Below are positions 1-64,000 of a DNA stretch of 64,000 nt, piece by piece. The stretch is from positions 193,219-257,218 of the forward strand of contig JBMOKT010000021.1 of NCBI GenBank assembly GCA_049323895.1. Reading direction: 5' to 3'. Within the stretch, counting starts at the first letter, position 1, and every line of letters starts with the position of its first letter. Position numbers and translations under genes: made by a program. The stretch is from Bacillota bacterium. Lineage in GTDB: Bacteria; Bacillota; Peptococcia; Peptococcales; BICA1-8. The notes under the pieces are model-generated. The model did no database searches, had not been told where the DNA came from, and saw nothing but the letters and a program-made list of their open reading frames with translations.

Positions 1-86
1 TTTGTGCGTACATTATTTCACTCTTTCACTTTTACACTAATCTAATTTTTTTCTGTAGCCACTGTAGGTACTGTAGCTACTGACAA
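1..86. repeat. short-period tandem repeat (family A): TTCACTC/TTTCACT/TTTACAC heptads, then CTGTAGCCA CTGTAGGTA CTGTAGCTA 9-mers
   Basis: Read directly. The 9-mer CTGTAGNNA occurs three times at 54-80, and related copies occur at 5650-5668 and 29340-29360. Confidence 0.8.
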
Positions 87-87
87 A

Positions 88-672
88 TTAATTTTTGAAG
101 ATAATCTCCCCGTCTTTAAAGTCTTCGATAATTGCCAGAGATTCAATTTGTACCTGCGCCTTGCTTAGAATGAGCTCCCTGCCTCTTTGAAATCCTTTTT
201 CTATAACGATTCCAATACCGCTTAATTCTGCACCTGATTGTTTTACGATATCTATCAGCCCTGCTGCGGCATTTCCTAAAGCTAAAAAGTCATCAATAAT
301 TAATACTTTATCATGTCCGTTAAGAAACCTTTTATCGACCCGGATTTTCCACAGCTTGTCCTTTGTAAAGGAATAAACTTCACTCTCATAAACCTCATTT
401 GTTAAGTTGGATGCCTCCTGTTTTTTGGCAAAAAGGACAGGCACATTAAAATACTGAGCGGTAATACAAGCCACTGCAATACCCGAAGTTTCAATAGTAA
501 GAATTTTTGTGATATCCTTGTTTGAAAACCTTCTTTTAAATTCCTTGCCCATTTCATTAAACAGGTCCACATCCAGCTGATGATTAAGAAAATTATCGAC
601 TTTAATTATCCTGTTATCTATAACTTTTCCATCCTGTTTTATCCTATCTTTAAGTAATTTCAGCCCAGCCAT
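88..672 (-). CDS. xpt: xanthine phosphoribosyltransferase
   Basis: Tracked ORF 88..975 trimmed to the ATG at 672 (MAGLKLLKDRIKQDGKVI...). It is collinear with Firmicute Xpt as I remember it (KVDNFLNHQ, TIETSGI, PRPP loop VLIIDDFLALGNAA, GIGIVIEK). The 101 extra N-terminal codons of the tracked ORF run through intergenic repeats. Confidence 0.85.
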   Translation of the reverse strand: MAGLKLLKDRIKQDGKVIDNRIIKVDNFLNHQLDVDLFNEMGKEFKRRFSNKDITKILTIETSGIAVACITAQYFNVPVLFAKKQEASNLTNEVYESEVYSFTKDKLWKIRVDKRFLNGHDKVLIIDDFLALGNAAAGLIDIVKQSGAELSGIGIVIEKGFQRGRELILSKAQVQIESLAIIEDFKDGEIIFKN

Positions 673-680
673 CCCCTTTA

Positions 681-795
681 GTTTTTTAGAAAACACGGCT
701 TGCACCGAGCCTTTGGCGACTGCGGAAGCCGATGTTGCTCTTATACTTATTACCTTGTAAAAGTTATACTTTCTAAATAAGTATAAATAAAAAAC
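681..795 (-). repeat. family-C ~100-nt structured intergenic element, copy 1
   Basis: The minus strand reads ATACTTATTTAGAAAGTATAACTTTTACAAGGTAATAAGTATAAGAGCAACATCGGCTTCCGCAGTCGCCAAAGGCTCGGTGCAAGCCGTGTTTTCTAAAA. This is about 85-90 percent identical to the copies at 19144-19246, 19247-19344 and 39507-39576. Confidence 0.85.
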
Positions 796-1020
796 TCCCT
801 GGATTAACAAATCCGGGGAGTTTATATTAAGAGCGCAAAAAAATAAAATGCTTAATACAAACAACCCGTAGTCAGGCAATTTACGGCTGCCTGGTAGAAA
901 CATTTGGACCATATCTCCAAATATATACAAGTCGCTTTTCCGAACATTATTTAGTTTTTCCATCATAATGTTCACTATTTGACAATATATTACCTTATTT
1001 TTAATAAAAATACAATATCA

Positions 1021-1052
1021 AAAAAGAAAAAACTGACTATTCTCAGTCAGTT
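1021..1052 (-). terminator. rho-independent terminator after the GGDEF gene
   Basis: The minus strand has stem AACTGACT / AGTCAGTT followed by TTTTCTTTTT, overlapping the stop codon. Confidence 0.7.
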
Positions 1053-1797
1053 ATATTGGATGATAATTATAACAATTTACCACTAACTCATTTTTCCCTT
1101 TTTCCTTAGCCTGATACATTGCATCATCAGCCCTGTCAATGGCTTCTTCCAGCATTCCACAATCTTCACCAAAAAAAGATAATCCGATAGATACAGTTAC
1201 TTTAGCAGAAGTATTAAAATGAGTGTTTTCTATTAAATTCTTTAAACGCAGGCAAGCATTTTCTCCAATTTCCGGTTTTGTGTTATGAAAAAAAATTACT
1301 AACTCTTCACCACCATACCGGTATGCCTTATCAGTACTTCGGATATTATGTATAATAATATCAGCTATTTTCCTTAGTATCTCATCTCCACGCAGGTGAC
1401 CATATTCATTATTGATTTTGCCAAAGTTGTCAATATCAATAAATGCTACAGTCAGAGGTTCTCTAAATTTACATTTATTTATTTCTGAGATGGCTAAATT
1501 AAAGGAATGACGGTTCAGTAATCCTGTTAGAGGATCTACCTGGGAAGCCCTTTCCAAAAGCTTAGTTCTTTCTTCCTCTTGTTTTAAGTCCTTAAATATT
1601 GAAAGGGTAACAAAATAGTTTATGGTGCCGACAATTACACCTGCAAAAATACAAGAAAGCCAAAATAAGCCCATTATGTTTCGGGGAACATGCATGAACA
1701 AAGATATGTAAAAGGGGAAAAATATACCCATAAGAATGCCCATTCCAACAATTTTTAAAAAAATTATTTTCGATGACTTACCGGCTATTCTATCCAC
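1051..1797 (-). CDS. membrane-anchored diguanylate cyclase (GGDEF domain)
   Basis: Two N-terminal TM helices, then a GGDEF domain: DPLTGLLNR, FIDIDNFGKINNEYGH, RYGGEEL (GGEEL active-site variant), DDAMYQAK. Confidence 0.85.
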   Translation of the reverse strand: MDRIAGKSSKIIFLKIVGMGILMGIFFPFYISLFMHVPRNIMGLFWLSCIFAGVIVGTINYFVTLSIFKDLKQEEERTKLLERASQVDPLTGLLNRHSFNLAISEINKCKFREPLTVAFIDIDNFGKINNEYGHLRGDEILRKIADIIIHNIRSTDKAYRYGGEELVIFFHNTKPEIGENACLRLKNLIENTHFNTSAKVTVSIGLSFFGEDCGMLEEAIDRADDAMYQAKEKGKNELVVNCYNYHPI

Positions 1798-1924
1798 CCC
1801 CCAAATAAAGAAAACAGGACATCAAAAATCCCATTGATGCCCTTTATTGCAGTAATATCTTAGTATTAAATTTGTTTTCAATACCAATTATACAAAATCT
1901 CCTTTTACTGTCAATAAATTTTTT

Positions 1925-2482
1925 TTATTGTTCAGTTGGACACTTAACTGTTTCCTCGGGAATTGGCTGAGTCACTGTATTAGCAGAGGAAGCATTCCCT
2001 CCCGCAGGTACAACAGCTGCAGTCGAAGCCAATTCTTTTAACCAGCCGCCCCATCCGCTTGATAAGGATCTGGTATAATATCCCGAGATATTTAGAAGGG
2101 CCGTTACCTGCCCGCCATTTTGCCCCGTGTAGCAATAAAGAACAACTGGCTTATTCTTTGGTATCTCATTCATCCTATTGCCAACTTCTACGAAAGGAAT
2201 ATTTACTGCCCCCGGAATATGCTCTTTATCATAATCCTCGGCATTTCTTATGTCCAGGATAAAAATATCTTTTTGGGCATCCAGCAAAACCTTAAGTTCA
2301 TCGGCATTTATTCTGTACTGGTCATCAGGCATTCTTTCAAAATACCAGAAGACAGCAGGTTCCAGGGGAGAATCCTGTGCTTTAACCTCTTTGCCCGTAC
2401 CATTTACCAAGGCAATACCCACAAAAATCATTGTAACTAAGCATATCGACAACAGTGCTTTTTCACCATTTGTTTTAAACAT
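1925..2482 (-). CDS. secreted or membrane-anchored rhodanese-domain sulfurtransferase
   Basis: ORF trimmed to the ATG at 2482, which has RBS AAAGGGGA upstream. It has a signal-like hydrophobic N-terminus and a rhodanese core (ILDIRNAEDYDKEHIPGAVNIP, active-site loop CYTGQNGG). Confidence 0.8.
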   Translation of the reverse strand: MFKTNGEKALLSICLVTMIFVGIALVNGTGKEVKAQDSPLEPAVFWYFERMPDDQYRINADELKVLLDAQKDIFILDIRNAEDYDKEHIPGAVNIPFVEVGNRMNEIPKNKPVVLYCYTGQNGGQVTALLNISGYYTRSLSSGWGGWLKELASTAAVVPAGGNASSANTVTQPIPEETVKCPTEQ

Positions 2483-2533
2483 AACAATCCCCTTTCTTAC
2501 CACTATATAATTTCTTAGCCGGAACATAATAAT

Positions 2534-3100
2534 TTAGGATATAGTTTGTTGAATTGAAGAATCCTTTCCAGCCTTTATCTTTATTTCTAGATAATCAGCA
2601 GCATAAACAATAAAACCTATAGCCATACTGTAAAATGCACCTAGGACCAGGGTGTTCAAAGAGATAAAATCAGTCAGCATTAATTCGCCCATTTCAAATG
2701 TATTTAAGTAGACAAACAGATTATTCTGAATAACGGTAAAAGCCAATACGCCCATTATACCCCCAAGGATTACAAAGGCAGCATCCTTCTTCCCTTCGGC
2801 CCAGGCGCCAATGCAAGTACCTGGGCAGTAGCCGGTCACTGCAAAACCAACTCCAAATATTAACCCACCTAGTGTAGTACCTATTAAATTAAATTTAATC
2901 ATGTCCAGAGTAAGCATCCCCATTGCCCGCAGGCTAAAAACACCAATGGTCGAAATGCCAACTGATAAAAACATGAATTTAGCAATGCGCAAATCTATAA
3001 GTCTAAGGGTCTTTAAAATATTTTTGTATTCTAACGCCCCCGCCCTTTGGAGAATAAAGCCGAATAATATTCCAAAAAAAACCGCTAATAAACTATTCAT
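2534..3100 (-). CDS. YeeE/YedE family sulfur-compound transporter, second half-protein
   Basis: Polytopic membrane protein with the CPGTC motif typical of the YeeE/YedE sulfur-transport family. Its start overlaps the upstream gene's stop by 4 nt. Confidence 0.75.
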   Translation of the reverse strand: MNSLLAVFFGILFGFILQRAGALEYKNILKTLRLIDLRIAKFMFLSVGISTIGVFSLRAMGMLTLDMIKFNLIGTTLGGLIFGVGFAVTGYCPGTCIGAWAEGKKDAAFVILGGIMGVLAFTVIQNNLFVYLNTFEMGELMLTDFISLNTLVLGAFYSMAIGFIVYAADYLEIKIKAGKDSSIQQTIS

Positions 3101-3627
3101 CTAGCCGTTCCTCCCTTACCATAAAGAATTAATGCCGTGGGAATTCCAGCTGCAAAGACAGCCATACCAAAGACAATACCACTTACTGCCATTTGGCTCA
3201 TCCCGCTGATAACATGACTGCTGGTACATCCCCCCGCTAAACGAGACCCAAAGAGCAATAAAAAACCTCCTAAAAATGCATGGGTAAATCTAAGATAAGG
3301 TTTATTACCAAAGCGCTCAACCCACATTTGCGGAACTTCTTCCTTTTGAATCTTGACTTTGCTTGTTTTGTTACCAGCAAAAGCCCCAATAAATAAACCC
3401 ATTACAAAAAGCCACTGCCACCCTACGGACAAACTGGCTGTACCGCCGCAGGTCCCCTTGGTCCAAGAACTAATAGGAATCCAATCTGGGAAAAAGAAAT
3501 TAGTTAAATAGCCTGTGGTTTGAGAATAAAAAGTAGTTGTTCCTAAATGATTCCCTGAAAAGAAAATTAGAATATTCAGCATTCCTAAGGCTACACCAGC
3601 TGTAACCCAAGACCATTTGCCATCCAC
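3097..3627 (-). CDS. YeeE/YedE family sulfur-compound transporter, first half-protein
   Basis: Polytopic membrane protein with the GGCTSSHVISG motif of the YeeE/YedE family. Confidence 0.75.
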   Translation of the reverse strand: MDGKWSWVTAGVALGMLNILIFFSGNHLGTTTFYSQTTGYLTNFFFPDWIPISSWTKGTCGGTASLSVGWQWLFVMGLFIGAFAGNKTSKVKIQKEEVPQMWVERFGNKPYLRFTHAFLGGFLLLFGSRLAGGCTSSHVISGMSQMAVSGIVFGMAVFAAGIPTALILYGKGGTAR

Positions 3628-3745
3628 AGTGAGGCCCCCTTATTATATTATCATTATATTATAATTATATGTTATTATTGTTTTTATAATTACGCAATAG
3701 TACTAATTTACTAAAATAAAAAGCTGATTCCTTTATTTGTCGGAA

Positions 3746-3934
3746 TCAGCCCTGTTTATTGATTTCTTTTTGTTTGTAATAGAGACATGTTGTTCCTGAA
3801 GATTGCATTACTACTACCGAAGGAACCTTTGCAGTTTTAAAACCATATGCCTTGCAGCCCCTAGGAAACTTTTTATCCCAGGTTACATAAAAATAACTGC
3901 ATTTTAAACAATTTATATCATCCATACTTGCCAC
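3746..3934 (-). CDS. small Cys-containing hypothetical protein (62 aa)
   Basis: The ORF sits directly downstream of guaA (8-nt gap) and is followed by hairpin GCTGATTCC/GGAATCAGC plus a T-run on the minus strand. I recognise no domain. Confidence 0.5.
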   Translation of the reverse strand: MASMDDINCLKCSYFYVTWDKKFPRGCKAYGFKTAKVPSVVVMQSSGTTCLYYKQKEINKQG

Positions 3935-3942
3935 CTATGTAA

Positions 3943-5487
3943 TTACTCCCACTCAATGGTCCCGGGAGGCTTGGAGGTTATATCATAAACTACCCTATTG
4001 ACATGTTGAACTTCATTTACAATTCTATTAGATATTTTCTCCAGCAATTCATAAGGCAGGCGTGCCCAATCGGCTGTCATAGCATCTTCACTGGTTACCG
4101 CCCTTAGTACGATTGGATATGCATAGGTCCTTTCGTCTCCCATAACCCCTACTGATTTAATGCTAGGTAATACTGCAAAGGATTGCCATATCTTATCATA
4201 TAGCCCTGCCTTTGTAACTTCTTCTAAAATCAGAGAATCTGCTTCCCGTAAAATATCCAGCTTCTCCTGAGTAATGTCACCTATGATTCTAATAGCTAAA
4301 CCAGGACCGGGGAAAGGCTGCCTATTTACAATTACCGGAGGAAGTCCTAGCTCTTTGGCCACATTTCGAACCTCATCCTTGAATAAGTTCCTCAGTGGCT
4401 CAATCAGTTGAAATTTCATATCTTCCGGCAGACCACCCACATTATGGTGGCTTTTAATGGTTGCAGCTGTGGCAGTTCCGCTTTCTATAACATCGGAATA
4501 GAGAGTGCCCTGCACTAAAAACTCACTATCATCAAATTTCTTAGCCTCTTCTTCAAAAACCCTGATAAACTCTTCACCAATACGCTTTCTTTTTTCCTCA
4601 GGATCGGTAATTCCTGCTACCTTTTTCAAAAACCTTTCTTTCACATCTACAAAATCCAGCCTGATGCCAAATTTATCTCCGAAAATTTCCTTTACCTGTT
4701 GGGGTTCATTCTTTCTCATGAAACCATGGTCCACAAAAATACAGGTAAGGTTATCACCAATAGCCTTATGAACCAAAATAGCTGCTACAGAGGAATCAAT
4801 CCCGCCGCTTAAACCGCAAATCACCTTTTTATTTCCAGCCATTTTGCGGATTATCTCTACCTCTTCCTCAATGAAAGAACCCATAGTCCAATCAGCATTA
4901 CATTGGCAGACTTTAAAAAGGAAATTTTCCAAGATAGCCTGCCCGTTGGCAGTATGTTTAACCTCGGGATGAAACTGCACCCCATACAGTTTCTTTTCCA
5001 CATGGGAGAAAGCTGCATATGGTGTATGTTCGGTTTTACCAATGCTTTTGAATCCTTCCGGAACCTCAGTTATGTAGTCTCCGTGGCTCATCCAGCATAA
5101 TTGTTCACAATCCAAACCAGAAAAAAGTTTATCGTCAACATCAACATCCAGGACAGCCTTGCCATATTCTCTTCTTTCAGCCTTTTCCACCTTACCCCCT
5201 AGTGCATAGGTAATTAACTGCATCCCATAGCATATTCCTAAAATAGGAATTCCTAAGTTTAATATTTCAGGGTCACAGTGGGGGGCATTTTCCCCATAAA
5301 CACTGGCCGGACCCCCGGAAAAAACTATTCCCTTGGGGTTAATCTCTTTTATTTTCGCAATAGGGACATTATAGGGAAGCATTTCGGAATAAACTTTTAA
5401 TTCCCTTATCCTTCTGGTTATCAACTGGTTATATTGACCGCCAAAATCCAATACTAAGACGGTATCATGTTTATGCCAATCCAACAT
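3943..5487 (-). CDS. guaA: GMP synthase (glutamine-hydrolysing)
   Basis: Full-length GuaA: GATase domain (GICYGMQ, QFHPE), ATP-PPase SGGIDSS motif, and C-terminal PPGTIEWE. Confidence 0.97.
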
Positions 5488-5506
5488 TAGTTCCTCCTTA
5501 AGATAG

Positions 5507-5552
5507 TTACTAGTGACTGGTTACTGGTTACTGGTTACTAGTTACTAGTAAG
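5507..5552. repeat. family-A heptamer array (GTTACTG/GTTACTA)
   Basis: The sequence reads GTTACTA GTGACTG GTTACTG GTTACTG GTTACTA GTTACTA GTAAGTG. The sense (minus) strand carries TAG or TAA in most units. Confidence 0.85.
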
Positions 5553-5744
5553 TGTGATAGTAAAAGTACGCGTAATGTTTAGCTTACTTGACGTGCCACG
5601 ATGAATGGTAATTTACCGGGATGTGCTGCCGTGACACCGATAATGAATTCTGTAGCACTGTAGCACCGACATTCTGTATATCAATAGAGCTTCCACACGG
5701 ACTAACAGTATCTACCCATTAGCTTTAGCACAACTAATACCGAT

Positions 5745-6281
5745 TTATGAATACGCCTTGGGGTCAAGAACTGCTATATAAGGCAGGTTTCGGTACTTTT
5801 CGGCATAATCCAATCCATAGCCCACAACAAATTCATCAGGTATAGAGTAGCCTCTATAATCGGGGAAAATATCTACCTTTCTCCGTTCAGGCTTGTCCAA
5901 AAAGGAACAAATCTTGACACTTTTGGGGGACCTGGAAATAATATTATCCATCAGGTATTTTAAAGTAAGTCCAGTGTCAATGATATCCTCTACAATAAGC
6001 ACATCCTTATTTTCTACACTCTCATCCAAATCTTTCAAGATTCGAACTACACCTGAAGACTCAGTAGATGTACCATAGCTAGAGACAACCATGGTATCTA
6101 TACTAAGGGGAAGTTTTATCTCCCTGATTAGGTCTGCCAAAAATATTACTGCACCTTTAAGAATACAAATTACAAAAAGATCTTTGCCTTTATAATCCCT
6201 GGTTATTATATCTCCTAGCTCTTTTACTTTTTCCTTAATTTGTTCCTCAGAAATTAATATTTTGCTTACATACGTTTCCAT
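5745..6281 (-). CDS. hpt: hypoxanthine phosphoribosyltransferase
   Basis: Typical Hpt: PRPP loop VLIVEDIIDTGLTL, DEFVVGYGLDYAEKYRNLPYI. Confidence 0.93.
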   Translation of the reverse strand: METYVSKILISEEQIKEKVKELGDIITRDYKGKDLFVICILKGAVIFLADLIREIKLPLSIDTMVVSSYGTSTESSGVVRILKDLDESVENKDVLIVEDIIDTGLTLKYLMDNIISRSPKSVKICSFLDKPERRKVDIFPDYRGYSIPDEFVVGYGLDYAEKYRNLPYIAVLDPKAYS

Positions 6282-6333
6282 TTGTCCCTCCTAATATATG
6301 GTTACTAACAATAGCGTCCCGTTCAACGGAAAA

Positions 6334-6362
6334 ATTATACCAATGGTAGTATATAATGTCAA
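6334..6362 (-). promoter_or_regulatory. consensus sigma-A promoter upstream of hpt
   Basis: The minus strand reads TTGACA (6362-6357), exactly 17 nt, then TATAAT (6339-6334), about 50 nt upstream of the hpt ATG. Confidence 0.7.
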
Positions 6363-6527
6363 CAATGGCGTCTGGTCGTCTAATCGTTTATTCGTCCAAT
6401 CGTCCGTTTATTAAGTAGTCTGTTATGCCTACTTGTCAAAAAAATAGAGATAGGCTAAAAAACCTATCCCTAAGTTTAAACTAAGAATAACTGGTAATGT
6501 TAAAGACGAAAAGACGAACCTTATGGC

Positions 6528-7355
6528 TTATTGCATGGGCGGATTGATTACGATTTCCTGGTTATAATCTGAAAACTCCACACTCATAATAAGACGCTGG
6601 TTTTCATGTTCTTTATTTACTGCACTGATTTCTGCCTTTTTAAGAATTCCAGAGTTATCTACCCAAACAGTATAGACAAAGTCCTTCCAGAGAACGTGGA
6701 GATATTTATTGTCTGTTTCAGCCATTACTTCATACTTCTTGCATTTCTTATCATTTACTTTCTCTTTGCCAATGTACTCAGCATCGATTGGGCCAGAAAA
6801 TGCAAATGTTCCTAAAGGATTTATTTCCTGTATCAACTTCTCTGTAGCCTCTACATTAATATCTTCCACAACCAGCCAGTCTTTTGAGAAAGCATCTTTA
6901 CGATATAACTTGTCAGCCACTTGATAAATTTCAAAATCCGAGTTTACTACATGAAGTTTGCCGGTAAAATGAACATTCCCGTTGCTTTTTTCCCCCGATA
7001 CTTCACTTAAAATCTCCTCTTTACCATCTACAATTCTCTTGGAGACGGCCTCATAACGATATGATTCTGAGTTTAACGTATTGGTTATTGCCTCTAGAAC
7101 TGCTTCTTGCGGAGGTTGAGAATTGTAAGTGCGGTATACCCCTACCCCTCCCCCTGAAATTACAATAACCAGGGCAAAAATCAATAGCCATTTTAAATTA
7201 AAGCTGGGTCTTTTAAACTTTGAAGCACTAAATTTGGATGTGTTTATTTTTGGTACATCAACTTTGGGTGCCTTAAACTTTGGGAAACTTAATTTGGGCT
7301 TCTTAAATCTTGGAAACTTTAAAAACCAAAAGGAAGCTTTTTTTCTAGGTTCCAT
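6528..7355 (-). CDS. membrane-anchored hypothetical protein with a Lys-rich repeat N-terminus
   Basis: The N-terminus has reiterated KF(P/K)x(K/P)K motifs, followed by one TM helix (WLLIFALVIVISGGGVGVY) and a ~200-aa extracytoplasmic domain. A LolA-like fold is suspected but unverified. Confidence 0.6.
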   Translation of the reverse strand: MEPRKKASFWFLKFPRFKKPKLSFPKFKAPKVDVPKINTSKFSASKFKRPSFNLKWLLIFALVIVISGGGVGVYRTYNSQPPQEAVLEAITNTLNSESYRYEAVSKRIVDGKEEILSEVSGEKSNGNVHFTGKLHVVNSDFEIYQVADKLYRKDAFSKDWLVVEDINVEATEKLIQEINPLGTFAFSGPIDAEYIGKEKVNDKKCKKYEVMAETDNKYLHVLWKDFVYTVWVDNSGILKKAEISAVNKEHENQRLIMSVEFSDYNQEIVINPPMQ

Positions 7356-7487
7356 AAAAATCCCCCCTTTTTTCTACTAATTTTTACTAGACAAAAGGTG
7401 AAATTATACCTTGACTACCTGTCCTAATTAAAAAAAAGTCTGAACTTTTTTTAGTCCAGACTTTTTAAAGGTAAAGGCTAAGAAAAT

Positions 7488-7652
7488 AAAGTGGAAAAGT
7501 GCAAAAGTGAAATAGTGGAAGAGAAAAAAATAAAATTGACTATCGACTCTTGTTTTCCGATGTCACGGCGTCACGATGTCACGCCTTTTACTATCAAACT
7601 ATCACACTGGTTTTTACTAGCCACTAGCCACTAACAACTAGCCACTAATATA
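7488..7652. repeat. family-A drifting heptamer array
   Basis: The 7-bp register is held through AAAGTGG AAAAGTG CAAAAGT ... CGATGTC ACGGCGT CACGATG TCACGCC ... TTACTAG CCACTAG CCACTAA CAACTAG CCACTAA. Confidence 0.8.
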
Positions 7653-7655
7653 CAA

Positions 7656-8861
7656 CTATTTGCTCTGCAAATAATTGTTTATTACTCCGCCTAGTTTTTG
7701 AATGCCTTTTTCAATATCTGCCTTGGAAGCATTAGAGAAATTCAGGCGTATAGTATTTTCTCCACCTCCGGTGGCATAAAAACTGTTACCGGGAATAAAT
7801 GCAACTTTTTCCTTAACTGCCTGCTGTAGCAAATCAGTGGAAGATACACCCTCAGGCAGGCGAGCCCAGATAAACAATCCACCGGCAGGCTTAGTCCAGG
7901 TTACTTCAGCAGGGAAATACTCCTCCATGCACTTCAACATTAAGTCCCTTTTTTCTTTATAGGCCGCGATAATTTTGTTAATATGGGGTTCTAGAAGTCC
8001 CCTCTTACAGAATTCATAGACAATCATCTGAGATAGATTGGAAGTGTGGACATCCGTGGCCTGTTTACCGATTATCATTTTGTTTAAAATCTCTTTGGGA
8101 GCAACTGCATAACCTACCCGCAGACCAGGTGAAATTATCTTAGAAAAAGAACCAAGATAAACACTCTGACCATTTTGATCAAAGGATTTTAAAGCAGGAA
8201 TGCTTTCACCGGTGTAGTTTAGGCTGCCGTATGGGTCATCTTCAACTACGGTAATATTATAGTCCTTAACTAAATTAATTACTTCTTTTCTTCTGGTTTC
8301 ACTCATGGTAAGACCAGTTGGGTTTTGAAAGGTAGGTACTAAATAAAGCAGTTTAGCAGCATCCTGTTCTTTACTGAGGGCTTGCTTCAATGAATCAATA
8401 CTTACTCCTTCACTATCAACTTCAGCAATAGTGAACTGAGCCTCATATGTTTTAAATATTTGCAATGCAGCAAGGTATGTAGGATTTTCAACAATAACCT
8501 TATCTCCCGTATTCAGAAAAGCTTTAGCAGCTAAATCAATTCCCTGCTGGGAGCCGGAAAGAATTAAAACTTCATCAGCAGTGGCTCTAATACCTTTTTC
8601 GCCAAGCCAACCTGCAATAAATTCCCGTAACGGTTGATAGCCTTCACTGGAACTGTACTGTAAAATATTTGTATCCGCCGACCCGATTATCTCAGATATA
8701 ATTTCCTTTACCTCATCCATGGGAAAGGCATCGGAAGAGGGCATACCCCCTCCGAAAGATATCATATCCGGCTGTTGTATCAGCTTGAGAATTTCCCTTA
8801 TTACGTTTCCAGACATGTTTTTCAAACGGTCAGCAAATGGAGCATTAGCCAAAATAAACAC
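7656..8861 (-). CDS. PLP-dependent aminotransferase, class I/II (2-aminoadipate/AspC-like)
   Basis: SFSKIISPGLRVGY (PLP lysine motif), NPTG motif, ~400 aa. Confidence 0.8.
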   Translation of the reverse strand: MFILANAPFADRLKNMSGNVIREILKLIQQPDMISFGGGMPSSDAFPMDEVKEIISEIIGSADTNILQYSSSEGYQPLREFIAGWLGEKGIRATADEVLILSGSQQGIDLAAKAFLNTGDKVIVENPTYLAALQIFKTYEAQFTIAEVDSEGVSIDSLKQALSKEQDAAKLLYLVPTFQNPTGLTMSETRRKEVINLVKDYNITVVEDDPYGSLNYTGESIPALKSFDQNGQSVYLGSFSKIISPGLRVGYAVAPKEILNKMIIGKQATDVHTSNLSQMIVYEFCKRGLLEPHINKIIAAYKEKRDLMLKCMEEYFPAEVTWTKPAGGLFIWARLPEGVSSTDLLQQAVKEKVAFIPGNSFYATGGGENTIRLNFSNASKADIEKGIQKLGGVINNYLQSK

Positions 8862-8947
8862 CTTCCTTTTAAAAATTATTTAATAAAAAATACTATACCA
8901 AGGAAGGGGTAAAGTAGCAAGTAGATTAGTTGAGCGTTACAATAAAT

Positions 8948-9020
8948 AAGTGAAAAAGTGCAGTGACAAGTGCCCTGTGACCAGTGGAAAAAAAGTGAAA
9001 GTGTGAAAGAGTGAAAGAGA
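8948..9020. repeat. family-A heptamer array (AGTG every 7 nt)
   Basis: AAGTGAA AAAGTGC AGTGACA AGTGCCC TGTGACC AGTGGAA AAAAAGT GAAAGTG TGAAAGA GTGAAAG. Confidence 0.8.
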
Positions 9021-9231
9021 ATTTGAAACCACGGATTCCTGCGGACCACACGGATAAACACCGATTATTCACTTAGTTAGGTTAGAGATTTCATGGAACA
9101 AACTGATTTCAACTATAATCTAGCGTCAGCGTAATCTTTAATGTCAATTAATAATCTAGCGAAGCGTAATCTTTTTATACCTTTACCTGTCATGCAGAAT
9201 TACTTGTTAGCTTACCTCTACCTTTGCCTGA

Positions 9232-10915
<1,684 letters not shown>

Positions 10916-10922
10916 TTAATTA

Positions 10923-11216
10923 TTAACCAATTATTGCTAAAATGTCTCTTTCACCTAAAATAAGTACATCTTCGCCGTCAACTTTAATTTCAGTGCCGGC
11001 ATATTTGGAGAAAATAACTTTATCCCCTACATTTACTTCTAATGGAGCTTTTTCACCATTTTCTAAAGTTTTGCCTGACCCTACAGCAACAACCTCACCT
11101 TGCTGGGGTTTTTCTTTGGCAGTATCAGGTAAAACAATACCGCTTTTCGTTTTTTCTTCCTGAGCAATGGCTTTGATTACCACTCTGTCACCTAATGGTT
11201 TAATATTCATAAGCAA
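10923..11216 (-). CDS. groS: co-chaperonin GroES
   Basis: [11 protein letters not shown]...[14 protein letters not shown]. It sits 22 nt upstream of groL. Confidence 0.97.
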
Positions 11217-11246
11217 ACCCTCCTTTATTAGTTAAAAGTTTTATTG

Positions 11247-11273
11247 TTAGCACTCACTCGAGGTGAGTGCTAA
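11247..11273. promoter_or_regulatory. CIRCE operator (HrcA binding site)
   Basis: TTAGCACTC-actcgaggt-GAGTGCTAA is an exact match to the CIRCE consensus TTAGCACTC-N9-GAGTGCTAA. It lies 31 nt upstream of groES. Confidence 0.95.
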
Positions 11274-11475
11274 TATCTAATAATAATATTATTCAAGGTT
11301 GGGATGATAATCAAGTTTTTTTTTAATTTTTTTTTACCCAAAAGTAACTTTTTAGGTAAAATATTAATAGAATTCTCCATTTTTCTCTGCCACATCAAAA
11401 AATATGTCCTTTTTGAAAATCTTTTATTCATTATTAGTACATTTTTTTCCATAATTTATTAAAAGAGGTGTTTTT

Positions 11476-12048
11476 ATGAAAGACCTGATCAGAAAAAAAT
11501 ATAAAAAGTTGCGGCAAGATATTATTGAACAAGAAGCTGCAGAGAAAAGCCAAATTATTAGGGAAAAGCTGTTTGCATTGCCTTTTTGGGAAAATGCAAA
11601 AACAATTATGTGCTACTTATCTTTTAAGAACGAAGTAAATACCAAAATGATAATAGAAAGAGCCTGGCAGCAAAAAAAACAGGTAATAATACCCGTTTGC
11701 AAGGCTAATTCTTTTGAAATTATCCCCAGTATATTAAATTCTTTTGATGACCTGGAACCTAGAACCATGGGTATTTTAGAGCCTAAAGAAGGTAAATTAA
11801 TTAAAGCAGATCCTCTGACTATCGACCTTTGTATTATTCCTGGTGTAGCCTTTGACCCTTGGGGACACCGGGTCGGCTTTGGTGCAGGTTACTATGACCG
11901 CTTCCTGCCCCTGTTGAAAAAGGATACCCCCAAGATAGCCTTGTCCTATCAATTGCAAATTAGTCCGGAACCTTTGCCTAGCGATGGATATGATGTTCTG
12001 ATGGACTATATCTTAACAGAAAACAACTTCTACCAAATAAATCGGTGA
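11476..12048 (+). CDS. 5-formyltetrahydrofolate cyclo-ligase
   Basis: About 190 aa with the typical MTHFS C-terminal motifs (IPGVAFDPWGHRVGFGAGYYDRFL). Confidence 0.85.
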   Translation: MKDLIRKKYKKLRQDIIEQEAAEKSQIIREKLFALPFWENAKTIMCYLSFKNEVNTKMIIERAWQQKKQVIIPVCKANSFEIIPSILNSFDDLEPRTMGILEPKEGKLIKADPLTIDLCIIPGVAFDPWGHRVGFGAGYYDRFLPLLKKDTPKIALSYQLQISPEPLPSDGYDVLMDYILTENNFYQINR

Positions 12049-12062
12049 GGCTTTGCCTCACC
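12044..12062. terminator. hairpin between convergent genes
   Basis: GGTGAGGC ttt GCCTCACC spans the stop codon of the plus-strand gene and abuts the stop of the minus-strand gene. No strong T-run follows. Confidence 0.5.
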
Positions 12063-13433
12063 TTAGATTAAAACTACCTGGCAGCCTGTCAGTTCTTCCA
12101 ATTCCCACAAACCTCTCCCTGTAATATCCCTTCCATCCTTATCAAAAGCAATTGATGGCAGTATTAACACATCAGGTGTTCCTCTGTCTCCAAAAAGCAA
12201 TTTAAAAGCGGCAAGGAAATCGTTAATAATTAGTAATCCCGCACACTGGATATTACCACCAAAATACAGGTTTTTCACGGGTACTACCTGTAAATTTTCA
12301 ATGTCTGCAAAATTTTCTTGCAGTAACTTGTGACCTAGCTTTGAAGAGAATAGGACTAACTTTTCCCCCTTCATCCTATTAATGATAGATTGAATATCTT
12401 GGAGTAGTGAAAAAGGGATATCATAATCAAAAACCAACCCACTCTTTTCATTGGTAACCGTAAGCCTAGTCTGGCAACGCCCATGTTTTCCATTTATGCC
12501 CAAGTTATATTGAGCATTTTTTTGCAACATTTTAAAAGCTTCCACCCTGGAAAAGGGCTTCTTGCCATCAATAGCTTCTATTATATCGCCTTTAATAATT
12601 CCCGCCTTTTCTGCCGGACTGTTTCTAATTACACCAACTACCTCTGCCTCTAACCCACTAAGAAGAGATGGCTCAAAGGTAATAGGGCAGAGACAGAGAT
12701 TTTCCCGCCATTCTTTAATTTTGGCATCTAATTCATCCAGTAAATCCTTTCCGGGCAAGAGATTTTGGGGCGTGTATTTGGTAAAACCCGGCTTAAAGAC
12801 CCTAATGGTCTGGGCATTTGCATCACTTAAAAACTTCAGAGTTTCATATAGCTTATCAAAGCCTGTAACATGGGGCATTGCTACAATACTTCCATGAAAA
12901 GCGATATTATATTTACTCAGCACTTCCGGTGCCTTGCAGGCAATGGCAGCCCTTTTATCGTTCATAAGCCTTTCTCTCAATTGTAAATCTGCTATGTTGA
13001 TAGATAAATTAATTTCTAGGGGTTCCATTTCTTTTAATCGTTTTGCCAAATCTTCATCAAAAAAAGAGCCGTTACTTGTAAGCTGAATAATTGCCCGGGG
13101 ATAGGTATGGCGTATTAACTCTAAAGTTTCTATAATTTGCGGATGGGTGAATGGCTCCCCTTCCATAATCAAGCTTGCCGATTCTCCTATAACAATTTTC
13201 CTGTTCTTATCCAAAAAGCCAATTAAATCTTTTATTATATTAAACGGGAGAGGGGGCACACTCACAGCCCGTATTCCCGGGGGATTCTGTCTATGGCTGC
13301 AAAAAATGCACCTAACGTTACAAACAGAAGTCACTGGCAGAATATTATAGGTTTGCACTGTATGATACAAGAGCTGCATTAGCTGTGGATCCATCTTTTC
13401 GACCCCTTTCATCCAATGCAGTAATTGTATCAT
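12063..13433 (-). CDS. radical SAM protein with PDZ domain (DUF512-type)
   Basis: CNVRCIFCSH (CxxxCxxC) near the N-terminus and a PDZ-like segment GIIKGDIIEAIDGK. The true start may be the internal MDPQLMQ (13394). Confidence 0.75.
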   Translation of the reverse strand: MIQLLHWMKGVEKMDPQLMQLLYHTVQTYNILPVTSVCNVRCIFCSHRQNPPGIRAVSVPPLPFNIIKDLIGFLDKNRKIVIGESASLIMEGEPFTHPQIIETLELIRHTYPRAIIQLTSNGSFFDEDLAKRLKEMEPLEINLSINIADLQLRERLMNDKRAAIACKAPEVLSKYNIAFHGSIVAMPHVTGFDKLYETLKFLSDANAQTIRVFKPGFTKYTPQNLLPGKDLLDELDAKIKEWRENLCLCPITFEPSLLSGLEAEVVGVIRNSPAEKAGIIKGDIIEAIDGKKPFSRVEAFKMLQKNAQYNLGINGKHGRCQTRLTVTNEKSGLVFDYDIPFSLLQDIQSIINRMKGEKLVLFSSKLGHKLLQENFADIENLQVVPVKNLYFGGNIQCAGLLIINDFLAAFKLLFGDRGTPDVLILPSIAFDKDGRDITGRGLWELEELTGCQVVLI

Positions 13434-13586
13434 AAAAACGGAATAAAAAAGCGTTTAAGTGGCCAGTTGTTAGTGGCTAGTGGCTAGTAAAAAAACACCT
13501 CTTCGCTCAGCAAAATAAAAGAATCAAATACTTAAGAAATCCATATGGGAGACCAGCTAAAATATACTTGGTGAAGTTTTGGTCAG

Positions 13587-13617
13587 AAAAAGCAAGGCGC
13601 AGACACGACGTCTGCGC
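13587..13617 (-). terminator. rho-independent terminator of the fix operon
   Basis: The minus strand has stem GCGCAGAC / GTCTGCGC followed by CTTGCTTTTT. Confidence 0.7.
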
Positions 13618-13804
13618 TTAGGTTGCATTAACAACATCACTACCTTATTAGGGGCTGGTAAGAATTGTTCAGGACAAGGCGACGAGAAGGGGCAAAACCG
13701 GAGGCATTAATTGGGGACATTCCTCGTTCCAATATTATACCCTTTATTGAGGTGTGTCCCCTTCCTTTTTTACTGGGCAATTATCGCCAGCCCCTCACCA
13801 CACT

Positions 13805-14083
13805 TTAACCGAATTTGTACTGTATCCCAAACCCTCCCCGGGGGTTGCGCCAGTCAATAATATGGGGCGGGCAGGCATAGCGGCAGCTGCCGCATTCCAC
13901 ACAGCCTTCATAGGCTGTGAGAATGCGATTTTCCTCCTCACTCCAGGCATAAACCTTGGCGGGGCAGATATATGTACATGGCTTGAAATCACACTTTAAA
14001 CACTGCTCCCTGTCCACCAATCGAATGTGACTATGTTTATCCGATTGGTACCTGTTTAAAAATAATTTATCTTCCAGTCTCAT
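13805..14083 (-). CDS. fixX: ferredoxin-like protein FixX
   Basis: ORF trimmed to the ATG at 14083, which forms an ATGA overlap with the fixC stop. The Cys pattern CLKCDFKPCTYICP...CVECGSCRYACP is typical of FixX. Confidence 0.85.
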   Translation of the reverse strand: MRLEDKLFLNRYQSDKHSHIRLVDREQCLKCDFKPCTYICPAKVYAWSEEENRILTAYEGCVECGSCRYACPPHIIDWRNPRGGFGIQYKFG

Positions 14084-15384
14084 CCTAAAACCCTCCAAAT
14101 CCTGTAGAGGTCTTTGACCAAATCCCACTTAGGTCTTTGTTCAAATACTTTTTTCATAATAATTCGCTGTTTTTCCCTTTTAGGTATATTGTCAATTGTA
14201 AAGAATTCTTTGCCTACGATGCTTGCCAGCCTTGGGTAGAGGTAAAACAGTTCGGGATTTTCTTCAAAATAACCTGAGGAATGCTGGTATTTTTGCAAAT
14301 CCTTAATGACAAAGGTTTCCTCTAACCTCTTTTGATATTCAGCTAAGGAGTTAATTGTAAAATCACCTTTCTCAAAGGCTTTTACTATAACTTCCCCTGC
14401 TACTTTTCCGGAAATTAAAGCTAAGTTGGATCCTTCCCTATGAAGACCGTTAACCATTTGGGCTGCATCACCTACAATAACAACCCCATTGCCATACAAT
14501 TTAGGCATTGCTTTATATCCACCTTCAGGAATCATATGACCCAGGTATTCCTTTACTTCACCACCGTGGATTAATGGCTTTACCGCCGGGTGTTTTTTGA
14601 GATTTTCCAGTAAGTCGTTGGGGTTAAGTTTTCTATTAATAAGGTGGGACATTAACGCCCCTACACCAATGGAAATACTCTCGTGATTGGTATAAATAAA
14701 TGCAGTTCCCACCATACCTTTGGTAGCTTCACCAATAATTTCTATGGTTGCCCCCTGCCCATCCTCCAGTCCAAATCGATCTTCAATCTTTTCTTTAGGC
14801 AAGGATATTACTTCCTTAACGGCTACGGCCAAGTAATCCCAGGCTAAATACCCTTTCTGCATTCCCAGAGCTTCTTGGGTAAGCATACTGTTTACCCCTT
14901 CTGCCATTACCACTGCATCAGCATATACGTTGCCATCAGGTCTGCCCGTTTTTACACCTATTACTTTACCATCCTCTTTGATAACATCTTCAACTACAGT
15001 TTCACAGATTAATAAGGCTCCTGCTTGTTCCACCTTACGCCCCATCCACCGGTCAAATTTTGCCCTTAAAACGGTAAATGCATTGTAAGGCTGGTCGGCA
15101 AATTCCTGGGTTCGATATCCAACCTTTGAAACTGCATTGTCGGTTGTAAACCAATAATTTGACTCTACTACAGGCCGCTCTAATGGTGCTTCTTCCCAAA
15201 ACTTAGGAAATACCTGTTCTGTTGCCTGCCGGTAAAGAACGCCGCCCATGACATTTTTGGCTCCCGGGTATTCTCCCCTTTCAAACACTATAACCTTAAG
15301 ACCGTTGTTTGCCATTGTATATGCCGCTGCCAAACCTGCAGGACCGGCACCCACAACTATTGCATCAAACTTTTCTTGAACCAC
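14080..15384 (-). CDS. fixC: FAD-dependent ETF-quinone oxidoreductase-like FixC
   Basis: N-terminal FAD fold FDAIVVGAGPAGLAAA, ~430 aa, located between etfA and fixX. Confidence 0.88.
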   Translation of the reverse strand: MVQEKFDAIVVGAGPAGLAAAYTMANNGLKVIVFERGEYPGAKNVMGGVLYRQATEQVFPKFWEEAPLERPVVESNYWFTTDNAVSKVGYRTQEFADQPYNAFTVLRAKFDRWMGRKVEQAGALLICETVVEDVIKEDGKVIGVKTGRPDGNVYADAVVMAEGVNSMLTQEALGMQKGYLAWDYLAVAVKEVISLPKEKIEDRFGLEDGQGATIEIIGEATKGMVGTAFIYTNHESISIGVGALMSHLINRKLNPNDLLENLKKHPAVKPLIHGGEVKEYLGHMIPEGGYKAMPKLYGNGVVIVGDAAQMVNGLHREGSNLALISGKVAGEVIVKAFEKGDFTINSLAEYQKRLEETFVIKDLQKYQHSSGYFEENPELFYLYPRLASIVGKEFFTIDNIPKREKQRIIMKKVFEQRPKWDLVKDLYRIWRVLG

Positions 15385-15396
15385 ATTATTCCCCCC

Positions 15397-16644
15397 TTAA
15401 GACCCCAGCTTCCGGCGGAACTCTTCCGTCAGAAGGGGTAGAATTTTTTGGAACTCACCAACAATACCATAGTTGGCTATTTTAAAGATGGGGGCATCGG
15501 GGTCATTATTTATTGCTACAATTACATCTGCTGTCTGCATACCCACCAAATGCTGAATAGCACCTGAAATGCCTATGGCAAAATAAACCTTGGGTCTTAC
15601 GGTAGCTCCTGTCTGCCCTACTTGATGTGCAACATCAATCCAGCCGGCCTCTACGGCAGCCCGAGAGGCACCAACTGTTCCACCCAGGACCTTGGCTAAA
15701 TCATTTATGTATTTAAAGTTTTCCTGGGTACCCATTCCTTTACCGCCGGCAACAATTATCTCCGCCCGGTCTAGATAAACGGCACTGCCACCCTGGGCTA
15801 CAAATTCCAGGACCTTAGTAAAAATATTTTCCTCCTGCAAATCAATTGTTTCCTCAATCAAAGTACCCGTACGCCCAGCCTTTTTTTCAGGCATAGGCAT
15901 TACCCTTGGTCTTACACTGGCCATTTGCGGGCGGTGGTTCCTGCAAACAATAGTAGCCATGACATTACCGCCAAAGGCCGGTCTAGTTTGCATAAGAAGC
16001 CTGGATTCCTTTTCGATTTTCAACTCAGTACAATCAGCAGTCAATCCTGTTTCAACCTTTGTGGCTACATGACCTGCCAAATCCCTGCCTTGGGTTGTGG
16101 CAGCCATCAGTACTATTTCCGGTTTGTATTTTTTTATCAGCTTGGCCAACGATTCGGAGTAAGGCTCTGTACGATAATCCTTCAATACTGGGTTATCAAT
16201 CAGATAAACCTTATCAGCACCATATTCATATATCTGACCTACTTTGTCTTTAATATTGCTGCCTAAAAATACTCCACACAAATCCACGCCTAAGTCATCA
16301 GCTAATTTCTTCCCGGCACCTAAAAGCTCCCAAGATACTTCGGCAATTTCGCCATAGCTTTGCTCTATTAAAACCCAGACACCAAAATATGCATTGACCA
16401 TGGGGTCCAAGGGCTTGTAGTCCTTTATTTTATCGACAGCTTCTTTCACCGTTTCCTGCGGCTCTTTCCGGCTATCCAAGGTTAGAGCTGCTGTTGGGCA
16501 TACTGCCACACACGCACCACAGTCGGTACACTTTTCCGGGTCGACAACTGCGATGCCATCTTTTAAATCCAAGGCATCAAAGGGACAGGTTTGTACACAC
16601 GCCCCACAGCCTATACAATTCTTTTTTATTACTTCAACGGTCAT
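15397..16644 (-). CDS. etfA: electron transfer flavoprotein alpha subunit (FixB/EtfA) with an N-terminal 2x[4Fe-4S] ferredoxin domain
   Basis: CIGCGACVQTCP and CTDCGACVAVCP in the first 60 aa, then an EtfA core (AGGKGMG, SRAAVEAGW, QVGQTG, AIGISGAIQH). Confidence 0.9.
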   Translation of the reverse strand: MTVEVIKKNCIGCGACVQTCPFDALDLKDGIAVVDPEKCTDCGACVAVCPTAALTLDSRKEPQETVKEAVDKIKDYKPLDPMVNAYFGVWVLIEQSYGEIAEVSWELLGAGKKLADDLGVDLCGVFLGSNIKDKVGQIYEYGADKVYLIDNPVLKDYRTEPYSESLAKLIKKYKPEIVLMAATTQGRDLAGHVATKVETGLTADCTELKIEKESRLLMQTRPAFGGNVMATIVCRNHRPQMASVRPRVMPMPEKKAGRTGTLIEETIDLQEENIFTKVLEFVAQGGSAVYLDRAEIIVAGGKGMGTQENFKYINDLAKVLGGTVGASRAAVEAGWIDVAHQVGQTGATVRPKVYFAIGISGAIQHLVGMQTADVIVAINNDPDAPIFKIANYGIVGEFQKILPLLTEEFRRKLGS

Positions 16645-16659
16645 TTAGTGACCAACTCC

Positions 16660-16865
16660 TTTTCTTCTGGGTGAATATTGTTAGTCTGATTTTTTTCTTG
16701 GGTGAAGAATATTAGTCTGATATTGCTTTTGGGTTAAGATTGTTAGTCTGAATTGCTTGAGGGTGAGGATTGCTAGTCTGACTAGCTTATGGGTGAACAT
16801 TGTTAGATTGTCAGACCCAAAACATTACTCCTTGGACGTGTCAGACGCAACATCTGACCCGTAAG
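16660..16865 (+). repeat. family-B ~30-bp mosaic repeat array inside the etfB-etfA spacer
   Basis: There are five units of (C)TTNTGGGTGAANATTGTTAGTCTGA plus a linker, followed by the module GTCAGACCCAAAACATTACTCCTTGGACGTGTCAGACGCAACATCTGACCC. Confidence 0.85.
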
Positions 16866-17681
16866 CTAATTGGGTATCACCTCTAAAGGAATAAGTTTTT
16901 CAACTAGTGTTTTAACAGCTTGTTCTGGATTCTCTTGCCCGCCGGGGATTATTTCCCCCCCACCCCTTTCGGGTGGTGCAAAAATATTCCGTACCATAGT
17001 AGGTGAACCTTTTAATCCCAGTTTTTCAGCTTCGAAATCAAGCTGGTTTTTATCCCATATCTTACATTGATAACGGGCGGCTCTAATTAAATTATCCAAG
17101 CCGGCATACCTGAGTTCGTTGATGTCCTTAACTACTGTGAGTAATGCAGGAAGTTTAGTCTCAGCCAGCTCTTTGCCGTTTTTTACTTTGCGATAAGCTT
17201 TTATTTTTTCTTCCTGAACATCTATAGTGGAGATTTCCATAACATAAGAGAGCTGGGGCAGATTCATCCTTGCAGCAATCCCCGGACCAACCTGGGCTGT
17301 ATCTCCGTCGACAGCCTGTTTACCGCATAAAACAATGTCAACTTTTTCTTCCTTGTCCAACCTTTCGATAGCCTTAGTCAGCACATAGCTGGTAGCTAAT
17401 GTGTCCGCCCCGGCAAAAGCCCTGTCGCTTAATAAAATTGCCTCATCAGCACCGTAACCCACTGCCTTTTTCAAGGCTTCCAAGGCCATGGAGGGTCCCA
17501 TGGTAATTACAGTTACTTTGCCGCCATATTTATCCTTGAGTTGTAGTGCCGCCTCTAAAGCATGGATATCATAAGGATTAATAATGGCAGGGACACCCTC
17601 CCGGATTAGTGTATTTGTTTCCGGATCTATTCTAACTTCCGTAGTATCTGGAACCTGTTTTAAGCAAACTACATAGTGCAT
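16866..17681 (-). CDS. etfB: electron transfer flavoprotein beta subunit (FixA/EtfB)
   Basis: VCLKQVPDT... is a typical EtfB N-terminus; ~270 aa. Confidence 0.92.
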   Translation of the reverse strand: MHYVVCLKQVPDTTEVRIDPETNTLIREGVPAIINPYDIHALEAALQLKDKYGGKVTVITMGPSMALEALKKAVGYGADEAILLSDRAFAGADTLATSYVLTKAIERLDKEEKVDIVLCGKQAVDGDTAQVGPGIAARMNLPQLSYVMEISTIDVQEEKIKAYRKVKNGKELAETKLPALLTVVKDINELRYAGLDNLIRAARYQCKIWDKNQLDFEAEKLGLKGSPTMVRNIFAPPERGGGEIIPGGQENPEQAVKTLVEKLIPLEVIPN

Positions 17682-17797
17682 ATTCCTTCCCTCCCTATCT
17701 TAAATTTTTCTTCAAACTTCTTTATTTTATGTGATTTAAGTCATATTATTTTTTACCCCACATATATTTTTATAAAACAAAATTTTTTATTAAAGAA

Positions 17798-17982
17798 CTA
17801 TCCACACTATCCACAATTTTTTCCACAGGCTGAACAGCCAGCCTTGCCCCTCCCTATTATATTTTCCACATTTTCCACAGGAAGATGTGGTTTTTACGCT
17901 GCAAAAATTCCACACAAAAAAAAGCCTATAATTCTGGGTTATTCACAACTTTATCCACATTATCCACAGGGAAAAGTCCACA
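17798..17982 (+). promoter_or_regulatory. cluster of ten same-orientation DnaA-box-like 9-mers
   Basis: There are two perfect TTATCCACA boxes (17951-17959, 17960-17968). The others are CTATCCACA x2 (17798, 17807), TTTTCCACA x3 (17819, 17862, 17871), AATTCCACA (17906), TTATTCACA (17939) and AAGTCCACA (17974). A very AT-rich stretch at 17700-17797 precedes them. Confidence 0.6.
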
Positions 17983-18119
17983 AAACATCTGTTCTTTTTT
18001 TTGTTAAGCACTTTACTATTCGCATAAAGCGACATTTTTAGTTCTTGACAAAAAAAAACCAGGATAATTAGTCCTGTTTTTTCCTACCCTCAAAGTCTTA
18101 TTCCTATAGTACTTGAGTC

Positions 18120-18506
18120 CTATTTAAGCATATTCTTGTGGACAATCTCCATAAATGTTTTCATGTCGCCGGTAGAAATATTTTTTTCTTTCATTTCCTT
18201 AGCCAATCGTATATACTCAATGTTTTCCTCATGTAAGATGAAATCTCTTAAATCTATGTCCGTCAGGTTATAAAGATGAGGTTTTTGTTCTTGATTATCC
18301 AAATCCTCTAAAATAATTCCGGGATTTACATTCAGGGCCGCTGAAATTTTAAAAAGACTTTTTAAAGAAGGTGTAGTCTTACCATTTTCAATTAGACTGA
18401 TATATTGTTGGCTTAAACCCGCCATTTCAGCTAAATTTAAGGTGGACAAGCCCTTTTCAAAACGGATTTTTCTAATTTTTGCACCAATATTAATCTCTTC
18501 CAACAA
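18120..18506 (-). CDS. XRE-family HTH transcriptional regulator
   Basis: N-terminal HTH_3 pattern (IRKIRFEKGLSTLNLAEMAGLSQQYISLIENGKTTPSLKSLFKISAALNV). Confidence 0.85.
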   Translation of the reverse strand: MLEEINIGAKIRKIRFEKGLSTLNLAEMAGLSQQYISLIENGKTTPSLKSLFKISAALNVNPGIILEDLDNQEQKPHLYNLTDIDLRDFILHEENIEYIRLAKEMKEKNISTGDMKTFMEIVHKNMLK

Positions 18507-18654
18507 AAATCACCCCGTGCAACAAGTATTTGTTAAATTATCCTTGCAATTGTACAAGTATATCTTGTATAATGTTTATAAAATTTTCCTTAATATCTTC
18601 ACTATTAATGCACATTATATAGTAAAGTATATTAAGAGTACTAGGAGTAGGAAT

Positions 18655-18822
18655 ATGGAAAATAGCAAAGAATTACTAATTGAAATCGAAAAACTCAGGG
18701 CACAGCTTCATAAGATTATTGAGCTTTCCGGCGGGAATTTGCTGTCAGCACAGGTTTTAGAAGCCAGCCAAAAGCTGGACCGCGTTTTAGTAACTTTTCT
18801 TAAGAATGAAAAGAAACTATAA
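18655..18822 (+). CDS. Spo0E-like sporulation regulatory aspartyl-phosphate phosphatase (55 aa)
   Basis: Tracked ORF trimmed to the ATG at 18655, with RBS AGGAG upstream. IEKLRAQLHKIIE...LLSAQVLEASQKLDRVL resembles the Spo0E family SQELD-type helix (here SQKLD). Confidence 0.65.
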   Translation: MENSKELLIEIEKLRAQLHKIIELSGGNLLSAQVLEASQKLDRVLVTFLKNEKKL

Positions 18823-18935
18823 TAAAATTATATACTATTGGCGGATGAAAATAGTAATAATACTTGACTCTTAAATTGTATCACGCCCCTTCGAAAAAAA
18901 ATACACGAACTTTAATTCTGATTGGGTGAGTTATT

Positions 18936-19124
18936 ATGATAAAACAACTACGCCAAGAGAAGGGTTTAACCCAAGAAACTTTGGCTAAAGAATTAAATAT
19001 TACTCTAAGGCACTTCCAAAACATTGAGAATGGCAAAACTACACCTAGTGTTATTATCGGTTTGAAAATAGCTAAAATTTTAGGGTGTGATCCTTATGAC
19101 CTATTTATAATCGACAAAAACTGA
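18936..19124 (+). CDS. small XRE-family HTH protein (62 aa)
   Basis: IKQLRQEKGLTQETLAKELNITLRHFQNIENGKTTPS. Confidence 0.8.
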   Translation: MIKQLRQEKGLTQETLAKELNITLRHFQNIENGKTTPSVIIGLKIAKILGCDPYDLFIIDKN

Positions 19125-19143
19125 GCAAAATGCTCAGTTTTTT
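19121..19143 (+). terminator. rho-independent terminator
   Basis: CTGAGCA aaa TGCTCAG followed by TTTTTT. Confidence 0.8.
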
Positions 19144-19344
19144 CTATACTTAGTTGGAAAGTATTACTTTTTTCAAGGAAATAAGTATAAGTGCAACATC
19201 TGCTTCCGCAGTCGCCAGAGGCTCGGCGCAAGCCGTGTTTTTCTAATACTTATTTGGATTAATTACTTTCTATGGAAATAAGTATAAGTGCAACATCTGC
19301 TTCCGCAGTCGCCAGAGGCTCGGCGCAAGCAGTGTTTTTCTAAA
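19144..19344 (+). repeat. family-C structured element, two tandem copies
   Basis: Copies at 19144-19246 and 19247-19344 each contain ATACTTA...AATAAGTATAAGTGCAACATCTGCTTCCGCAGTCGCCAGAGGCTCGGCGCAAGC(C/A)GTGTTTTTCTAA. Confidence 0.9.
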
Positions 19345-20134
19345 ATGGAATTTGTTTGGGTACACCCTTTTCAAAAACCCAGATGCCTTTAAAATCTAAA
19401 CTTTTTAGAATATTAATGCCTCTCCCTAAATCCTGTCCTAAATGTTCTAAATGATGCGCATCAGAACCTAGGGTGACAATCTCACCCCCTTGTTCCTTAT
19501 ACATCTTAATAACCTCAATTGTTGGCAGAGGTTCCCCCAGTCCTTGTCTATAACCTGAGGTATTTATTTCTATCCCTTTTCCGCTGTCAATGGCTGCTTT
19601 TAAAATTTCTCTCATAATTTCTCGGTAGTCCTCCGCCTTGAACTTTTGAAAATGCCGCGGAACATATCTTTTGAGGACATCAATATGACCAAGGACGTGG
19701 AATTTGCCTTTGCGGGCAGCTTCCAATACCTCCTGGAAATAATCCAAATACACCTGTTGTTCATCTTCATCGCCATAATCACGGTGGAGTAAAAACTCAC
19801 CTATATAATGAACTGATCCGATTAAGAAATCAAAATCCTTATTAGCAATTAACTTTTCATGCTCCTCCAAGTACAAATGTGGTTCTCCTAGCTCCAATCC
19901 CTTTTTTATTACAAGGCTTTTAGCATAACGCTGCCGGCATTGTTCAATCTCCTGAGAATATTTGCTAAAGTCAAAAAGACCTAAGCCCTCGTCCAGAGGG
20001 TTAAGGTCAAAATGCTCCGTGAAAACTACCTCCTGCAGCCCTATTTCTATGGCCTTTCTGCAATATGCATCCATGGAAACTACACTGTCAAAGGAATTAT
20101 TGGTATGAACATGATAATCAGCTAGATAAGACAT
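19340..20134 (-). CDS. histidinol-phosphatase, PHP family (HisJ/HisK-like)
   Basis: DYHVHTNNSFDS N-terminus, internal GSVH and GSDAH metal-ligand motifs, ~265 aa. Confidence 0.8.
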   Translation of the reverse strand: MSYLADYHVHTNNSFDSVVSMDAYCRKAIEIGLQEVVFTEHFDLNPLDEGLGLFDFSKYSQEIEQCRQRYAKSLVIKKGLELGEPHLYLEEHEKLIANKDFDFLIGSVHYIGEFLLHRDYGDEDEQQVYLDYFQEVLEAARKGKFHVLGHIDVLKRYVPRHFQKFKAEDYREIMREILKAAIDSGKGIEINTSGYRQGLGEPLPTIEVIKMYKEQGGEIVTLGSDAHHLEHLGQDLGRGINILKSLDFKGIWVFEKGVPKQIPF

Positions 20135-20147
20135 TTTACCTCCATTT

Positions 20148-20290
20148 TTGTCAGTCTTTAAAGATAGATTATTAGTCTGACAAATACTAATACTGCAAGC
20201 CTTCGGGTCTGATGTACTTCTTGGTCATTTTATTGCGTCTGACAGCAGCATATTTAAGAATATCAGACTAATAATGTTCACCTATAAGCA
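20148..20290. repeat. family-B mosaic repeat with both orientations present
   Basis: GATAGATTATTAGTCTGACA (forward unit), GGGTCTGATGTACTTCTTGGTCATTTTATTGCGTCTGACA, and ATATCAGACTAATAATGTTCACC (reverse unit). Confidence 0.8.
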
Positions 20291-20292
20291 AA

Positions 20293-21315
20293 TCAGCCGA
20301 ATTTAAGGTTTGGTACTGCATTTAAGGTTAAATCGGCGTATTCGCCACGCACAGCTTTATAATGAGCTGCTGCACCAATCATAGCCGCATTATCGGTACA
20401 GTATTTAATAGGGGGATATAAAATTTTTATTCCTTGTAAGCCCCCTAGTTTTTCTAATCTTGCCCTTAATGCTGTGTTGGCAGCAACGCCACCAGCTAAC
20501 AGAATAGTGTTTACCTGGAATTCTTGGGCCGCTCTTATGGTTTTGGTTGCTAAAACATCAACAACTGCTTCCTGAAAACTAGCAGCAATATTCTCTGTAT
20601 TAATAGTATTTCCCTTCATTTGATTCTGATTTAGGTAATTTAGTACAGCTGACTTTATTCCGCTGAAACTAAAATCATAACTCCCCTCTTCCAACCAAGC
20701 CCTTGGCAGCTCTATAGCATTAGGATCTCCCTCTTGGGCTGCCTTTTCGACCTGCGGACCCCCGGGATAGCCTAAACCTATAGAGCGGGCTACCTTATCA
20801 AAGGCCTCACCTGCAGCGTCATCCCGGGTCTGACCTAAAAATACATATTGACCATGCTGGGTAATCTTAACCAGCGTGGTATGTCCACCGGAAACGATGA
20901 GACAAATGACGGGGAACTCAATATTATCATGAACTAAGAAATTGCCATACACATGTCCCTCAATATGGTGTACACCAATTAAAGACTTTCCTGCCGCATA
21001 GGCCATAGCCTTAGCTGCAGAAAGACCTACTAATAATGCACCTACTAAACCAGGTCCATAGGTAACACCATAGTGAGTGATACTGTCAAAGGTTAATCCC
21101 GCCTGGTTTAGTGTCTCATCTATAACAATATTTATTAGCTCCAAGTGTTTTCTGGAGGCTACCTCAGGTACAACTCCGCCAAATTTTTGATGGGTTGTAA
21201 TTTGGGAGGCAACAACTTCAGCTAATATCTCCCTGCCATTTTTTACTATGGCAGCCGCTGTTTCGTCACAACTTGTCTCAATAGCTAGAATTATAGTATC
21301 CTTCATTAATTTCAC
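20293..21315 (-). CDS. tsaD: tRNA N6-adenosine threonylcarbamoyltransferase TsaD
   Basis: ILAIETSCDETAAA, HHIEGH, GVAANTALR. Confidence 0.96.
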   Translation of the reverse strand: MKLMKDTIILAIETSCDETAAAIVKNGREILAEVVASQITTHQKFGGVVPEVASRKHLELINIVIDETLNQAGLTFDSITHYGVTYGPGLVGALLVGLSAAKAMAYAAGKSLIGVHHIEGHVYGNFLVHDNIEFPVICLIVSGGHTTLVKITQHGQYVFLGQTRDDAAGEAFDKVARSIGLGYPGGPQVEKAAQEGDPNAIELPRAWLEEGSYDFSFSGIKSAVLNYLNQNQMKGNTINTENIAASFQEAVVDVLATKTIRAAQEFQVNTILLAGGVAANTALRARLEKLGGLQGIKILYPPIKYCTDNAAMIGAAAHYKAVRGEYADLTLNAVPNLKFG

Positions 21316-21794
21316 TCCAAAATTCCCTCACGAAGAGATTTCCACATGATTACTGCATCCTCATTATTATCAACATAATAACCTTTTCGTAATCCGGCTT
21401 CTTTAAAACCCAATCGTTCATATAATGTCTGTGCACTTTTGTTGGATTTACGCACCTCTAAGGTAATCCTTTCCGCACCCCTGAGGATTGCTTTTTCAAT
21501 TAACTTTAGCATTAATATCTCTCCATAACGTCTGCCCCTGTAGGGTGGCGCGATGGCGATATTGGTAATATGTGCTTCATCCAATATAATCCACATTCCT
21601 CCATAACCGATTACCTTGTCTCTATCTTGGTCAGGTGTTACCACAAAATAAACTGCGAAATTGTTATCCAGCACTTCACAGCTAAATGCATAAGAAGACC
21701 AGGGGGTAGTAAAGGATACATTTTCAATCTCCACAACCTTGGAGACATCTGCCAATTCCATTTCCCGCAGAGTAACCCCGTTTGCTTCACACAT
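21312..21794 (-). CDS. rimI: ribosomal-protein-alanine N-acetyltransferase RimI
   Basis: GNAT fold (IAIAPPYRGRRYGEILM), in the conserved position between tsaB and tsaD. Confidence 0.88.
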   Translation of the reverse strand: MCEANGVTLREMELADVSKVVEIENVSFTTPWSSYAFSCEVLDNNFAVYFVVTPDQDRDKVIGYGGMWIILDEAHITNIAIAPPYRGRRYGEILMLKLIEKAILRGAERITLEVRKSNKSAQTLYERLGFKEAGLRKGYYVDNNEDAVIMWKSLREGILE

Positions 21795-22488
21795 TTTTTG
21801 CCTCCCATTTAACTTCTGCTTCCGATTTTCTTAAGTAAAAGGGTTCTAATCGGAAGATATCGTCAGATAAACCTTCTTGAAGTTTTTTTAAACCCAAAAA
21901 TCCCAAGGAGGCTGCCCTAGGTAAAAGGTTATGGATCGGTGCCCAACCAGCCTTTTCTCCCAGCAAAAGGTGGAGAACTTGGTGGTATTCAGCTACACCG
22001 TCACCCAGAAAGGTAGTTTTGTGCTCTAACTGTAATAGCTTTTCGGCAAGAACCTCTGGATTAATAGCCCAAAAATCGCTTATCCTTTGAAGATCTTCTC
22101 CTTGCATTTCATATAAAGCACAATAGACTTCTTGCTTTCTGGCATTTAAAATAGGGCAAATAACACCAGGGTATCCTTTTAGGTTATAGGCCAAAGCATC
22201 TAAGGTTGGTATCCCTATAAGTTTTAAACCGGTAACCTGAGCAATACTTTTTGCCGTCGCCATACCGATTCTTAAGCCTGTAAAGGAACCTGGTCCGGAA
22301 CTTACGGCAATACCATCAATGTCGGCTAGCTTTAGGTTTGCAGAATCCAGGGTATGTTTAATAAGAGGCAGCAACTGCTGGGAGTGGGTATTTCCCGTAT
22401 TTAGAAAACTCTCTGCCAAAACTCTATTTTTATCAACTATAGCTACTCCTGCAACAGGAGTAGCACTATCTATGCTTAGAATAATCAT
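21787..22488 (-). CDS. tsaB: tRNA threonylcarbamoyladenosine biosynthesis protein TsaB
   Basis: ILSIDSATPVAGVAI..., GPGSFTGLRIG. Confidence 0.92.
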   Translation of the reverse strand: MIILSIDSATPVAGVAIVDKNRVLAESFLNTGNTHSQQLLPLIKHTLDSANLKLADIDGIAVSSGPGSFTGLRIGMATAKSIAQVTGLKLIGIPTLDALAYNLKGYPGVICPILNARKQEVYCALYEMQGEDLQRISDFWAINPEVLAEKLLQLEHKTTFLGDGVAEYHQVLHLLLGEKAGWAPIHNLLPRAASLGFLGLKKLQEGLSDDIFRLEPFYLRKSEAEVKWEAKNV

Positions 22489-22942
22489 GGCCAGTCAACT
22501 CCTCCACTAGCCTTTTATATTTTTCCCCCTGGGGATAAAAACATATTTCTCTGCCTTCTTCCCCTTGATTGAATACTAAAGCTAAATGTTCAGCAGGCAA
22601 GATATCCCTAATTATATCAGCCCATTCTACAACAGTAACACCATTACCGTAAAAGTATTCTTCATATCCTAAATCATCCATTTCCTGCACATCTTTCAAA
22701 CGGTAAACATCCATATGAAATAAAGGTATTCTACCATTGGTATATTCATGGATAATGGTAAAGGTTGGGCTTGTAATATCCTCTTCAATACCCAGACCCC
22801 TGGCAATTCCTTTAGAAAAAACTGTTTTTCCAGCCCCCAACTGACCAATCAGGGCAATAAAGTCACCAGGTTCCAGGTATTTTGCCATCCTTTGTCCCAC
22901 ATATTCGGTTTCTTTCTCTTGTTTAGTTATTACACAAACCAA
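22466..22942 (-). CDS. tsaE: tRNA threonylcarbamoyladenosine biosynthesis ATPase TsaE
   Basis: Walker A GQLGAGKT, SPTFTI, HMDVYRL. Confidence 0.93.
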   Translation of the reverse strand: MVCVITKQEKETEYVGQRMAKYLEPGDFIALIGQLGAGKTVFSKGIARGLGIEEDITSPTFTIIHEYTNGRIPLFHMDVYRLKDVQEMDDLGYEEYFYGNGVTVVEWADIIRDILPAEHLALVFNQGEEGREICFYPQGEKYKRLVEELTGHDYSKHR

Positions 22943-23084
22943 TTAAAAATCCTCCCTAATATTTCCTAACTATAGTCTGTAGTATATCCTAATACAAGAT
23001 TAGAAAAACAGCAAGAAAAAAAACGGCATCTTTGCCGTTTAGGTTCCGCTCCGCTAGCATAAGGCTAAGGTAAAGAAAGGGGAA

Positions 23085-23306
23085 AAGTGAAAAAGTAAAA
23101 TAGTGTAAGAGAAAAAGTACTTCAAAGATAGTCATAAAGTTTACTATCATACTTTCACACTTTCTAACTTACCAACAGCTTAGTCAGCTATTGGCTATTG
23201 ACTATCGACCATCGACAATCGGCCTATCTAGTCACTAGTCACTAGTCACCATTCACCAGTCACCAGTCACCAGTCACCAGTCACCAGTCACCAGTTACCA
23301 GTTACC
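23085..23306. repeat. family-A drifting heptamer array, about 30 consecutive 7-bp units
   Basis: The array ends in GTCACTA x2, GTCACCA, TTCACCA, GTCACCA x5, GTTACCA x2. The same 7-nt register continues upstream through GCTATTG GCTATTG ACTATCG ACCATCG ACAATCG. Confidence 0.9.
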
Positions 23307-23331
23307 TTGCCCAAGATGTTAACCCAGTAGT

Positions 23332-23724
23332 CTACGCATACACCTTAATATCCTTCCCTTTAATAAGGCTGTCCACGTATTGGATGAGAGCCTCTATGTC
23401 AAATGGCTTAAGAATATATCCCACAGCTCCGCCTTTTTTTATCTGTTCAATGGTCTCCACTTCTCCATATGCGGTCATCATTATAACCTTTATTTGGGGG
23501 CGGGAATGTTTGATTTTATATAAAGCAGTAATGCCATCCATTACAGGCATTTTAATATCCATAATCATCAGCTTGGGCAGCATCTCCAGAGCAAGTTTTG
23601 CCCCTTCCTCACCATTAGCTGCAGTTCCAACGCTATAGCCTATGTCTCCTAGTGCAGTTGCCAGCAATGACCTAACACCAAGCTGGTCATCAACAACCAG
23701 TATATCAAGTTTAGACTTGTCCAT
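23332..23724 (-). CDS. single-domain response regulator (CheY-like receiver)
   Basis: ORF trimmed to the ATG at 23724 (RBS GGGGGT). It reads LDILVVDD, has the phospho-acceptor context MIMDIKMPVMDG, and ends with KPF. Confidence 0.85.
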   Translation of the reverse strand: MDKSKLDILVVDDQLGVRSLLATALGDIGYSVGTAANGEEGAKLALEMLPKLMIMDIKMPVMDGITALYKIKHSRPQIKVIMMTAYGEVETIEQIKKGGAVGYILKPFDIEALIQYVDSLIKGKDIKVYA

Positions 23725-23808
23725 ATTTACCCCCAGCAACTCTTTATGCCAAATAATATTAAAAAGTTAATTCTATAAATACCCAAGATATCCTTTGGTG
23801 AAAAATGA

Positions 23809-24960
23809 CTAATTTTGGGATTGTCTGTCGTTTTGTTCAAAAACTTCAATACCATTGATAAAAACCCGGATAGGCTTACTCTTGATATCTAGAGGATGTC
23901 CATTCCAAATAACCAGGTCAGCATCCTTGCCTTTCCTAATACTACCTATCCTATCCTCCAGTCCAAGAATTTTTGCAGGGTTAACAGTCATGGCTTCCAA
24001 TGCCTGCCTTTCATCCATTCCTTCCTTGACAGCAAGGGCAGCACATAAGGGGAGATACTGGACAGGTATTACCGGGTGATCCGTCATTAAAGCCACAACA
24101 ATACCACTTTTAGCTAAAATCCCTGGGGTCTTAAAGGTTCTTTCCCCTAACTCCACCTTAGCCCTGCTGGTTAAAGATGGTCCCACTACTGCTTGAACCT
24201 GGGCTGCCATTAATTCATCAACAATCTTATGACCTTCTGTACAATGCTCTATAATTAATTTAGCTCCAAATTCATCTGCAATCCTGATTGCTGTTAATAT
24301 ATCATCTGCCCGGTGGGCATGGGCTCGAATGGGTAATTGTCCGTCTAGGACCTTTAGTATATTTTCCTTTTTTAGATCCCGTTCCTTATCCCCTTTAGCT
24401 TTGTAATTTTGCGCATCAATAAAAGATTGCCTAAGGAGGGCAGCTGTTGCCATCCTGGTATGGGGCATTTTTTTCTGTTGACCATATACCCTTTTGGGAT
24501 TTTCGCCTAGAGCTATTTTCAATCCTACCTCAGGGTTTATCACCATCTCTTGAAATGATCTTCCCCACACCTTAAGTACACAGGCTAATCCTCCGATCAC
24601 ATTAGCACTTCCTGGTGTAATCATTACCGAAGTAACACCGCCCAAAAGGGCATCCTTAAATCCCAGATCATCAGGATTAATGGCATCTATAGCACGCAAC
24701 TGAGGGGTCAGGGGATCGGTTATTTCGTTAGTGTCATCGCCTTCAATTTGGTAAACCTCTTCTGCAATCCCTACATGGGTATGGGCGTCAATAAAGCCGG
24801 GAAAAATATAATTATTTTCCCCATCAATTACTTGTATATCCTTAGGCAGGGAAATGCCTTCACCTGCTTCAACTATCTTCCCGTTCTCTATCAATATTGT
24901 CCCATTTAGGTAATCATTTTCTTCCATGGTAATGATTTTTCCATTGGTAATGGCAATCAT
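23809..24960 (-). CDS. metal-dependent amidohydrolase family protein
   Basis: PGFIDAHTHVG N-terminal metal motif and a C-terminal GKDADLVIW motif. Confidence 0.8.
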   Translation of the reverse strand: MIAITNGKIITMEENDYLNGTILIENGKIVEAGEGISLPKDIQVIDGENNYIFPGFIDAHTHVGIAEEVYQIEGDDTNEITDPLTPQLRAIDAINPDDLGFKDALLGGVTSVMITPGSANVIGGLACVLKVWGRSFQEMVINPEVGLKIALGENPKRVYGQQKKMPHTRMATAALLRQSFIDAQNYKAKGDKERDLKKENILKVLDGQLPIRAHAHRADDILTAIRIADEFGAKLIIEHCTEGHKIVDELMAAQVQAVVGPSLTSRAKVELGERTFKTPGILAKSGIVVALMTDHPVIPVQYLPLCAALAVKEGMDERQALEAMTVNPAKILGLEDRIGSIRKGKDADLVIWNGHPLDIKSKPIRVFINGIEVFEQNDRQSQN

Positions 24961-25817
24961 GGCTCTATTACCCCAGACATACGAAATACCTCCACGCCTT
25001 TTTCCTCTATTGCCTTAATTAAGAGATTTATTCCTATAGAATCACTGGCCATATGACCTGCCACAATAATATTGCCGATATTTTGTTCCTTAACTGCTTT
25101 TACAATATCATCGGGCACATGCATTAATACTAATGTCCCTATACCAGCTTCAAAATATGCCTTGACTACGTCTTTACCGCCGCTGGTTCCACCGGCCATG
25201 GTTACAAACACCCGCCCAGCATAGCTGCTTTCCGAGCCAACCCGGACCTTGGGCTTAGCATAAGAATTACTATATTCCGGTATTTCTAAGAGAAGATCAA
25301 TAATATCCTTTATTGTGGCTTGAGGTTGATTTGCAAGCCTATCATCCAGGTATTGCTGCAAATAATCTTCCACCAGCAAATCGGCCGGTGAATGGAGGGA
25401 GATAAAAGGCATATCTAACAGCTTGGCAGCATTAGCAGCCTTATCGTAATTAGAAACGTGCATGCTCCTGTCTACCTGTTCCTTTCTCTCGGCTAAAGCC
25501 TTTTGGGCCTTATTGATGGGCACACCAGCCTCAACCATCCTATCTATTTGATTATCCATGACCTTATAAAGATCAACCTTGTGTTTAGAATGAGGATGAT
25601 GGGTAATCACACAATCAATACCAAGTTCCTTAGCTAAAAGTATTTCCGATGTATCAATATCTACCCCAAAGGCAATCTTACGGATATTTTTCCCTGGCAC
25701 AATTATGCCGCTGTCTGCCGGTGCTTCTGTTAACCCTGCGGCCCGCAGGGCAATGTCAAAAATTTGCTGGGTATTTAACATGGATGTACCTCCTTTTTTC
25801 TTGGGTGAAGACTGCAT
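24957..25817 (-). CDS. Nif3-like (DUF34) dinuclear metal centre protein
   Basis: The motifs DCVITHHPH and AGHMASD resemble the Nif3 family. The start may be the internal MLNTQQIF (25781). Confidence 0.5.
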   Translation of the reverse strand: MQSSPKKKGGTSMLNTQQIFDIALRAAGLTEAPADSGIIVPGKNIRKIAFGVDIDTSEILLAKELGIDCVITHHPHSKHKVDLYKVMDNQIDRMVEAGVPINKAQKALAERKEQVDRSMHVSNYDKAANAAKLLDMPFISLHSPADLLVEDYLQQYLDDRLANQPQATIKDIIDLLLEIPEYSNSYAKPKVRVGSESSYAGRVFVTMAGGTSGGKDVVKAYFEAGIGTLVLMHVPDDIVKAVKEQNIGNIIVAGHMASDSIGINLLIKAIEEKGVEVFRMSGVIEP

Positions 25818-25820
25818 GTT

Positions 25821-25975
25821 GAGTGGCTAGTGGCTAGTTGGCAAATAGTCTATAGTCGATAGCTAATGGTTACTAGTATAATGTTTTAATTGACAGTATG
25901 ATAGTATGATGAGTAGTAGTTTACCAATTAGTCTTTTTTCTATAGCACTGTCACACTATCACACTGTCATCCAAG
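25821..25975. repeat. family-A drifting heptamer array
   Basis: GTGGCTA GTGGCTA GTTGGCA AATAGTC TATAGTC GATAGCT AATGGTT ACTAGTA ... ATAGCAC TGTCACA CTATCAC ACTGTCA. Confidence 0.8.
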
Positions 25976-26049
25976 CTTACATATAAGACGTCGCACTATC
26001 ATTCAATTTTGCTGCGGTGCTTCACACTGACCAAAGCTTAACTACAAAG

Positions 26050-28197
26050 TCATAGGCGCATTGTCAATGAAATCCTGCCCCGGGCAGTATCTACTTCAAG
26101 GACCTTAACCTTGACAATATCTCCGACTGCTGCAACCTCCATGGGGTGTTTAATATATTTTTCCCCTAACTGGGATATATGTACCAAACCATCTTGCTTG
26201 ACTCCTATATCAACAAAAGCACCAAAATCAACAACATTTCTAATTGTCCCCTGTAGTTCCATGCCGGGCTTGAGGTCCTCCATAGCTAAAACATCAGTAC
26301 GGAAAAGGGGTGGAGGAAGTTCCTCCCTGGGGTCCCGTCCCGGCTTTTGCAGAGCCTCCATTATATCTTTCAGGGTAGGTTCCCCAATTTCCAGCCTTTG
26401 AGCCATTTCCCTCAGGTTAACCTTGGCTAGAGAACTTCTTATTTGCGTTATTTTTTCAGTATTTAGTTCATTGATACCGAAACCCAAAATTGCAAGGAGC
26501 CTTTCGGCTGCCTGATAGGACTCTGGATGGACAGGAGTATTTTCCAAAGGATTGCTGCCATCAGCGATACGGATAAAACCTGCGCATTGGACAAAAGCCT
26601 TTTGCCCCAACCTCGGTACCTTCATTAGCTGCTCCCGGTTTGTAATTTTGCCATTTTCCTCACGGTATTTGACTATGCCATCAGCTGTTGATTTTGTTAA
26701 TCCGGCTACATACTGCAAGAGGGCACTAGAGGCAGTATTCACTTCCACCCCCACACTGTTTACACATGACTCTACAACTCCGGTTAAAGCTTCATCTAAT
26801 CGCTTAGGCGTCACATCATGCTGATACTGTCCTACACCAACAGCTTTGGGTTCAATTTTCACCAATTCCGCCAAAGGATCTTGCAGCCTTCTCGCAATAG
26901 ATACGGCACTCCTTAAAGAAAGGTCAAAATCAGGAAATTCTTCCTTGGCCAGCTTGGATGCGGAATAAACAGAGGCTCCCGCTTCGGAAACTATGATATA
27001 CTGCACAGGCTTTTCTAAATCCTTGATTAAGCCCGCTACCAATAACTCTGTCTCCCGGGAGGCAGTGCCATTGCCAATAGCAATAATATCAACATTTCTT
27101 TTATCTATTATTTCCTTTATTTGTTTTTTTGCATCCGCGGCTTTATTCTGAGGCGGATGGGGATACATTACCCCGACATCCAGAAGCTTTCCTGTCTCAT
27201 CCACCACAGCCAGTTTGCAGCCGGTTCGATAGCCAGGGTCTACACCCAGCACAACCTTGCTCTTAACAGGTGGCTGCAGCAAAAGGTTATGCAGGTTTTT
27301 GGCAAATACAGTGATTGCCTGTTCCTCTGCCTTAGAGGTCAGTTCGTTCCTTATTTCCCGCTCAATAGCAGGAGCAATCAACCTTTTAAATCCATCCCTA
27401 ATTGCTTCACCTACTAGGTTTTTGCAGTTCAACCCTGCTTGGGAAATATAATTATTTCCGATTCGTTCTATAATTTTGTCTTCCGGCTGGATAATTTTAA
27501 CCTGGAGGGACTTTTCATTTTCTCCTCTATTAACAGCAAGGACCCGATGGGGAGGTATTTTCTTGACAGGCTCTTGGTAATCATAATACATCTCATATGG
27601 TGTTACATCTTCAGTATTTACCCCTTTGGAACTAAGGATACCTTCCTGCCAGACCAGGTGACGGACAATTTTTCTTATTTCGGCATCATCTGCTACCTGT
27701 TCCGCTAAAATATCTTTTGCTCCCTGAAGAGCTTGTCCGATATCTTCTACCCCTAATTCTTCATTTATAAAACCGGCAGCCAGTTCTTCCGGCATTTCCC
27801 TTCTTCCTTTATCCAAAAACATAAAAGCCAAAGGCTCGAGCCCCTTTTCCTTAGCCACACTGGCCCTGGTCTTCCTTTTAGGTCTATAGGGAAGATATAA
27901 ATCCTCTACTTCCTGTAAAACCTTAGCCTCATTGATAGCCTTTTCCAATTCAGGGGTTAGTTTTTCCTGGTCACTAATAGATTTAATTACTTCTTCTTTC
28001 CTTTTGCTTAGATTACGTAAGTATCCAAGCCTTTCAACCAGCTGCCTTAGCAGGGTCTCGTCCATTTCTCCTGTCACTTCTTTTCTATAACGGGCAATAA
28101 AAGGGATGGTATTGCCCTCATCCAATAATCCAATAGTACTGGCAACCTTATTCTGTGGCCAATTCAATTCTTTTGCTAACTGTTCAACATGTGTCAT
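26050..28197 (-). CDS. tex: transcription accessory protein Tex (S1 RNA-binding)
   Basis: 715 aa, N-terminus TIPFIARYRKE, YqgF-like centre, C-terminal S1 domain GTIRNVVDFGAFVDIG. Confidence 0.95.
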   Translation of the reverse strand: MTHVEQLAKELNWPQNKVASTIGLLDEGNTIPFIARYRKEVTGEMDETLLRQLVERLGYLRNLSKRKEEVIKSISDQEKLTPELEKAINEAKVLQEVEDLYLPYRPKRKTRASVAKEKGLEPLAFMFLDKGRREMPEELAAGFINEELGVEDIGQALQGAKDILAEQVADDAEIRKIVRHLVWQEGILSSKGVNTEDVTPYEMYYDYQEPVKKIPPHRVLAVNRGENEKSLQVKIIQPEDKIIERIGNNYISQAGLNCKNLVGEAIRDGFKRLIAPAIEREIRNELTSKAEEQAITVFAKNLHNLLLQPPVKSKVVLGVDPGYRTGCKLAVVDETGKLLDVGVMYPHPPQNKAADAKKQIKEIIDKRNVDIIAIGNGTASRETELLVAGLIKDLEKPVQYIIVSEAGASVYSASKLAKEEFPDFDLSLRSAVSIARRLQDPLAELVKIEPKAVGVGQYQHDVTPKRLDEALTGVVESCVNSVGVEVNTASSALLQYVAGLTKSTADGIVKYREENGKITNREQLMKVPRLGQKAFVQCAGFIRIADGSNPLENTPVHPESYQAAERLLAILGFGINELNTEKITQIRSSLAKVNLREMAQRLEIGEPTLKDIMEALQKPGRDPREELPPPLFRTDVLAMEDLKPGMELQGTIRNVVDFGAFVDIGVKQDGLVHISQLGEKYIKHPMEVAAVGDIVKVKVLEVDTARGRISLTMRL

Positions 28198-28217
28198 TTA
28201 TCTGTCCTCCTTTTATC

Positions 28218-28410
28218 TGCTTGGTGAAGATTAAGGGTCAGTAAAGCTTCTGGGTGAAGATTGCTAGTCTGCTATGCTTCTGGGTGAATATTATGAGTCT
28301 GATTTGCTTTTGGGTTAACATTGTTAGTCTGACATTTCTTACGGGCGAAGTTTGCTAGTCTGATTTTCCTTAGATATGCTTGTGTCAGACGCAAAAATAT
28401 TACTTCTAGG
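28218..28410 (+). repeat. family-B ~30-bp mosaic repeat array
   Basis: There are five to six units such as CTTCTGGGTGAAGATTGCTAGTCTG and CTTCTGGGTGAATATTATGAGTCTGA, ending in the module TGTGTCAGACGCAAAAATATTACTTCT. Confidence 0.85.
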
Positions 28411-28417
28411 GCAAGGT

Positions 28418-29116
28418 TCACTTCTTTGCATTGCCGACTAAATACTCAAACAGTGCTTTGGCATTTTTATCCCGGTCCCAGCAGCATTCAGGATGCCACT
28501 GTACACCAATTATCATTCGTTCCCTGTTTACAGATTCAACAGCTTCTACTATTCCATCCTCTGTCCAAGCGGATTTTATAAGACCGGCTCCAATATCTTT
28601 TACGGCCTGGTGATGAAAGGAATTAACTTTAATTTTATTCTTGCCAATTATATCTAAAAGAAGTGAATTATTTGCCACCTCTATTTCATGGTAGGGTGCC
28701 CATTTGGGAGCCTTTTGGTCATGCTCAATTTTTGTAATATGTTCGATATCCTGGTAGATATTACCTCCCGCTGCAATATTAAGTATTTGCATCCCCCGGC
28801 AGATGCCCAAAACCGGCTTTTTGCCATTAAGAGCCTTTTTAGCAAGATATAGTTCAAAGCGGTCCCGCAGAGGGGTTATTTCTCCGATACCCCTTAAGGG
28901 GCTCTGCCCAAAATAACCTGGATCTACATCCCCGCCGCCGGAAAAAATAATTCCATCAACCTGCTCATATAGTGCTTCTACTAGATTGATGCCTACTGAC
29001 GGCAAAAGAATAGGAATACCACCTAATGACTCAATAGCCTTAACGTAATAATCGGTGATAAAATGTTTTTCTTCGTTATTGTTAAATCCCGCAGTAATAC
29101 CAATAATGGGCTGCAT
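28418..29116 (-). CDS. class I glutamine amidotransferase / peptidase C26 (PuuD-like gamma-glutamyl hydrolase)
   Basis: GICRGMQ nucleophile elbow, SFHHQAV, QWHPE. Confidence 0.82.
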   Translation of the reverse strand: MQPIIGITAGFNNNEEKHFITDYYVKAIESLGGIPILLPSVGINLVEALYEQVDGIIFSGGGDVDPGYFGQSPLRGIGEITPLRDRFELYLAKKALNGKKPVLGICRGMQILNIAAGGNIYQDIEHITKIEHDQKAPKWAPYHEIEVANNSLLLDIIGKNKIKVNSFHHQAVKDIGAGLIKSAWTEDGIVEAVESVNRERMIIGVQWHPECCWDRDKNAKALFEYLVGNAKK

Positions 29117-29409
29117 TTTCTCAACTCCTTATTTCAGTAGCAAAACATTTGCTTACCATATAATAGTAATAATTTTTCATAATTATTACAATTAAAAATA
29201 AACCTTTATCATTGGTGTTATTCTGAAATAAATTTGAAACCACAGGACATTTTGGACCACACGGATAAAAATAGAACTTCATAGTTGGCTTTCGGGTTAT
29301 GAAGCTTAATATTTTCCCATAATAATGCTTTTCTGTAAATTCTGTAGCCACTGTAGCTACTAAAAAACAGCACTTTCATATAAAGTGCTGTTCTTTCTAT
29401 TCTATGTAA

Positions 29410-29763
29410 TTACAGCTCCAGCAAGCCCAAGCTTATTTCTAGAGCATGGCTTATTTTCTGCATCATTTTGTCATCAACGTTGCTTACCTTCTCTTTTAAT
29501 CTCCGTTTATCTATGGTTCTAACCTGTTCAGTCAGCACTACTGAGTCCTTTATCAAACCACTTTCTTTCGCACTAATCTCTACATGGGTTGGAAGTTTGG
29601 CTTTGCTTATTTGGCTGGTGATAGCTGCAACTATCGTTGTAGGACTGTATTGGTTGCCGATATCATTTTGGATAATCAGGACAGGACGTATTCCACCCTG
29701 TTCGGAACCAATAACAGGACTAAGTTCTGCAAAAAAAATATCACCACGCTTGACGTTTACCAT
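29410..29763 (-). CDS. mazF: MazF/EndoA (PemK) family endoribonuclease toxin
   Basis: [31 protein letters not shown]... closely resembles B. subtilis NdoA. Confidence 0.93.
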
Positions 29764-29768
29764 ATTAT

Positions 29769-30059
29769 CTACACTCCAAGTGCTTTATCGAATAAAACTT
29801 GCACTTCATCCTCATTTATTATGCTTTCTTGGGCTAAAGCTAAATTTATAGTTGCCATTTCTTGATAACCTATACGCATCTGCTCTCTCAAAAATCTCCG
29901 CTTCCTCTCTTCGATATATAATTTCATAGCCTCACGGATAAACTCACTACGGTTTTTCTTTTCCAGGGCTACGATACCATCTACCTCATCCAATAGATAA
30001 TCAGGCAATGAAATCATTATCCGTTTTAAATCCGACACGTTTTTACCCCTCCCAAGCAT
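29769..30059 (-). CDS. RHH/CopG-type antitoxin (EndoAI/MazE-like)
   Basis: [12 protein letters not shown]...[12 protein letters not shown] parallels B. subtilis EndoAI. It sits between alr and mazF, as in Bacillus. Confidence 0.85.
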
Positions 30060-30184
30060 AACAAAAAGAATACCCGTATTATAACGTACATACTTAATGC
30101 TATACCATTATATATATTATTTACGACGTGTGTCAATAAAATACCTCTTTTAAAAAAGCCGCCACTTGTGGTATTTTATTACAT

Positions 30185-31309
30185 TTATTCGATATATACC
30201 CGTGGTACTCTCGCAGATATCATACAAACTACTTCATAGTTAATTGTCCCCAGCTTTTCCCCAATCTCGTCAGCACTGATGCAATTATTTCCATTTTGAC
30301 CCAGAAGAATAAAATCATCATCAGTCCTTATCTGCGGACTATCAGTTATATCAACCATGCATTGGTCCATGCATATCTTACCGATAATAGGAAACCGTTT
30401 GCTATTATATAACACTTCTCCCTTTCCAGTCAATAGGCGAGTATATCCATCTGCATATCCTATCGGCAGGGCAGCCAAAATAGTTTCCCGAGAAGTAGTA
30501 AAAATGCCACCATAACTGATGCTAGTTCCTTCAGGGACCCTCTCAATCCTTGATGCTCTGGCTTTAAGAGATAAAGCAGCTCTTAAGTTTATCTTAGCTA
30601 AGTTAACTTGATCCGAAGGCTGAAGTCCATAGAGTATTATACCTGGTCGAACCATATCGAGGTGGGCGTCAGGAATATCTATAATTGCTGCACTGTTTGC
30701 AGCATGTTTAATGGGAAATTTATACCCGGATTGTTTTTCAACTTTGGCAATAAATTCAATAAACCGTTCTAGCTGTAGATAGGTATAGGACTTGTCCCTT
30801 TCATCAGCCTTGGCAAAATGGGTAAAAATACCCTCAATAAATAAATTTTGCAGATTTAAGATTTGATTGACAGCGTTGACATTTTTATCATTAAAAGTAA
30901 AACCGATTCTGCCCATCCCTGTATCTACCTTGAGATGGACTTTTGCAGTCTTGCCTATCCTTGCAGCAATTTTATTTAATTCTTCAGCCTCTTTTAGATT
31001 GTATATTGTCAAAATAATGTCATTTTCTAATGCCCTTGGATAATCCTCCGGGGGAGTCCATCCTAAAACCATAATTGCACTCTCAATTCCCCTCCGCCTT
31101 AAATACTCACCTTCATTGAGAATTGCAACCGCCAGTCTATCTGCTCCTGCCGCCAGACATGCTTTACTAACCTCGAAAGCACCATGACCATAGGCATTAG
31201 CCTTTACTACAGCCATTATAGTTCTTTGACCCACCAGCCTACGGATTTCCTGAACATTATTTTTAATAGCACCTAAATCCACTTCCGCCCAAACAGGTCT
31301 ACTTTTCAT
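30185..31309 (-). CDS. alr: alanine racemase
   Basis: AVVKANAYGHG (PLP lysine motif), ~374 aa. Confidence 0.95.
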   Translation of the reverse strand: MKSRPVWAEVDLGAIKNNVQEIRRLVGQRTIMAVVKANAYGHGAFEVSKACLAAGADRLAVAILNEGEYLRRRGIESAIMVLGWTPPEDYPRALENDIILTIYNLKEAEELNKIAARIGKTAKVHLKVDTGMGRIGFTFNDKNVNAVNQILNLQNLFIEGIFTHFAKADERDKSYTYLQLERFIEFIAKVEKQSGYKFPIKHAANSAAIIDIPDAHLDMVRPGIILYGLQPSDQVNLAKINLRAALSLKARASRIERVPEGTSISYGGIFTTSRETILAALPIGYADGYTRLLTGKGEVLYNSKRFPIIGKICMDQCMVDITDSPQIRTDDDFILLGQNGNNCISADEIGEKLGTINYEVVCMISARVPRVYIE

Positions 31310-32855
31310 AGGGAAAACTCCTCTGCAGTATTTTTGGCACAGCCTCTACAATATCCCCGGCCTTACTGCTGATAGAGCCGCGTTCCTCGGTCACAAGCTC
31401 TCCGGCCAGACCATGAAGAAATACCGCAGTACATATAGCCCCGTCAATATCTTCACACTGTCCAACCAAAGCACCAATCATGCCCGATAAAACATCCCCT
31501 GTGCCTGCAGTAGCAAGGGAAGGACTTCCAGTTGTATTAATATATATTTTTCCATCTGGAGCTGCAATTATTGTGTTTACTCCCTTTAATACAACCCAGA
31601 CTTTATAAGTTTCGGCCAAACCTACAGCTGATTTAATTCTGTCAGACTGTACATGGGCTGTATCTGTTTTTAAAAGTCTGGCCATTTCTCCCGGATGAGG
31701 AGTTAAAATAACAGGTGCTTTACAAACTCTTAATATTTCTAAATCCTCAGCTAAAGCATTTAATCCATCGGCGTCTATCACAATTGGTATTTCTATCTGC
31801 TCTAAAAGCCATTTTATTAATGACAGCAATTCACTGTTTCTACCTAAGCCCGGTCCCAAGACAACGGCTGTTTTTCCCAAGAGGCTGCTTGCTATCTCTG
31901 CCCCGGAAAGAAACCCTAATGAACCCTGGGGTGTTTCCGCAAGGGGCATAGTTATTAATTCCGGAAAACTACCTGCCAGTGATGATTGTATAGAGCGGGG
32001 TACTGCGCCGGTTACTAAGCCTGCTCCAAGGGCAAACGCACCTTGGGCAGCCAGATGTACAGCCCCCACCATTCCCTGAGAACCACCTACTATTAATAAG
32101 TGTCCAAAATTACCTTTATGACAGTCTTTACTCCTCTTGGGAATATAATTATACACATCATCAGGAGTAAGGAGAATTTTATTAATATTTAGACTATCTA
32201 CTAAAGTGTTTGGAATGCTAATATCGACTATTGCCAAATTTCCGGCAAAATCACATCCCGGATTAACGATTAGACCCAGTTTAGGCAGAGCAAAGGTGAC
32301 AGTGGTATCTGCGTGTACACAAGTTTCAGCGGTTTGACCGTTGTCCGCATTTATTCCCGAAGGAATATCTACAGCCAGGATATAACAACCGCTTTCATTA
32401 ATAATATTAATAGCCTTAGCAGCTGTACTGGACATTTCTCCTTTAAAGCCTGTACCAAATAAAGCATCTATAACAATATCAGTGTAATGCAAAGAAAGTT
32501 TAAAAAGGTGAAGACTATTTTCGTTATCCAAAGTATGCCATTTAATAGGCAGTTTCTGGGCAATTTTATAATTTACCAGTGCAGCACCTTTGTATTCCTT
32601 TGTGCCCAGAAGGAACATCTTCACATCGGCTCCAAGATTGGAAAGATGCCGGGCAATAACAAGACCGTCTCCGCCATTGTTACCTTTCCCTGCAGCTATT
32701 ACAACTTTTTTGCCTTTCATAGGGGAGAATTTCTTTTTTAAATATTCCACAACCTGTATCCCAGCATTTTCCATTAACACTAGCTCCGGTATTCCCCAGT
32801 GTTCTACTGCCAGTCTATCAATTCTGGCCATTTCCTGCCCGGTTACAATAAACAA
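31299..32855 (-). CDS. nnr: bifunctional NAD(P)H-hydrate epimerase / ADP-dependent dehydratase (YjeF)
   Basis: N-terminal YjeF_N (GKGNNGGDG) and a C-terminal carbohydrate-kinase-like domain (GTGDVLSG). Confidence 0.9.
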   Translation of the reverse strand: MFIVTGQEMARIDRLAVEHWGIPELVLMENAGIQVVEYLKKKFSPMKGKKVVIAAGKGNNGGDGLVIARHLSNLGADVKMFLLGTKEYKGAALVNYKIAQKLPIKWHTLDNENSLHLFKLSLHYTDIVIDALFGTGFKGEMSSTAAKAINIINESGCYILAVDIPSGINADNGQTAETCVHADTTVTFALPKLGLIVNPGCDFAGNLAIVDISIPNTLVDSLNINKILLTPDDVYNYIPKRSKDCHKGNFGHLLIVGGSQGMVGAVHLAAQGAFALGAGLVTGAVPRSIQSSLAGSFPELITMPLAETPQGSLGFLSGAEIASSLLGKTAVVLGPGLGRNSELLSLIKWLLEQIEIPIVIDADGLNALAEDLEILRVCKAPVILTPHPGEMARLLKTDTAHVQSDRIKSAVGLAETYKVWVVLKGVNTIIAAPDGKIYINTTGSPSLATAGTGDVLSGMIGALVGQCEDIDGAICTAVFLHGLAGELVTEERGSISSKAGDIVEAVPKILQRSFPYEK

Positions 32856-32861
32856 ACCTGC

Positions 32862-33236
32862 TTATCTCCTTTCTAAAACAACCACAGCAGTGGCATAATC
32901 TTTGCCGTGGCTCAAACTTATATGAAAAAAAACTGCACCTGTTTCACAAACCTTGTCCAGCGCTTTACCATGAAAAATTAGCTGGGGTTTGCCTAAAGCG
33001 TCATTTTGCACCTCAATATCCTGCCACTTAAAATCCCTTATCCCTGTGCCCAAAGCCTTAGAAGCTGCTTCTTTAGCTGCGAATCTTGCTGCTAAAGAAG
33101 CAAAAAAATTTCCGGACTTTTGGGCATAATCTATCTCCTGCCTGGTAAATATCCTCTCAGCCAGCCTAGGTCTGGTTTGTATAGCATTCTTTATCCTTGC
33201 AACCTCTAAAATATCTGTTCCAATACCGATAATCAT
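32862..33236 (-). CDS. acpS: holo-[acyl-carrier-protein] synthase
   Basis: MIIGIGTDILEV... The tracked ORF extends to 33284, but AcpS proteins normally begin at this motif. Confidence 0.88.
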   Translation of the reverse strand: MIIGIGTDILEVARIKNAIQTRPRLAERIFTRQEIDYAQKSGNFFASLAARFAAKEAASKALGTGIRDFKWQDIEVQNDALGKPQLIFHGKALDKVCETGAVFFHISLSHGKDYATAVVVLERR

Positions 33237-33261
33237 CATACACTCTCCATGTAGTACTAAT

Positions 33262-33435
33262 GGGTTAGTTATTGGGTCTGACATGCCAAGAAGTAAATGT
33301 ATTGCATCTGATGTACTTTGAGGTCATTCTTCTGCGTCTGACACAAGCATCAGACTAGCAATCTTACCCTCAAGCAATGTCAGACTAACAATCTCAGCCC
33401 ATAAGCAACTCAGACCAGCAATCTCCACCCAGCAG
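33262..33435 (-). repeat. family-B mosaic repeat, reverse orientation
   Basis: GGGTCTGACATGCC..., GCGTCTGACACAAGC, then TCAGACTAGCAATCTTACCC, TCAGACTAACAATCTCAGCCC, TCAGACCAGCAATCTCCACCC. Confidence 0.85.
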
Positions 33436-34779
33436 CTAATTGAGTTCTTGCTCAATCACTTCTGCTATCTGGTTCACAATTTTTTCCAGTTCGTTTAGGT
33501 CATTGCCTTCGGCCATTACTCTAATTAAGGATTCAGTTCCGGAAGCCCTGACTAGTATACGACCCCTCTTTCCCAGCCCCTGCTGAAGCTCAGAAATCAA
33601 CCCTTGTATTTTACTGTTGTTTTCCCAGCCTTTTTTTTGTTTGACCCGGACATTTTTTAGCACCTGTGGGAGTTTTTCCATCTGAGAGGCTAGCTGGGAA
33701 AGGGGTATATCGGTTTTTTTAACTATTTCAACCAGCTTAAGGGCAGTTAATATCCCATCACCAGTTGTATTATAATCCAGGAAAATTATATGTCCCGACT
33801 GCTCACCACCTAAGACAGCCCCTATTTGCAGCATCCTTTCCAAAACATACCTATCCCCTACTTTTGTTTCTTCAATCTCAATACCGAACCTATTAAAAGC
33901 CTGTTTTAAACCCAAGTTGCTCATTACAGTAACAACAACTTTATTGCCGTTAAGCTTCCCTTCCTTGAATAAGTCCAAACCGCACAGAACAAGGATTTGG
34001 TCACCATCAACAACCTCCCCATGATCATCAACGGCTAAAATCCTATCAGCATCACCATCATGGGCAATGCCTAAATGGGCACCATGCTTAAGTACCGCTG
34101 TCCGTAGTGCCTCCATATGGGTGGATCCGCAATCATCATTAATATTCAAACCGTCGGGATTGGTAAAAATATCTATTACCTCTGCGCCTAATTCTCGAAA
34201 TAATTCAGGTGAAATTTTATAGGCAGCACCGTTAGCACAATCAATTACTATCTTTAAACCAGTAAAATCAGTTCGGATTGTTGTCTTTAAAAAGTCTTTA
34301 TATAGTTCCTCGCCATCTTTAACATACTCTACCCTGCCAATACCGGAACCGGTAGGATAGGGGATGCCCTCCAGCTTATTTAAGAGAGCATTTTCAATTT
34401 GTTCTTCTAAGGCATCGGGAAGTTTAAACCCCAAATTGTTAAAAAACTTTATGCCGTTATCCCTTGCCGGGTTATGAGAGGCGGAAATTACTATTCCAGC
34501 CATTGCTCCTAACTTCTTTGTTAAAAATGCAATAGCAGGTGTTGGCATTACGCCAACCTTAAAAACATTGACACCAACAGAGCATATCCCGGAGATTAAA
34601 GCACTTTCCAACATATCACCGGAAATTCGGGTATCCTTACCAATTACAATATGTTTTTCACCTTCAAAATCCTTGCTTAAATAATAAGCTCCTGCCCTTC
34701 CTAATTGGTATGCCAATTCAGGTGTCAGCTGTGAATTGGCTTCACCTCTCACACCATCGGTTCCAAATATTTTTCCCAA
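33436..34779 (-). CDS. glmM: phosphoglucosamine mutase
   Basis: Tracked ORF trimmed to the TTG at 34779, with RBS AGGAG 8 nt upstream. It reads (M)GKIFGTDGVRGEAN and has the active-site motif SASHNPARDNG. The 42 extra codons run through repeats. Confidence 0.93.
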   Translation of the reverse strand: MGKIFGTDGVRGEANSQLTPELAYQLGRAGAYYLSKDFEGEKHIVIGKDTRISGDMLESALISGICSVGVNVFKVGVMPTPAIAFLTKKLGAMAGIVISASHNPARDNGIKFFNNLGFKLPDALEEQIENALLNKLEGIPYPTGSGIGRVEYVKDGEELYKDFLKTTIRTDFTGLKIVIDCANGAAYKISPELFRELGAEVIDIFTNPDGLNINDDCGSTHMEALRTAVLKHGAHLGIAHDGDADRILAVDDHGEVVDGDQILVLCGLDLFKEGKLNGNKVVVTVMSNLGLKQAFNRFGIEIEETKVGDRYVLERMLQIGAVLGGEQSGHIIFLDYNTTGDGILTALKLVEIVKKTDIPLSQLASQMEKLPQVLKNVRVKQKKGWENNSKIQGLISELQQGLGKRGRILVRASGTESLIRVMAEGNDLNELEKIVNQIAEVIEQELN

Positions 34780-34804
34780 ATCTATCGCTCCTATCGTTTT
34801 ATCT

Positions 34805-35178
34805 ATTGGGTAAGTGTATTGGGTCTGATATACTCCTTGGTCAGTCTTGTGCGTCTGACAACACCTGAGAAGTAGGATTTTGGGTCTGACATACCAGGCA
34901 GCCAATATTTTGCGTCTGCTGTACTATTTGGTCAGTCTATTGCGTCTGACACAAGCATTTTTAAGAATATCGACTAGCAATGTTTACCCAGTAGTTTGTC
35001 AGACTAACAATCTCAACCCATTAGAGCATCAGACTAACTATCTTCACTTAGAAGCAACATCAGACTAACAATCTTCGCCCGTGAGTATATCAGACCCGTA
35101 ATGTTTACCCTAAAGTACAACAGACTAACTATCTTCACCCACAAGCAACGTCAGACAAACTATCTCAACCCAGAAGTG
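34805..35178 (-). repeat. family-B mosaic repeat, largest array (~375 bp) in the cdaR-glmM spacer
   Basis: There are three GGGTCTGA...GCGTCTG(A/C) modules, then seven units of TCAGACTAAC(A/T)ATCT(C/T)(A/C)(A/C)CC(C), the reverse complement of GGGTGAAGATTGTTAGTCTGA. Confidence 0.9.
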
Positions 35179-35183
35179 TAAAA

Positions 35184-36440
35184 TTACTGCGAAATCTCAC
35201 CTGCCTGGGTCGATGGTTTATCTTCCTGCGGCTTAATCTCTACCTTTAATTTTATTGGCTCAACCTGCAAGACCTGAACATCACTTGGTGCGTCAGCATG
35301 TATCTCTAGTTCATGGGTACCAATCTCCAAGCCTGCCACATCTACAAAAGCCTGAATATCTTTTTCCGTCAGCTTGCTTACTACTTCATTTTTTCCTTCA
35401 ACCATTATCTTTGCCTTGTCGGCGGCTAATACAATCCTTTGGGTGCTCTTACCGTTATGCACCTTAATTTGTATATCAAAACTCTTTTTAACTGAACCTT
35501 CTTCCACCTGAACCATTACTTTTACTTTTGTACCATATAATAAAGTAACTCCTGATGGTACGCTTAAATCAATTTCCTGAATAATATTTTCCTTGGCGCC
35601 TGCCAGGGAAATAGGCAGAGTCTGCACCCTATCAATGGTGTCAAGTTTATTGAAAGGTCCAAGTATTTTTACAGTCTCAGGTTCAACCAAAATTCTTGCA
35701 ATTTGGAAGCCATCAGCAGGTTTGCCCTCAAAGACAGGTTTAACAGGCACAGTCTTGTTTGGGGTATCCTGGATGATAGGAATGAAAACCTCTACCGTAT
35801 TTGGGATGATTTTCAATGTATCTGATCCATACCAATTACCCCATCTATCCTGAACCTTAATGGGTAAATTCAATACCAAATTAGACTGAGCAGAGTTAAG
35901 GTTTACATCAGCCCGGGCTTCTGTTAAACTTTCCAAAATCTTACCAGGTCCTCTGATAACTACCTGAGAGGGTTTGACGGAAGCCTTAAAGCTTGAATAA
36001 CCATGGGCGGTCTGCCCTAGTAAAGCCACCTTAACCGGCACCTGTTTTTCAGAAATCTTATCAATATTTACTACAACCTCTTTCGGATAGATTTCCTTTA
36101 TTTCAATACCCAAAGGATTGGATATCTTTACTGGAACACTCTGTTCACCCATTTTAACTTGCGACAAGTCCAAAACAGCCTGGAAATCTTTAAGCCCAAG
36201 CCCACTGACTACTTTTTGGTCGCCGCTGATTTTGATATTTACTGAAGGGGCTTTAGAAGTAAGGGTTAAATCATCCCTTAAATTTTCATGGGAAACTGTC
36301 AGATTAAGGTTCTTTTCAACAGGAGGGTTTTGATCGGCAGAAACATAAAACCACAACAAAACAGCAAGAAGTATGGCAATTATTTTATAAATCAAGTTAT
36401 CCTTAAATGGTTCACCCATCATTATGACCTCCAGTTCCAA
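35184..36440 (-). CDS. cdaR: YbbR-domain protein CdaR (diadenylate cyclase regulator)
   Basis: N-terminal TM helix followed by repeated YbbR-like beta domains, in the conserved position between cdaA and glmM. The start may be the ATG at 36422 or 36419. Confidence 0.85.
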   Translation of the reverse strand: MELEVIMMGEPFKDNLIYKIIAILLAVLLWFYVSADQNPPVEKNLNLTVSHENLRDDLTLTSKAPSVNIKISGDQKVVSGLGLKDFQAVLDLSQVKMGEQSVPVKISNPLGIEIKEIYPKEVVVNIDKISEKQVPVKVALLGQTAHGYSSFKASVKPSQVVIRGPGKILESLTEARADVNLNSAQSNLVLNLPIKVQDRWGNWYGSDTLKIIPNTVEVFIPIIQDTPNKTVPVKPVFEGKPADGFQIARILVEPETVKILGPFNKLDTIDRVQTLPISLAGAKENIIQEIDLSVPSGVTLLYGTKVKVMVQVEEGSVKKSFDIQIKVHNGKSTQRIVLAADKAKIMVEGKNEVVSKLTEKDIQAFVDVAGLEIGTHELEIHADAPSDVQVLQVEPIKLKVEIKPQEDKPSTQAGEISQ

Positions 36441-37231
36441 TTAAAGAAATGGGTTGCAGCTTTTTGTTGTGGTGCAATTTTACTAAGAAGCAATTCTTTT
36501 AAAGTTACTTCATCCAAATACCTAGTTAACTTACCTTCTTCTGCTACAGAGATAACACCCGTCTCTTCGGAAACCATAACCACTACCGAATCGGAAACCT
36601 CAGTTATGCCCAAAGCAGCCCGATGTCTGGTACCAAGTTCTTTACTTAAATTGGGGTTTTCAGAAAGGGGCAAAAAACAACCGGCGGCAGCCATGCGGTT
36701 TGCCCTAAGGATTACAGCACCATCATGCAGTGGGGTTTTAGGAACAAAAGTATTTAATATTAGTTCACTTGTCACCAATCCGTCAACTTTAATTCCCGTT
36801 TCTACGAAGTCAGCCAGACCGGTTTGCCTTTCTATAACCAGTAGTGCTCCTATCTTCTTTTTAGCCATTATCTTAACAGCCCTTACCAATTCGCTGACTA
36901 ATTTTTCTACATCTTCCTGGGCCAAATATTCTGAACGGGTAAAAAGTTTCCCTCTTCCCAATTGCTCCAGCGCCCTTCTCAACTCCGGCTGAAACACAAT
37001 AGGAATAGCAATAAAAAAAACGGTTTGGGCCTTTTCTAATAGCCAGTTAATTGACTTTAGCCCAAAAATCTCACTAGCTACCGTTGCAATAAGTATAACA
37101 AAAAGACCGTTTATTAACTGTACCGCCCGAGTACCTTTTACAATCAGCATCAGCCTATAAATAACAAAGGCTACAATGGCAACATCAATTAAATTTATGG
37201 GATTTAAGATTTTTAAGAATTGTCCTAACAA
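36422..37231 (-). CDS. cdaA: diadenylate cyclase CdaA
   Basis: Three N-terminal TM helices and a DisA_N domain (GALLVIER, PLHDGAVIL, GTRHRAALG). Confidence 0.93.
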   Translation of the reverse strand: MLGQFLKILNPINLIDVAIVAFVIYRLMLIVKGTRAVQLINGLFVILIATVASEIFGLKSINWLLEKAQTVFFIAIPIVFQPELRRALEQLGRGKLFTRSEYLAQEDVEKLVSELVRAVKIMAKKKIGALLVIERQTGLADFVETGIKVDGLVTSELILNTFVPKTPLHDGAVILRANRMAAAGCFLPLSENPNLSKELGTRHRAALGITEVSDSVVVMVSEETGVISVAEEGKLTRYLDEVTLKELLLSKIAPQQKAATHFFNWNWRS

Positions 37232-37531
37232 GGCGGCACCTCCTTTAATTAACTATTTAAATACATTTTCGATAATTTCAAAAAAAACCCTGTTTTATAA
37301 ATTCCCATTTTTAAATATTTTTGTATTTTACTTAAGACTTCTCCCGATAATACTATTATACATTTTTTTATTGACAGTTAACGTTTTTCTCCTTAAGTTA
37401 TTATAGCAAGGAATATTTTCTATCTTTTTTTTATATCAGTCTATGCTATAATAAGTTGAAGAATTAGTATAGACTATCTTTATAAATTTAACTTTATCGC
37501 AGTCTATTATTGAGCTAAGGGGGTAGGAACA

Positions 37532-38248
37532 GTGAGAAAATGGGTCTTGCCAATTACTATAGTCTGTATTATATCCGGTTTGTTGCTATCACTGCAATTT
37601 AGAGTTCAGGCTTCGCTGGTTTCTAACCCTGTAGGACAGAAAAATCAAGCTTTAGTGGGACTTATCAACAACCTGGAAGCAGAAATAATCAGATATCAAA
37701 CAGAATTAGGTGACCTGCGCTCGGAATTGGAAAATATCGAAAACAATACAGCTTCTGGTCAGTCAGATATTAAAGCCCTCCAACAAAAAGTACAAAGGGC
37801 AAAGCTTAAAGCCGGTCTGTTGCCGGTTAAAGGCAGGGGTATTAAAGTTATCCTTGATGATAATAAGGCAGGACTTAACGCATCACCTAACGATGATCCA
37901 AATAGGTATATAATTCACTATGAGAATATACTTAATATTATTGCCGAATTAAAGCTTGGTAAAGCAGAAGCAATTAGTATTAATGGTCAAAGGCTGGTTA
38001 CATCGTCGGAAATAAGATGTGTCGGAAACGTCATCTTGGTTAATACTACCAGGCTTGCTCCACCCTTTGAGATTTCGGCTATAGGCAACCCGGAAATTCT
38101 CGAGGAGGTCCTTTTATCAGGGGAATATGATTTGCTTAAAAGTGCCGGATTCCCTGTCAGCTATACTATTTATCAAAAGGAGAATCCCTTGGAAATACCC
38201 GCCTATTCAGGAACCTATCAAATCAATTATACCAAGTTAAATAAGTAG
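37532..38248 (+). CDS. DUF881 family division/sporulation-associated protein
   Basis: N-terminal TM helix, coiled coil, and a C-terminal motif block (GPGIKVIL-like GRGIKVILDD, ELKLGKAEAISINGQRL). Confidence 0.75.
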   Translation: MRKWVLPITIVCIISGLLLSLQFRVQASLVSNPVGQKNQALVGLINNLEAEIIRYQTELGDLRSELENIENNTASGQSDIKALQQKVQRAKLKAGLLPVKGRGIKVILDDNKAGLNASPNDDPNRYIIHYENILNIIAELKLGKAEAISINGQRLVTSSEIRCVGNVILVNTTRLAPPFEISAIGNPEILEEVLLSGEYDLLKSAGFPVSYTIYQKENPLEIPAYSGTYQINYTKLNK

Positions 38249-38256
38249 GTGATATT

Positions 38257-38619
38257 ATGTGGCTCCCTCTTTTAGGTTTATTTTTTGGTGCTATCATTGG
38301 TTCTGCAGTATCCTTTCAAATACCTTTGGTTTTTGCCAAATATATGTCTGTCGCCGTTTTGGCCTCATTAGATTCCGTCTTTGGTGGGGTTAAAGGGGTT
38401 TTGGAAGAAACATTTGACGGCACTGTACTTCTAACAGGTTTCTTTACAAATACGCTTTTAGCTGCCTTGTTAGCATATCTAGGCGACCGCTTGGGAGTTG
38501 ACCTTTATATGGCGGCAGTTTTTGCCTTCGGTGTCAGGTTATTTCAAAACCTGGCAATTATCCGCCATCACCTGCTTTGCAGAAGCCTGAAAAACTACCG
38601 GGGGTGCCCCAGAAAATAA
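38257..38619 (+). CDS. sbp: small basic protein Sbp (DUF1290)
   Basis: MWLPLLGLFFGAIIG...SLDSVFGG...LGDRLGVDLY is typical of Sbp, between two DUF881 genes as in Bacillus ylxX-ylxW-sbp. Confidence 0.8.
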   Translation: MWLPLLGLFFGAIIGSAVSFQIPLVFAKYMSVAVLASLDSVFGGVKGVLEETFDGTVLLTGFFTNTLLAALLAYLGDRLGVDLYMAAVFAFGVRLFQNLAIIRHHLLCRSLKNYRGCPRK

Positions 38620-38639
38620 CCTATTAGGTTATTTTCGTC

Positions 38640-38765
38640 CTTTTGGGTGAAGATTGCTAGTCTGATGTTTGTGTCAGACGCTCAAGCTAAACCTATAAGT
38701 ATGTCAGACCCAATACACTAACCCAATAGTACCGTCAGACGCAATAAATTAGCTTCTTGGTCATA
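38640..38765 (+). repeat. family-B mosaic repeat inside the sbp-DUF881 spacer
   Basis: TTTTGGGTGAAGATTGCTAGTCTGA, then GTGTCAGACGCTCAAGC, ATGTCAGACCCAATACAC, CCGTCAGACGCAATAAATTAGC. Confidence 0.85.
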
Positions 38766-38781
38766 GAAAGTCGGTGATATC

Positions 38782-39474
38782 ATGCAAAAAAGCCATTGGC
38801 AAATACCTATTACTATAGTATTAGTTTTCCTGGGGATTTTATTGTCCGCCCAGTTTCAAACTCAAACCCGGGTTTTGTCTGATCTTTCCATGCAAAAATC
38901 CGAGGATTTAATTGCCATGGTTAGAAACCTAAGTGATAAAAGGCTGCAACTGGAGAATGAATTAGCAGAAACAGAAAATAAACTCTTTTCTATTAGAAGT
39001 TCTACTTCTGACGAAATAAATATTATAAACAACCTAAAAAGTGAACTAAATAAGCTGGAACTCATCAACGGAACAAAGGAAATAAAAGGCCCAGGCCTGA
39101 GGGTAATAATAAATCAAGATTCACCTATACTGTATATTGATATTGTCAGTATAATTAACGAACTATGGGCTGCGGGTGCAGAAGCCGTTTCAGTAAATGA
39201 TATTAGAATTGAAGCTAATACAGCTATATTCTATACTGAAACCCAAAATGCAATGTTTATTACCTTGAATAACCGCCCCCTCTTTTTCCCAATAATTATT
39301 AATGCTATCGGCAATACCAACACGTTGGAAAAAGGACTTACTTTACCGGGTGGTATAATGGACAACCTAGCTCTTTTCAGAGCTTACCCGGTCTTAGAAC
39401 ATGCAGAAGAAATAATCATTCCTGCAATAGAAGAAGAAACATTATTTCAAGAACTACAAGCAGTTAAAAAATAG
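38782..39474 (+). CDS. DUF881 family protein (second paralog)
   Basis: Same architecture as 37532..38248 (GPGLRVIINQD, ELWAAGAEAVSVNDIRI). Confidence 0.75.
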   Translation: MQKSHWQIPITIVLVFLGILLSAQFQTQTRVLSDLSMQKSEDLIAMVRNLSDKRLQLENELAETENKLFSIRSSTSDEINIINNLKSELNKLELINGTKEIKGPGLRVIINQDSPILYIDIVSIINELWAAGAEAVSVNDIRIEANTAIFYTETQNAMFITLNNRPLFFPIIINAIGNTNTLEKGLTLPGGIMDNLALFRAYPVLEHAEEIIIPAIEEETLFQELQAVKK

Positions 39475-39506
39475 GGCAGTTCATAAATATGAACCGCCCT
39501 ATTTTT
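39473..39506 (+). terminator. rho-independent terminator
   Basis: AGGGCAGTTCAT aaat ATGAACCGCCCT followed by ATTTTT. Confidence 0.8.
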
Positions 39507-39576
39507 ATACTTATTAAAAGAGTATGACTTTTACAAGGTAAAAAGTATAAGTGCAACATCGGCTTCCGGAGTCGCC
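39507..39576 (+). repeat. family-C element, copy 4, 3'-truncated
   Basis: ATACTTATTAAAAGAGTATGACTTTTACAAGGTAAAAAGTATAAGTGCAACATCGGCTTCCGGAGTCGCC stops exactly at the stop codon of the convergent 600-aa gene. Confidence 0.8.
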
Positions 39577-41378
39577 TAAATTAATACACCCATTTGCCTT
39601 GCCAAATTCTGTTTTGTGACCAAGGGAACCAGCAAACTTAACATAGGGTTCTTTTTAACTCTGCACAGATACTTTAATTTATTCCAGTTATTTACGCTAT
39701 CACTATTATAGGAGCCAATTTCAATATAGCCTGCATCTACTACTTCTAAGTGTTTTAAAATAGCGTCTATCTTAGACCGATAAGTCAAAATTAATAAATC
39801 TCTGCCGCTAAATATTGCTTGTATATCTATATGTTGGTTCTTAATTTGAAAAATCTTGGTATCCCCCAGGAAAAAAGTTTCATTGTAATTTTCAGCAAAT
39901 ACCTTATACCACTTCTCAACCTCTTCTTCAGGTATATATAAAACACCTCTATTGTCAATAGTATCACTCAGCAAAGCCTCTTGTGAACCAATAACCCGGT
40001 ATATTTCTCTGACAGTACAGCAATTGCGGTTTACAAATTCTAAGCGGATATCCTTGAAACCCTTAGTTTCCATCATCAATTTATAGCTTATCTCCGCAAT
40101 ATTTTTTAGTTTTGAATTGAAAATAATCAATTCTTTATTGGTAATAATAAATTCTCCATAAACATCTTGGCATATATCTATACCGTCTTTTACCTGATTC
40201 CGAAGTTTAAACCACTTATAACACAGTCCACCGTCAAACTCCCCTGTAAGGTGTATTTCCGGCCAGTTCTCAAAATGTTTACGAAAGAGGCTAGGATTAT
40301 TTATTTTATAAATATCTGCGTACACCTTAAAATTCAAGGGGTTTAGGGGGTCTTCTTTGCCAATAGGTACGAAATCCTTTATTTCAACATTGTCAATTAG
40401 CCATGTATTCCCCGCTTTAGAGAGTTTAAAAATAAAATCAATTTTTCGTAAATCTTCATTTTCGTCGCTGGCAACAACACGGATAAGGTAGAAAAGAGAT
40501 TCCCCCTCCGACCATGAGGAGAGGTGAATACTTTTTATGAAATTGTATTTTTCCAGGGGATTAGACCAATTCTCTATGAAATCTTCTCTAGTACCAAATA
40601 TGTTTTGCAATTCCACACCCGAAAGGTCATAAATTAAACCCGCGTCCATATTTTTCAGACCAAGTAAATATGCATTAACTATAGTTTTTGGGGGGAAATT
40701 CTCTTTGCTTAATTTTCTAGTTAAATTTGAATTATCTACGAAACTTGATTCTTTTTGGGGCTCAACAAACCAACAATATTGAGAAAAACCACCGGCATAT
40801 TTGGTATTGTATTTTTTGTTTTGCCCAAGAGCATCAGAAAGCAGCTTTCGGCCTTCATCAATAGTCAGGCATACAAAATTTTGTTTTTTTAAGCTATTTA
40901 AAATATCATTCTTATTCCTGCTTTTATATTGGAAATATTCCTTAACCCCTAAATGGTTGAAAGCCAAAGAAAAATAGTGAGCCTGAAAACTGCCTGCACT
41001 CTCAGTTACAAAGACTAAAACACAGTTCCCCTCTAACCGGGTTGGTGTAGCAAATGTCCCGACTATTTCTGACTGATTTTCCCTTTTCCCTCCCGGAGTC
41101 TCTATATAGACCCCCATACTTTCAAATTTTTTCAATGTCCTTTCAGCAATTTTTTGTATTTCACCCGTCATTTCCTCGGAAAGCAGGCTAAAAAAAGGTA
41201 TCAATTTTCTATTGTTAGACTTGGCCAGATTTAATACCAGTTTTAGCTGGACCTGGGGAGGTAAATTTTCAATTATATTAAGGCAAGTACCCCCTGCCCC
41301 CTCCATTTCAGCTAGAACAGTCAATTCTTTAGCTATTTCACTGTAAATATTTTTATTCGCAAAATCTCTTATTTGCAC
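39576..41378 (-). CDS. hypothetical protein (600 aa), no recognisable domain
   Basis: Long uninterrupted ORF with host-like codon and AT usage. I see no motifs that I can assign. Confidence 0.6.
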   Translation of the reverse strand: MQIRDFANKNIYSEIAKELTVLAEMEGAGGTCLNIIENLPPQVQLKLVLNLAKSNNRKLIPFFSLLSEEMTGEIQKIAERTLKKFESMGVYIETPGGKRENQSEIVGTFATPTRLEGNCVLVFVTESAGSFQAHYFSLAFNHLGVKEYFQYKSRNKNDILNSLKKQNFVCLTIDEGRKLLSDALGQNKKYNTKYAGGFSQYCWFVEPQKESSFVDNSNLTRKLSKENFPPKTIVNAYLLGLKNMDAGLIYDLSGVELQNIFGTREDFIENWSNPLEKYNFIKSIHLSSWSEGESLFYLIRVVASDENEDLRKIDFIFKLSKAGNTWLIDNVEIKDFVPIGKEDPLNPLNFKVYADIYKINNPSLFRKHFENWPEIHLTGEFDGGLCYKWFKLRNQVKDGIDICQDVYGEFIITNKELIIFNSKLKNIAEISYKLMMETKGFKDIRLEFVNRNCCTVREIYRVIGSQEALLSDTIDNRGVLYIPEEEVEKWYKVFAENYNETFFLGDTKIFQIKNQHIDIQAIFSGRDLLILTYRSKIDAILKHLEVVDAGYIEIGSYNSDSVNNWNKLKYLCRVKKNPMLSLLVPLVTKQNLARQMGVLI

Positions 41379-41713
41379 AGAATTAACTTCCTTTCTAAGG
41401 ATAATGTTTTTCTATATATATAGCGTTTCTCCCTGGAAAGGTGTTTTTCCTTTAGTTTTTTTCCGTAATTTTCCACCACGATTCGCCAAACAACTACACT
41501 TTAGTCCAATATATGGTATTTGTTGTATTACATCTTCCTATATTTAGTGATAGTTAATATATAAATAAAGTATGCAGGGAAAGTACTTTATGCTATTAAA
41601 AGACGGAGTATCAGAAAAGAGATATTTTTTTATACAGCAGGAGAAACGTAAAATAATTAGAATTTAGTATTAAACCTTTTCTGTTTTCCATAATCAAAAA
41701 AGGAGGAATAGGT

Positions 41714-42172
41714 TTGAAAAAATTCAATCTTCATTTTGAGCCTGCTTTTCCCCGGGCTGAAGAAGAAATCCTAGAGATATTTAAAGACGCAACAGATAAA
41801 TCATGGGTAAAAAAAGGACTGCTGCAGGCAATCCTCGATAATCTCCCCTTTAATATTATGGTCCTCAATGATACATCTACCATAACCTATGTTAACTCTC
41901 ACTTTTGCCAGTTAATAGGTTATACCAGAGAGGAATTAATTGACCTTACCCTTAGTGAATTTGCCCAGCTTTTAGTATCTGAATCTGAGTATGACTTTAC
42001 CCGTTACCCCAGGATTTTAGCCGGAGAAACCATTGTAAATTACAGCTATACCTTTAGGCACAAGAAAAATTATAATTTAAAAGTAAAATACAATTCTTAT
42101 CCTTTACGCATCAACCCTAATGAGAAACCCATTGGCTGCCTTTGTATAATTGAACCTATTGAAAACTGCTAA
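41714..42172 (+). CDS. stand-alone PAS-domain protein
   Basis: TTG start. AILDNLPFNIMVLNDTSTITYVNSHFCQLIGYTREELIDLTL is a typical PAS core. Confidence 0.7.
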   Translation: MKKFNLHFEPAFPRAEEEILEIFKDATDKSWVKKGLLQAILDNLPFNIMVLNDTSTITYVNSHFCQLIGYTREELIDLTLSEFAQLLVSESEYDFTRYPRILAGETIVNYSYTFRHKKNYNLKVKYNSYPLRINPNEKPIGCLCIIEPIENC

Positions 42173-42236
42173 GGAAGACAGCTTTCAATAGGTTCAACTA
42201 AATTTATCTAAGTAGATTTTCCTTATAATCTAATTC

Positions 42237-42446
42237 TTAACAGCCGGAGCAGGAACCGCAACTGCCGCTGGTGCAGGCGGAACCGGCATTGCCTCCCGAA
42301 ACCCCACCTAGATTCACCCTGTTGAACTTTTGTTGTATTTCTTTTGTTCCACAGGCTGGACAGGATACTTTTCCTTTATCCTTAATACTGGTCTGAACGG
42401 TAAAACTTTTTGCACATTCCTTACATTTAAAATCATAGGTCGGCAT
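42237..42446 (-). CDS. FmdB-family zinc-ribbon protein
   Basis: MPTYDFKCKECAKSF...CPACG is the FmdB/CxxC_CxxC_SSSS pattern, with a Gly/Ser/Cys-rich tail. Confidence 0.85.
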   Translation of the reverse strand: MPTYDFKCKECAKSFTVQTSIKDKGKVSCPACGTKEIQQKFNRVNLGGVSGGNAGSACTSGSCGSCSGC

Positions 42447-42592
42447 ACCAACACCCCCTTTTATTTAATTGTCCTTATTATTTAATATTAACATTTTTAT
42501 TGGCAATTGAGTACCTTCGAAATATGCAGGAAAAAACCCATGCACCATAGAATTAAATTAGAGAATGCCACTAAGTTAAAGGTGGGTATTAA

Positions 42593-43678
42593 ATGCTCAA
42601 AATAAACCAGGTAATATACTTAGAACCCCAATCCCCTATCTATAATGAACATTACGAGGGCACCATAATAGAAATCGCCGAAACCACTTTTACCATTACC
42701 ATGCCATATGACAAGGGTAAGCTGGTTCTATTGGGTGTGGGTACCATGTTAAGGATAAACATCCCTGGTGCAAAAGACTGGTTTGTCTCCGAGGTAATTG
42801 GCAGGACCTTTACCCCTAAACCCTCTCTTATAATAACCATACCTTTAACCTTAATGGAAAAACGGGTCTCAAAAAAGACTAAGGTTATTGCCATAACAAG
42901 TGGCAAAGGCGGCGTTGGCAAAACCAGTTTTACTATCAATTTTGGGATAACCTTGAGCCAAATGGGTTATAGAACTTTTATTATTGATGCAGATTTGGGA
43001 ACGGCTAATGTTGATGTCCTTCTCGATTTACATCCTAAATATAATTTGAATCATATTCTAAGCAGAGAAAAGGATATACTAGATATAATGATAGAAGGAC
43101 CGGGAGGCGTACAGCTTATACCCGGAGGTTCCGGTCTGCAAAATTTAGCTGACCTTGATGAATGGCATTTTAACCGGTTAATAAACAGTTTTCAAACCTT
43201 AGAGAAATATGCCGATATCATTCTGGTGGATACAGGGGCAGGACTATCAAAAAATGTAATAAATTTTGTGCTTGCCAGTGACGAAATAATTGTTGTAACT
43301 ACTCCGGAGCCCCATGCCATTACCGATGCATATGCTATTATAAAGGTAATGGATGACAGGGATCCTTCTTTACGCCCTAAACTAGTTCTTAACAGGGTGG
43401 AAAGCCCCGAGGAGGCCAGACAAATATCCGATAAGATGATTAGAGTAACAGAACGCTTCTTGTCCATCAGACTAGAAAGTCTAGGCTATATTCTAGAAGA
43501 TACCAATGTACTACGGGCTATTAAAAAATTAAAGCCCTTTGTGCTAAGTGAGCCCTCTACACCCGCTGCCCAGTGTGTTAGAAATATCGCCCAGAAACTG
43601 CTTAGCCCCGACCTGCAGCAGGACTATGAAGTACGCAAAAACTTTTTCCATAAGTTTAAGGAGTTGTTTAATCGATGA
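42593..43678 (+). CDS. MinD/ParA-type P-loop ATPase (FlhG/YlxH-like) with an N-terminal PilZ-like domain
   Basis: Deviant Walker A ITSGKGGVGKTS, IIDADLGTANV, and Walker B IILVDTGAG. The ~90 N-terminal residues look like a PilZ beta-barrel, which is unverified. Confidence 0.75.
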   Translation: MLKINQVIYLEPQSPIYNEHYEGTIIEIAETTFTITMPYDKGKLVLLGVGTMLRINIPGAKDWFVSEVIGRTFTPKPSLIITIPLTLMEKRVSKKTKVIAITSGKGGVGKTSFTINFGITLSQMGYRTFIIDADLGTANVDVLLDLHPKYNLNHILSREKDILDIMIEGPGGVQLIPGGSGLQNLADLDEWHFNRLINSFQTLEKYADIILVDTGAGLSKNVINFVLASDEIIVVTTPEPHAITDAYAIIKVMDDRDPSLRPKLVLNRVESPEEARQISDKMIRVTERFLSIRLESLGYILEDTNVLRAIKKLKPFVLSEPSTPAAQCVRNIAQKLLSPDLQQDYEVRKNFFHKFKELFNR

Positions 43679-45450
43679 CTTTGGATTCCTATATAAATAA
43701 CTTGCCTTGGGACAACATGGAAATCTCTCTTACACCCCTTGCTCAACAGATACTTGAAGAAAGATATTTACTAAAGAATAGTAAAAGGGAAATCATTGAA
43801 ACACCCCTTGAAATGTATATCCGTACTGCAAAATTTATGGCTGAATGTGAAAAAACTGATGAAGAAAAAACCTATTGGTTTAATAAATTTATTAATGGCT
43901 TGACCACCCAAAAGTGGTGTGTTTCCAGCCCAGGTTTAATGAATGCCGGCACTGTGCTACCCCAGCTTAGTGCCTGTTTTATTCTGGAGATTGAAGATAA
44001 TTTAGAAAATATTTTTAATACCCTTAAACAGGCTGCCCTAATCTATAAATCCGGGGGCGGTGTGGGCTTTTATTTTGGCCGCCTCAGGGAGCAGCAAGCT
44101 ATTATTAATACTACTAAAGGAATTTCCAGCGGCATCCCCTCCTGGTTAAACCTTTATGATACAGCTGTAAACTGTGTAGCCCAGGGTGGCAAGCGCCGGG
44201 GTGCAGCCTTAGGCCTTCTCCCCATAAACCATCCCGATATAGAATACTGGCTGGAGGCAAAATCCCTGGAAGGTAAACTAAGGAATTTTAACTTGTCAGT
44301 TTCAGTTTCCCAGGAATTTATGGAGGCGCTATTAAAAGACCAAGAAGTCCCATTAATAAGTCCTCGGGGATATACCGTTAAAACCGTGCCGGCCCGGAGT
44401 CTTTGGGAAAAGCTGTGCTATCAAGCATGGCTTAAGGCAGAGCCTGGTGTTTTCTTTGAGGATAGGATAAACAAGGACAACGCTAATCCCCATTTGGGCA
44501 GAATAAACTGCAGCAATCCCTGTGCTGAATTTGTCAATATCAATTACTCTTCATGCAATCTGGCCTCCATCAACCTTGAAAAACACCTAATATGCAAGGG
44601 CAATAATATAGCTTTCAATTGGCCGCTTTTTGAAGAAACTATTATTACGGTACAACGGTTTTTAGACAATATGATTGATGTCAACCAGCTTCCTCTTCCT
44701 GAATTAACCGAGACAGCCCAAAAGATTCGACCTCAGGGCTTGGGTTTCATGGGTTTAGCCCGAACCTTGAAATCATTAGGAATAGGATACCATACCCCTC
44801 GAGCAAGGCAATGGGTATCCCAAATGACTAGTTTTTTACGGAATACTGCAGAAAAGGCTTCCCATAACTTAGCTAAGGAAAGAGGGGTATATCCTGCCTG
44901 GGAGGGCTCCAACTGGCATGCCCAGGGGAAACCTATGCGCAACAGCTGTTTACTGGCTATTGCTCCCACTGGTACTATTGCTACTCTGTGTAATACCTCC
45001 TGGGGGCTGGAGCCTGATTTTGCCCCTATTTATTATAGAGAGATTTTGAATGGACAAAGCTTTTATGAGATTGATCCAATTTTACTGCAGGCTATGCAAA
45101 AGCTAAATATAGATACCCCTAAGCTGCGGGAGAGAATCCTAGCAGAGGGCTCTATTCAAAACCTGGATGAATTCCCTCGGGAGTATAAAGAAATATTTGT
45201 CTACGCTAAGGATATACATTCCCTTGACCATATAAAAATGCAGGCAGTTATTCAAGAACATGTGGATGGTGCCTGCAGTAAAACTATCAACCTGCCGTAC
45301 CAGGCGACAGTTAAGGATGTAGATGAGGCTTTCAGAGCTGCCTACCGATTTGGTCTAAAAGGCTGTACAGTTTACCGTGACCAAAGCCGGGAAAAACAGG
45401 TTTTACACAATTGTAAAATAGATAACAGCTGTCCGGAGTGTCAGATATAA
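43675..45450 (+). CDS. nrdJ: adenosylcobalamin-dependent (class II) ribonucleotide reductase, compact form
   Basis: The motifs match class II RNR: LEERYLLK, SSPGLMNAG, QLSACFIL, YKSGGGVGF, AQGGKRRGA, NFNLSV, CSNPCAEF, SSCNLASINL, and a C-terminal CPEC. The start overlaps the upstream stop (ATGA). Confidence 0.8.
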   Translation: MTLDSYINNLPWDNMEISLTPLAQQILEERYLLKNSKREIIETPLEMYIRTAKFMAECEKTDEEKTYWFNKFINGLTTQKWCVSSPGLMNAGTVLPQLSACFILEIEDNLENIFNTLKQAALIYKSGGGVGFYFGRLREQQAIINTTKGISSGIPSWLNLYDTAVNCVAQGGKRRGAALGLLPINHPDIEYWLEAKSLEGKLRNFNLSVSVSQEFMEALLKDQEVPLISPRGYTVKTVPARSLWEKLCYQAWLKAEPGVFFEDRINKDNANPHLGRINCSNPCAEFVNINYSSCNLASINLEKHLICKGNNIAFNWPLFEETIITVQRFLDNMIDVNQLPLPELTETAQKIRPQGLGFMGLARTLKSLGIGYHTPRARQWVSQMTSFLRNTAEKASHNLAKERGVYPAWEGSNWHAQGKPMRNSCLLAIAPTGTIATLCNTSWGLEPDFAPIYYREILNGQSFYEIDPILLQAMQKLNIDTPKLRERILAEGSIQNLDEFPREYKEIFVYAKDIHSLDHIKMQAVIQEHVDGACSKTINLPYQATVKDVDEAFRAAYRFGLKGCTVYRDQSREKQVLHNCKIDNSCPECQI

Positions 45451-45494
45451 CTCCGACGGAGTTAGTGGCTAGTTGTTAGTGGCTAGTGGATAGT

Positions 45495-45528
45495 AGGTCG
45501 GGTGTTCAAGTCACCTTGCCAGCTCCAT
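45495..45528 (+). repeat. 34-bp direct repeat, left copy (candidate att site)
   Basis: AGGTCGGGTGTTCAAGTCACCTTGCCAGCTCCAT is identical to 60439-60472. Confidence 0.9.
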
Positions 45529-45538
45529 TTAAGAGAAA

Positions 45539-45572
45539 ATCCTTAGAATCGCAGTAGTTCTAAGGATTTTTT
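45539..45572. terminator. bidirectional rho-independent terminator
   Basis: ATCCTTAGAA tcgcagtag TTCTAAGGAT, flanked by an A-run and a T-run. Confidence 0.8.
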
Positions 45573-45592
45573 ATACTTTACCCACCGGAAAT

Positions 45593-45877
45593 TCAGTCTT
45601 TCATTGATAATGCAAAATCTATTGAACTCAATGATGATTCAACATTTGACAGACTTGAATGTATGTCAGTCAGATCATATCCAGTTGAACCCTTGATGCT
45701 CTCAACTGACGAATGTATATCTGAGAGATCATATCCGGCTGAGCCTTTAATACCTTCAATTGCCTCAGTTATATCGGATAGGCTATTTGATCCACCTCCA
45801 GTCAATACGTCCATTTTAGAATTCAATTCAATTAACTGATCTCGAATTTCCATCATTACACTAATTAGTTCTTCCAC
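45593..45877 (-). CDS. small acidic protein (94 aa) with internal ~21-aa tandem repeats
   Basis: IEGIKGSAGYDLSDIHSSVES / IKGSTGYDLTDIHSSLSNVES. It lies 32 nt downstream of the giant helicase gene on the same strand. Confidence 0.6.
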   Translation of the reverse strand: MEELISVMMEIRDQLIELNSKMDVLTGGGSNSLSDITEAIEGIKGSAGYDLSDIHSSVESIKGSTGYDLTDIHSSLSNVESSLSSIDFALSMKD

Positions 45878-45909
45878 ACTTGCACGCTCCTTTCATCTAA
45901 TTTTGGGTT

Positions 45910-48900
45910 TTAAACTGCCACGACTTTTCCGTCAGTTTCTTTCACTCGTCCGCTTTTTAATAAATATTCATATGCCTTTTGCAGGTTAACCTGGATTCTA
46001 TCACCGGAACGTGCAAAGCCATATTCTCTTGCGGTGGATTGCAACAAGCTATCTTTAAGAATACCATAGCTATTTGAAACAATAACCAACATAGCTTCAG
46101 CAAGCTCGTCGGTGCTTATATAATTTATGGGTCTGGTATTGCCTGTGGCTTTTGGTATAACTTTTGTGTAGTCGGAAGGATAAAAGAAGTCACCATTACG
46201 TACGACACCTTTTAAAGATTTTAGAGCATAATCAACTTCTCCACGAACCTTTACAGTCGCTTTTTCGTTACCAAGGAGTGGAGCCAGATTTTTGCACAGT
46301 AATTCGTAATGAATAGGATATTCATTATTAACCACCGCCTTGATACAATCGCCCATGCTTAGGTAACCAGAAGCATTGCGTGGCAAAGAGCTGAAATTTG
46401 TGAACGCCTGTTTTTCAAATCCATAGGGATTAACTATATTATCCGAACTGGCACCACTTTCTTTTTCATTTATACTTAAAAATTCGCTTTCCGCCTGTGA
46501 CAACGGCATTTGAGAATCTGGCTCGCTTTCTTCGGCATAATTATTAATTGCACTTTCTACGGCATCAATGAGTTTATGCCCTTCAGTCACAGGGTCTTTG
46601 ATCCAGTCGGTAGACCAAATACGATGGATTTTCCAGCCCATATCTTCAAGTACCGCCTGACGCAGACGATCTCGTTCTCGTGCCGTTCTCGCAGAGTGAT
46701 AAGCAGCACCATCACATTCAATCCCTATAACATATTGTCCGCTGATGGTCGGATGCTTAACAGCCATATCTATGCGATAACCAGAACATCCAACCTGTGT
46801 CGCAAGCTTGTAGCCTTTTCGATCCAAAAAGTTGTAGACAGCAGCCTCAAAAGGGGAATCATGTTCGATAACATCGCTTTCTGTTATTTCTCTTAATAAC
46901 ACTGACGACCCATTCATGGCAAAGTCGATGTAAGAACGGAGCAGTTTCGGCCCTTCTCTCGTGATGCGTTCAACTTCAATATCAGTCGGCAGAATGGAAC
47001 CAACTAATTTTACATTATGCTTTGCTCTTGTAATAGCAACATTAAGGCGTCGCTCTCCGCCGTCTTTAGTAAGCGGACCAAAATTCATTGCAAACTTTCC
47101 TGTTGCATCTTTGGCGTAGCCTATGCTGAATATAATGGTATCGCGTTCATCCCCTTGGACATTCTCTAAATTTTTTACGAAGAATGCCTCATCATTGTCC
47201 TCATTGAAAAATGATTCATACTGCTGATTTTCTTTTCGCATCTGACGTATGACTGTATCTATAGCCTGTTGTTGAACTTCCCCGAAAGCTATAACACCAA
47301 GAGAACGATTAGGAAATCTTCTGAAATGATCAAATACAAGTTCTCCGATGCGTTTGGCTTCAATCATATTTCCTTTTTTACCACCACGGTCATAATAGCC
47401 GTCCGGCACATAAATGTATTCAACACCATTATGCGGCACTTTATCAACGTTAGCAGGGAAAGTGATTAGGTTATTTTTATAAATCTTGGTATTCGAGAAA
47501 GCGATAAGATGTTCATGTCTGCTACGATAATGCCAAAGCAGGGTACGCTCGGGAAGCAGGCCAGCTTCATCTAAAATTGATTCATAAGCATTTGTGTCGT
47601 CGTATTCATCATCATCAACATCTGTATCAAAATCGGCATCGGAGGCAGATGACATAAAGAAATTGGTTGGCGGCAATTGCTTACTATCTCCTGCAATTAC
47701 AACCTGTTTACCTCTTGAAATCGCTCCAATAGCATTTTCGGTGCATACTTGTGAAGCCTCATCAAAGATAATGATATCGAAATCATAACTTTCCGCTTCT
47801 AAAAACAGGCTCACGGATAAAGGGGACATCATTAAGCATGGCTTAAGAGTAAGGAGCAGATTGGGGATAGCCCTGAATAATTTGCGAATAGGCATAATTC
47901 TTCGCTGTTTTCCAAGCTCTCTTTTCAGAATGCTTAATTCATCAACACCTGAAGTGAATCGTTCAAAAGCTGGAAGAGAATCAATTAATTTTTTCTTGAT
48001 CCGTGCTTTTGCTATCTCAAATTGAAGCTTGTCAAGACGAGAAAATTCAGCAATTGTATTTTCCTGTACTCTTCGGCGAAAATTGAGAACGGCTGGATAC
48101 TGAGGTAGAATTGCGTCAAGCCATAAACGATAAAACCGTTTCTTAAACATCGGAATAATAAGAGCGGCATCAATATGAAGTTCTTCAATCTTGGTTATAT
48201 AATCAGCAAGTCCCTCATTCTGGCAATTAGTACGAGCATTTCTGAAATCAATCCATTCCTCAAGCAAAGAGAGCCCATTCATACACTTGGTAACTCTATC
48301 GTAGAGAGCAAGCATACCTAAACCCTTAATATCATCCTTGTTTTCAAATATATCAAGGAACCAAGAGAACTCTGTATTCATATCAGCTATGGCGTTGGTT
48401 AAATCGGCCAAGTATTTTGCAGACAAATTTATTTTGGATTCATTGGTGCATATGTTTCTGATAAAATCTGTGTTAACTCTATAATTTTCGCAAATCTTCC
48501 TAAAATCATTTGCCCAATTTAAGGAGCTAAGAACATTTGACCAATCGGTATCCATGCCCTTGTAAAGGAAGTCATAATGCCTCTGTAAATCAGCATCACA
48601 CTCTTCTAAAGTATTGGCCAAGGCGGCAAGAAGAGATAATTTGTCTTTACTTTGCAATATGAGATTAAAAGCTTTAATCAGCTTTGACAGCAGTGTTAAA
48701 TCCGTGTTTTCACCGGAATAGTGTTCGCCAAAGGTTTGTGCTAATATTTGATTGTTTTCTGAAAGCCATATAGAGACCTCATCCAGCTCTCGGAGAGAGG
48801 TCAATGTTTCAATAATTTCAGCATCACGGACTTTATTGACAATCTGTTTATATAAACCTTTAATAGTTTTTTTATCAGTCCTGTATTGACCTTTGAAGAT

Positions 48901-50934
48901 TTTGAAAAACGATGTGTAATCCGTTTTGAACCTTGAAAGCATTGCACGGAAATCTAAATCTAAAATTTCTCGGTCAAAGGTTGATAGTAACTTATTTCGT
49001 AGCCCAAGAATGTTTTCTATATTCTGTTTCGCTGTATCAAAGAGTGCCTGTGCTTTTTGAAAATCTCCACTGTTCCAAACTGAATAGCAGTAAGTGTTTA
49101 AAATCGCAGCATCCAACTTCTCAATCTCAGAATTAATCCGAGATAATGATAATAATTCATTTGGCTCAGAAAGTGGAATGCTCGAATCATAAGCGGAGAG
49201 TTCATTATAAATATTCGACAATTCATTTTGAACATTTTTATAACTGATTTTAAGCACGGAAAATTTATCCACTTCATTCCATAATGGCGCAATATCTTCG
49301 CCAACAAGCCAATTGAAAGGTACTTTGGGCGAAAGTTTGGCTATATCTAAAATACTGACAATTTCAGAAAGCCCTGTAAAAGATGGCTTATAATCTAATT
49401 CCAAGTCAGTAAAAATGCGATTATAAATAGCAGCGGCAGCTTTAATTTTAGGTAGCAATTTTGATGAATACGCACCTATATCGTGGCTGAGTTCATTAGT
49501 AACTGCCGGTACATGAGCGTTATTCCATGGGTTGGTTTTATAATCATCACTCATTTTTCCAATAGTGGTGGTAAATTGAGTAAGTAAATTAATGTAACGA
49601 TTAAATTTTTGAGGCGTTTTATCTGCGGCATTTTCAAGGCTGAAAATGATATTTTCATAGCTTTCAAGATTAGCTAATTCGCCATTTACCTGATAAATTG
49701 TCTTCCCAAGTGGTTCGACGACGGTAAAGATTTGTCGTGCATATTCATTAAGCTTTTGTTTATCTTCTTGCAGCAAGTCAAGTTTTTGATAAGCCTCGTC
49801 ATTCAGATTTGCCCTTTGCCGAGAAAGATTTAAAACGGAAGCAAGTTGTTCCAAAACATCCTTCTTGTTTGCTTTGTAGCTGTGAAGAGTTAAGCAAAAT
49901 TCATTTAGACCTACAGAAGTAAGACGTTTACGAACCACCTCAAGGGCAGCCATCTTTTCTGAAACAAATAAAACTTTCTTGCCGGAAGCCAAGCATTCCG
50001 CGATAATATTTGTTATGGTTTGACTTTTTCCTGTACCAGGAGGCCCCTGCAGTACGAAACTAACCCCTTTTTTAGCAAGAAGAACAGCATCCTGTTGGCT
50101 TGAATCAGCATCAACAACTTGAAATATGTCAGAAGGTAGTGTCTGCGTATCATGGTCAAAATCGTTTACATCTTCGTATGTAGAGCCGATGGCCGTAGTG
50201 TCACCAGTTAGAGCCCGTACGATAGGATGCCCCTTAATCTTGTCCTTATGGATTTCCAAATCCCGATACATATTTATTTTTAAGAACGAAAGCAAGGAAA
50301 GTCCTGTCTCATGAACGACTTCCCATCTATTAGTTTTTATTAACAAATTAACTTTTGAAAAATAATCTGACAGGTTTTCTTCCGCATCAAATTCAGGAAG
50401 ATCAATACCAAAGTCATTTGACATCTTAAAGGCAAGCGTAGGATTGAGAGTAATTTCATCCTCATGAAGGCTTAGTTCATACGGCGATGTAATTGATTCC
50501 AATGTCAGCGTAACGGGAACGAGGATAATAGGCGATAAAAAATATTGTTCAGAGTTAATATCTTCGCTCCATTTAAGAAAACCAAATGACAGATAAAGGA
50601 TATTAACACCCTGCTCTTCCATTGCAGTTTTAGCCTTTTCTCGAAGATTGCGGAGTGTTTTTTGCTGATCTTTTATTGCCTGATTTGTCATAATATTTCT
50701 TTCTAAGCTGTTCTCTTGCTCATCGCTTAGAAGGGAAATTTGGTCTTCGTCATAATAGGGGAATTCAATAGGATTTTCATTTACAACAAAGCTATCCCAT
50801 AGTTTAAAAATAGATGGCTTTTGTATTCTCAAATTAGAACGTTTTGAATCACGGTAATTAAGCAAACGATTTCTTTTGCCTAGGTCAAGCAGTTTGTTTT
50901 TCCATGCTTCGAGTTTCTGATCGATATTCGGCAT
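45910..50934 (-). CDS. DUF4011 / SF1 (Upf1-DNA2-like) helicase / Vsr-DUF559-like endonuclease / DUF3320 giant protein (HheA-like)
   Basis: Start set to the ATG at 50934 (RBS GGAGGA 8 nt upstream); the tracked ORF begins at a TTG at 50952. The N-terminus LLDLGKRNRLLNYR is the DUF4011 signature. Helicase motifs are LQGPPGTGKSQT (I), IIFDEASQ (II), VIAGDSKQLPP, HYRSRHE, NVQGDERD and RRLNVAITRAK. The nuclease core is GYRIDMAV...IGIECDGAAYHSARTARERDRLRQAVLEDMGWKIHRIWSTDW. Confidence 0.8.
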   Translation of the reverse strand: MPNIDQKLEAWKNKLLDLGKRNRLLNYRDSKRSNLRIQKPSIFKLWDSFVVNENPIEFPYYDEDQISLLSDEQENSLERNIMTNQAIKDQQKTLRNLREKAKTAMEEQGVNILYLSFGFLKWSEDINSEQYFLSPIILVPVTLTLESITSPYELSLHEDEITLNPTLAFKMSNDFGIDLPEFDAEENLSDYFSKVNLLIKTNRWEVVHETGLSLLSFLKINMYRDLEIHKDKIKGHPIVRALTGDTTAIGSTYEDVNDFDHDTQTLPSDIFQVVDADSSQQDAVLLAKKGVSFVLQGPPGTGKSQTITNIIAECLASGKKVLFVSEKMAALEVVRKRLTSVGLNEFCLTLHSYKANKKDVLEQLASVLNLSRQRANLNDEAYQKLDLLQEDKQKLNEYARQIFTVVEPLGKTIYQVNGELANLESYENIIFSLENAADKTPQKFNRYINLLTQFTTTIGKMSDDYKTNPWNNAHVPAVTNELSHDIGAYSSKLLPKIKAAAAIYNRIFTDLELDYKPSFTGLSEIVSILDIAKLSPKVPFNWLVGEDIAPLWNEVDKFSVLKISYKNVQNELSNIYNELSAYDSSIPLSEPNELLSLSRINSEIEKLDAAILNTYCYSVWNSGDFQKAQALFDTAKQNIENILGLRNKLLSTFDREILDLDFRAMLSRFKTDYTSFFKIFKGQYRTDKKTIKGLYKQIVNKVRDAEIIETLTSLRELDEVSIWLSENNQILAQTFGEHYSGENTDLTLLSKLIKAFNLILQSKDKLSLLAALANTLEECDADLQRHYDFLYKGMDTDWSNVLSSLNWANDFRKICENYRVNTDFIRNICTNESKINLSAKYLADLTNAIADMNTEFSWFLDIFENKDDIKGLGMLALYDRVTKCMNGLSLLEEWIDFRNARTNCQNEGLADYITKIEELHIDAALIIPMFKKRFYRLWLDAILPQYPAVLNFRRRVQENTIAEFSRLDKLQFEIAKARIKKKLIDSLPAFERFTSGVDELSILKRELGKQRRIMPIRKLFRAIPNLLLTLKPCLMMSPLSVSLFLEAESYDFDIIIFDEASQVCTENAIGAISRGKQVVIAGDSKQLPPTNFFMSSASDADFDTDVDDDEYDDTNAYESILDEAGLLPERTLLWHYRSRHEHLIAFSNTKIYKNNLITFPANVDKVPHNGVEYIYVPDGYYDRGGKKGNMIEAKRIGELVFDHFRRFPNRSLGVIAFGEVQQQAIDTVIRQMRKENQQYESFFNEDNDEAFFVKNLENVQGDERDTIIFSIGYAKDATGKFAMNFGPLTKDGGERRLNVAITRAKHNVKLVGSILPTDIEVERITREGPKLLRSYIDFAMNGSSVLLREITESDVIEHDSPFEAAVYNFLDRKGYKLATQVGCSGYRIDMAVKHPTISGQYVIGIECDGAAYHSARTARERDRLRQAVLEDMGWKIHRIWSTDWIKDPVTEGHKLIDAVESAINNYAEESEPDSQMPLSQAESEFLSINEKESGASSDNIVNPYGFEKQAFTNFSSLPRNASGYLSMGDCIKAVVNNEYPIHYELLCKNLAPLLGNEKATVKVRGEVDYALKSLKGVVRNGDFFYPSDYTKVIPKATGNTRPINYISTDELAEAMLVIVSNSYGILKDSLLQSTAREYGFARSGDRIQVNLQKAYEYLLKSGRVKETDGKVVAV

Positions 50935-50935
50935 A

Positions 50936-51145
50936 TTAGGTATCCTCCTCAACTAATTCGACGATATCCCCGATGTCAACATTTAGAGCGGTACAAACTT
51001 TTACAAGCGCATCCATACTCACATATTCGTCTTTTCCTAATTTAGCAAGTGTTGATGTGCTGATATTTGCTTTTTCAAGTAAATCGATTTTTTTCATACC
51101 TTTATCGATAAGCAGTTTCCATAGTTTTTTATAAGATATTTTCAT
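50936..51145 (-). CDS. XRE-family HTH protein (69 aa) preceding the helicase-nuclease gene
   Basis: LWKLLIDKGMKKIDLLEKANISTSTLAKLGKDEYVSMDALVKVCTALNV. Its stop lies 1 nt from the helicase ATG. Confidence 0.85.
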   Translation of the reverse strand: MKISYKKLWKLLIDKGMKKIDLLEKANISTSTLAKLGKDEYVSMDALVKVCTALNVDIGDIVELVEEDT

Positions 51146-51330
51146 TTCGGCACCTCTCAGGCTACAGTATTAAAATGCATTATATTACATTATATTACTT
51201 TTTCGATAAAACACAATATAAAATCTACCAATCTGTAAATTACATCATCAAAACTACAATTTATTTGCAGACTTGTGAAAGTAGGTAGAGTATTGTCTGT
51301 TGCTGAAGGGAGGTAGTTAAAATAAAGAAA

Positions 51331-51930
51331 ATGACTGCCGGAATAGCTGTTATCGCCTGTGTCGCATTATGTGCCACTGTGTGGCCACGAAGCGCCGAGG
51401 TCGGGGATTTACCCACCGAGCCGGTAAAAACTGCCGTAACCACCGAAATTGAGGCTCGGTCAGAGGGAATTCCGCAAATTCTTTTCTCTACAGAGTCTCC
51501 TGCGCCTAATACTGAGGGTGCCGTAGAGAGTGAGCAGGAGAACCTTGTGGTAACATCAGAAGAAAAAACAGAAACAGCACCGCCGATAGCCCTGACATCT
51601 CACGCTGTATCAAAATCCGTACCAGCCTCCACCGAACCAAAACCAGGTGATAGAACAGTCAGCGACGGCAAGCCTTATTTCTGGATACCAGGCTTCGGAT
51701 GGATTGAATACAGCGGTAAGCAAAGTGTCGAAGTCATCGCCAAGGATATGTTCGAGAACGGTCATAAAATCGGCTCTATGGGAGGCAGCGAAGTACCACC
51801 GAGAGAATCAACCCCTCCAGCATTAAAGCAACTGAAATCAACCGATGGAGAAATTTATATAATGTTCGTTGAAGTGCCTGAGAAGAACAGTACCCCGCCG
51901 CCATATAAACCCGAAGCAGTGTCCCCGTAA
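51331..51930 (+). CDS. hypothetical membrane-anchored Pro/Glu/Thr-rich protein, likely conjugative-element cargo
   Basis: N-terminal TM helix and the conserved-looking core GKPYFWIPGFGWIEYSGK...DMFENGHKIGSMG. GC is clearly higher than in the surroundings. The link to ICE proteins found next to serine recombinases comes from memory only. Confidence 0.5.
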   Translation: MTAGIAVIACVALCATVWPRSAEVGDLPTEPVKTAVTTEIEARSEGIPQILFSTESPAPNTEGAVESEQENLVVTSEEKTETAPPIALTSHAVSKSVPASTEPKPGDRTVSDGKPYFWIPGFGWIEYSGKQSVEVIAKDMFENGHKIGSMGGSEVPPRESTPPALKQLKSTDGEIYIMFVEVPEKNSTPPPYKPEAVSP

Positions 51931-51947
51931 ACCTACTTTTCAATATA

Positions 51948-51977
51948 AGATCTGCAATACACAGCAGGTCTTTTTTA
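51948..51977 (+). terminator. rho-independent terminator
   Basis: AGATCTGC aatacaca GCAGGTCT followed by TTTTTT. Confidence 0.7.
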
Positions 51978-52125
51978 TTGACTGATTATAAGAACAAAAA
52001 AATTCCGTGCAGATATCTCTCCCAACGTGAAAGTAAGTAGGAGGTAAAAATTTTGGTCCAACGGGTCCTCTCAAAGTGTAAATAATTAGAGGAAAAATTT
52101 ACTCCGTGCAGCCCCCTGATTTTTT

Positions 52126-54022
52126 CCCTAAAGTAAGCTCTCGGAAAGTAAGTAGTAAAAGCCGGTAGAAATTAGCAACCAGACTAAAAAAATTATGTTT
52201 TTGAAAAGAAAGTTATGTAAAAAGGGAAAATGTGCAAGACAAATAGACCTAGCATTTGATTTTTTTAAAAAAACTAGGCTAAAAAGATGTTTGTATTAAA
52301 AGGGATATATTAAGCAGCTATCTGTTTCACTTCACTTTCCCATTGCAGAATTAAACCTTTAATATCTAGTTTAAGATGCTTAACCATTGCATCCATATGT
52401 AAGCACATGGCGTCAACAAAAACTCTAAAGTTCCAAGCTCTGGAACTACGGATTTTACCTCTTTTTTCTAAGCGGTAATCTTCCTTAAGTCTCTTATTAA
52501 AGCGTTCAGAAGCAGTGCGACGTTTATAACGTTCTTTCCAGAGAGCACTATCACGAGGGATGCGAGTAAAAAAGCGAAGATTATCTTCTTCCCTAGTGTA
52601 AATAACACGACCATAGGAAGAATTTGAACAAGAGGCAGAGCAATTAATATTCCATTTTTTTCGCGATTTAGGACAGCGCCATTTATGCCTTTGCCGGTCC
52701 TTACAATAACCATGATAAGCCATAATATGATCGGCTTTATTGCAAAAAGGGATACCATCTTTAGTGAAGGAGAAGTCATTATTAAGAGCAGAGACACCGG
52801 TATTACGATTGTTTAAATCAATGATAGCTGTGACATTATTGGTATGCAATAACTGGTAAATAGGGTAAGCATCATGAGCGGAATCTAAGATGCATTCACT
52901 AAAATTAAACTCAGGATAAAGCTGTAAAGCATCAAAAAAAGAATAAACAAAAGCAATACTATCATGGCGATTGGCCTTATGGAGATAAAGATAAACAGGT
53001 AAATCGTAAGGGCTATTGGTAGCGGTAAATGCATAAAGGCTACGACCATAATAGTATTCCTCCCGATAGCTATCCCAGCCCCAAGTGGCATCAGGGTCAC
53101 TATACTTACGGGAGCACTTACAATTAAAAACTTTGTTTTTTCTACAATCACAAATTAATTTTCCGTAACGGCTTGCACCCGTGCGGACTGAGGTACCGTC
53201 CCCGGCAATAGAAAGGTTATTTATATCCCCCAAAAGCCCCTTTTGAGCAGAGGGAATGACAAAGCACTCCTTAAAGATCTGCTGTAACAGGTCATGAGGA
53301 CGGGAATGGAAACTAGGTGGATGCTTTAGAAGTCGGTTAACCAAACGTTTAACAGCGCCGGGTTTTTTAAGAGGCGACTTATCCCCTTTTTTCTTGCCTT
53401 TTTTAGGTTTGCGCCGGGGTTTACGGACCTTACTTGAGATATAAGCAGAAGTAGCTAACCAAAGACGTTTTAAGAAATCATAAAAAGTACCTACCCCGGG
53501 GACATCATTAGGATGAAAGCCACTTAAGATGGCCCAGATGGGAAAAGCCTTCAGGTTATTGACCCAATCATCGATAGTTCTTTCTTGGGTTAACTCCATT
53601 AGGAGTAGGGACCGAAAAATATCTACGGGATCACGGGAAGGGGCTCCTTTATTAGGAGAATAACTGTCATTTAAATTTGTAGCTACTTTACTTAAATCAG
53701 TAACCCATACTCTGGCAAATTCCCGTTGATGAAGTAAAACAGTTTGAGTTGTTCCTGATAGGAAGTAATGAATTTTTAATTGTTCAACTACAAATTGTTG
53801 AAACTCTTGATGAGAACGAGAAGATTTTAGCATAAAAATCACCATCCAAAACCTTGTTAGTAGGCAAAAATGCCTCCATCGCAATTATGGTGGTGATTTG
53901 GATTTGTCAAGTCCCAATTTGTTATCTATGAGATTTGGAGGAAAAAACAAAAATGGCCAAGGTGAAGACCTTGAACCATATAGCTTTCGGAATTTCCGAG
54001 AGACTTACTAAAGAATTAGGAG
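52126..54022 (-). mobile_element. IS element (IS1182/IS5-superfamily-like), 1897 bp, with an 8-bp target site duplication
   Basis: Imperfect terminal inverted repeats: CCCTAAAGTAAGCTCTCGGAAA (52126-52147) versus the reverse complement of TTTCCGAGAGACTTACTAAAGAATTAGGAG (53993-54022). GATTTTTT flanks both ends (52118-52125 and 54023-54030). One transposase ORF lies inside. Confidence 0.7.
52310..53833 (-). CDS. DDE transposase with DUF772-like N-terminal domain (IS1182/IS5 type)
   Basis: ORF trimmed to the ATG at 53833. The N-terminal block GAPSRDPVDIFRSLLLMEL...VPGVGTFYDFLKRLW fits the DUF772 pattern. Candidate DDE residues lie in IAGDGT, LDSAHDAYPIY and SERFNKRLKE. Confidence 0.75.
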   Translation of the reverse strand: MLKSSRSHQEFQQFVVEQLKIHYFLSGTTQTVLLHQREFARVWVTDLSKVATNLNDSYSPNKGAPSRDPVDIFRSLLLMELTQERTIDDWVNNLKAFPIWAILSGFHPNDVPGVGTFYDFLKRLWLATSAYISSKVRKPRRKPKKGKKKGDKSPLKKPGAVKRLVNRLLKHPPSFHSRPHDLLQQIFKECFVIPSAQKGLLGDINNLSIAGDGTSVRTGASRYGKLICDCRKNKVFNCKCSRKYSDPDATWGWDSYREEYYYGRSLYAFTATNSPYDLPVYLYLHKANRHDSIAFVYSFFDALQLYPEFNFSECILDSAHDAYPIYQLLHTNNVTAIIDLNNRNTGVSALNNDFSFTKDGIPFCNKADHIMAYHGYCKDRQRHKWRCPKSRKKWNINCSASCSNSSYGRVIYTREEDNLRFFTRIPRDSALWKERYKRRTASERFNKRLKEDYRLEKRGKIRSSRAWNFRVFVDAMCLHMDAMVKHLKLDIKGLILQWESEVKQIAA

Positions 54023-54119
54023 GATTTTTTTCACTCAACCCCTCAAAATTTTCCCTAAAGATATAGAGGGCAAAATTTTTTTCCGTCCAAACCCCTGTTT
54101 TTTTCCTTATAGATATAGT

Positions 54120-54976
54120 ATTCCGTCACCAGAGGAGGATTGGATTGTAGTCGAAAATGCACATGAGTCAATCATCTCACAGGAGCTTTGGGACACAGTG
54201 CAGCAGCTGATGAAGAGCCGCAAACGTGAGAACAGCAGCGGAGAGGTACAGATGTTTGCGGGATTGGTCAAGTGTTCAAAATGCGGCTCTTCACTTAATG
54301 TCAGCTTCGATAAGAAGAAAGGCAAATACACCGGTTTCTCCTGCTGGGTATACAAGAACTATGGCAAGGAACGGTGCACATCTCACGCAATTGGCTGGAA
54401 AACCACCATGAATCAACTTGTGCTGGAGGACATCCGCTGTAATGCAAAGGCGGCGAAGCTGGCGACGTCTAAATACAAGGATATGATTATTGCCGCAAAG
54501 ACTGAAAAGAAAAAGCAGGAAACCGAAAAATGCAAGCGTGAACTGAAAACCATAGAAAAAAGAATCACCGAGCTGGACAAGATTATGAACAAGCTCTACG
54601 AGGACTTGGCACTCGAACAGAAAAGCTCGCCGAGGAGCGCTATCAAGTCATGTCCAAACGCTACGAGGAAGAGCAGGCAGGGCTTAAAGAGCGGAGAAAT
54701 CAGATCACTGAACTGATTTCCCGTGCCGAGTTGGTATACGAAAATATTGATAAATTCCTGCCGATTATACAAAAGTACACCGATATAACTGAGCTGAATA
54801 CACAAATCCTTAACGAGCTGATACAGAAGATTGTGGTCTACGAAAAGACAGATAACCCTGATGGCAGCAAAAGCCAGCGAGTGGACATACATTATAATTT
54901 TATCGGGTATGTGGAAATGAAAGAGATGTTCGGGCTGCCGATGGTCATGGCAATGGCGAAGGAACTCGTCGGATGA
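54120..54976 (+). pseudogene. large serine recombinase, C-terminal two-thirds only, 5'-truncated and frameshifted
   Basis: It begins abruptly with IPSPEEDWIVVENAHESIISQELWDTVQ (recombinase domain), then the zinc beta-ribbon VKCSKCGSSL...CTSH and a coiled coil. The frame changes near 54615 (frame of 54198..54716 to frame of 54650..54976). No resolvase catalytic N-domain is present. Confidence 0.8.
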
Positions 54977-55001
54977 ATGCAATGCCCGGATGCAATACGG
55001 A

Positions 55002-55030
55002 TTGCGAATAAAGGAAATATTTGTTATAAT
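55002..55030 (+). promoter_or_regulatory. candidate extended -10 promoter for the 55.2-60.4 kb cassette
   Basis: TTGCGA (55002-55007), 17 nt, TG-n-TATAAT (55022-55030). A 34-nt near-palindrome (55058-55091) and a hairpin with T-run (55104-55135) lie between it and the first gene. Confidence 0.35.
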
Positions 55031-55182
55031 ATATCTAAATAGCAGAATATTCGGATGATTATAAGCCCCTCGAATTCGATGGGTTTATAATCTTGGACTA
55101 CTTAAATTACTTCCCTGCGAGGTAATTTATTTTATATGGTTGAAATTTCTTGAGGTATTTAAGGTGAAAGGGGTTATAAATA

Positions 55183-56271
55183 ATGAAATATGAGATTGAT
55201 TTCATTGGGATAAATGAAGACTGCAAAGATGCCTCTACCGTCTGCTTTCGTTTCTATTCAAAGAAAAATCAGCGATACATTGTTGGCGTATATGACGGAG
55301 GATTTAAAGCACACGGAGAAGCTCTTGTAAAACTTTTGGATAAATATTACTTCCAAAATGATTCTGAACCGAGCATCGACTTTGTTATATGCTCGCATAG
55401 TGACGATGATCATGCATCTGGGCTTACAGAGATTTTCTACAATTTCTCTGTAAATCATTTAATAATGAATAGGCCTTGGGAATACGCCGATGATCTATAT
55501 GAGTATATAAGTGATGGAAGAAAACTGTTAATAGCCTAAAACAAGAATTGAAGGAAAAGTATAGCTCTATAGCTGCATTGGAAGAAAAGGCTATTGAACA
55601 AGGAACAACTATTCATGAGGGTTTTCAGGGGTCTGAATATTTTTGATGCACTTACAATTCTATCGCCATCAAAAGAAATGTTCCTTGACCTGATAATTGA
55701 ATCCTCTAAAACGCCGCTAACGCCAGTAAGTGAAAGTTCTTCGCTGTTCAGAAAATTTATTGAAGCAGCTGTGACAATGATTGCGGATATTTGGGGGAAG
55801 GACTCTATACGCGAAGGAGAGTCAACGACTGCCGAGAATGAAACTTCTATCGTAATACATGGTAATATGGATGATAGTGGAGAATTCCTCTTGACAGGTG
55901 ATGCAGGAGTTCGTGCATTAAGTGCCTCAGCTGACTATGCGGAGAGTCAAGGAATCGATTTGCACTCTGTCAATTTTCACCAGATTCCTCACCATGGAGG
56001 AAGGCATAATGTATCCCCAAGTGTTCTTAACAGGATAATTGGAGATATCGTAGAAGAAGGCAGTAAGGCAGTCAAAACCGCATTTGTTTCAATCGGGAAA
56101 AACTCTGACCATCCTAAAAAAATGGTTGTTAATGCCTATATCCGTAGAGGAGTAAAGGTGTTCGAAGCGCGGGCTTCATCAAAATGGCATCACCATGGTA
56201 CCCCTGGCAGAGAAGACTATAGTCCGGCAACTTCCCTATCATTTAGTAACCAAGTTGAGAGTTGGGATTGA
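55183..56271 (+). pseudogene. MBL-fold (ComEC/Rec2-like) metallo-hydrolase, interrupted by two opposite frameshifts
   Basis: Metal motif ICSHSDDDHASGL in the first ORF and LLTGDAG...FHQIPHHGGRHN in the second. Both tracked ORFs are in the same frame, but the ~110 nt between them (about 55520-55630) is only open in another frame (KTVNSLKQELKEKYSSIAALEEKAIEQGTTIHEGFQG). Confidence 0.7.
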
Positions 56272-56282
56272 TAGGTAGCACT

Positions 56283-56954
56283 ATGAGTACGCTTAAAAGT
56301 TATAGAGATAATGAGTTAAAATGGTTCATTTTAGCGTATTTGTTTTTAGTAATTGGGAGTAGCAATCTTGACATTGTTAAAAGCACTGATATGGAAGCAT
56401 TATCAAAAATAGAGAGTTTGGTTTCAACGGCTTTGATTTCAGGAGCGATATGTTCTCTGGCATTTGTAATAGATAGTCTTTATTCGCAGTTGATGAAGGA
56501 CACTCTGCTCTATTTGGGTATTACAAAGATGCCTGGGACAACTGTATTTACTCGAATAAAAAATGGGACGTTAAATGATATTCGCTTTGGAATAATACAT
56601 GCGCAAGAAAAGTACAAAGACATTATAGATAATATTCCTTCGAATAAATCAAAAGCTCGTTATGAAAATTCAAATTGGTATAAGATATATGTCAAACATA
56701 AAGAAGATTCTGCGGTCAGTTCAGTGCATAGAGATTTCCTATTATGCAGAGATCTGTACATAACAACGATATCATTGGCAGTTCTAACTGGAATAGCAAT
56801 GGTTGTGAAATTAGTTTCTTTTAGCTGGATTTTATTGGGTTACCTAATTGCTACGGCTATTATAACAAGCTGTTCTGCACATAACAAAGCTCACAGATTT
56901 GTAAATACTGTGATAGCTGTGGATGTCGCAGCAATGGCAAACGATGAGAAGTAG
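56283..56954 (+). CDS. hypothetical 4-TM membrane protein
   Basis: It has two N-terminal and two C-terminal hydrophobic helices around a ~90-aa soluble segment. It follows the MBL gene almost directly (11-nt gap; the longer tracked ORF start at 56262 would overlap it). No recognised domain. Confidence 0.6.
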   Translation: MSTLKSYRDNELKWFILAYLFLVIGSSNLDIVKSTDMEALSKIESLVSTALISGAICSLAFVIDSLYSQLMKDTLLYLGITKMPGTTVFTRIKNGTLNDIRFGIIHAQEKYKDIIDNIPSNKSKARYENSNWYKIYVKHKEDSAVSSVHRDFLLCRDLYITTISLAVLTGIAMVVKLVSFSWILLGYLIATAIITSCSAHNKAHRFVNTVIAVDVAAMANDEK

Positions 56955-56998
56955 TTAAATTCCCTACAAATTAGGGGGTACTTCAGAGAGAGGGAAAT

Positions 56999-57859
56999 AT
57001 GTCAAATTTAAACGCTGAAGAATATAAATCATTTGAAAGCATAAAGCATGTTCGCGAAAACGGAAAGAGAATTTTGGTTCGCGCGGGAGCTTGCTGAGGT
57101 TTTAGAATATGTACAATGGAGAAATTTTCAGAAAGTAATTGACCGTGCTATTCTTGCCTGTAAAAACAGCGGATTTGCGGTTATCGACCATTTTGCTGAG
57201 GTCAGCAAAATGGTCGATATAGGCAGTTTAACTCAAAGAAAAATTAGAGAGACTATGAACTTACACGCTATGCTTGTTACTTAATTGTTCAAAACGGCGA
57301 TCCGAGAAAAGAAATTATCGCATTGGGTCAAACCTATTTCGCTATACAGACGCGGTGCCAGGAAGTCCAGGATGCTTTTAATCAGCTTGACGAAAACAAC
57401 AAACGGTTAGTTGTTCGCGGCAATATAAAACATTGGAATCAGCTCCTTGCTGAAGCGGCACACAATGCCGGAGTTATTACCGATGAGGAATTTGCAATCT
57501 TCCAGAATGCCGGATACATGGGCCTTTATGGCGGCATGACGGTCTCCGATATTCATACAAGAAAAGGCTTGAAGAAAAACGATAAAATCCTTGATTATAT
57601 GGGCAGCACAGAGCTGATTGCTAATCTGTTCAGAATTTCGCAGACCGAAGAAAAGCTGAAGCGGGATGAGGTTTCTACGGTGGAAGCCGCAAATAATACC
57701 CATTACGAGGTCGGTGAAAAAATCCGTAAAGCCATTATTGAAATGGGGGCTACCCTTCCGGAAGACCTGCCTGTTCCGGAGAAAAATATTCAGACTATTG
57801 AGCGTGAGGAAATTCGCAAGCTTAGAAATTCGAAAAAGAAGCTGATGCTGGATGAATAA
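56999..57859 (+). pseudogene. dinD: DNA-damage-inducible protein D (DinD) homolog, two frameshifts
   Basis: The conserved DinD-like sequence is spread over three frame segments. These are MSNLNAEEYKSFESIKHVRENGKE (from 56999), FWFARELAEVLEYVQWRNFQKVIDRA... (57048..57284 frame), and [35 protein letters not shown]... (57323..57859 frame). Confidence 0.7.
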
Positions 57860-57930
57860 ACCCGTCGATTTCGACTGGTTTAAATGATAGTTGCCTTCTA
57901 TATTTACTTTTCAAACAGGGGGTTGCAGTT

Positions 57931-58863
57931 TTGGAGCAAAAGAAATCGACTGATTTTAATATCTATTATTTAAATTTCTCAAAAGTTTATGAAATTGCCA
58001 TGATGATAAACAATGTTATTCTTACTAAAATCGAAAAAGATCATAGTAAAAGTTTTGAGGAGCAATATGGCTTTACATCATCAATATCAGCCCAAGGAAC
58101 GAAATCATTTCTTGATGGAATAAAGGCTTCAATATCTTCAGACGCGAGAGAAACATCTTTTTCTTCTTCTAAGGTTATCGAAACATTAGATGTGAAAACG
58201 ACTAAATCCATATTGCTCCGAAGAGTAATTGAACGATGTGCAAATGTTAAAAACTTTGATGAATTAAGTGAAGGAGACCTTGTTAAGATTGATAATGTCA
58301 GGCTTGAATTGTTAGATGAAGAAAGCCTGCGACAGTTTTTAATTCTCAGACGAGATGCTTTAAAAGGGGTTAGGGTTGAAGGCATGGAGATTAATAATCT
58401 CATTAGTTCCATGCTACAAGATTATGCCTACATACTTAAGGGGTCTGTAGCCGACAACAAAAAAGATTCTGCTATTACTGAAATTATTATTAAAATCCCT
58501 CTTGAAATACAAACGGAGTTTGAAAACAAATATAATATAGACGATTTACTTATTGGGCATGTCTCTGTTGTGGGCATGTACAAAGGAATTGTAAAAGAAG
58601 AATTTATATCATCGAATACGTTTACTTATCTTCAGGAAATAGGTATTCGTCAGTCGGCGGACAGTACTTCAAAAATTATTAAGAGTTCCACGCCGCCAGT
58701 TCCAATTGCCGGGAAAGCAGCACAAAAACAAGACGAGTATCATTTCATTGATACTTTAGCAATTATACAGGACGTTGCTTTTAAATTAGAGGAACTGAAA
58801 ACGACTAAATTGCATTGGTGGAACAAGATTGGCATTTGGCTTAGTAATTTGAAGAGGAGTTGA
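57931..58863 (+). CDS. hypothetical 310-aa protein, candidate DolA-like (DUF6414?) partner of the AAA+ ATPase
   Basis: TTG start with AGGGGG 8 nt upstream and no TM segments. Its stop lies 3 nt before the next gene. The family assignment rests only on architecture. Confidence 0.45.
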   Translation: MEQKKSTDFNIYYLNFSKVYEIAMMINNVILTKIEKDHSKSFEEQYGFTSSISAQGTKSFLDGIKASISSDARETSFSSSKVIETLDVKTTKSILLRRVIERCANVKNFDELSEGDLVKIDNVRLELLDEESLRQFLILRRDALKGVRVEGMEINNLISSMLQDYAYILKGSVADNKKDSAITEIIIKIPLEIQTEFENKYNIDDLLIGHVSVVGMYKGIVKEEFISSNTFTYLQEIGIRQSADSTSKIIKSSTPPVPIAGKAAQKQDEYHFIDTLAIIQDVAFKLEELKTTKLHWWNKIGIWLSNLKRS

Positions 58864-58866
58864 AGA

Positions 58867-60411
58867 ATGTCTCTTTATACTTTATATACATATAAAGACA
58901 TCAATGAGTTCCGTCAGATACAGAAAGATTTTGAAATTTATCCATTCATTTTTGCGGAGACTAAAGATCTGTTAGAATCCGAACCTGATTCGGTTATAGA
59001 TATTTCTGCATTAATCTATCTGCTGAGAGTTAACAAAGATAATTGTTATTCCGCACGAATTAATCTCAGAGAGATGACGGAAGATACCAGGATAATCGTC
59101 CATGAATCACTTGCGGACGATGCTATTTTTTTCTTCCCGGATTTGTTTTCGTCGCATGAATCATTCTTTAAAAACAATGATGCTTCAGATGATGCAGAGA
59201 AATCCGCAATTGTATCTCTACTTACTCGTCAATCGATATATGTATATTATAATTCAAATGATTTGGCAAAGATTATTGAATATGCTAATGGACACAACAT
59301 TCCTTTAGCTACTTTTTCCCGTGCATCTGGTGACTTAAAATCGGAACTCGAAAAATTTAATAAGTCTGCAGAAATGGCAATAGTAGATTTAACATCTGTT
59401 TCCCATGCAATAGAAGATAATAAAAATCTTATTTATGCTCTTGAAATGTTTATAAATCAATTTAAGAATTTAAAAGTAATAGCTTTGGCAGCTCAAATAG
59501 ATACCATATTGAGATATTTCCCTTTATATTTCTCTGGACAAGAACCCATCAAAAAATTACTTCCTGACCTTGAAGGCATCTCTGAGGTCGAAGGTCATGT
59601 GGAAAAAGACATAGTTAAATTAACTACTCTATCAAAACCTGAAACTGATGAGTTTATTGAAAAATTTAACCATAACTTAATAGGGCATTCGCACTTCAAA
59701 GACAAATTTAAGTACTATATGAAGAATTTTATTGAACTGAATAAAGCGAAAGAGCAAAAGGTTTTGTCTTTATTTTTGTTAGGTTCTTCGGGGATAGGCA
59801 AAACAGAGGTAGCACGTTTAATTGCTAATGGACTACGACAAGACAGTTATTTAGCTAAGATTAACTTTCAGAATTATAGCAGTCATGATGCATTGAACAG
59901 CTTGATAGGAAGCCCGGCGGGTTATATCGGTTGTGAACATGGTGAACTGAGCGATAAAGTGAAAAAGAGTAAAGTCGGAGTTATTTTGTGCGACGAATTT
60001 GAGAAAACAACACGGCCAGTCTTTTCGTTCTTTCTTGAATTGCTGGAAGAGGGAAAATTCACTGATTCAATGGCCAGAGAATATGAATTGGATGGTTATG
60101 TAATAGTTTTTACATCTAATCTGCAGAATGAGGCTGAATATAAAAAAATTATTCCGCCAGAACTACAAACGAGATTTGACTTGGTCTGTGAATTTGAAGA
60201 GCCAACGTATAGCGAGAAAACACAATTTTTGGAGTTATTGCTTGAGCAGGCGCAATCTAAATTTATGGATCAGTTTTCGAAGATTGAGATGACAGCTGCC
60301 GAAAAAAACCAGCTATTTAATTTTAGTTACTCAAATATAAAAGCTTTGCGTGATATAAAAAAGGTTTTCAATCTACGGTTGATGGATTTCTTTATTTCGA
60401 AAGGCTTTTGA
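58867..60411 (+). CDS. ClpA/ClpB-type (AAA_2) AAA+ ATPase with a unique ~280-aa N-terminal region, candidate DolB-like
   Basis: Walker A LLGSSGIGKTEVARL, substrate-side motif LIGSPAGYIGCEHGELS, Walker B VILCDEFEK, LELLEEGKFTD, sensor VIVFTSNL. This is the D2-like module of Clp/Hsp100 proteins, without the other Clp domains. Confidence 0.65.
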   Translation: MSLYTLYTYKDINEFRQIQKDFEIYPFIFAETKDLLESEPDSVIDISALIYLLRVNKDNCYSARINLREMTEDTRIIVHESLADDAIFFFPDLFSSHESFFKNNDASDDAEKSAIVSLLTRQSIYVYYNSNDLAKIIEYANGHNIPLATFSRASGDLKSELEKFNKSAEMAIVDLTSVSHAIEDNKNLIYALEMFINQFKNLKVIALAAQIDTILRYFPLYFSGQEPIKKLLPDLEGISEVEGHVEKDIVKLTTLSKPETDEFIEKFNHNLIGHSHFKDKFKYYMKNFIELNKAKEQKVLSLFLLGSSGIGKTEVARLIANGLRQDSYLAKINFQNYSSHDALNSLIGSPAGYIGCEHGELSDKVKKSKVGVILCDEFEKTTRPVFSFFLELLEEGKFTDSMAREYELDGYVIVFTSNLQNEAEYKKIIPPELQTRFDLVCEFEEPTYSEKTQFLELLLEQAQSKFMDQFSKIEMTAAEKNQLFNFSYSNIKALRDIKKVFNLRLMDFFISKGF

Positions 60412-60438
60412 TATTTATACTACCTTACCAACAACCAC

Positions 60439-60472
60439 AGGTCGGGTGTTCAAGTCACCTTGCCAGCTCCAT
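60439..60472 (+). repeat. 34-bp direct repeat, right copy
   Basis: Identical to 45495-45528. Confidence 0.9.
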
Positions 60473-60480
60473 GAAAAAAA

Positions 60481-60512
60481 AACGTGTAGTTTCAACGACT
60501 ACACGTTTTTTT
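60481..60512. terminator. bidirectional rho-independent terminator
   Basis: AACGTGTAGT ttcaacg ACTACACGTT, flanked by an A9 run and a T7 run. Confidence 0.8.
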
Positions 60513-60587
60513 ATTGTCTTTTATTTATATCACTGTCAAATTGAATAATATTATAACAAATGTTATAATAAATGCAACATAATCGAG

Positions 60588-60806
60588 GTGAGTAAAATGG
60601 ATTATCCTCAAATGATTAGAGAAATACGTTCAATATTAAATATTAGCCAGGAGGACTTGGCTCGTGCGTTGCATATTAGTTTTGCAACTGTGAACCGTTG
60701 GGAAAACGCAAAAACCACTCCAAGTAAAATGGCACAGCGAACATTAATCGATTTTTGTAAAAAGAATAAGTCCCTTCAGTCGGTGATAGATAGGTATAAA
60801 TTTTAA
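60588..60806 (+). CDS. XRE-family HTH protein (72 aa), possible controller of the R-M module
   Basis: IREIRSILNISQEDLARALHISFATVNRWENAKTTPS. Confidence 0.8.
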   Translation: MSKMDYPQMIREIRSILNISQEDLARALHISFATVNRWENAKTTPSKMAQRTLIDFCKKNKSLQSVIDRYKF

Positions 60807-60835
60807 GCAAGATTCTTTATTGGGGGTAAAACAGA

Positions 60836-62485
60836 ATGTCCACAAATATATCAAAGCAAAAAAGAGATGACCTTGTAAATAAAATCAAAGCAATTCGCAC
60901 CTATATCGCCAGCGGCTATCAAAATGAGAATACCGGCAATCTTTTAACATACCTAAGCGAATTAGAAAAAGAGGTTAAGGCTAAAAAATATGGTCTTGTG
61001 TTCGAGGAACACCTCGAAGCAGTGGACGAATTGCTCGAAACGCACGTTCCTGTGTTGGCTGAAGAGAAAGAACTTTTTATCGACAACGGCGGGCAAGTGA
61101 ATTTCCTCATTGAGGGAGATAACCTTGCCGCTCTGCGTTTGCTTGAAAAAACACACCGTGGTCGGATTGATTTTATCTATATAGACCCGCCGTACAATAC
61201 GGGAGGGACAGACTTTAGGTATGATGATACTATTGTAGCAAAAGAGGATGGGTTTAGGCACTCTAAATGGATTTCATTTATGCAGAAACGCTTGGATATT
61301 GCGCGAAAGTTGTTAACTGAAGATGGGCTGATTTTCATTAGCATAGACGATAACGAATTGGCTACTCTGAAATTATTGTGCGATTCGATATTTGGCGAGG
61401 ATAACAGAGTGGAAACAATTGTGTGGAAAAGCAAGTATGGTGCTGGAGCAAAGACTGTTGGCTTTATAAGCGTTCATGAATATGTTTTATGCTACAGTAA
61501 AAATCCGATTAAGAACCTCACCTCGGAACTGGATGAAGAGGGTCAACAAAAATATAACAAGAAAGACAGTAAATTTGACCAACGAGGCGGATATCTTACC
61601 CAACCTCTTATGACCACGAGCCTTGGCGACCGTCCCAATTTGGTCTATGACATTGAATATAATGGAGATGTGATACATCCTCGCAAACAATGGGTTTGGA
61701 GTAGAGAGAGGCTTGAAGAAGCTATAGCCAATGATGAGGTTGTTTTTAGTCGCCAAAAAGATGGAAGCTATTCAGTCAGAGCAAAAAAATATCTTTATGA
61801 TGAACAAGGCAACATTAGGCGCGGAAAGCCACTTTCTGTAATGGTTAGACCTTTGACTCAAGATGGAACTGAAGAGATTCGCCATATTTTTGGATCAGAG
61901 GACACTTTCAAGTTTTCAAAACCAAGTGAATTAATTCGATTTTTTATTACTTTGGAAGTAAACGATAAACCTAATAAGTCGTTTACAATCCTCGATTTTT
62001 TTGCCGGTTCAGGCACAACAGGTGAAGCCGTAATGAAGGCAAATGTCAAAGACAAAGGTGAGCGCCGTTTCATACTTTGTACAAACAACGAGAATGACAT
62101 ATGTCGGAATGTCACATATCAAAGAATAAAAAAATCAAGCGAAGAATTGAAAAGCAAATCTTCCTTAAAGTATTACCGAATTGAGTTTGTACCAATTACC
62201 GAGCGACTTTACTACGAATATGCCGATGAATTGCTTCTACATATCTGCGAATTGGTGGAGTTGGAGAACGGCGTTAATTTCATCGGCAATACTGAAATCG
62301 CTATCGTGCTGACGGATGATGAAATGGAAAAATTCGTCGCCAACATTGCCGAATTCAAAAAATGCCGCAAACTCTATGTCGGGCATAACGTGCTTCCGAC
62401 AGGCGAGCAGCAAGATGCCTTGAAAAAAGCCCATATCGAAGTGAACGTGATACCGAACTACTATTATAACGAGTTGGAGGTCTGA
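60836..62485 (+). CDS. mod: Type III restriction-modification DNA methyltransferase (Mod), N6-adenine / N4-cytosine beta class
   Basis: Motif IV IYIDPPYNTG precedes motif I DFFAGSGTTGEAV (beta-class order). The HSKWISFM block is typical of Mod proteins. A Res-type helicase follows directly. Confidence 0.85.
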   Translation: MSTNISKQKRDDLVNKIKAIRTYIASGYQNENTGNLLTYLSELEKEVKAKKYGLVFEEHLEAVDELLETHVPVLAEEKELFIDNGGQVNFLIEGDNLAALRLLEKTHRGRIDFIYIDPPYNTGGTDFRYDDTIVAKEDGFRHSKWISFMQKRLDIARKLLTEDGLIFISIDDNELATLKLLCDSIFGEDNRVETIVWKSKYGAGAKTVGFISVHEYVLCYSKNPIKNLTSELDEEGQQKYNKKDSKFDQRGGYLTQPLMTTSLGDRPNLVYDIEYNGDVIHPRKQWVWSRERLEEAIANDEVVFSRQKDGSYSVRAKKYLYDEQGNIRRGKPLSVMVRPLTQDGTEEIRHIFGSEDTFKFSKPSELIRFFITLEVNDKPNKSFTILDFFAGSGTTGEAVMKANVKDKGERRFILCTNNENDICRNVTYQRIKKSSEELKSKSSLKYYRIEFVPITERLYYEYADELLLHICELVELENGVNFIGNTEIAIVLTDDEMEKFVANIAEFKKCRKLYVGHNVLPTGEQQDALKKAHIEVNVIPNYYYNELEV

Positions 62486-62487
62486 AT

Positions 62488-64000
62488 ATGAACATTACTC
62501 TTGCGAATTACCAATTAGCCGCGATTGCGAAGTTGAACGAGGGTATGGCTTCCGACAAGCGTGATATTGTTCTTAAAAGCTGTACTGGAAGCGGCAAGAC
62601 CGTTATTCTCACACACTTTATGAGCGAGTATTGCCGCAGCCACGGCAACACCGTGTTTGTGTGGCTTACACCCGGAAAAGGCAACCTCGAAGAACAGAGC
62701 AAAGCCAAAATGGATAAGCACATCCACGGGGCGCAGACGAAATTGCTTTATGATGTAATGACAAGTGGCTTCGAAGCAAACGACTGCTGCTTTATCAATT
62801 GGGAGAAGCTGACCAAGAAAGGTAATAACGCCCTCAAGGAGGGCGAACGTACCAATTTCAAAGAACATATTGAAAAGGCTCTTGATAATGGGATTTCTTT
62901 CGTTATCATAGTGGACGAGTCGCATCAGAATGACACAATCAAAGCAAAAGAGATTCTGGACTATTTCAAGACCGAGAAGATAATTCGCTCCTCCGCCACG
63001 CCCAAGGGCTATACAGATGCCTTTATGGTCGATGTCCCCGAAGCGGACGTAATTGCAGAGGGGCTCATAAAGAAGTTGCTTATCATCAACGAAAATTTCT
63101 CGCAGAGCATTGAAGTTGCAGATCAAGTCGAATTCTTACTTGATAAAGCAGTGGCAAAGCAGCAGGAACTTCGTGCCGCTTTTTTGCAACATAATGCGGA
63201 CGTAAATCCTCTGGTTGTTATTCAGCTGCCAAACAACTCTGATCTTTTGCTTTCGCAGGTTGAGAAATACCTTGAAAGTAAGGGCATCACATATGAAAAT
63301 AATCAACTTGCGGTTTGGCTCGCTGACAAAAAGCAGAATGATGAAGGGATTGACGAACCAAATGCCGAGCCTGTGGCTATAATCATCAAGCAAGCTATAG
63401 CGACGGGTTGGGATTGCCCACGGGCACACATATTGGTCAAACTTCGTGACAATATGAGCGAGACCTTTGAGATTCAGACTATCGGGCGTATCCGGCGCAT
63501 GCCGGAACAAAAGCACTATGAAAGCGATTTGCTCGACAGTTGCTACCTTTACACTTTGGACGAGAAGTTTACAGAGAGTGTTAAACAGCACCTTGGCAAA
63601 GATGCGCTTGATGCCCTGAAACTCTATATTAAGGCAGAGCATCGTGGCTTTACGATTATCAGCGAGTATAAAACCGATGTGCCGTTTCCCCGTGATGCCG
63701 CCCTTGCCCTTAAGGTGTTGGCAAAACATTTTGAAACGAAGTATTCGGCGAAGCCAAAAGCAAAGGAAAACAGAACTCGCCTTGAGACCGCTGGATATGT
63801 TTTCTCGGAATTGGTAGTTGAAGAAACCAAGTCCGGTTCTGTTACGTCGCTTGTAAAAGAGGAGTTTAATTCGCTGAATACAATAAATATCAGCCAAAAA
63901 CTTGATACGCACAAGCACGGGCGAGAGTACCACCATTGCGCTGCCGAAATTGGCTTAAAGCTGACGCTTGAATACAGCACTATTAACACCATTCTTCAGA
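62488..64000 (+). CDS. res: Type III restriction enzyme Res subunit (SF2 DEAH helicase-nuclease), 3'-partial
   Basis: This gene is not in the ORF track because it has no stop inside the window. I translated it by hand from the ATG at 62488 (RBS GGAGG 7 nt upstream), and it is open to 64000. Motifs are LKSCTGSGKT (I), IIVDESH (II), SATP (III), and IKQAIATGWDCPRAHILVKL...QTIGRIRR (V/VI). Confidence 0.8.
   Translation, partial: MNITLANYQLAAIAKLNEGMASDKRDIVLKSCTGSGKTVILTHFMSEYCRSHGNTVFVWLTPGKGNLEEQSKAKMDKHIHGAQTKLLYDVMTSGFEANDCCFINWEKLTKKGNNALKEGERTNFKEHIEKALDNGISFVIIVDESHQNDTIKAKEILDYFKTEKIIRSSATPKGYTDAFMVDVPEADVIAEGLIKKLLIINENFSQSIEVADQVEFLLDKAVAKQQELRAAFLQHNADVNPLVVIQLPNNSDLLLSQVEKYLESKGITYENNQLAVWLADKKQNDEGIDEPNAEPVAIIIKQAIATGWDCPRAHILVKLRDNMSETFEIQTIGRIRRMPEQKHYESDLLDSCYLYTLDEKFTESVKQHLGKDALDALKLYIKAEHRGFTIISEYKTDVPFPRDAALALKVLAKHFETKYSAKPKAKENRTRLETAGYVFSELVVEETKSGSVTSLVKEEFNSLNTINISQKLDTHKHGREYHHCAAEIGLKLTLEYSTINTILQ

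Follow-up and report, generated by a model that had tools for sequence, protein, structure and literature searches.

By their full-length profile matches, the two genes analyzed here, A and B, are an ordinary member of PDC-M37, a family catalogued in PADLOC-DB v2 as a "phage defence candidate" (models PDLC04601-04606). Protein A matches PDC-M37A (PDLC04602) at 1.1e-89, with residues 7-285 aligned to positions 3-275 of a 277-position profile, and protein B matches PDC-M37B (PDLC04605) at 1.1e-158, with residues 3-510 aligned to positions 3-512 of 518. PDC-M37 requires adjacent, co-directional genes, an arrangement found in A and B, and the pair also agrees with the family in gene order and defense-island setting, with no structural difference. 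The original prediction had allowed for an undescribed relative of a known system, an option that the full-length membership of both proteins in PDC-M37 removes. We give a probability of roughly 0.6 to a reading in which A and B form a translationally coupled PDC-M37 operon where B would act as a hexameric unfoldase and A as the partner that confers specificity at the membrane, the two together blocking phage development.

All coordinates are counted from the first letter of the window, which is the whole 64,000-nt stretch of DNA that was analyzed (Table 1). The two ORFs are exactly as first predicted, both intact, on the same strand and separated by 3 nt, with the TGA stop codon of A at 58861-58863. 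The Shine-Dalgarno sequence of B lies inside A, which suggests that translation of the two genes is coupled. Homologues of the pair number in the hundreds, and dN/dS values of 0.035 to 0.06 for A and 0.09 to 0.125 for B reveal strong purifying selection on both. Given these homologues, the low dN/dS, and the terminator hairpin, A and B are real genes and not chance ORFs.

Table 1. Features of the A-B operon (window coordinates)
Feature	Coordinates	Strand	Description	Assignment or basis
Ribosome-binding site of gene A (AGGGGG)	57917..57922	+	8 nt ahead of the TTG start	Read from sequence
Gene A	57931..58863	+	310 aa, TTG start	PDC-M37A family, remote homologue of DolA/DUF6414
C-terminal tail of A (KLHWWNKIGIWLSNLKRS, aa 293-310)	58807..58860	+	Trp/Lys/Arg-rich	Candidate membrane-interface anchor or docking peptide
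Shine-Dalgarno sequence of gene B (GAAGAGGAG)	58851..58859	+	Within the final codons of A, 7 nt before ATG	Read from sequence
Gene B	58867..60411	+	514 aa, ATG start	PDC-M37B, single-ring Clp/Hsp100 D2-type AAA+ ATPase
N-terminal alpha/beta region of B (aa 1 to ~280)	58867..59706	+	No Walker A	
AAA+ module of B (aa 298-514)	59758..60408	+	Conserved catalytic residues	
Intrinsic-terminator-like hairpin	60476..60512	+	16-bp stem and T-run	Closes the two-gene operon

The linkage of A and B is obligate. Of 61 genome loci encoding a homologue of A, ranging from 94% down to 25% identity, B lies directly downstream on the same strand in 49. In further loci B is cut by the contig end (n = 2), follows after two inserted ORFs (n = 1), or belongs to a degraded pair (n = 1), and the rest stop inside A or shortly after it, except L039, an A fragment without B. 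Apart from this sole remnant, B follows A in all 53 evaluable loci with downstream sequence, and the four plasmids and two viral contigs that carry A all carry B as well. The family occurs in three architectural forms, each matching separate PADLOC PDC-M37 sub-models.

Our literature search found no experimental test of any PDC-M37 system and no paper naming the family other than a survey of B. cereus, in which PDC-M37 is treated as an unpublished candidate and some of its loci are called "Dodola" by DefenseFinder. Dodola consists of DolA (DUF6414) and the ClpB-like DolB and was validated from B. cereus FM1 (Millman et al. 2022). Activity has been shown in S. thermophilus and L. cremoris and protection in B. 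subtilis as well as S. thermophilus, and Dodola is a broad-spectrum system of industrial interest (dairy streptococci). Culture protection was near complete at most of the MOIs tested (range, 0.0005 to 50), which favors a non-suicidal mode of action.

The A-B pair had been predicted to be Dodola-like, and this holds as a remote kinship between families but not as an assignment to canonical Dodola. The DUF6414 identity proposed for A was not borne out, since neither Pfam DUF6414 nor the PADLOC DolA profile matched window A at E ≤ 10, and BLASTP of A against DolA validated from B. cereus FM1 gave a nonsignificant E of 0.057 over 26 aa. A Pfam search of 18 long-form and 2 short-form A relatives likewise returned no hit to any family, and among the matches listed DUF6414 (PF19952) was present in 120/120 relatives of true DolA and 0/120 relatives of A. 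Three of 12 short-form A proteins, on the other hand, match the DolA model over nearly its whole profile (2e-5, 6e-6, and 7e-7), and a profile built from all types of A aligns to the DUF6414 profile over 178 columns (hhalign 92.5%, E 4.9e-7). A profile restricted to the window clade gave only a 32-column match to DUF6414 at 4% probability. The Dodola link therefore rests on transitivity at the family level, as window A shows no significant direct similarity to DolA and its own clade contributes just this short block. The most divergent locus, L061, was considered as a bridge to Dodola and ruled out as a degraded long-form pair.

Protein B matches the PADLOC DolB model at 6.9e-30 over residues 177-505 and resembles the validated DolB in the AAA+ module alone, at 27% identity over 200 aa (E 5e-18; hhalign 99%). 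Pairwise scores of B against ClpC/ClpL are roughly equal to those against DolB, so B alone is no proof of a specific DolB relationship. Both systems place the non-ATPase gene first (order per Table S21 and the construct table of Millman et al.), and no effector is recognizable in either. The A family shares KTT..IL and F.N.Y...DL....G..G blocks with DolA, and B shares the DEF(E/D)K Walker B, EG.FTD, and TSN motifs with DolB. The two systems differ in protein size (310 and 514 aa here against 256-260 and 362-391 aa for DolA and DolB), and A has only ∼17% identity to DolA in the aligned core and carries an additional Trp-rich C-terminal tail. Protein B is ∼150 aa longer than DolB, with a larger N-terminal region that has no detectable similarity to that of DolB, and, unlike DolB, it retains a LIGSPxGYxG pore-loop block of the ClpB type. 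By these comparisons PDC-M37 appears to be a distant sister family of validated Dodola, a kinship that is real but remote and does not amount to membership. The analysis, which included the B. cereus FM1 sequences of validated Dodola, documents PDC-M37 and Dodola as distant branches of one two-gene family, which accounts for the disagreement between PADLOC and DefenseFinder over PDC-M37 loci and suggests that PDC-M37 deserves testing.

Protein B had been described as carrying a single Clp/Hsp100 D2-type AAA+ module, and this proved correct: Pfam places AAA_2 at residues 298-426 (1e-22), there is only one Walker A, and the four motifs quoted in support (GSSGIGKTE, LIGSPAGYIGCEHGE, VILCDEFEK, and FTSNL) are all present. 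Residues ∼250-505 align to the D2 domains of ClpC, ClpE, and ClpB in the PDB at ∼1e-28, and B has in common with Clp/Hsp100 proteins the Walker A and B motifs, the GYxG pore loop, sensor-1, the arginine finger, and sensor-2. The catalytic set comprises Lys312 of Walker A, Asp376 and Glu377 of Walker B, Asn418 of sensor-1, the arginine finger Arg436, and Arg495 of sensor-2, and the pore loop is Gly352-Tyr353-x-Gly355. These ATPase and pore-loop residues are conserved at a level of at least 95% in 57 distinct homologues covering all architectural types. Clp/Hsp100 proteins have two rings, whereas B has one ATPase ring, with no Pfam Clp_N match and no second AAA match, and its scores of at most 92 bits are to be compared with curated cut-offs of 885 to 1,900 bits for Clp-class models. 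ClpA, ClpC, and ClpX also have an IGF/IGL loop for docking to ClpP, unlike B, in which a search for the tripeptide [ILVM]G[FL] found none. Since it has no ClpP docking, B would remodel proteins and not degrade them; an invariant Clp-type pore loop combined with the lack of a docking loop points to protein remodeling, as opposed to degradation or attack on nucleic acids.

The novel N-terminal region of ∼280 aa and the obligate DolA-like partner further set B apart from Clp/Hsp100 proteins. Nothing recognizable had been seen in this region from the sequence, and the searches agree: Pfam is empty for residues 1-278 at E ≤ 10, and PDB sequences gave no match either. In the AlphaFold model of B (pLDDT 78) it shows alternating beta-alpha secondary structure. 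The short form of B, found on plasmids and in viruses (394-400 aa), aligns from residue ∼120-148 onward and is missing the first ∼120 aa. The top Foldseek matches of the model were ClpC1, ClpA, and ClpB, and searches of the PDB and viral libraries gave nothing beyond Clp, Lon, and AAA+ proteins. Alignments of 540 to 600 columns to two-ring Clp chains hinted at a degenerate D1-like alpha/beta domain in the N-terminal half, a claim that we do not make because the TM score of ∼0.42 is consistent with superposing just the D2 part.

Protein A consists of a conserved core of ∼275 aa with no recognized catalytic motif, in which Asn28, Gly115, Pro190, Glu198, Gly209, Gly215, Asp274, and Gln280 are invariant. 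Pfam was silent across the whole protein even at E ≤ 10, in agreement with the earlier statement that the first gene has no recognizable motif. A PD-(D/E)xK-like "E-N-K" arrangement was considered and ruled out, as the lysine is not conserved. An AlphaFold2 prediction with 31 close homologues reached a pLDDT of 46.5 and the model was unusable; Foldseek on it returned nothing at E ≤ 0.001, and PDB profile searches with shallow and deep alignments of the A family found nothing significant. With a structure that could not be predicted and no fold or PDB match, any role assigned to A is a guess.

A new detail is that A bears membrane modules that differ between lineages: a Trp-rich tail, as in the window, or three to four TM helices in another branch. 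The tail is nearly invariant within the window-type clade and is the top Wimley-White interfacial 14-mer in all nine window-type A proteins, at −5.0 to −7.4 kcal/mol, a range whose upper bound of −5 kcal/mol controls seldom reach. Its Eisenberg helical moment is not above that of shuffles. Long-form A proteins have the TM helices in place of the tail, the Bacillaceae branch of the family has a cationic aromatic tail, and both short-type A and the validated DolA have no such tail; the conserved core itself is not hydrophobic and has no TM segment. These properties make the tail a likely membrane-interface anchor; alternatively, it may serve to dock A to another protein. The original prediction saw no effector in either protein, and we detected none; what it missed is this likely membrane-interface tail. 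Membrane association cannot be essential to a mechanism shared across the family, given that short-form systems and validated DolA lack a membrane module. A proposed co-variation of the tail with the extra N-terminal subdomain of B does not hold throughout, as the subdomain is present but the tail absent in the long-form (TM) branch; "any A extension" does co-occur with the subdomain but over just three to four clades, too few to interpret.

In the mechanism that we favor, B would be a hexamer of the Clp/Hsp100 D2 type that uses ATP to unfold and translocate proteins, an activity that its Clp motifs suggest, threading its substrate by means of the pore-loop tyrosine and, with no ClpP docking, remodeling it. 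Protein A would be the dedicated partner of B, and its Trp-rich C-terminal tail would place it on the inner side of the membrane, where it would recognize a protein that comes from the phage or has been altered by it. The division of labor that we propose is for A to pass the target to B, or for A itself to be remodeled by B, with phage development blocked as a result.

We more tentatively consider that the DolA-like partner may be the membrane-facing half of these systems in general, the same soluble core having independently gained a Trp-rich tail, a cationic aromatic tail, or a TM domain; this is possible but doubtful. If it were true, Dodola-type immunity would rely on a Clp-like unfoldase at the cytoplasmic membrane, which might, for instance, extract or unfold a phage protein where the genome enters, where replication or assembly takes place on the membrane, or where holins act. 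To our knowledge, such a mode has not been described for any defense system, and it would be a first lead on how Dodola works. A concrete hypothesis that is cheap to test comes from the variability of the membrane modules on A.

The setting of the pair is consistent with anti-phage function, which the kinship with Dodola also suggests. The island neighbors had been named as an Hhe-like helicase-nuclease and a Type III R-M system, and all of them were recovered: a protein of 1,680 aa matches PDC-S37 (E = 0) and Hhe (2e-191), and Type III Mod (1.5e-119) and Res (5.6e-17) follow downstream. The window also holds PDC-M48B and PDC-S13/DinD. At other loci the pair adjoins an MmeI-type R-M system, an NB-ARC STAND NTPase with DUF1016, or SMODS and SLATT genes, and it occupies cargo slots of ICEs, plasmids, or integrative elements. 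In roughly half the independent contexts, known anti-phage genes lie directly beside the pair; in Methanosarcina and some other neighborhoods no defense genes could be recognized.

Other explanations of the same data were weighed. Membrane effectors have many precedents in defense systems. As two of the three architectures equip A with a membrane module and no other effector domain is detectable in A or B, A could be a latent membrane-damaging effector, anchored by its tail or, in the long form, by TM helices, and B would hold it inactive or, on sensing infection, activate it through unfolding or oligomerization, so that the infected cell dies. We consider such abortive infection unlikely, because a membrane module is missing from both short-form A and validated DolA, the core of A has no TM segment, and the near-complete protection given by Dodola is unlike classical Abi, although Dodola is a different branch of the family. 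A role in housekeeping or stress proteostasis, with B as a stand-alone disaggregase similar to the mobile heat-survival ATPases ClpK and ClpG and A as its co-chaperone, is suggested by the best non-defense matches of B, which are the D2 modules of ClpB, ClpA, ClpK, and ClpG. The scores are nevertheless far under the curated cut-offs (92 bits against 1,232 for ClpB), and the single ring, the missing Clp_N match, the obligate DolA-like partner, the accessory, island-borne location, and the patchy distribution make this role extremely improbable.

The equal gene order and tight linkage, the DolB-model match, the DefenseFinder labels, and the family-level alignment to DUF6414 could be taken to mean that the pair should simply be filed as canonical Dodola. 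There is little chance of this, in view of the failure of A to match DUF6414 or DolA, the complete split in PF19952 among the matches listed, the different sizes, the N-terminal halves of B and DolB that show no detectable relation, and the LIGSPxGYxG block missing in DolB; PADLOC, moreover, models the two as separate systems. The pair might also serve the mobile element that carries it, as an addiction, exclusion, or inter-element competition module and not against phages. It is often ICE cargo, located between Maff2 and the T4 coupling protein and near ArdA, and is also found on plasmids and in integrative elements that encode an integrase/TnpV or a primase; it is patchily distributed and has crossed between domains to Methanosarcina. 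Such a context fits either reading, since defense systems themselves commonly travel as mobile-element cargo, and the proximity of anti-phage genes described above, the experimentally anti-phage activity of the related Dodola, and the lack of a toxin-antitoxin-like small-gene architecture all argue against a role in the service of the element, leaving it quite improbable.

Some minor observations concern individual sequences. In the fusion analysis, P0274 was found to have an extra N-terminal region of 455 aa without a Pfam match, and P0253 and P0246, considered as further fusions, look like truncation or rearrangement chimeras. A metagenome scan with a cloning primer, run to fetch the S. thermophilus Dodola, gave three exact matches that were due to chance and fell in an enterobacterial intergenic region. 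Several of the defense genes adjacent to the pair in the window are decayed, and the island may therefore be eroding.

The two open reading frames of the original prediction, A and B, were reproduced exactly, with a gap of 3 nt between the stop codon of A (TGA, 58861-58863) and the ATG of B. The Shine-Dalgarno sequence of B (GAAGAGGAG, 58851-58859) lies within the final codons of A, thus suggesting translational coupling. Strong purifying selection acts on both genes, with dN/dS values of 0.035-0.06 for A and 0.09-0.125 for B.

Features of the gene pair and its surroundings, in window positions
Feature	Position	Strand	Details
Helicase-nuclease, 1680 aa	45910-50952	-	PDC-S37 E=0, 1436 bits; Hhe 2.3e-191
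Transposase-like ORF, 524 aa	52310-53884	-	by eye
Broken large serine recombinase-like, two overlapping-frame fragments	54198-54716, 54650-54976		by eye
PDC-M48B, metallo-beta-lactamase fold, split	55183-56271	+	profile 2-107 (55183-55539), 143-356 (55594-56271)
ORF, 230 aa	56262-56954		hydrophobic stretches
DinD/PDC-S13, truncated	57000-57859	+	directly upstream of A; C-terminal 178 aa, profile 110-279 of 288
Gene A	57931-58863	+	310 aa, TTG start 8 nt after AGGGGG
Gene B	58867-60411	+	514 aa, ATG start
Hairpin, 16-bp stem and T-run	60476-60512		operon end, 3' of B
Type III R-M	downstream of pair		Mod 1.5e-119, Res helicase 5.6e-17

Against PADLOC-DB, both proteins gave full-length matches to the models of the phage defence candidate PDC-M37, A to PDC-M37A (1.1e-89) and B to PDC-M37B (1.1e-158), and B also matched the DolB model over aa 177-505 (6.9e-30). 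We assign the pair to PDC-M37 with a probability of about 0.95; it is an ordinary member of a family already catalogued as a candidate. The only paper we found that names PDC-M37, a defence survey of the B. cereus group, handles it as an unpublished PADLOC candidate, and identical protein pairs in its supplement are called "Dodola" by DefenseFinder and "PDC-M37" by PADLOC. A and B are 100% identical to a "hypothetical protein" and an "AAA family ATPase" of a Bacillota MAG, and homologues occur in many Clostridia and Bacilli, one Parabacteroides MAG, and Methanosarcina barkeri (85% identity). Clustering at 50% identity gave 313 A-family clusters among 1.84 billion representatives, which makes this a small family.

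The family takes three forms around an A core of ~275 aa and the AAA+ module of B. The short form, on plasmids and viral contigs, combines an A of 263-290 aa with a B of 383-400 aa, the canonical Dodola size class. The window/intermediate form has an A of ~305-315 aa with a C-terminal tail and a B of ~512-520 aa that gains a further subdomain of ~120 aa at its N-terminus, and the long form an A of ~415-430 aa and a B of ~520-530 aa. In the long-form branch (loci L041-L059; e.g., L042:9569-10858, L047:9593-10846, and L056:9578-10840), A is ~30% identical to window A and carries an N-terminal extension of ~125-140 aa with 3-4 predicted transmembrane helices but no C-terminal tail, and its B partners have 517-531 aa. 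Among the representative-library proteins, P0253 and P0246 are chimeras, likely due to rearrangement or faulty assembly, whose A core ends within a domain and runs on into unrelated ATPase sequence (by eye P-loop/RepA-like or ABC type); in P0274, a 455-aa N-terminal region with no Pfam match is cleanly fused to a short-form A core.

We retrieved 61 genome loci that encode a relative of A, at 94% to 25% identity; in 49 of these, B was directly downstream on the same strand, with gaps of -74 to +142 nt, mostly -17 to +8. The sequence ended within or just after A in seven loci and B was cut by a contig end in two, the remaining exceptions being one locus with B after two inserted ORFs, one degraded pair, and one 105-residue A remnant without B. 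B also accompanied A on all four plasmids and both viral contigs that carried A. A and B are therefore an obligate two-gene unit. Phages seldom carry the pair: it occurs on 2 of 2.9 million viral contigs, and a search of INPHARED returned none. Two loci are natural knock-outs: in Amphibacillus sp. Q70 (L035:10928-13305) two ORFs of 538 aa and 254 aa, which may be an IS element, part A from B, and in a Clostridiaceae MAG (L061:9687-11913) both genes are fragmented, with two large ORFs 3' of the remnant that by eye may be Wadjet-like.

The original prediction had proposed either Dodola, the validated anti-phage system of DolA (DUF6414, PF19952) and the ClpB-like DolB (Millman et al. 2022), or a relative of it; a distant kinship proved very likely, and the DUF6414 assignment did not stand. 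At no threshold did A match the PADLOC DolA model or DUF6414 of Pfam, and PF19952 was present in 120/120 relatives of B. cereus FM1 DolA and 0/120 relatives of window A among the matches listed. The Dodola sequences used were taken from the supplementary table of the Millman et al. preprint and belong to systems tested in that work: a DolA of 256 aa and a DolB of 362 aa from B. cereus FM1, which is marked verified, and proteins of 260 and 391 aa, respectively, from B. thuringiensis BMB3201. Canonical Dodola shares its gene order with PDC-M37, but the pair differs from it in lacking DUF6414 in A, in protein sizes, and in N-terminal domains; furthermore, DolB has no ClpB-type LIGSPxGYxG block, which window B has, and validated DolA has no window-type tail. 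We consider it very likely that the two families are homologous. BLASTP of window A against DolA was not significant (E 0.057 over 26 aa). The DolA model was cross-matched, nearly full length, by 3 of 12 short-form A proteins (2.2e-5, 6.4e-6, and 7.3e-7), and when an A alignment of all types was compared by hhalign with one of 39 DUF6414 sequences, the probability was 92.5% (E 4.9e-7, 178 columns), with A 28-227 placed on DolA 23-208 at ~17% identity. The blocks KTT..IL and F.N.Y...DL....G..G are common to both, the latter being the only one recovered with the shallow window-clade alignment. B resembles validated DolB in the AAA+ module alone (27% identity over 200 aa, E 5e-18; hhalign 99%), with no detectable kinship between the N-terminal regions. 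Since pairwise scores put B about equally close to ClpC/ClpL and DolB, common origin rests mainly on the A-DolA homology and the common gene order. Judged by sequence, PDC-M37 is thus very probably a distant sister of Dodola and the window pair belongs to PDC-M37, a link that adds some interest to an otherwise ordinary locus.

The Clp-type AAA+ module ascribed to B was borne out by Pfam (AAA_2, aa 298-426, 1e-22), and all the motifs quoted for it were found. A PDB sequence search aligned aa ~250-505 with the D2 ring of ClpC/ClpE/ClpB (~1e-28), and the AlphaFold model (pLDDT 78) had ClpC1/ClpA/ClpB as top Foldseek matches. Across 57 distinct homologues of all three forms, conservation is at least 95% at each residue of Walker A (G309, G311, K312), the pore loop (G352-Y353-x-G355), Walker B (D376, E377), sensor-1 (T416, S417, N418), the Arg finger (R436), and sensor-2 (R495). 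B has a single Walker A, no ClpP-docking tripeptide [ILVM]G[FL], and no match to Clp_N. In Hsp100 proteins, such a motif set is characteristic of hexameric unfoldases that thread their substrates without passing them on to a protease. The N-terminal ~280 aa of B, modelled as alternating beta-alpha units, had no sequence match in any search, including Pfam even at E<=10.

A likewise gave no Pfam match, even at E<=10, in agreement with the lack of motifs noted earlier. Six blocks are conserved in its core, where N28, G115, P190, E198, G209, G215, D274, and Q280 are invariant and no catalytic signature is recognisable. Structure prediction was of low confidence (pLDDT 46.5), with no PDB or fold match; the predicted helical N-terminal region followed by an alpha/beta region would agree with the published AlphaFold description of the S. 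thermophilus non-ATPase Dodola protein, in which the DolA/DolB labels appear swapped. The ends of A carry candidate membrane modules, a new observation that offers a testable way into a Dodola-type mechanism. All 11 long-form proteins checked have 3-4 strongly hydrophobic transmembrane segments in the N-terminal extension. The window-type tail (KLHWWNKIGIWLSNLKRS), nearly invariant within its clade, ranks first among Wimley-White interfacial 14-mers in 9/9 window-type proteins, at -5.0 to -7.4 kcal/mol. Of the five control proteins from the window, four never fell below -3.9 kcal/mol and the fifth, of 1680 aa, had just two such 14-mers. The tails of the intermediate type, although cationic and aromatic, are weaker, and the short form of A has none. 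The helical moment of the tail was not significant, so a protein-docking role is equally possible.

No published mechanism for Dodola was found in the literature. We lean toward an anti-phage function for the pair. In our best reading, B would act as an ATP-driven unfoldase that A steers toward a target derived from or altered by the phage, possibly at the membrane in the window clade. Confidence in this adaptor/unfoldase division of labour is low, and it is lower still for the membrane as site of action. Less likely rivals are a latent membrane effector (Abi) and membership in canonical Dodola. Dodola itself is protective in B. subtilis and, with broad effect, in S. thermophilus and L. cremoris. 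When carried on the chromosome, it protected nearly completely at most of the MOIs tested (0.0005-50), evidence against classical abortive infection in the Dodola branch.

The remaining rivals, a role in mobile-element exclusion or addiction and a housekeeping chaperone, are unlikely. Elsewhere, the pair adjoins MmeI-type R-M in an integrase/TnpV element, an NB-ARC/TPR STAND NTPase and DUF1016 nuclease on a RepA_N/MobA element, SMODS and SLATT_4, or primase/DUF5906 genes; it also occupies an ICE cargo slot near ArdA, an ORFan island with recombinases, and mobilisable plasmids near a HEPN protein. Two Methanosarcina-type contexts had no obvious defence genes. In a methanogenic archaeon (L065:10001-12484, Methanosarcina barkeri CM1 chromosome; L085 and L086), the pair (A 85%, B 75% identical) lies among MtrA, PAS-sensor, and MFS genes, not in a recognisable defence island, and looks like a recent cross-domain transfer from Bacillota.

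The last ~18 kb of the window form a defence/mobile island, and both neighbours named in the original prediction, the helicase-nuclease and the Type III R-M system, were recovered. The former, described there as Hhe-like, is by its stronger profile match a member of another candidate family, PDC-S37. Mobile-element debris (52310-54976) separates it from the defence genes. The split PDC-M48B gene probably became a pseudogene by frameshift, and its surroundings showed no PDC-M48A partner; the ORF overlapping it had no match in any library. In the DinD/PDC-S13 gene, an ATG at ~57000 starts a frame that breaks. An independent short contig has the same 178-aa fragment (L064:80-616) upstream of an identical copy of the pair, so the decay is older than that copy. 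From position 1, the cumulative GC skew declines steadily to a minimum at ~50-52 kb, where genes switch from the minus to the plus strand, and then rises; the turn could reflect the change in gene orientation at the island boundary or a replication-related skew switch.
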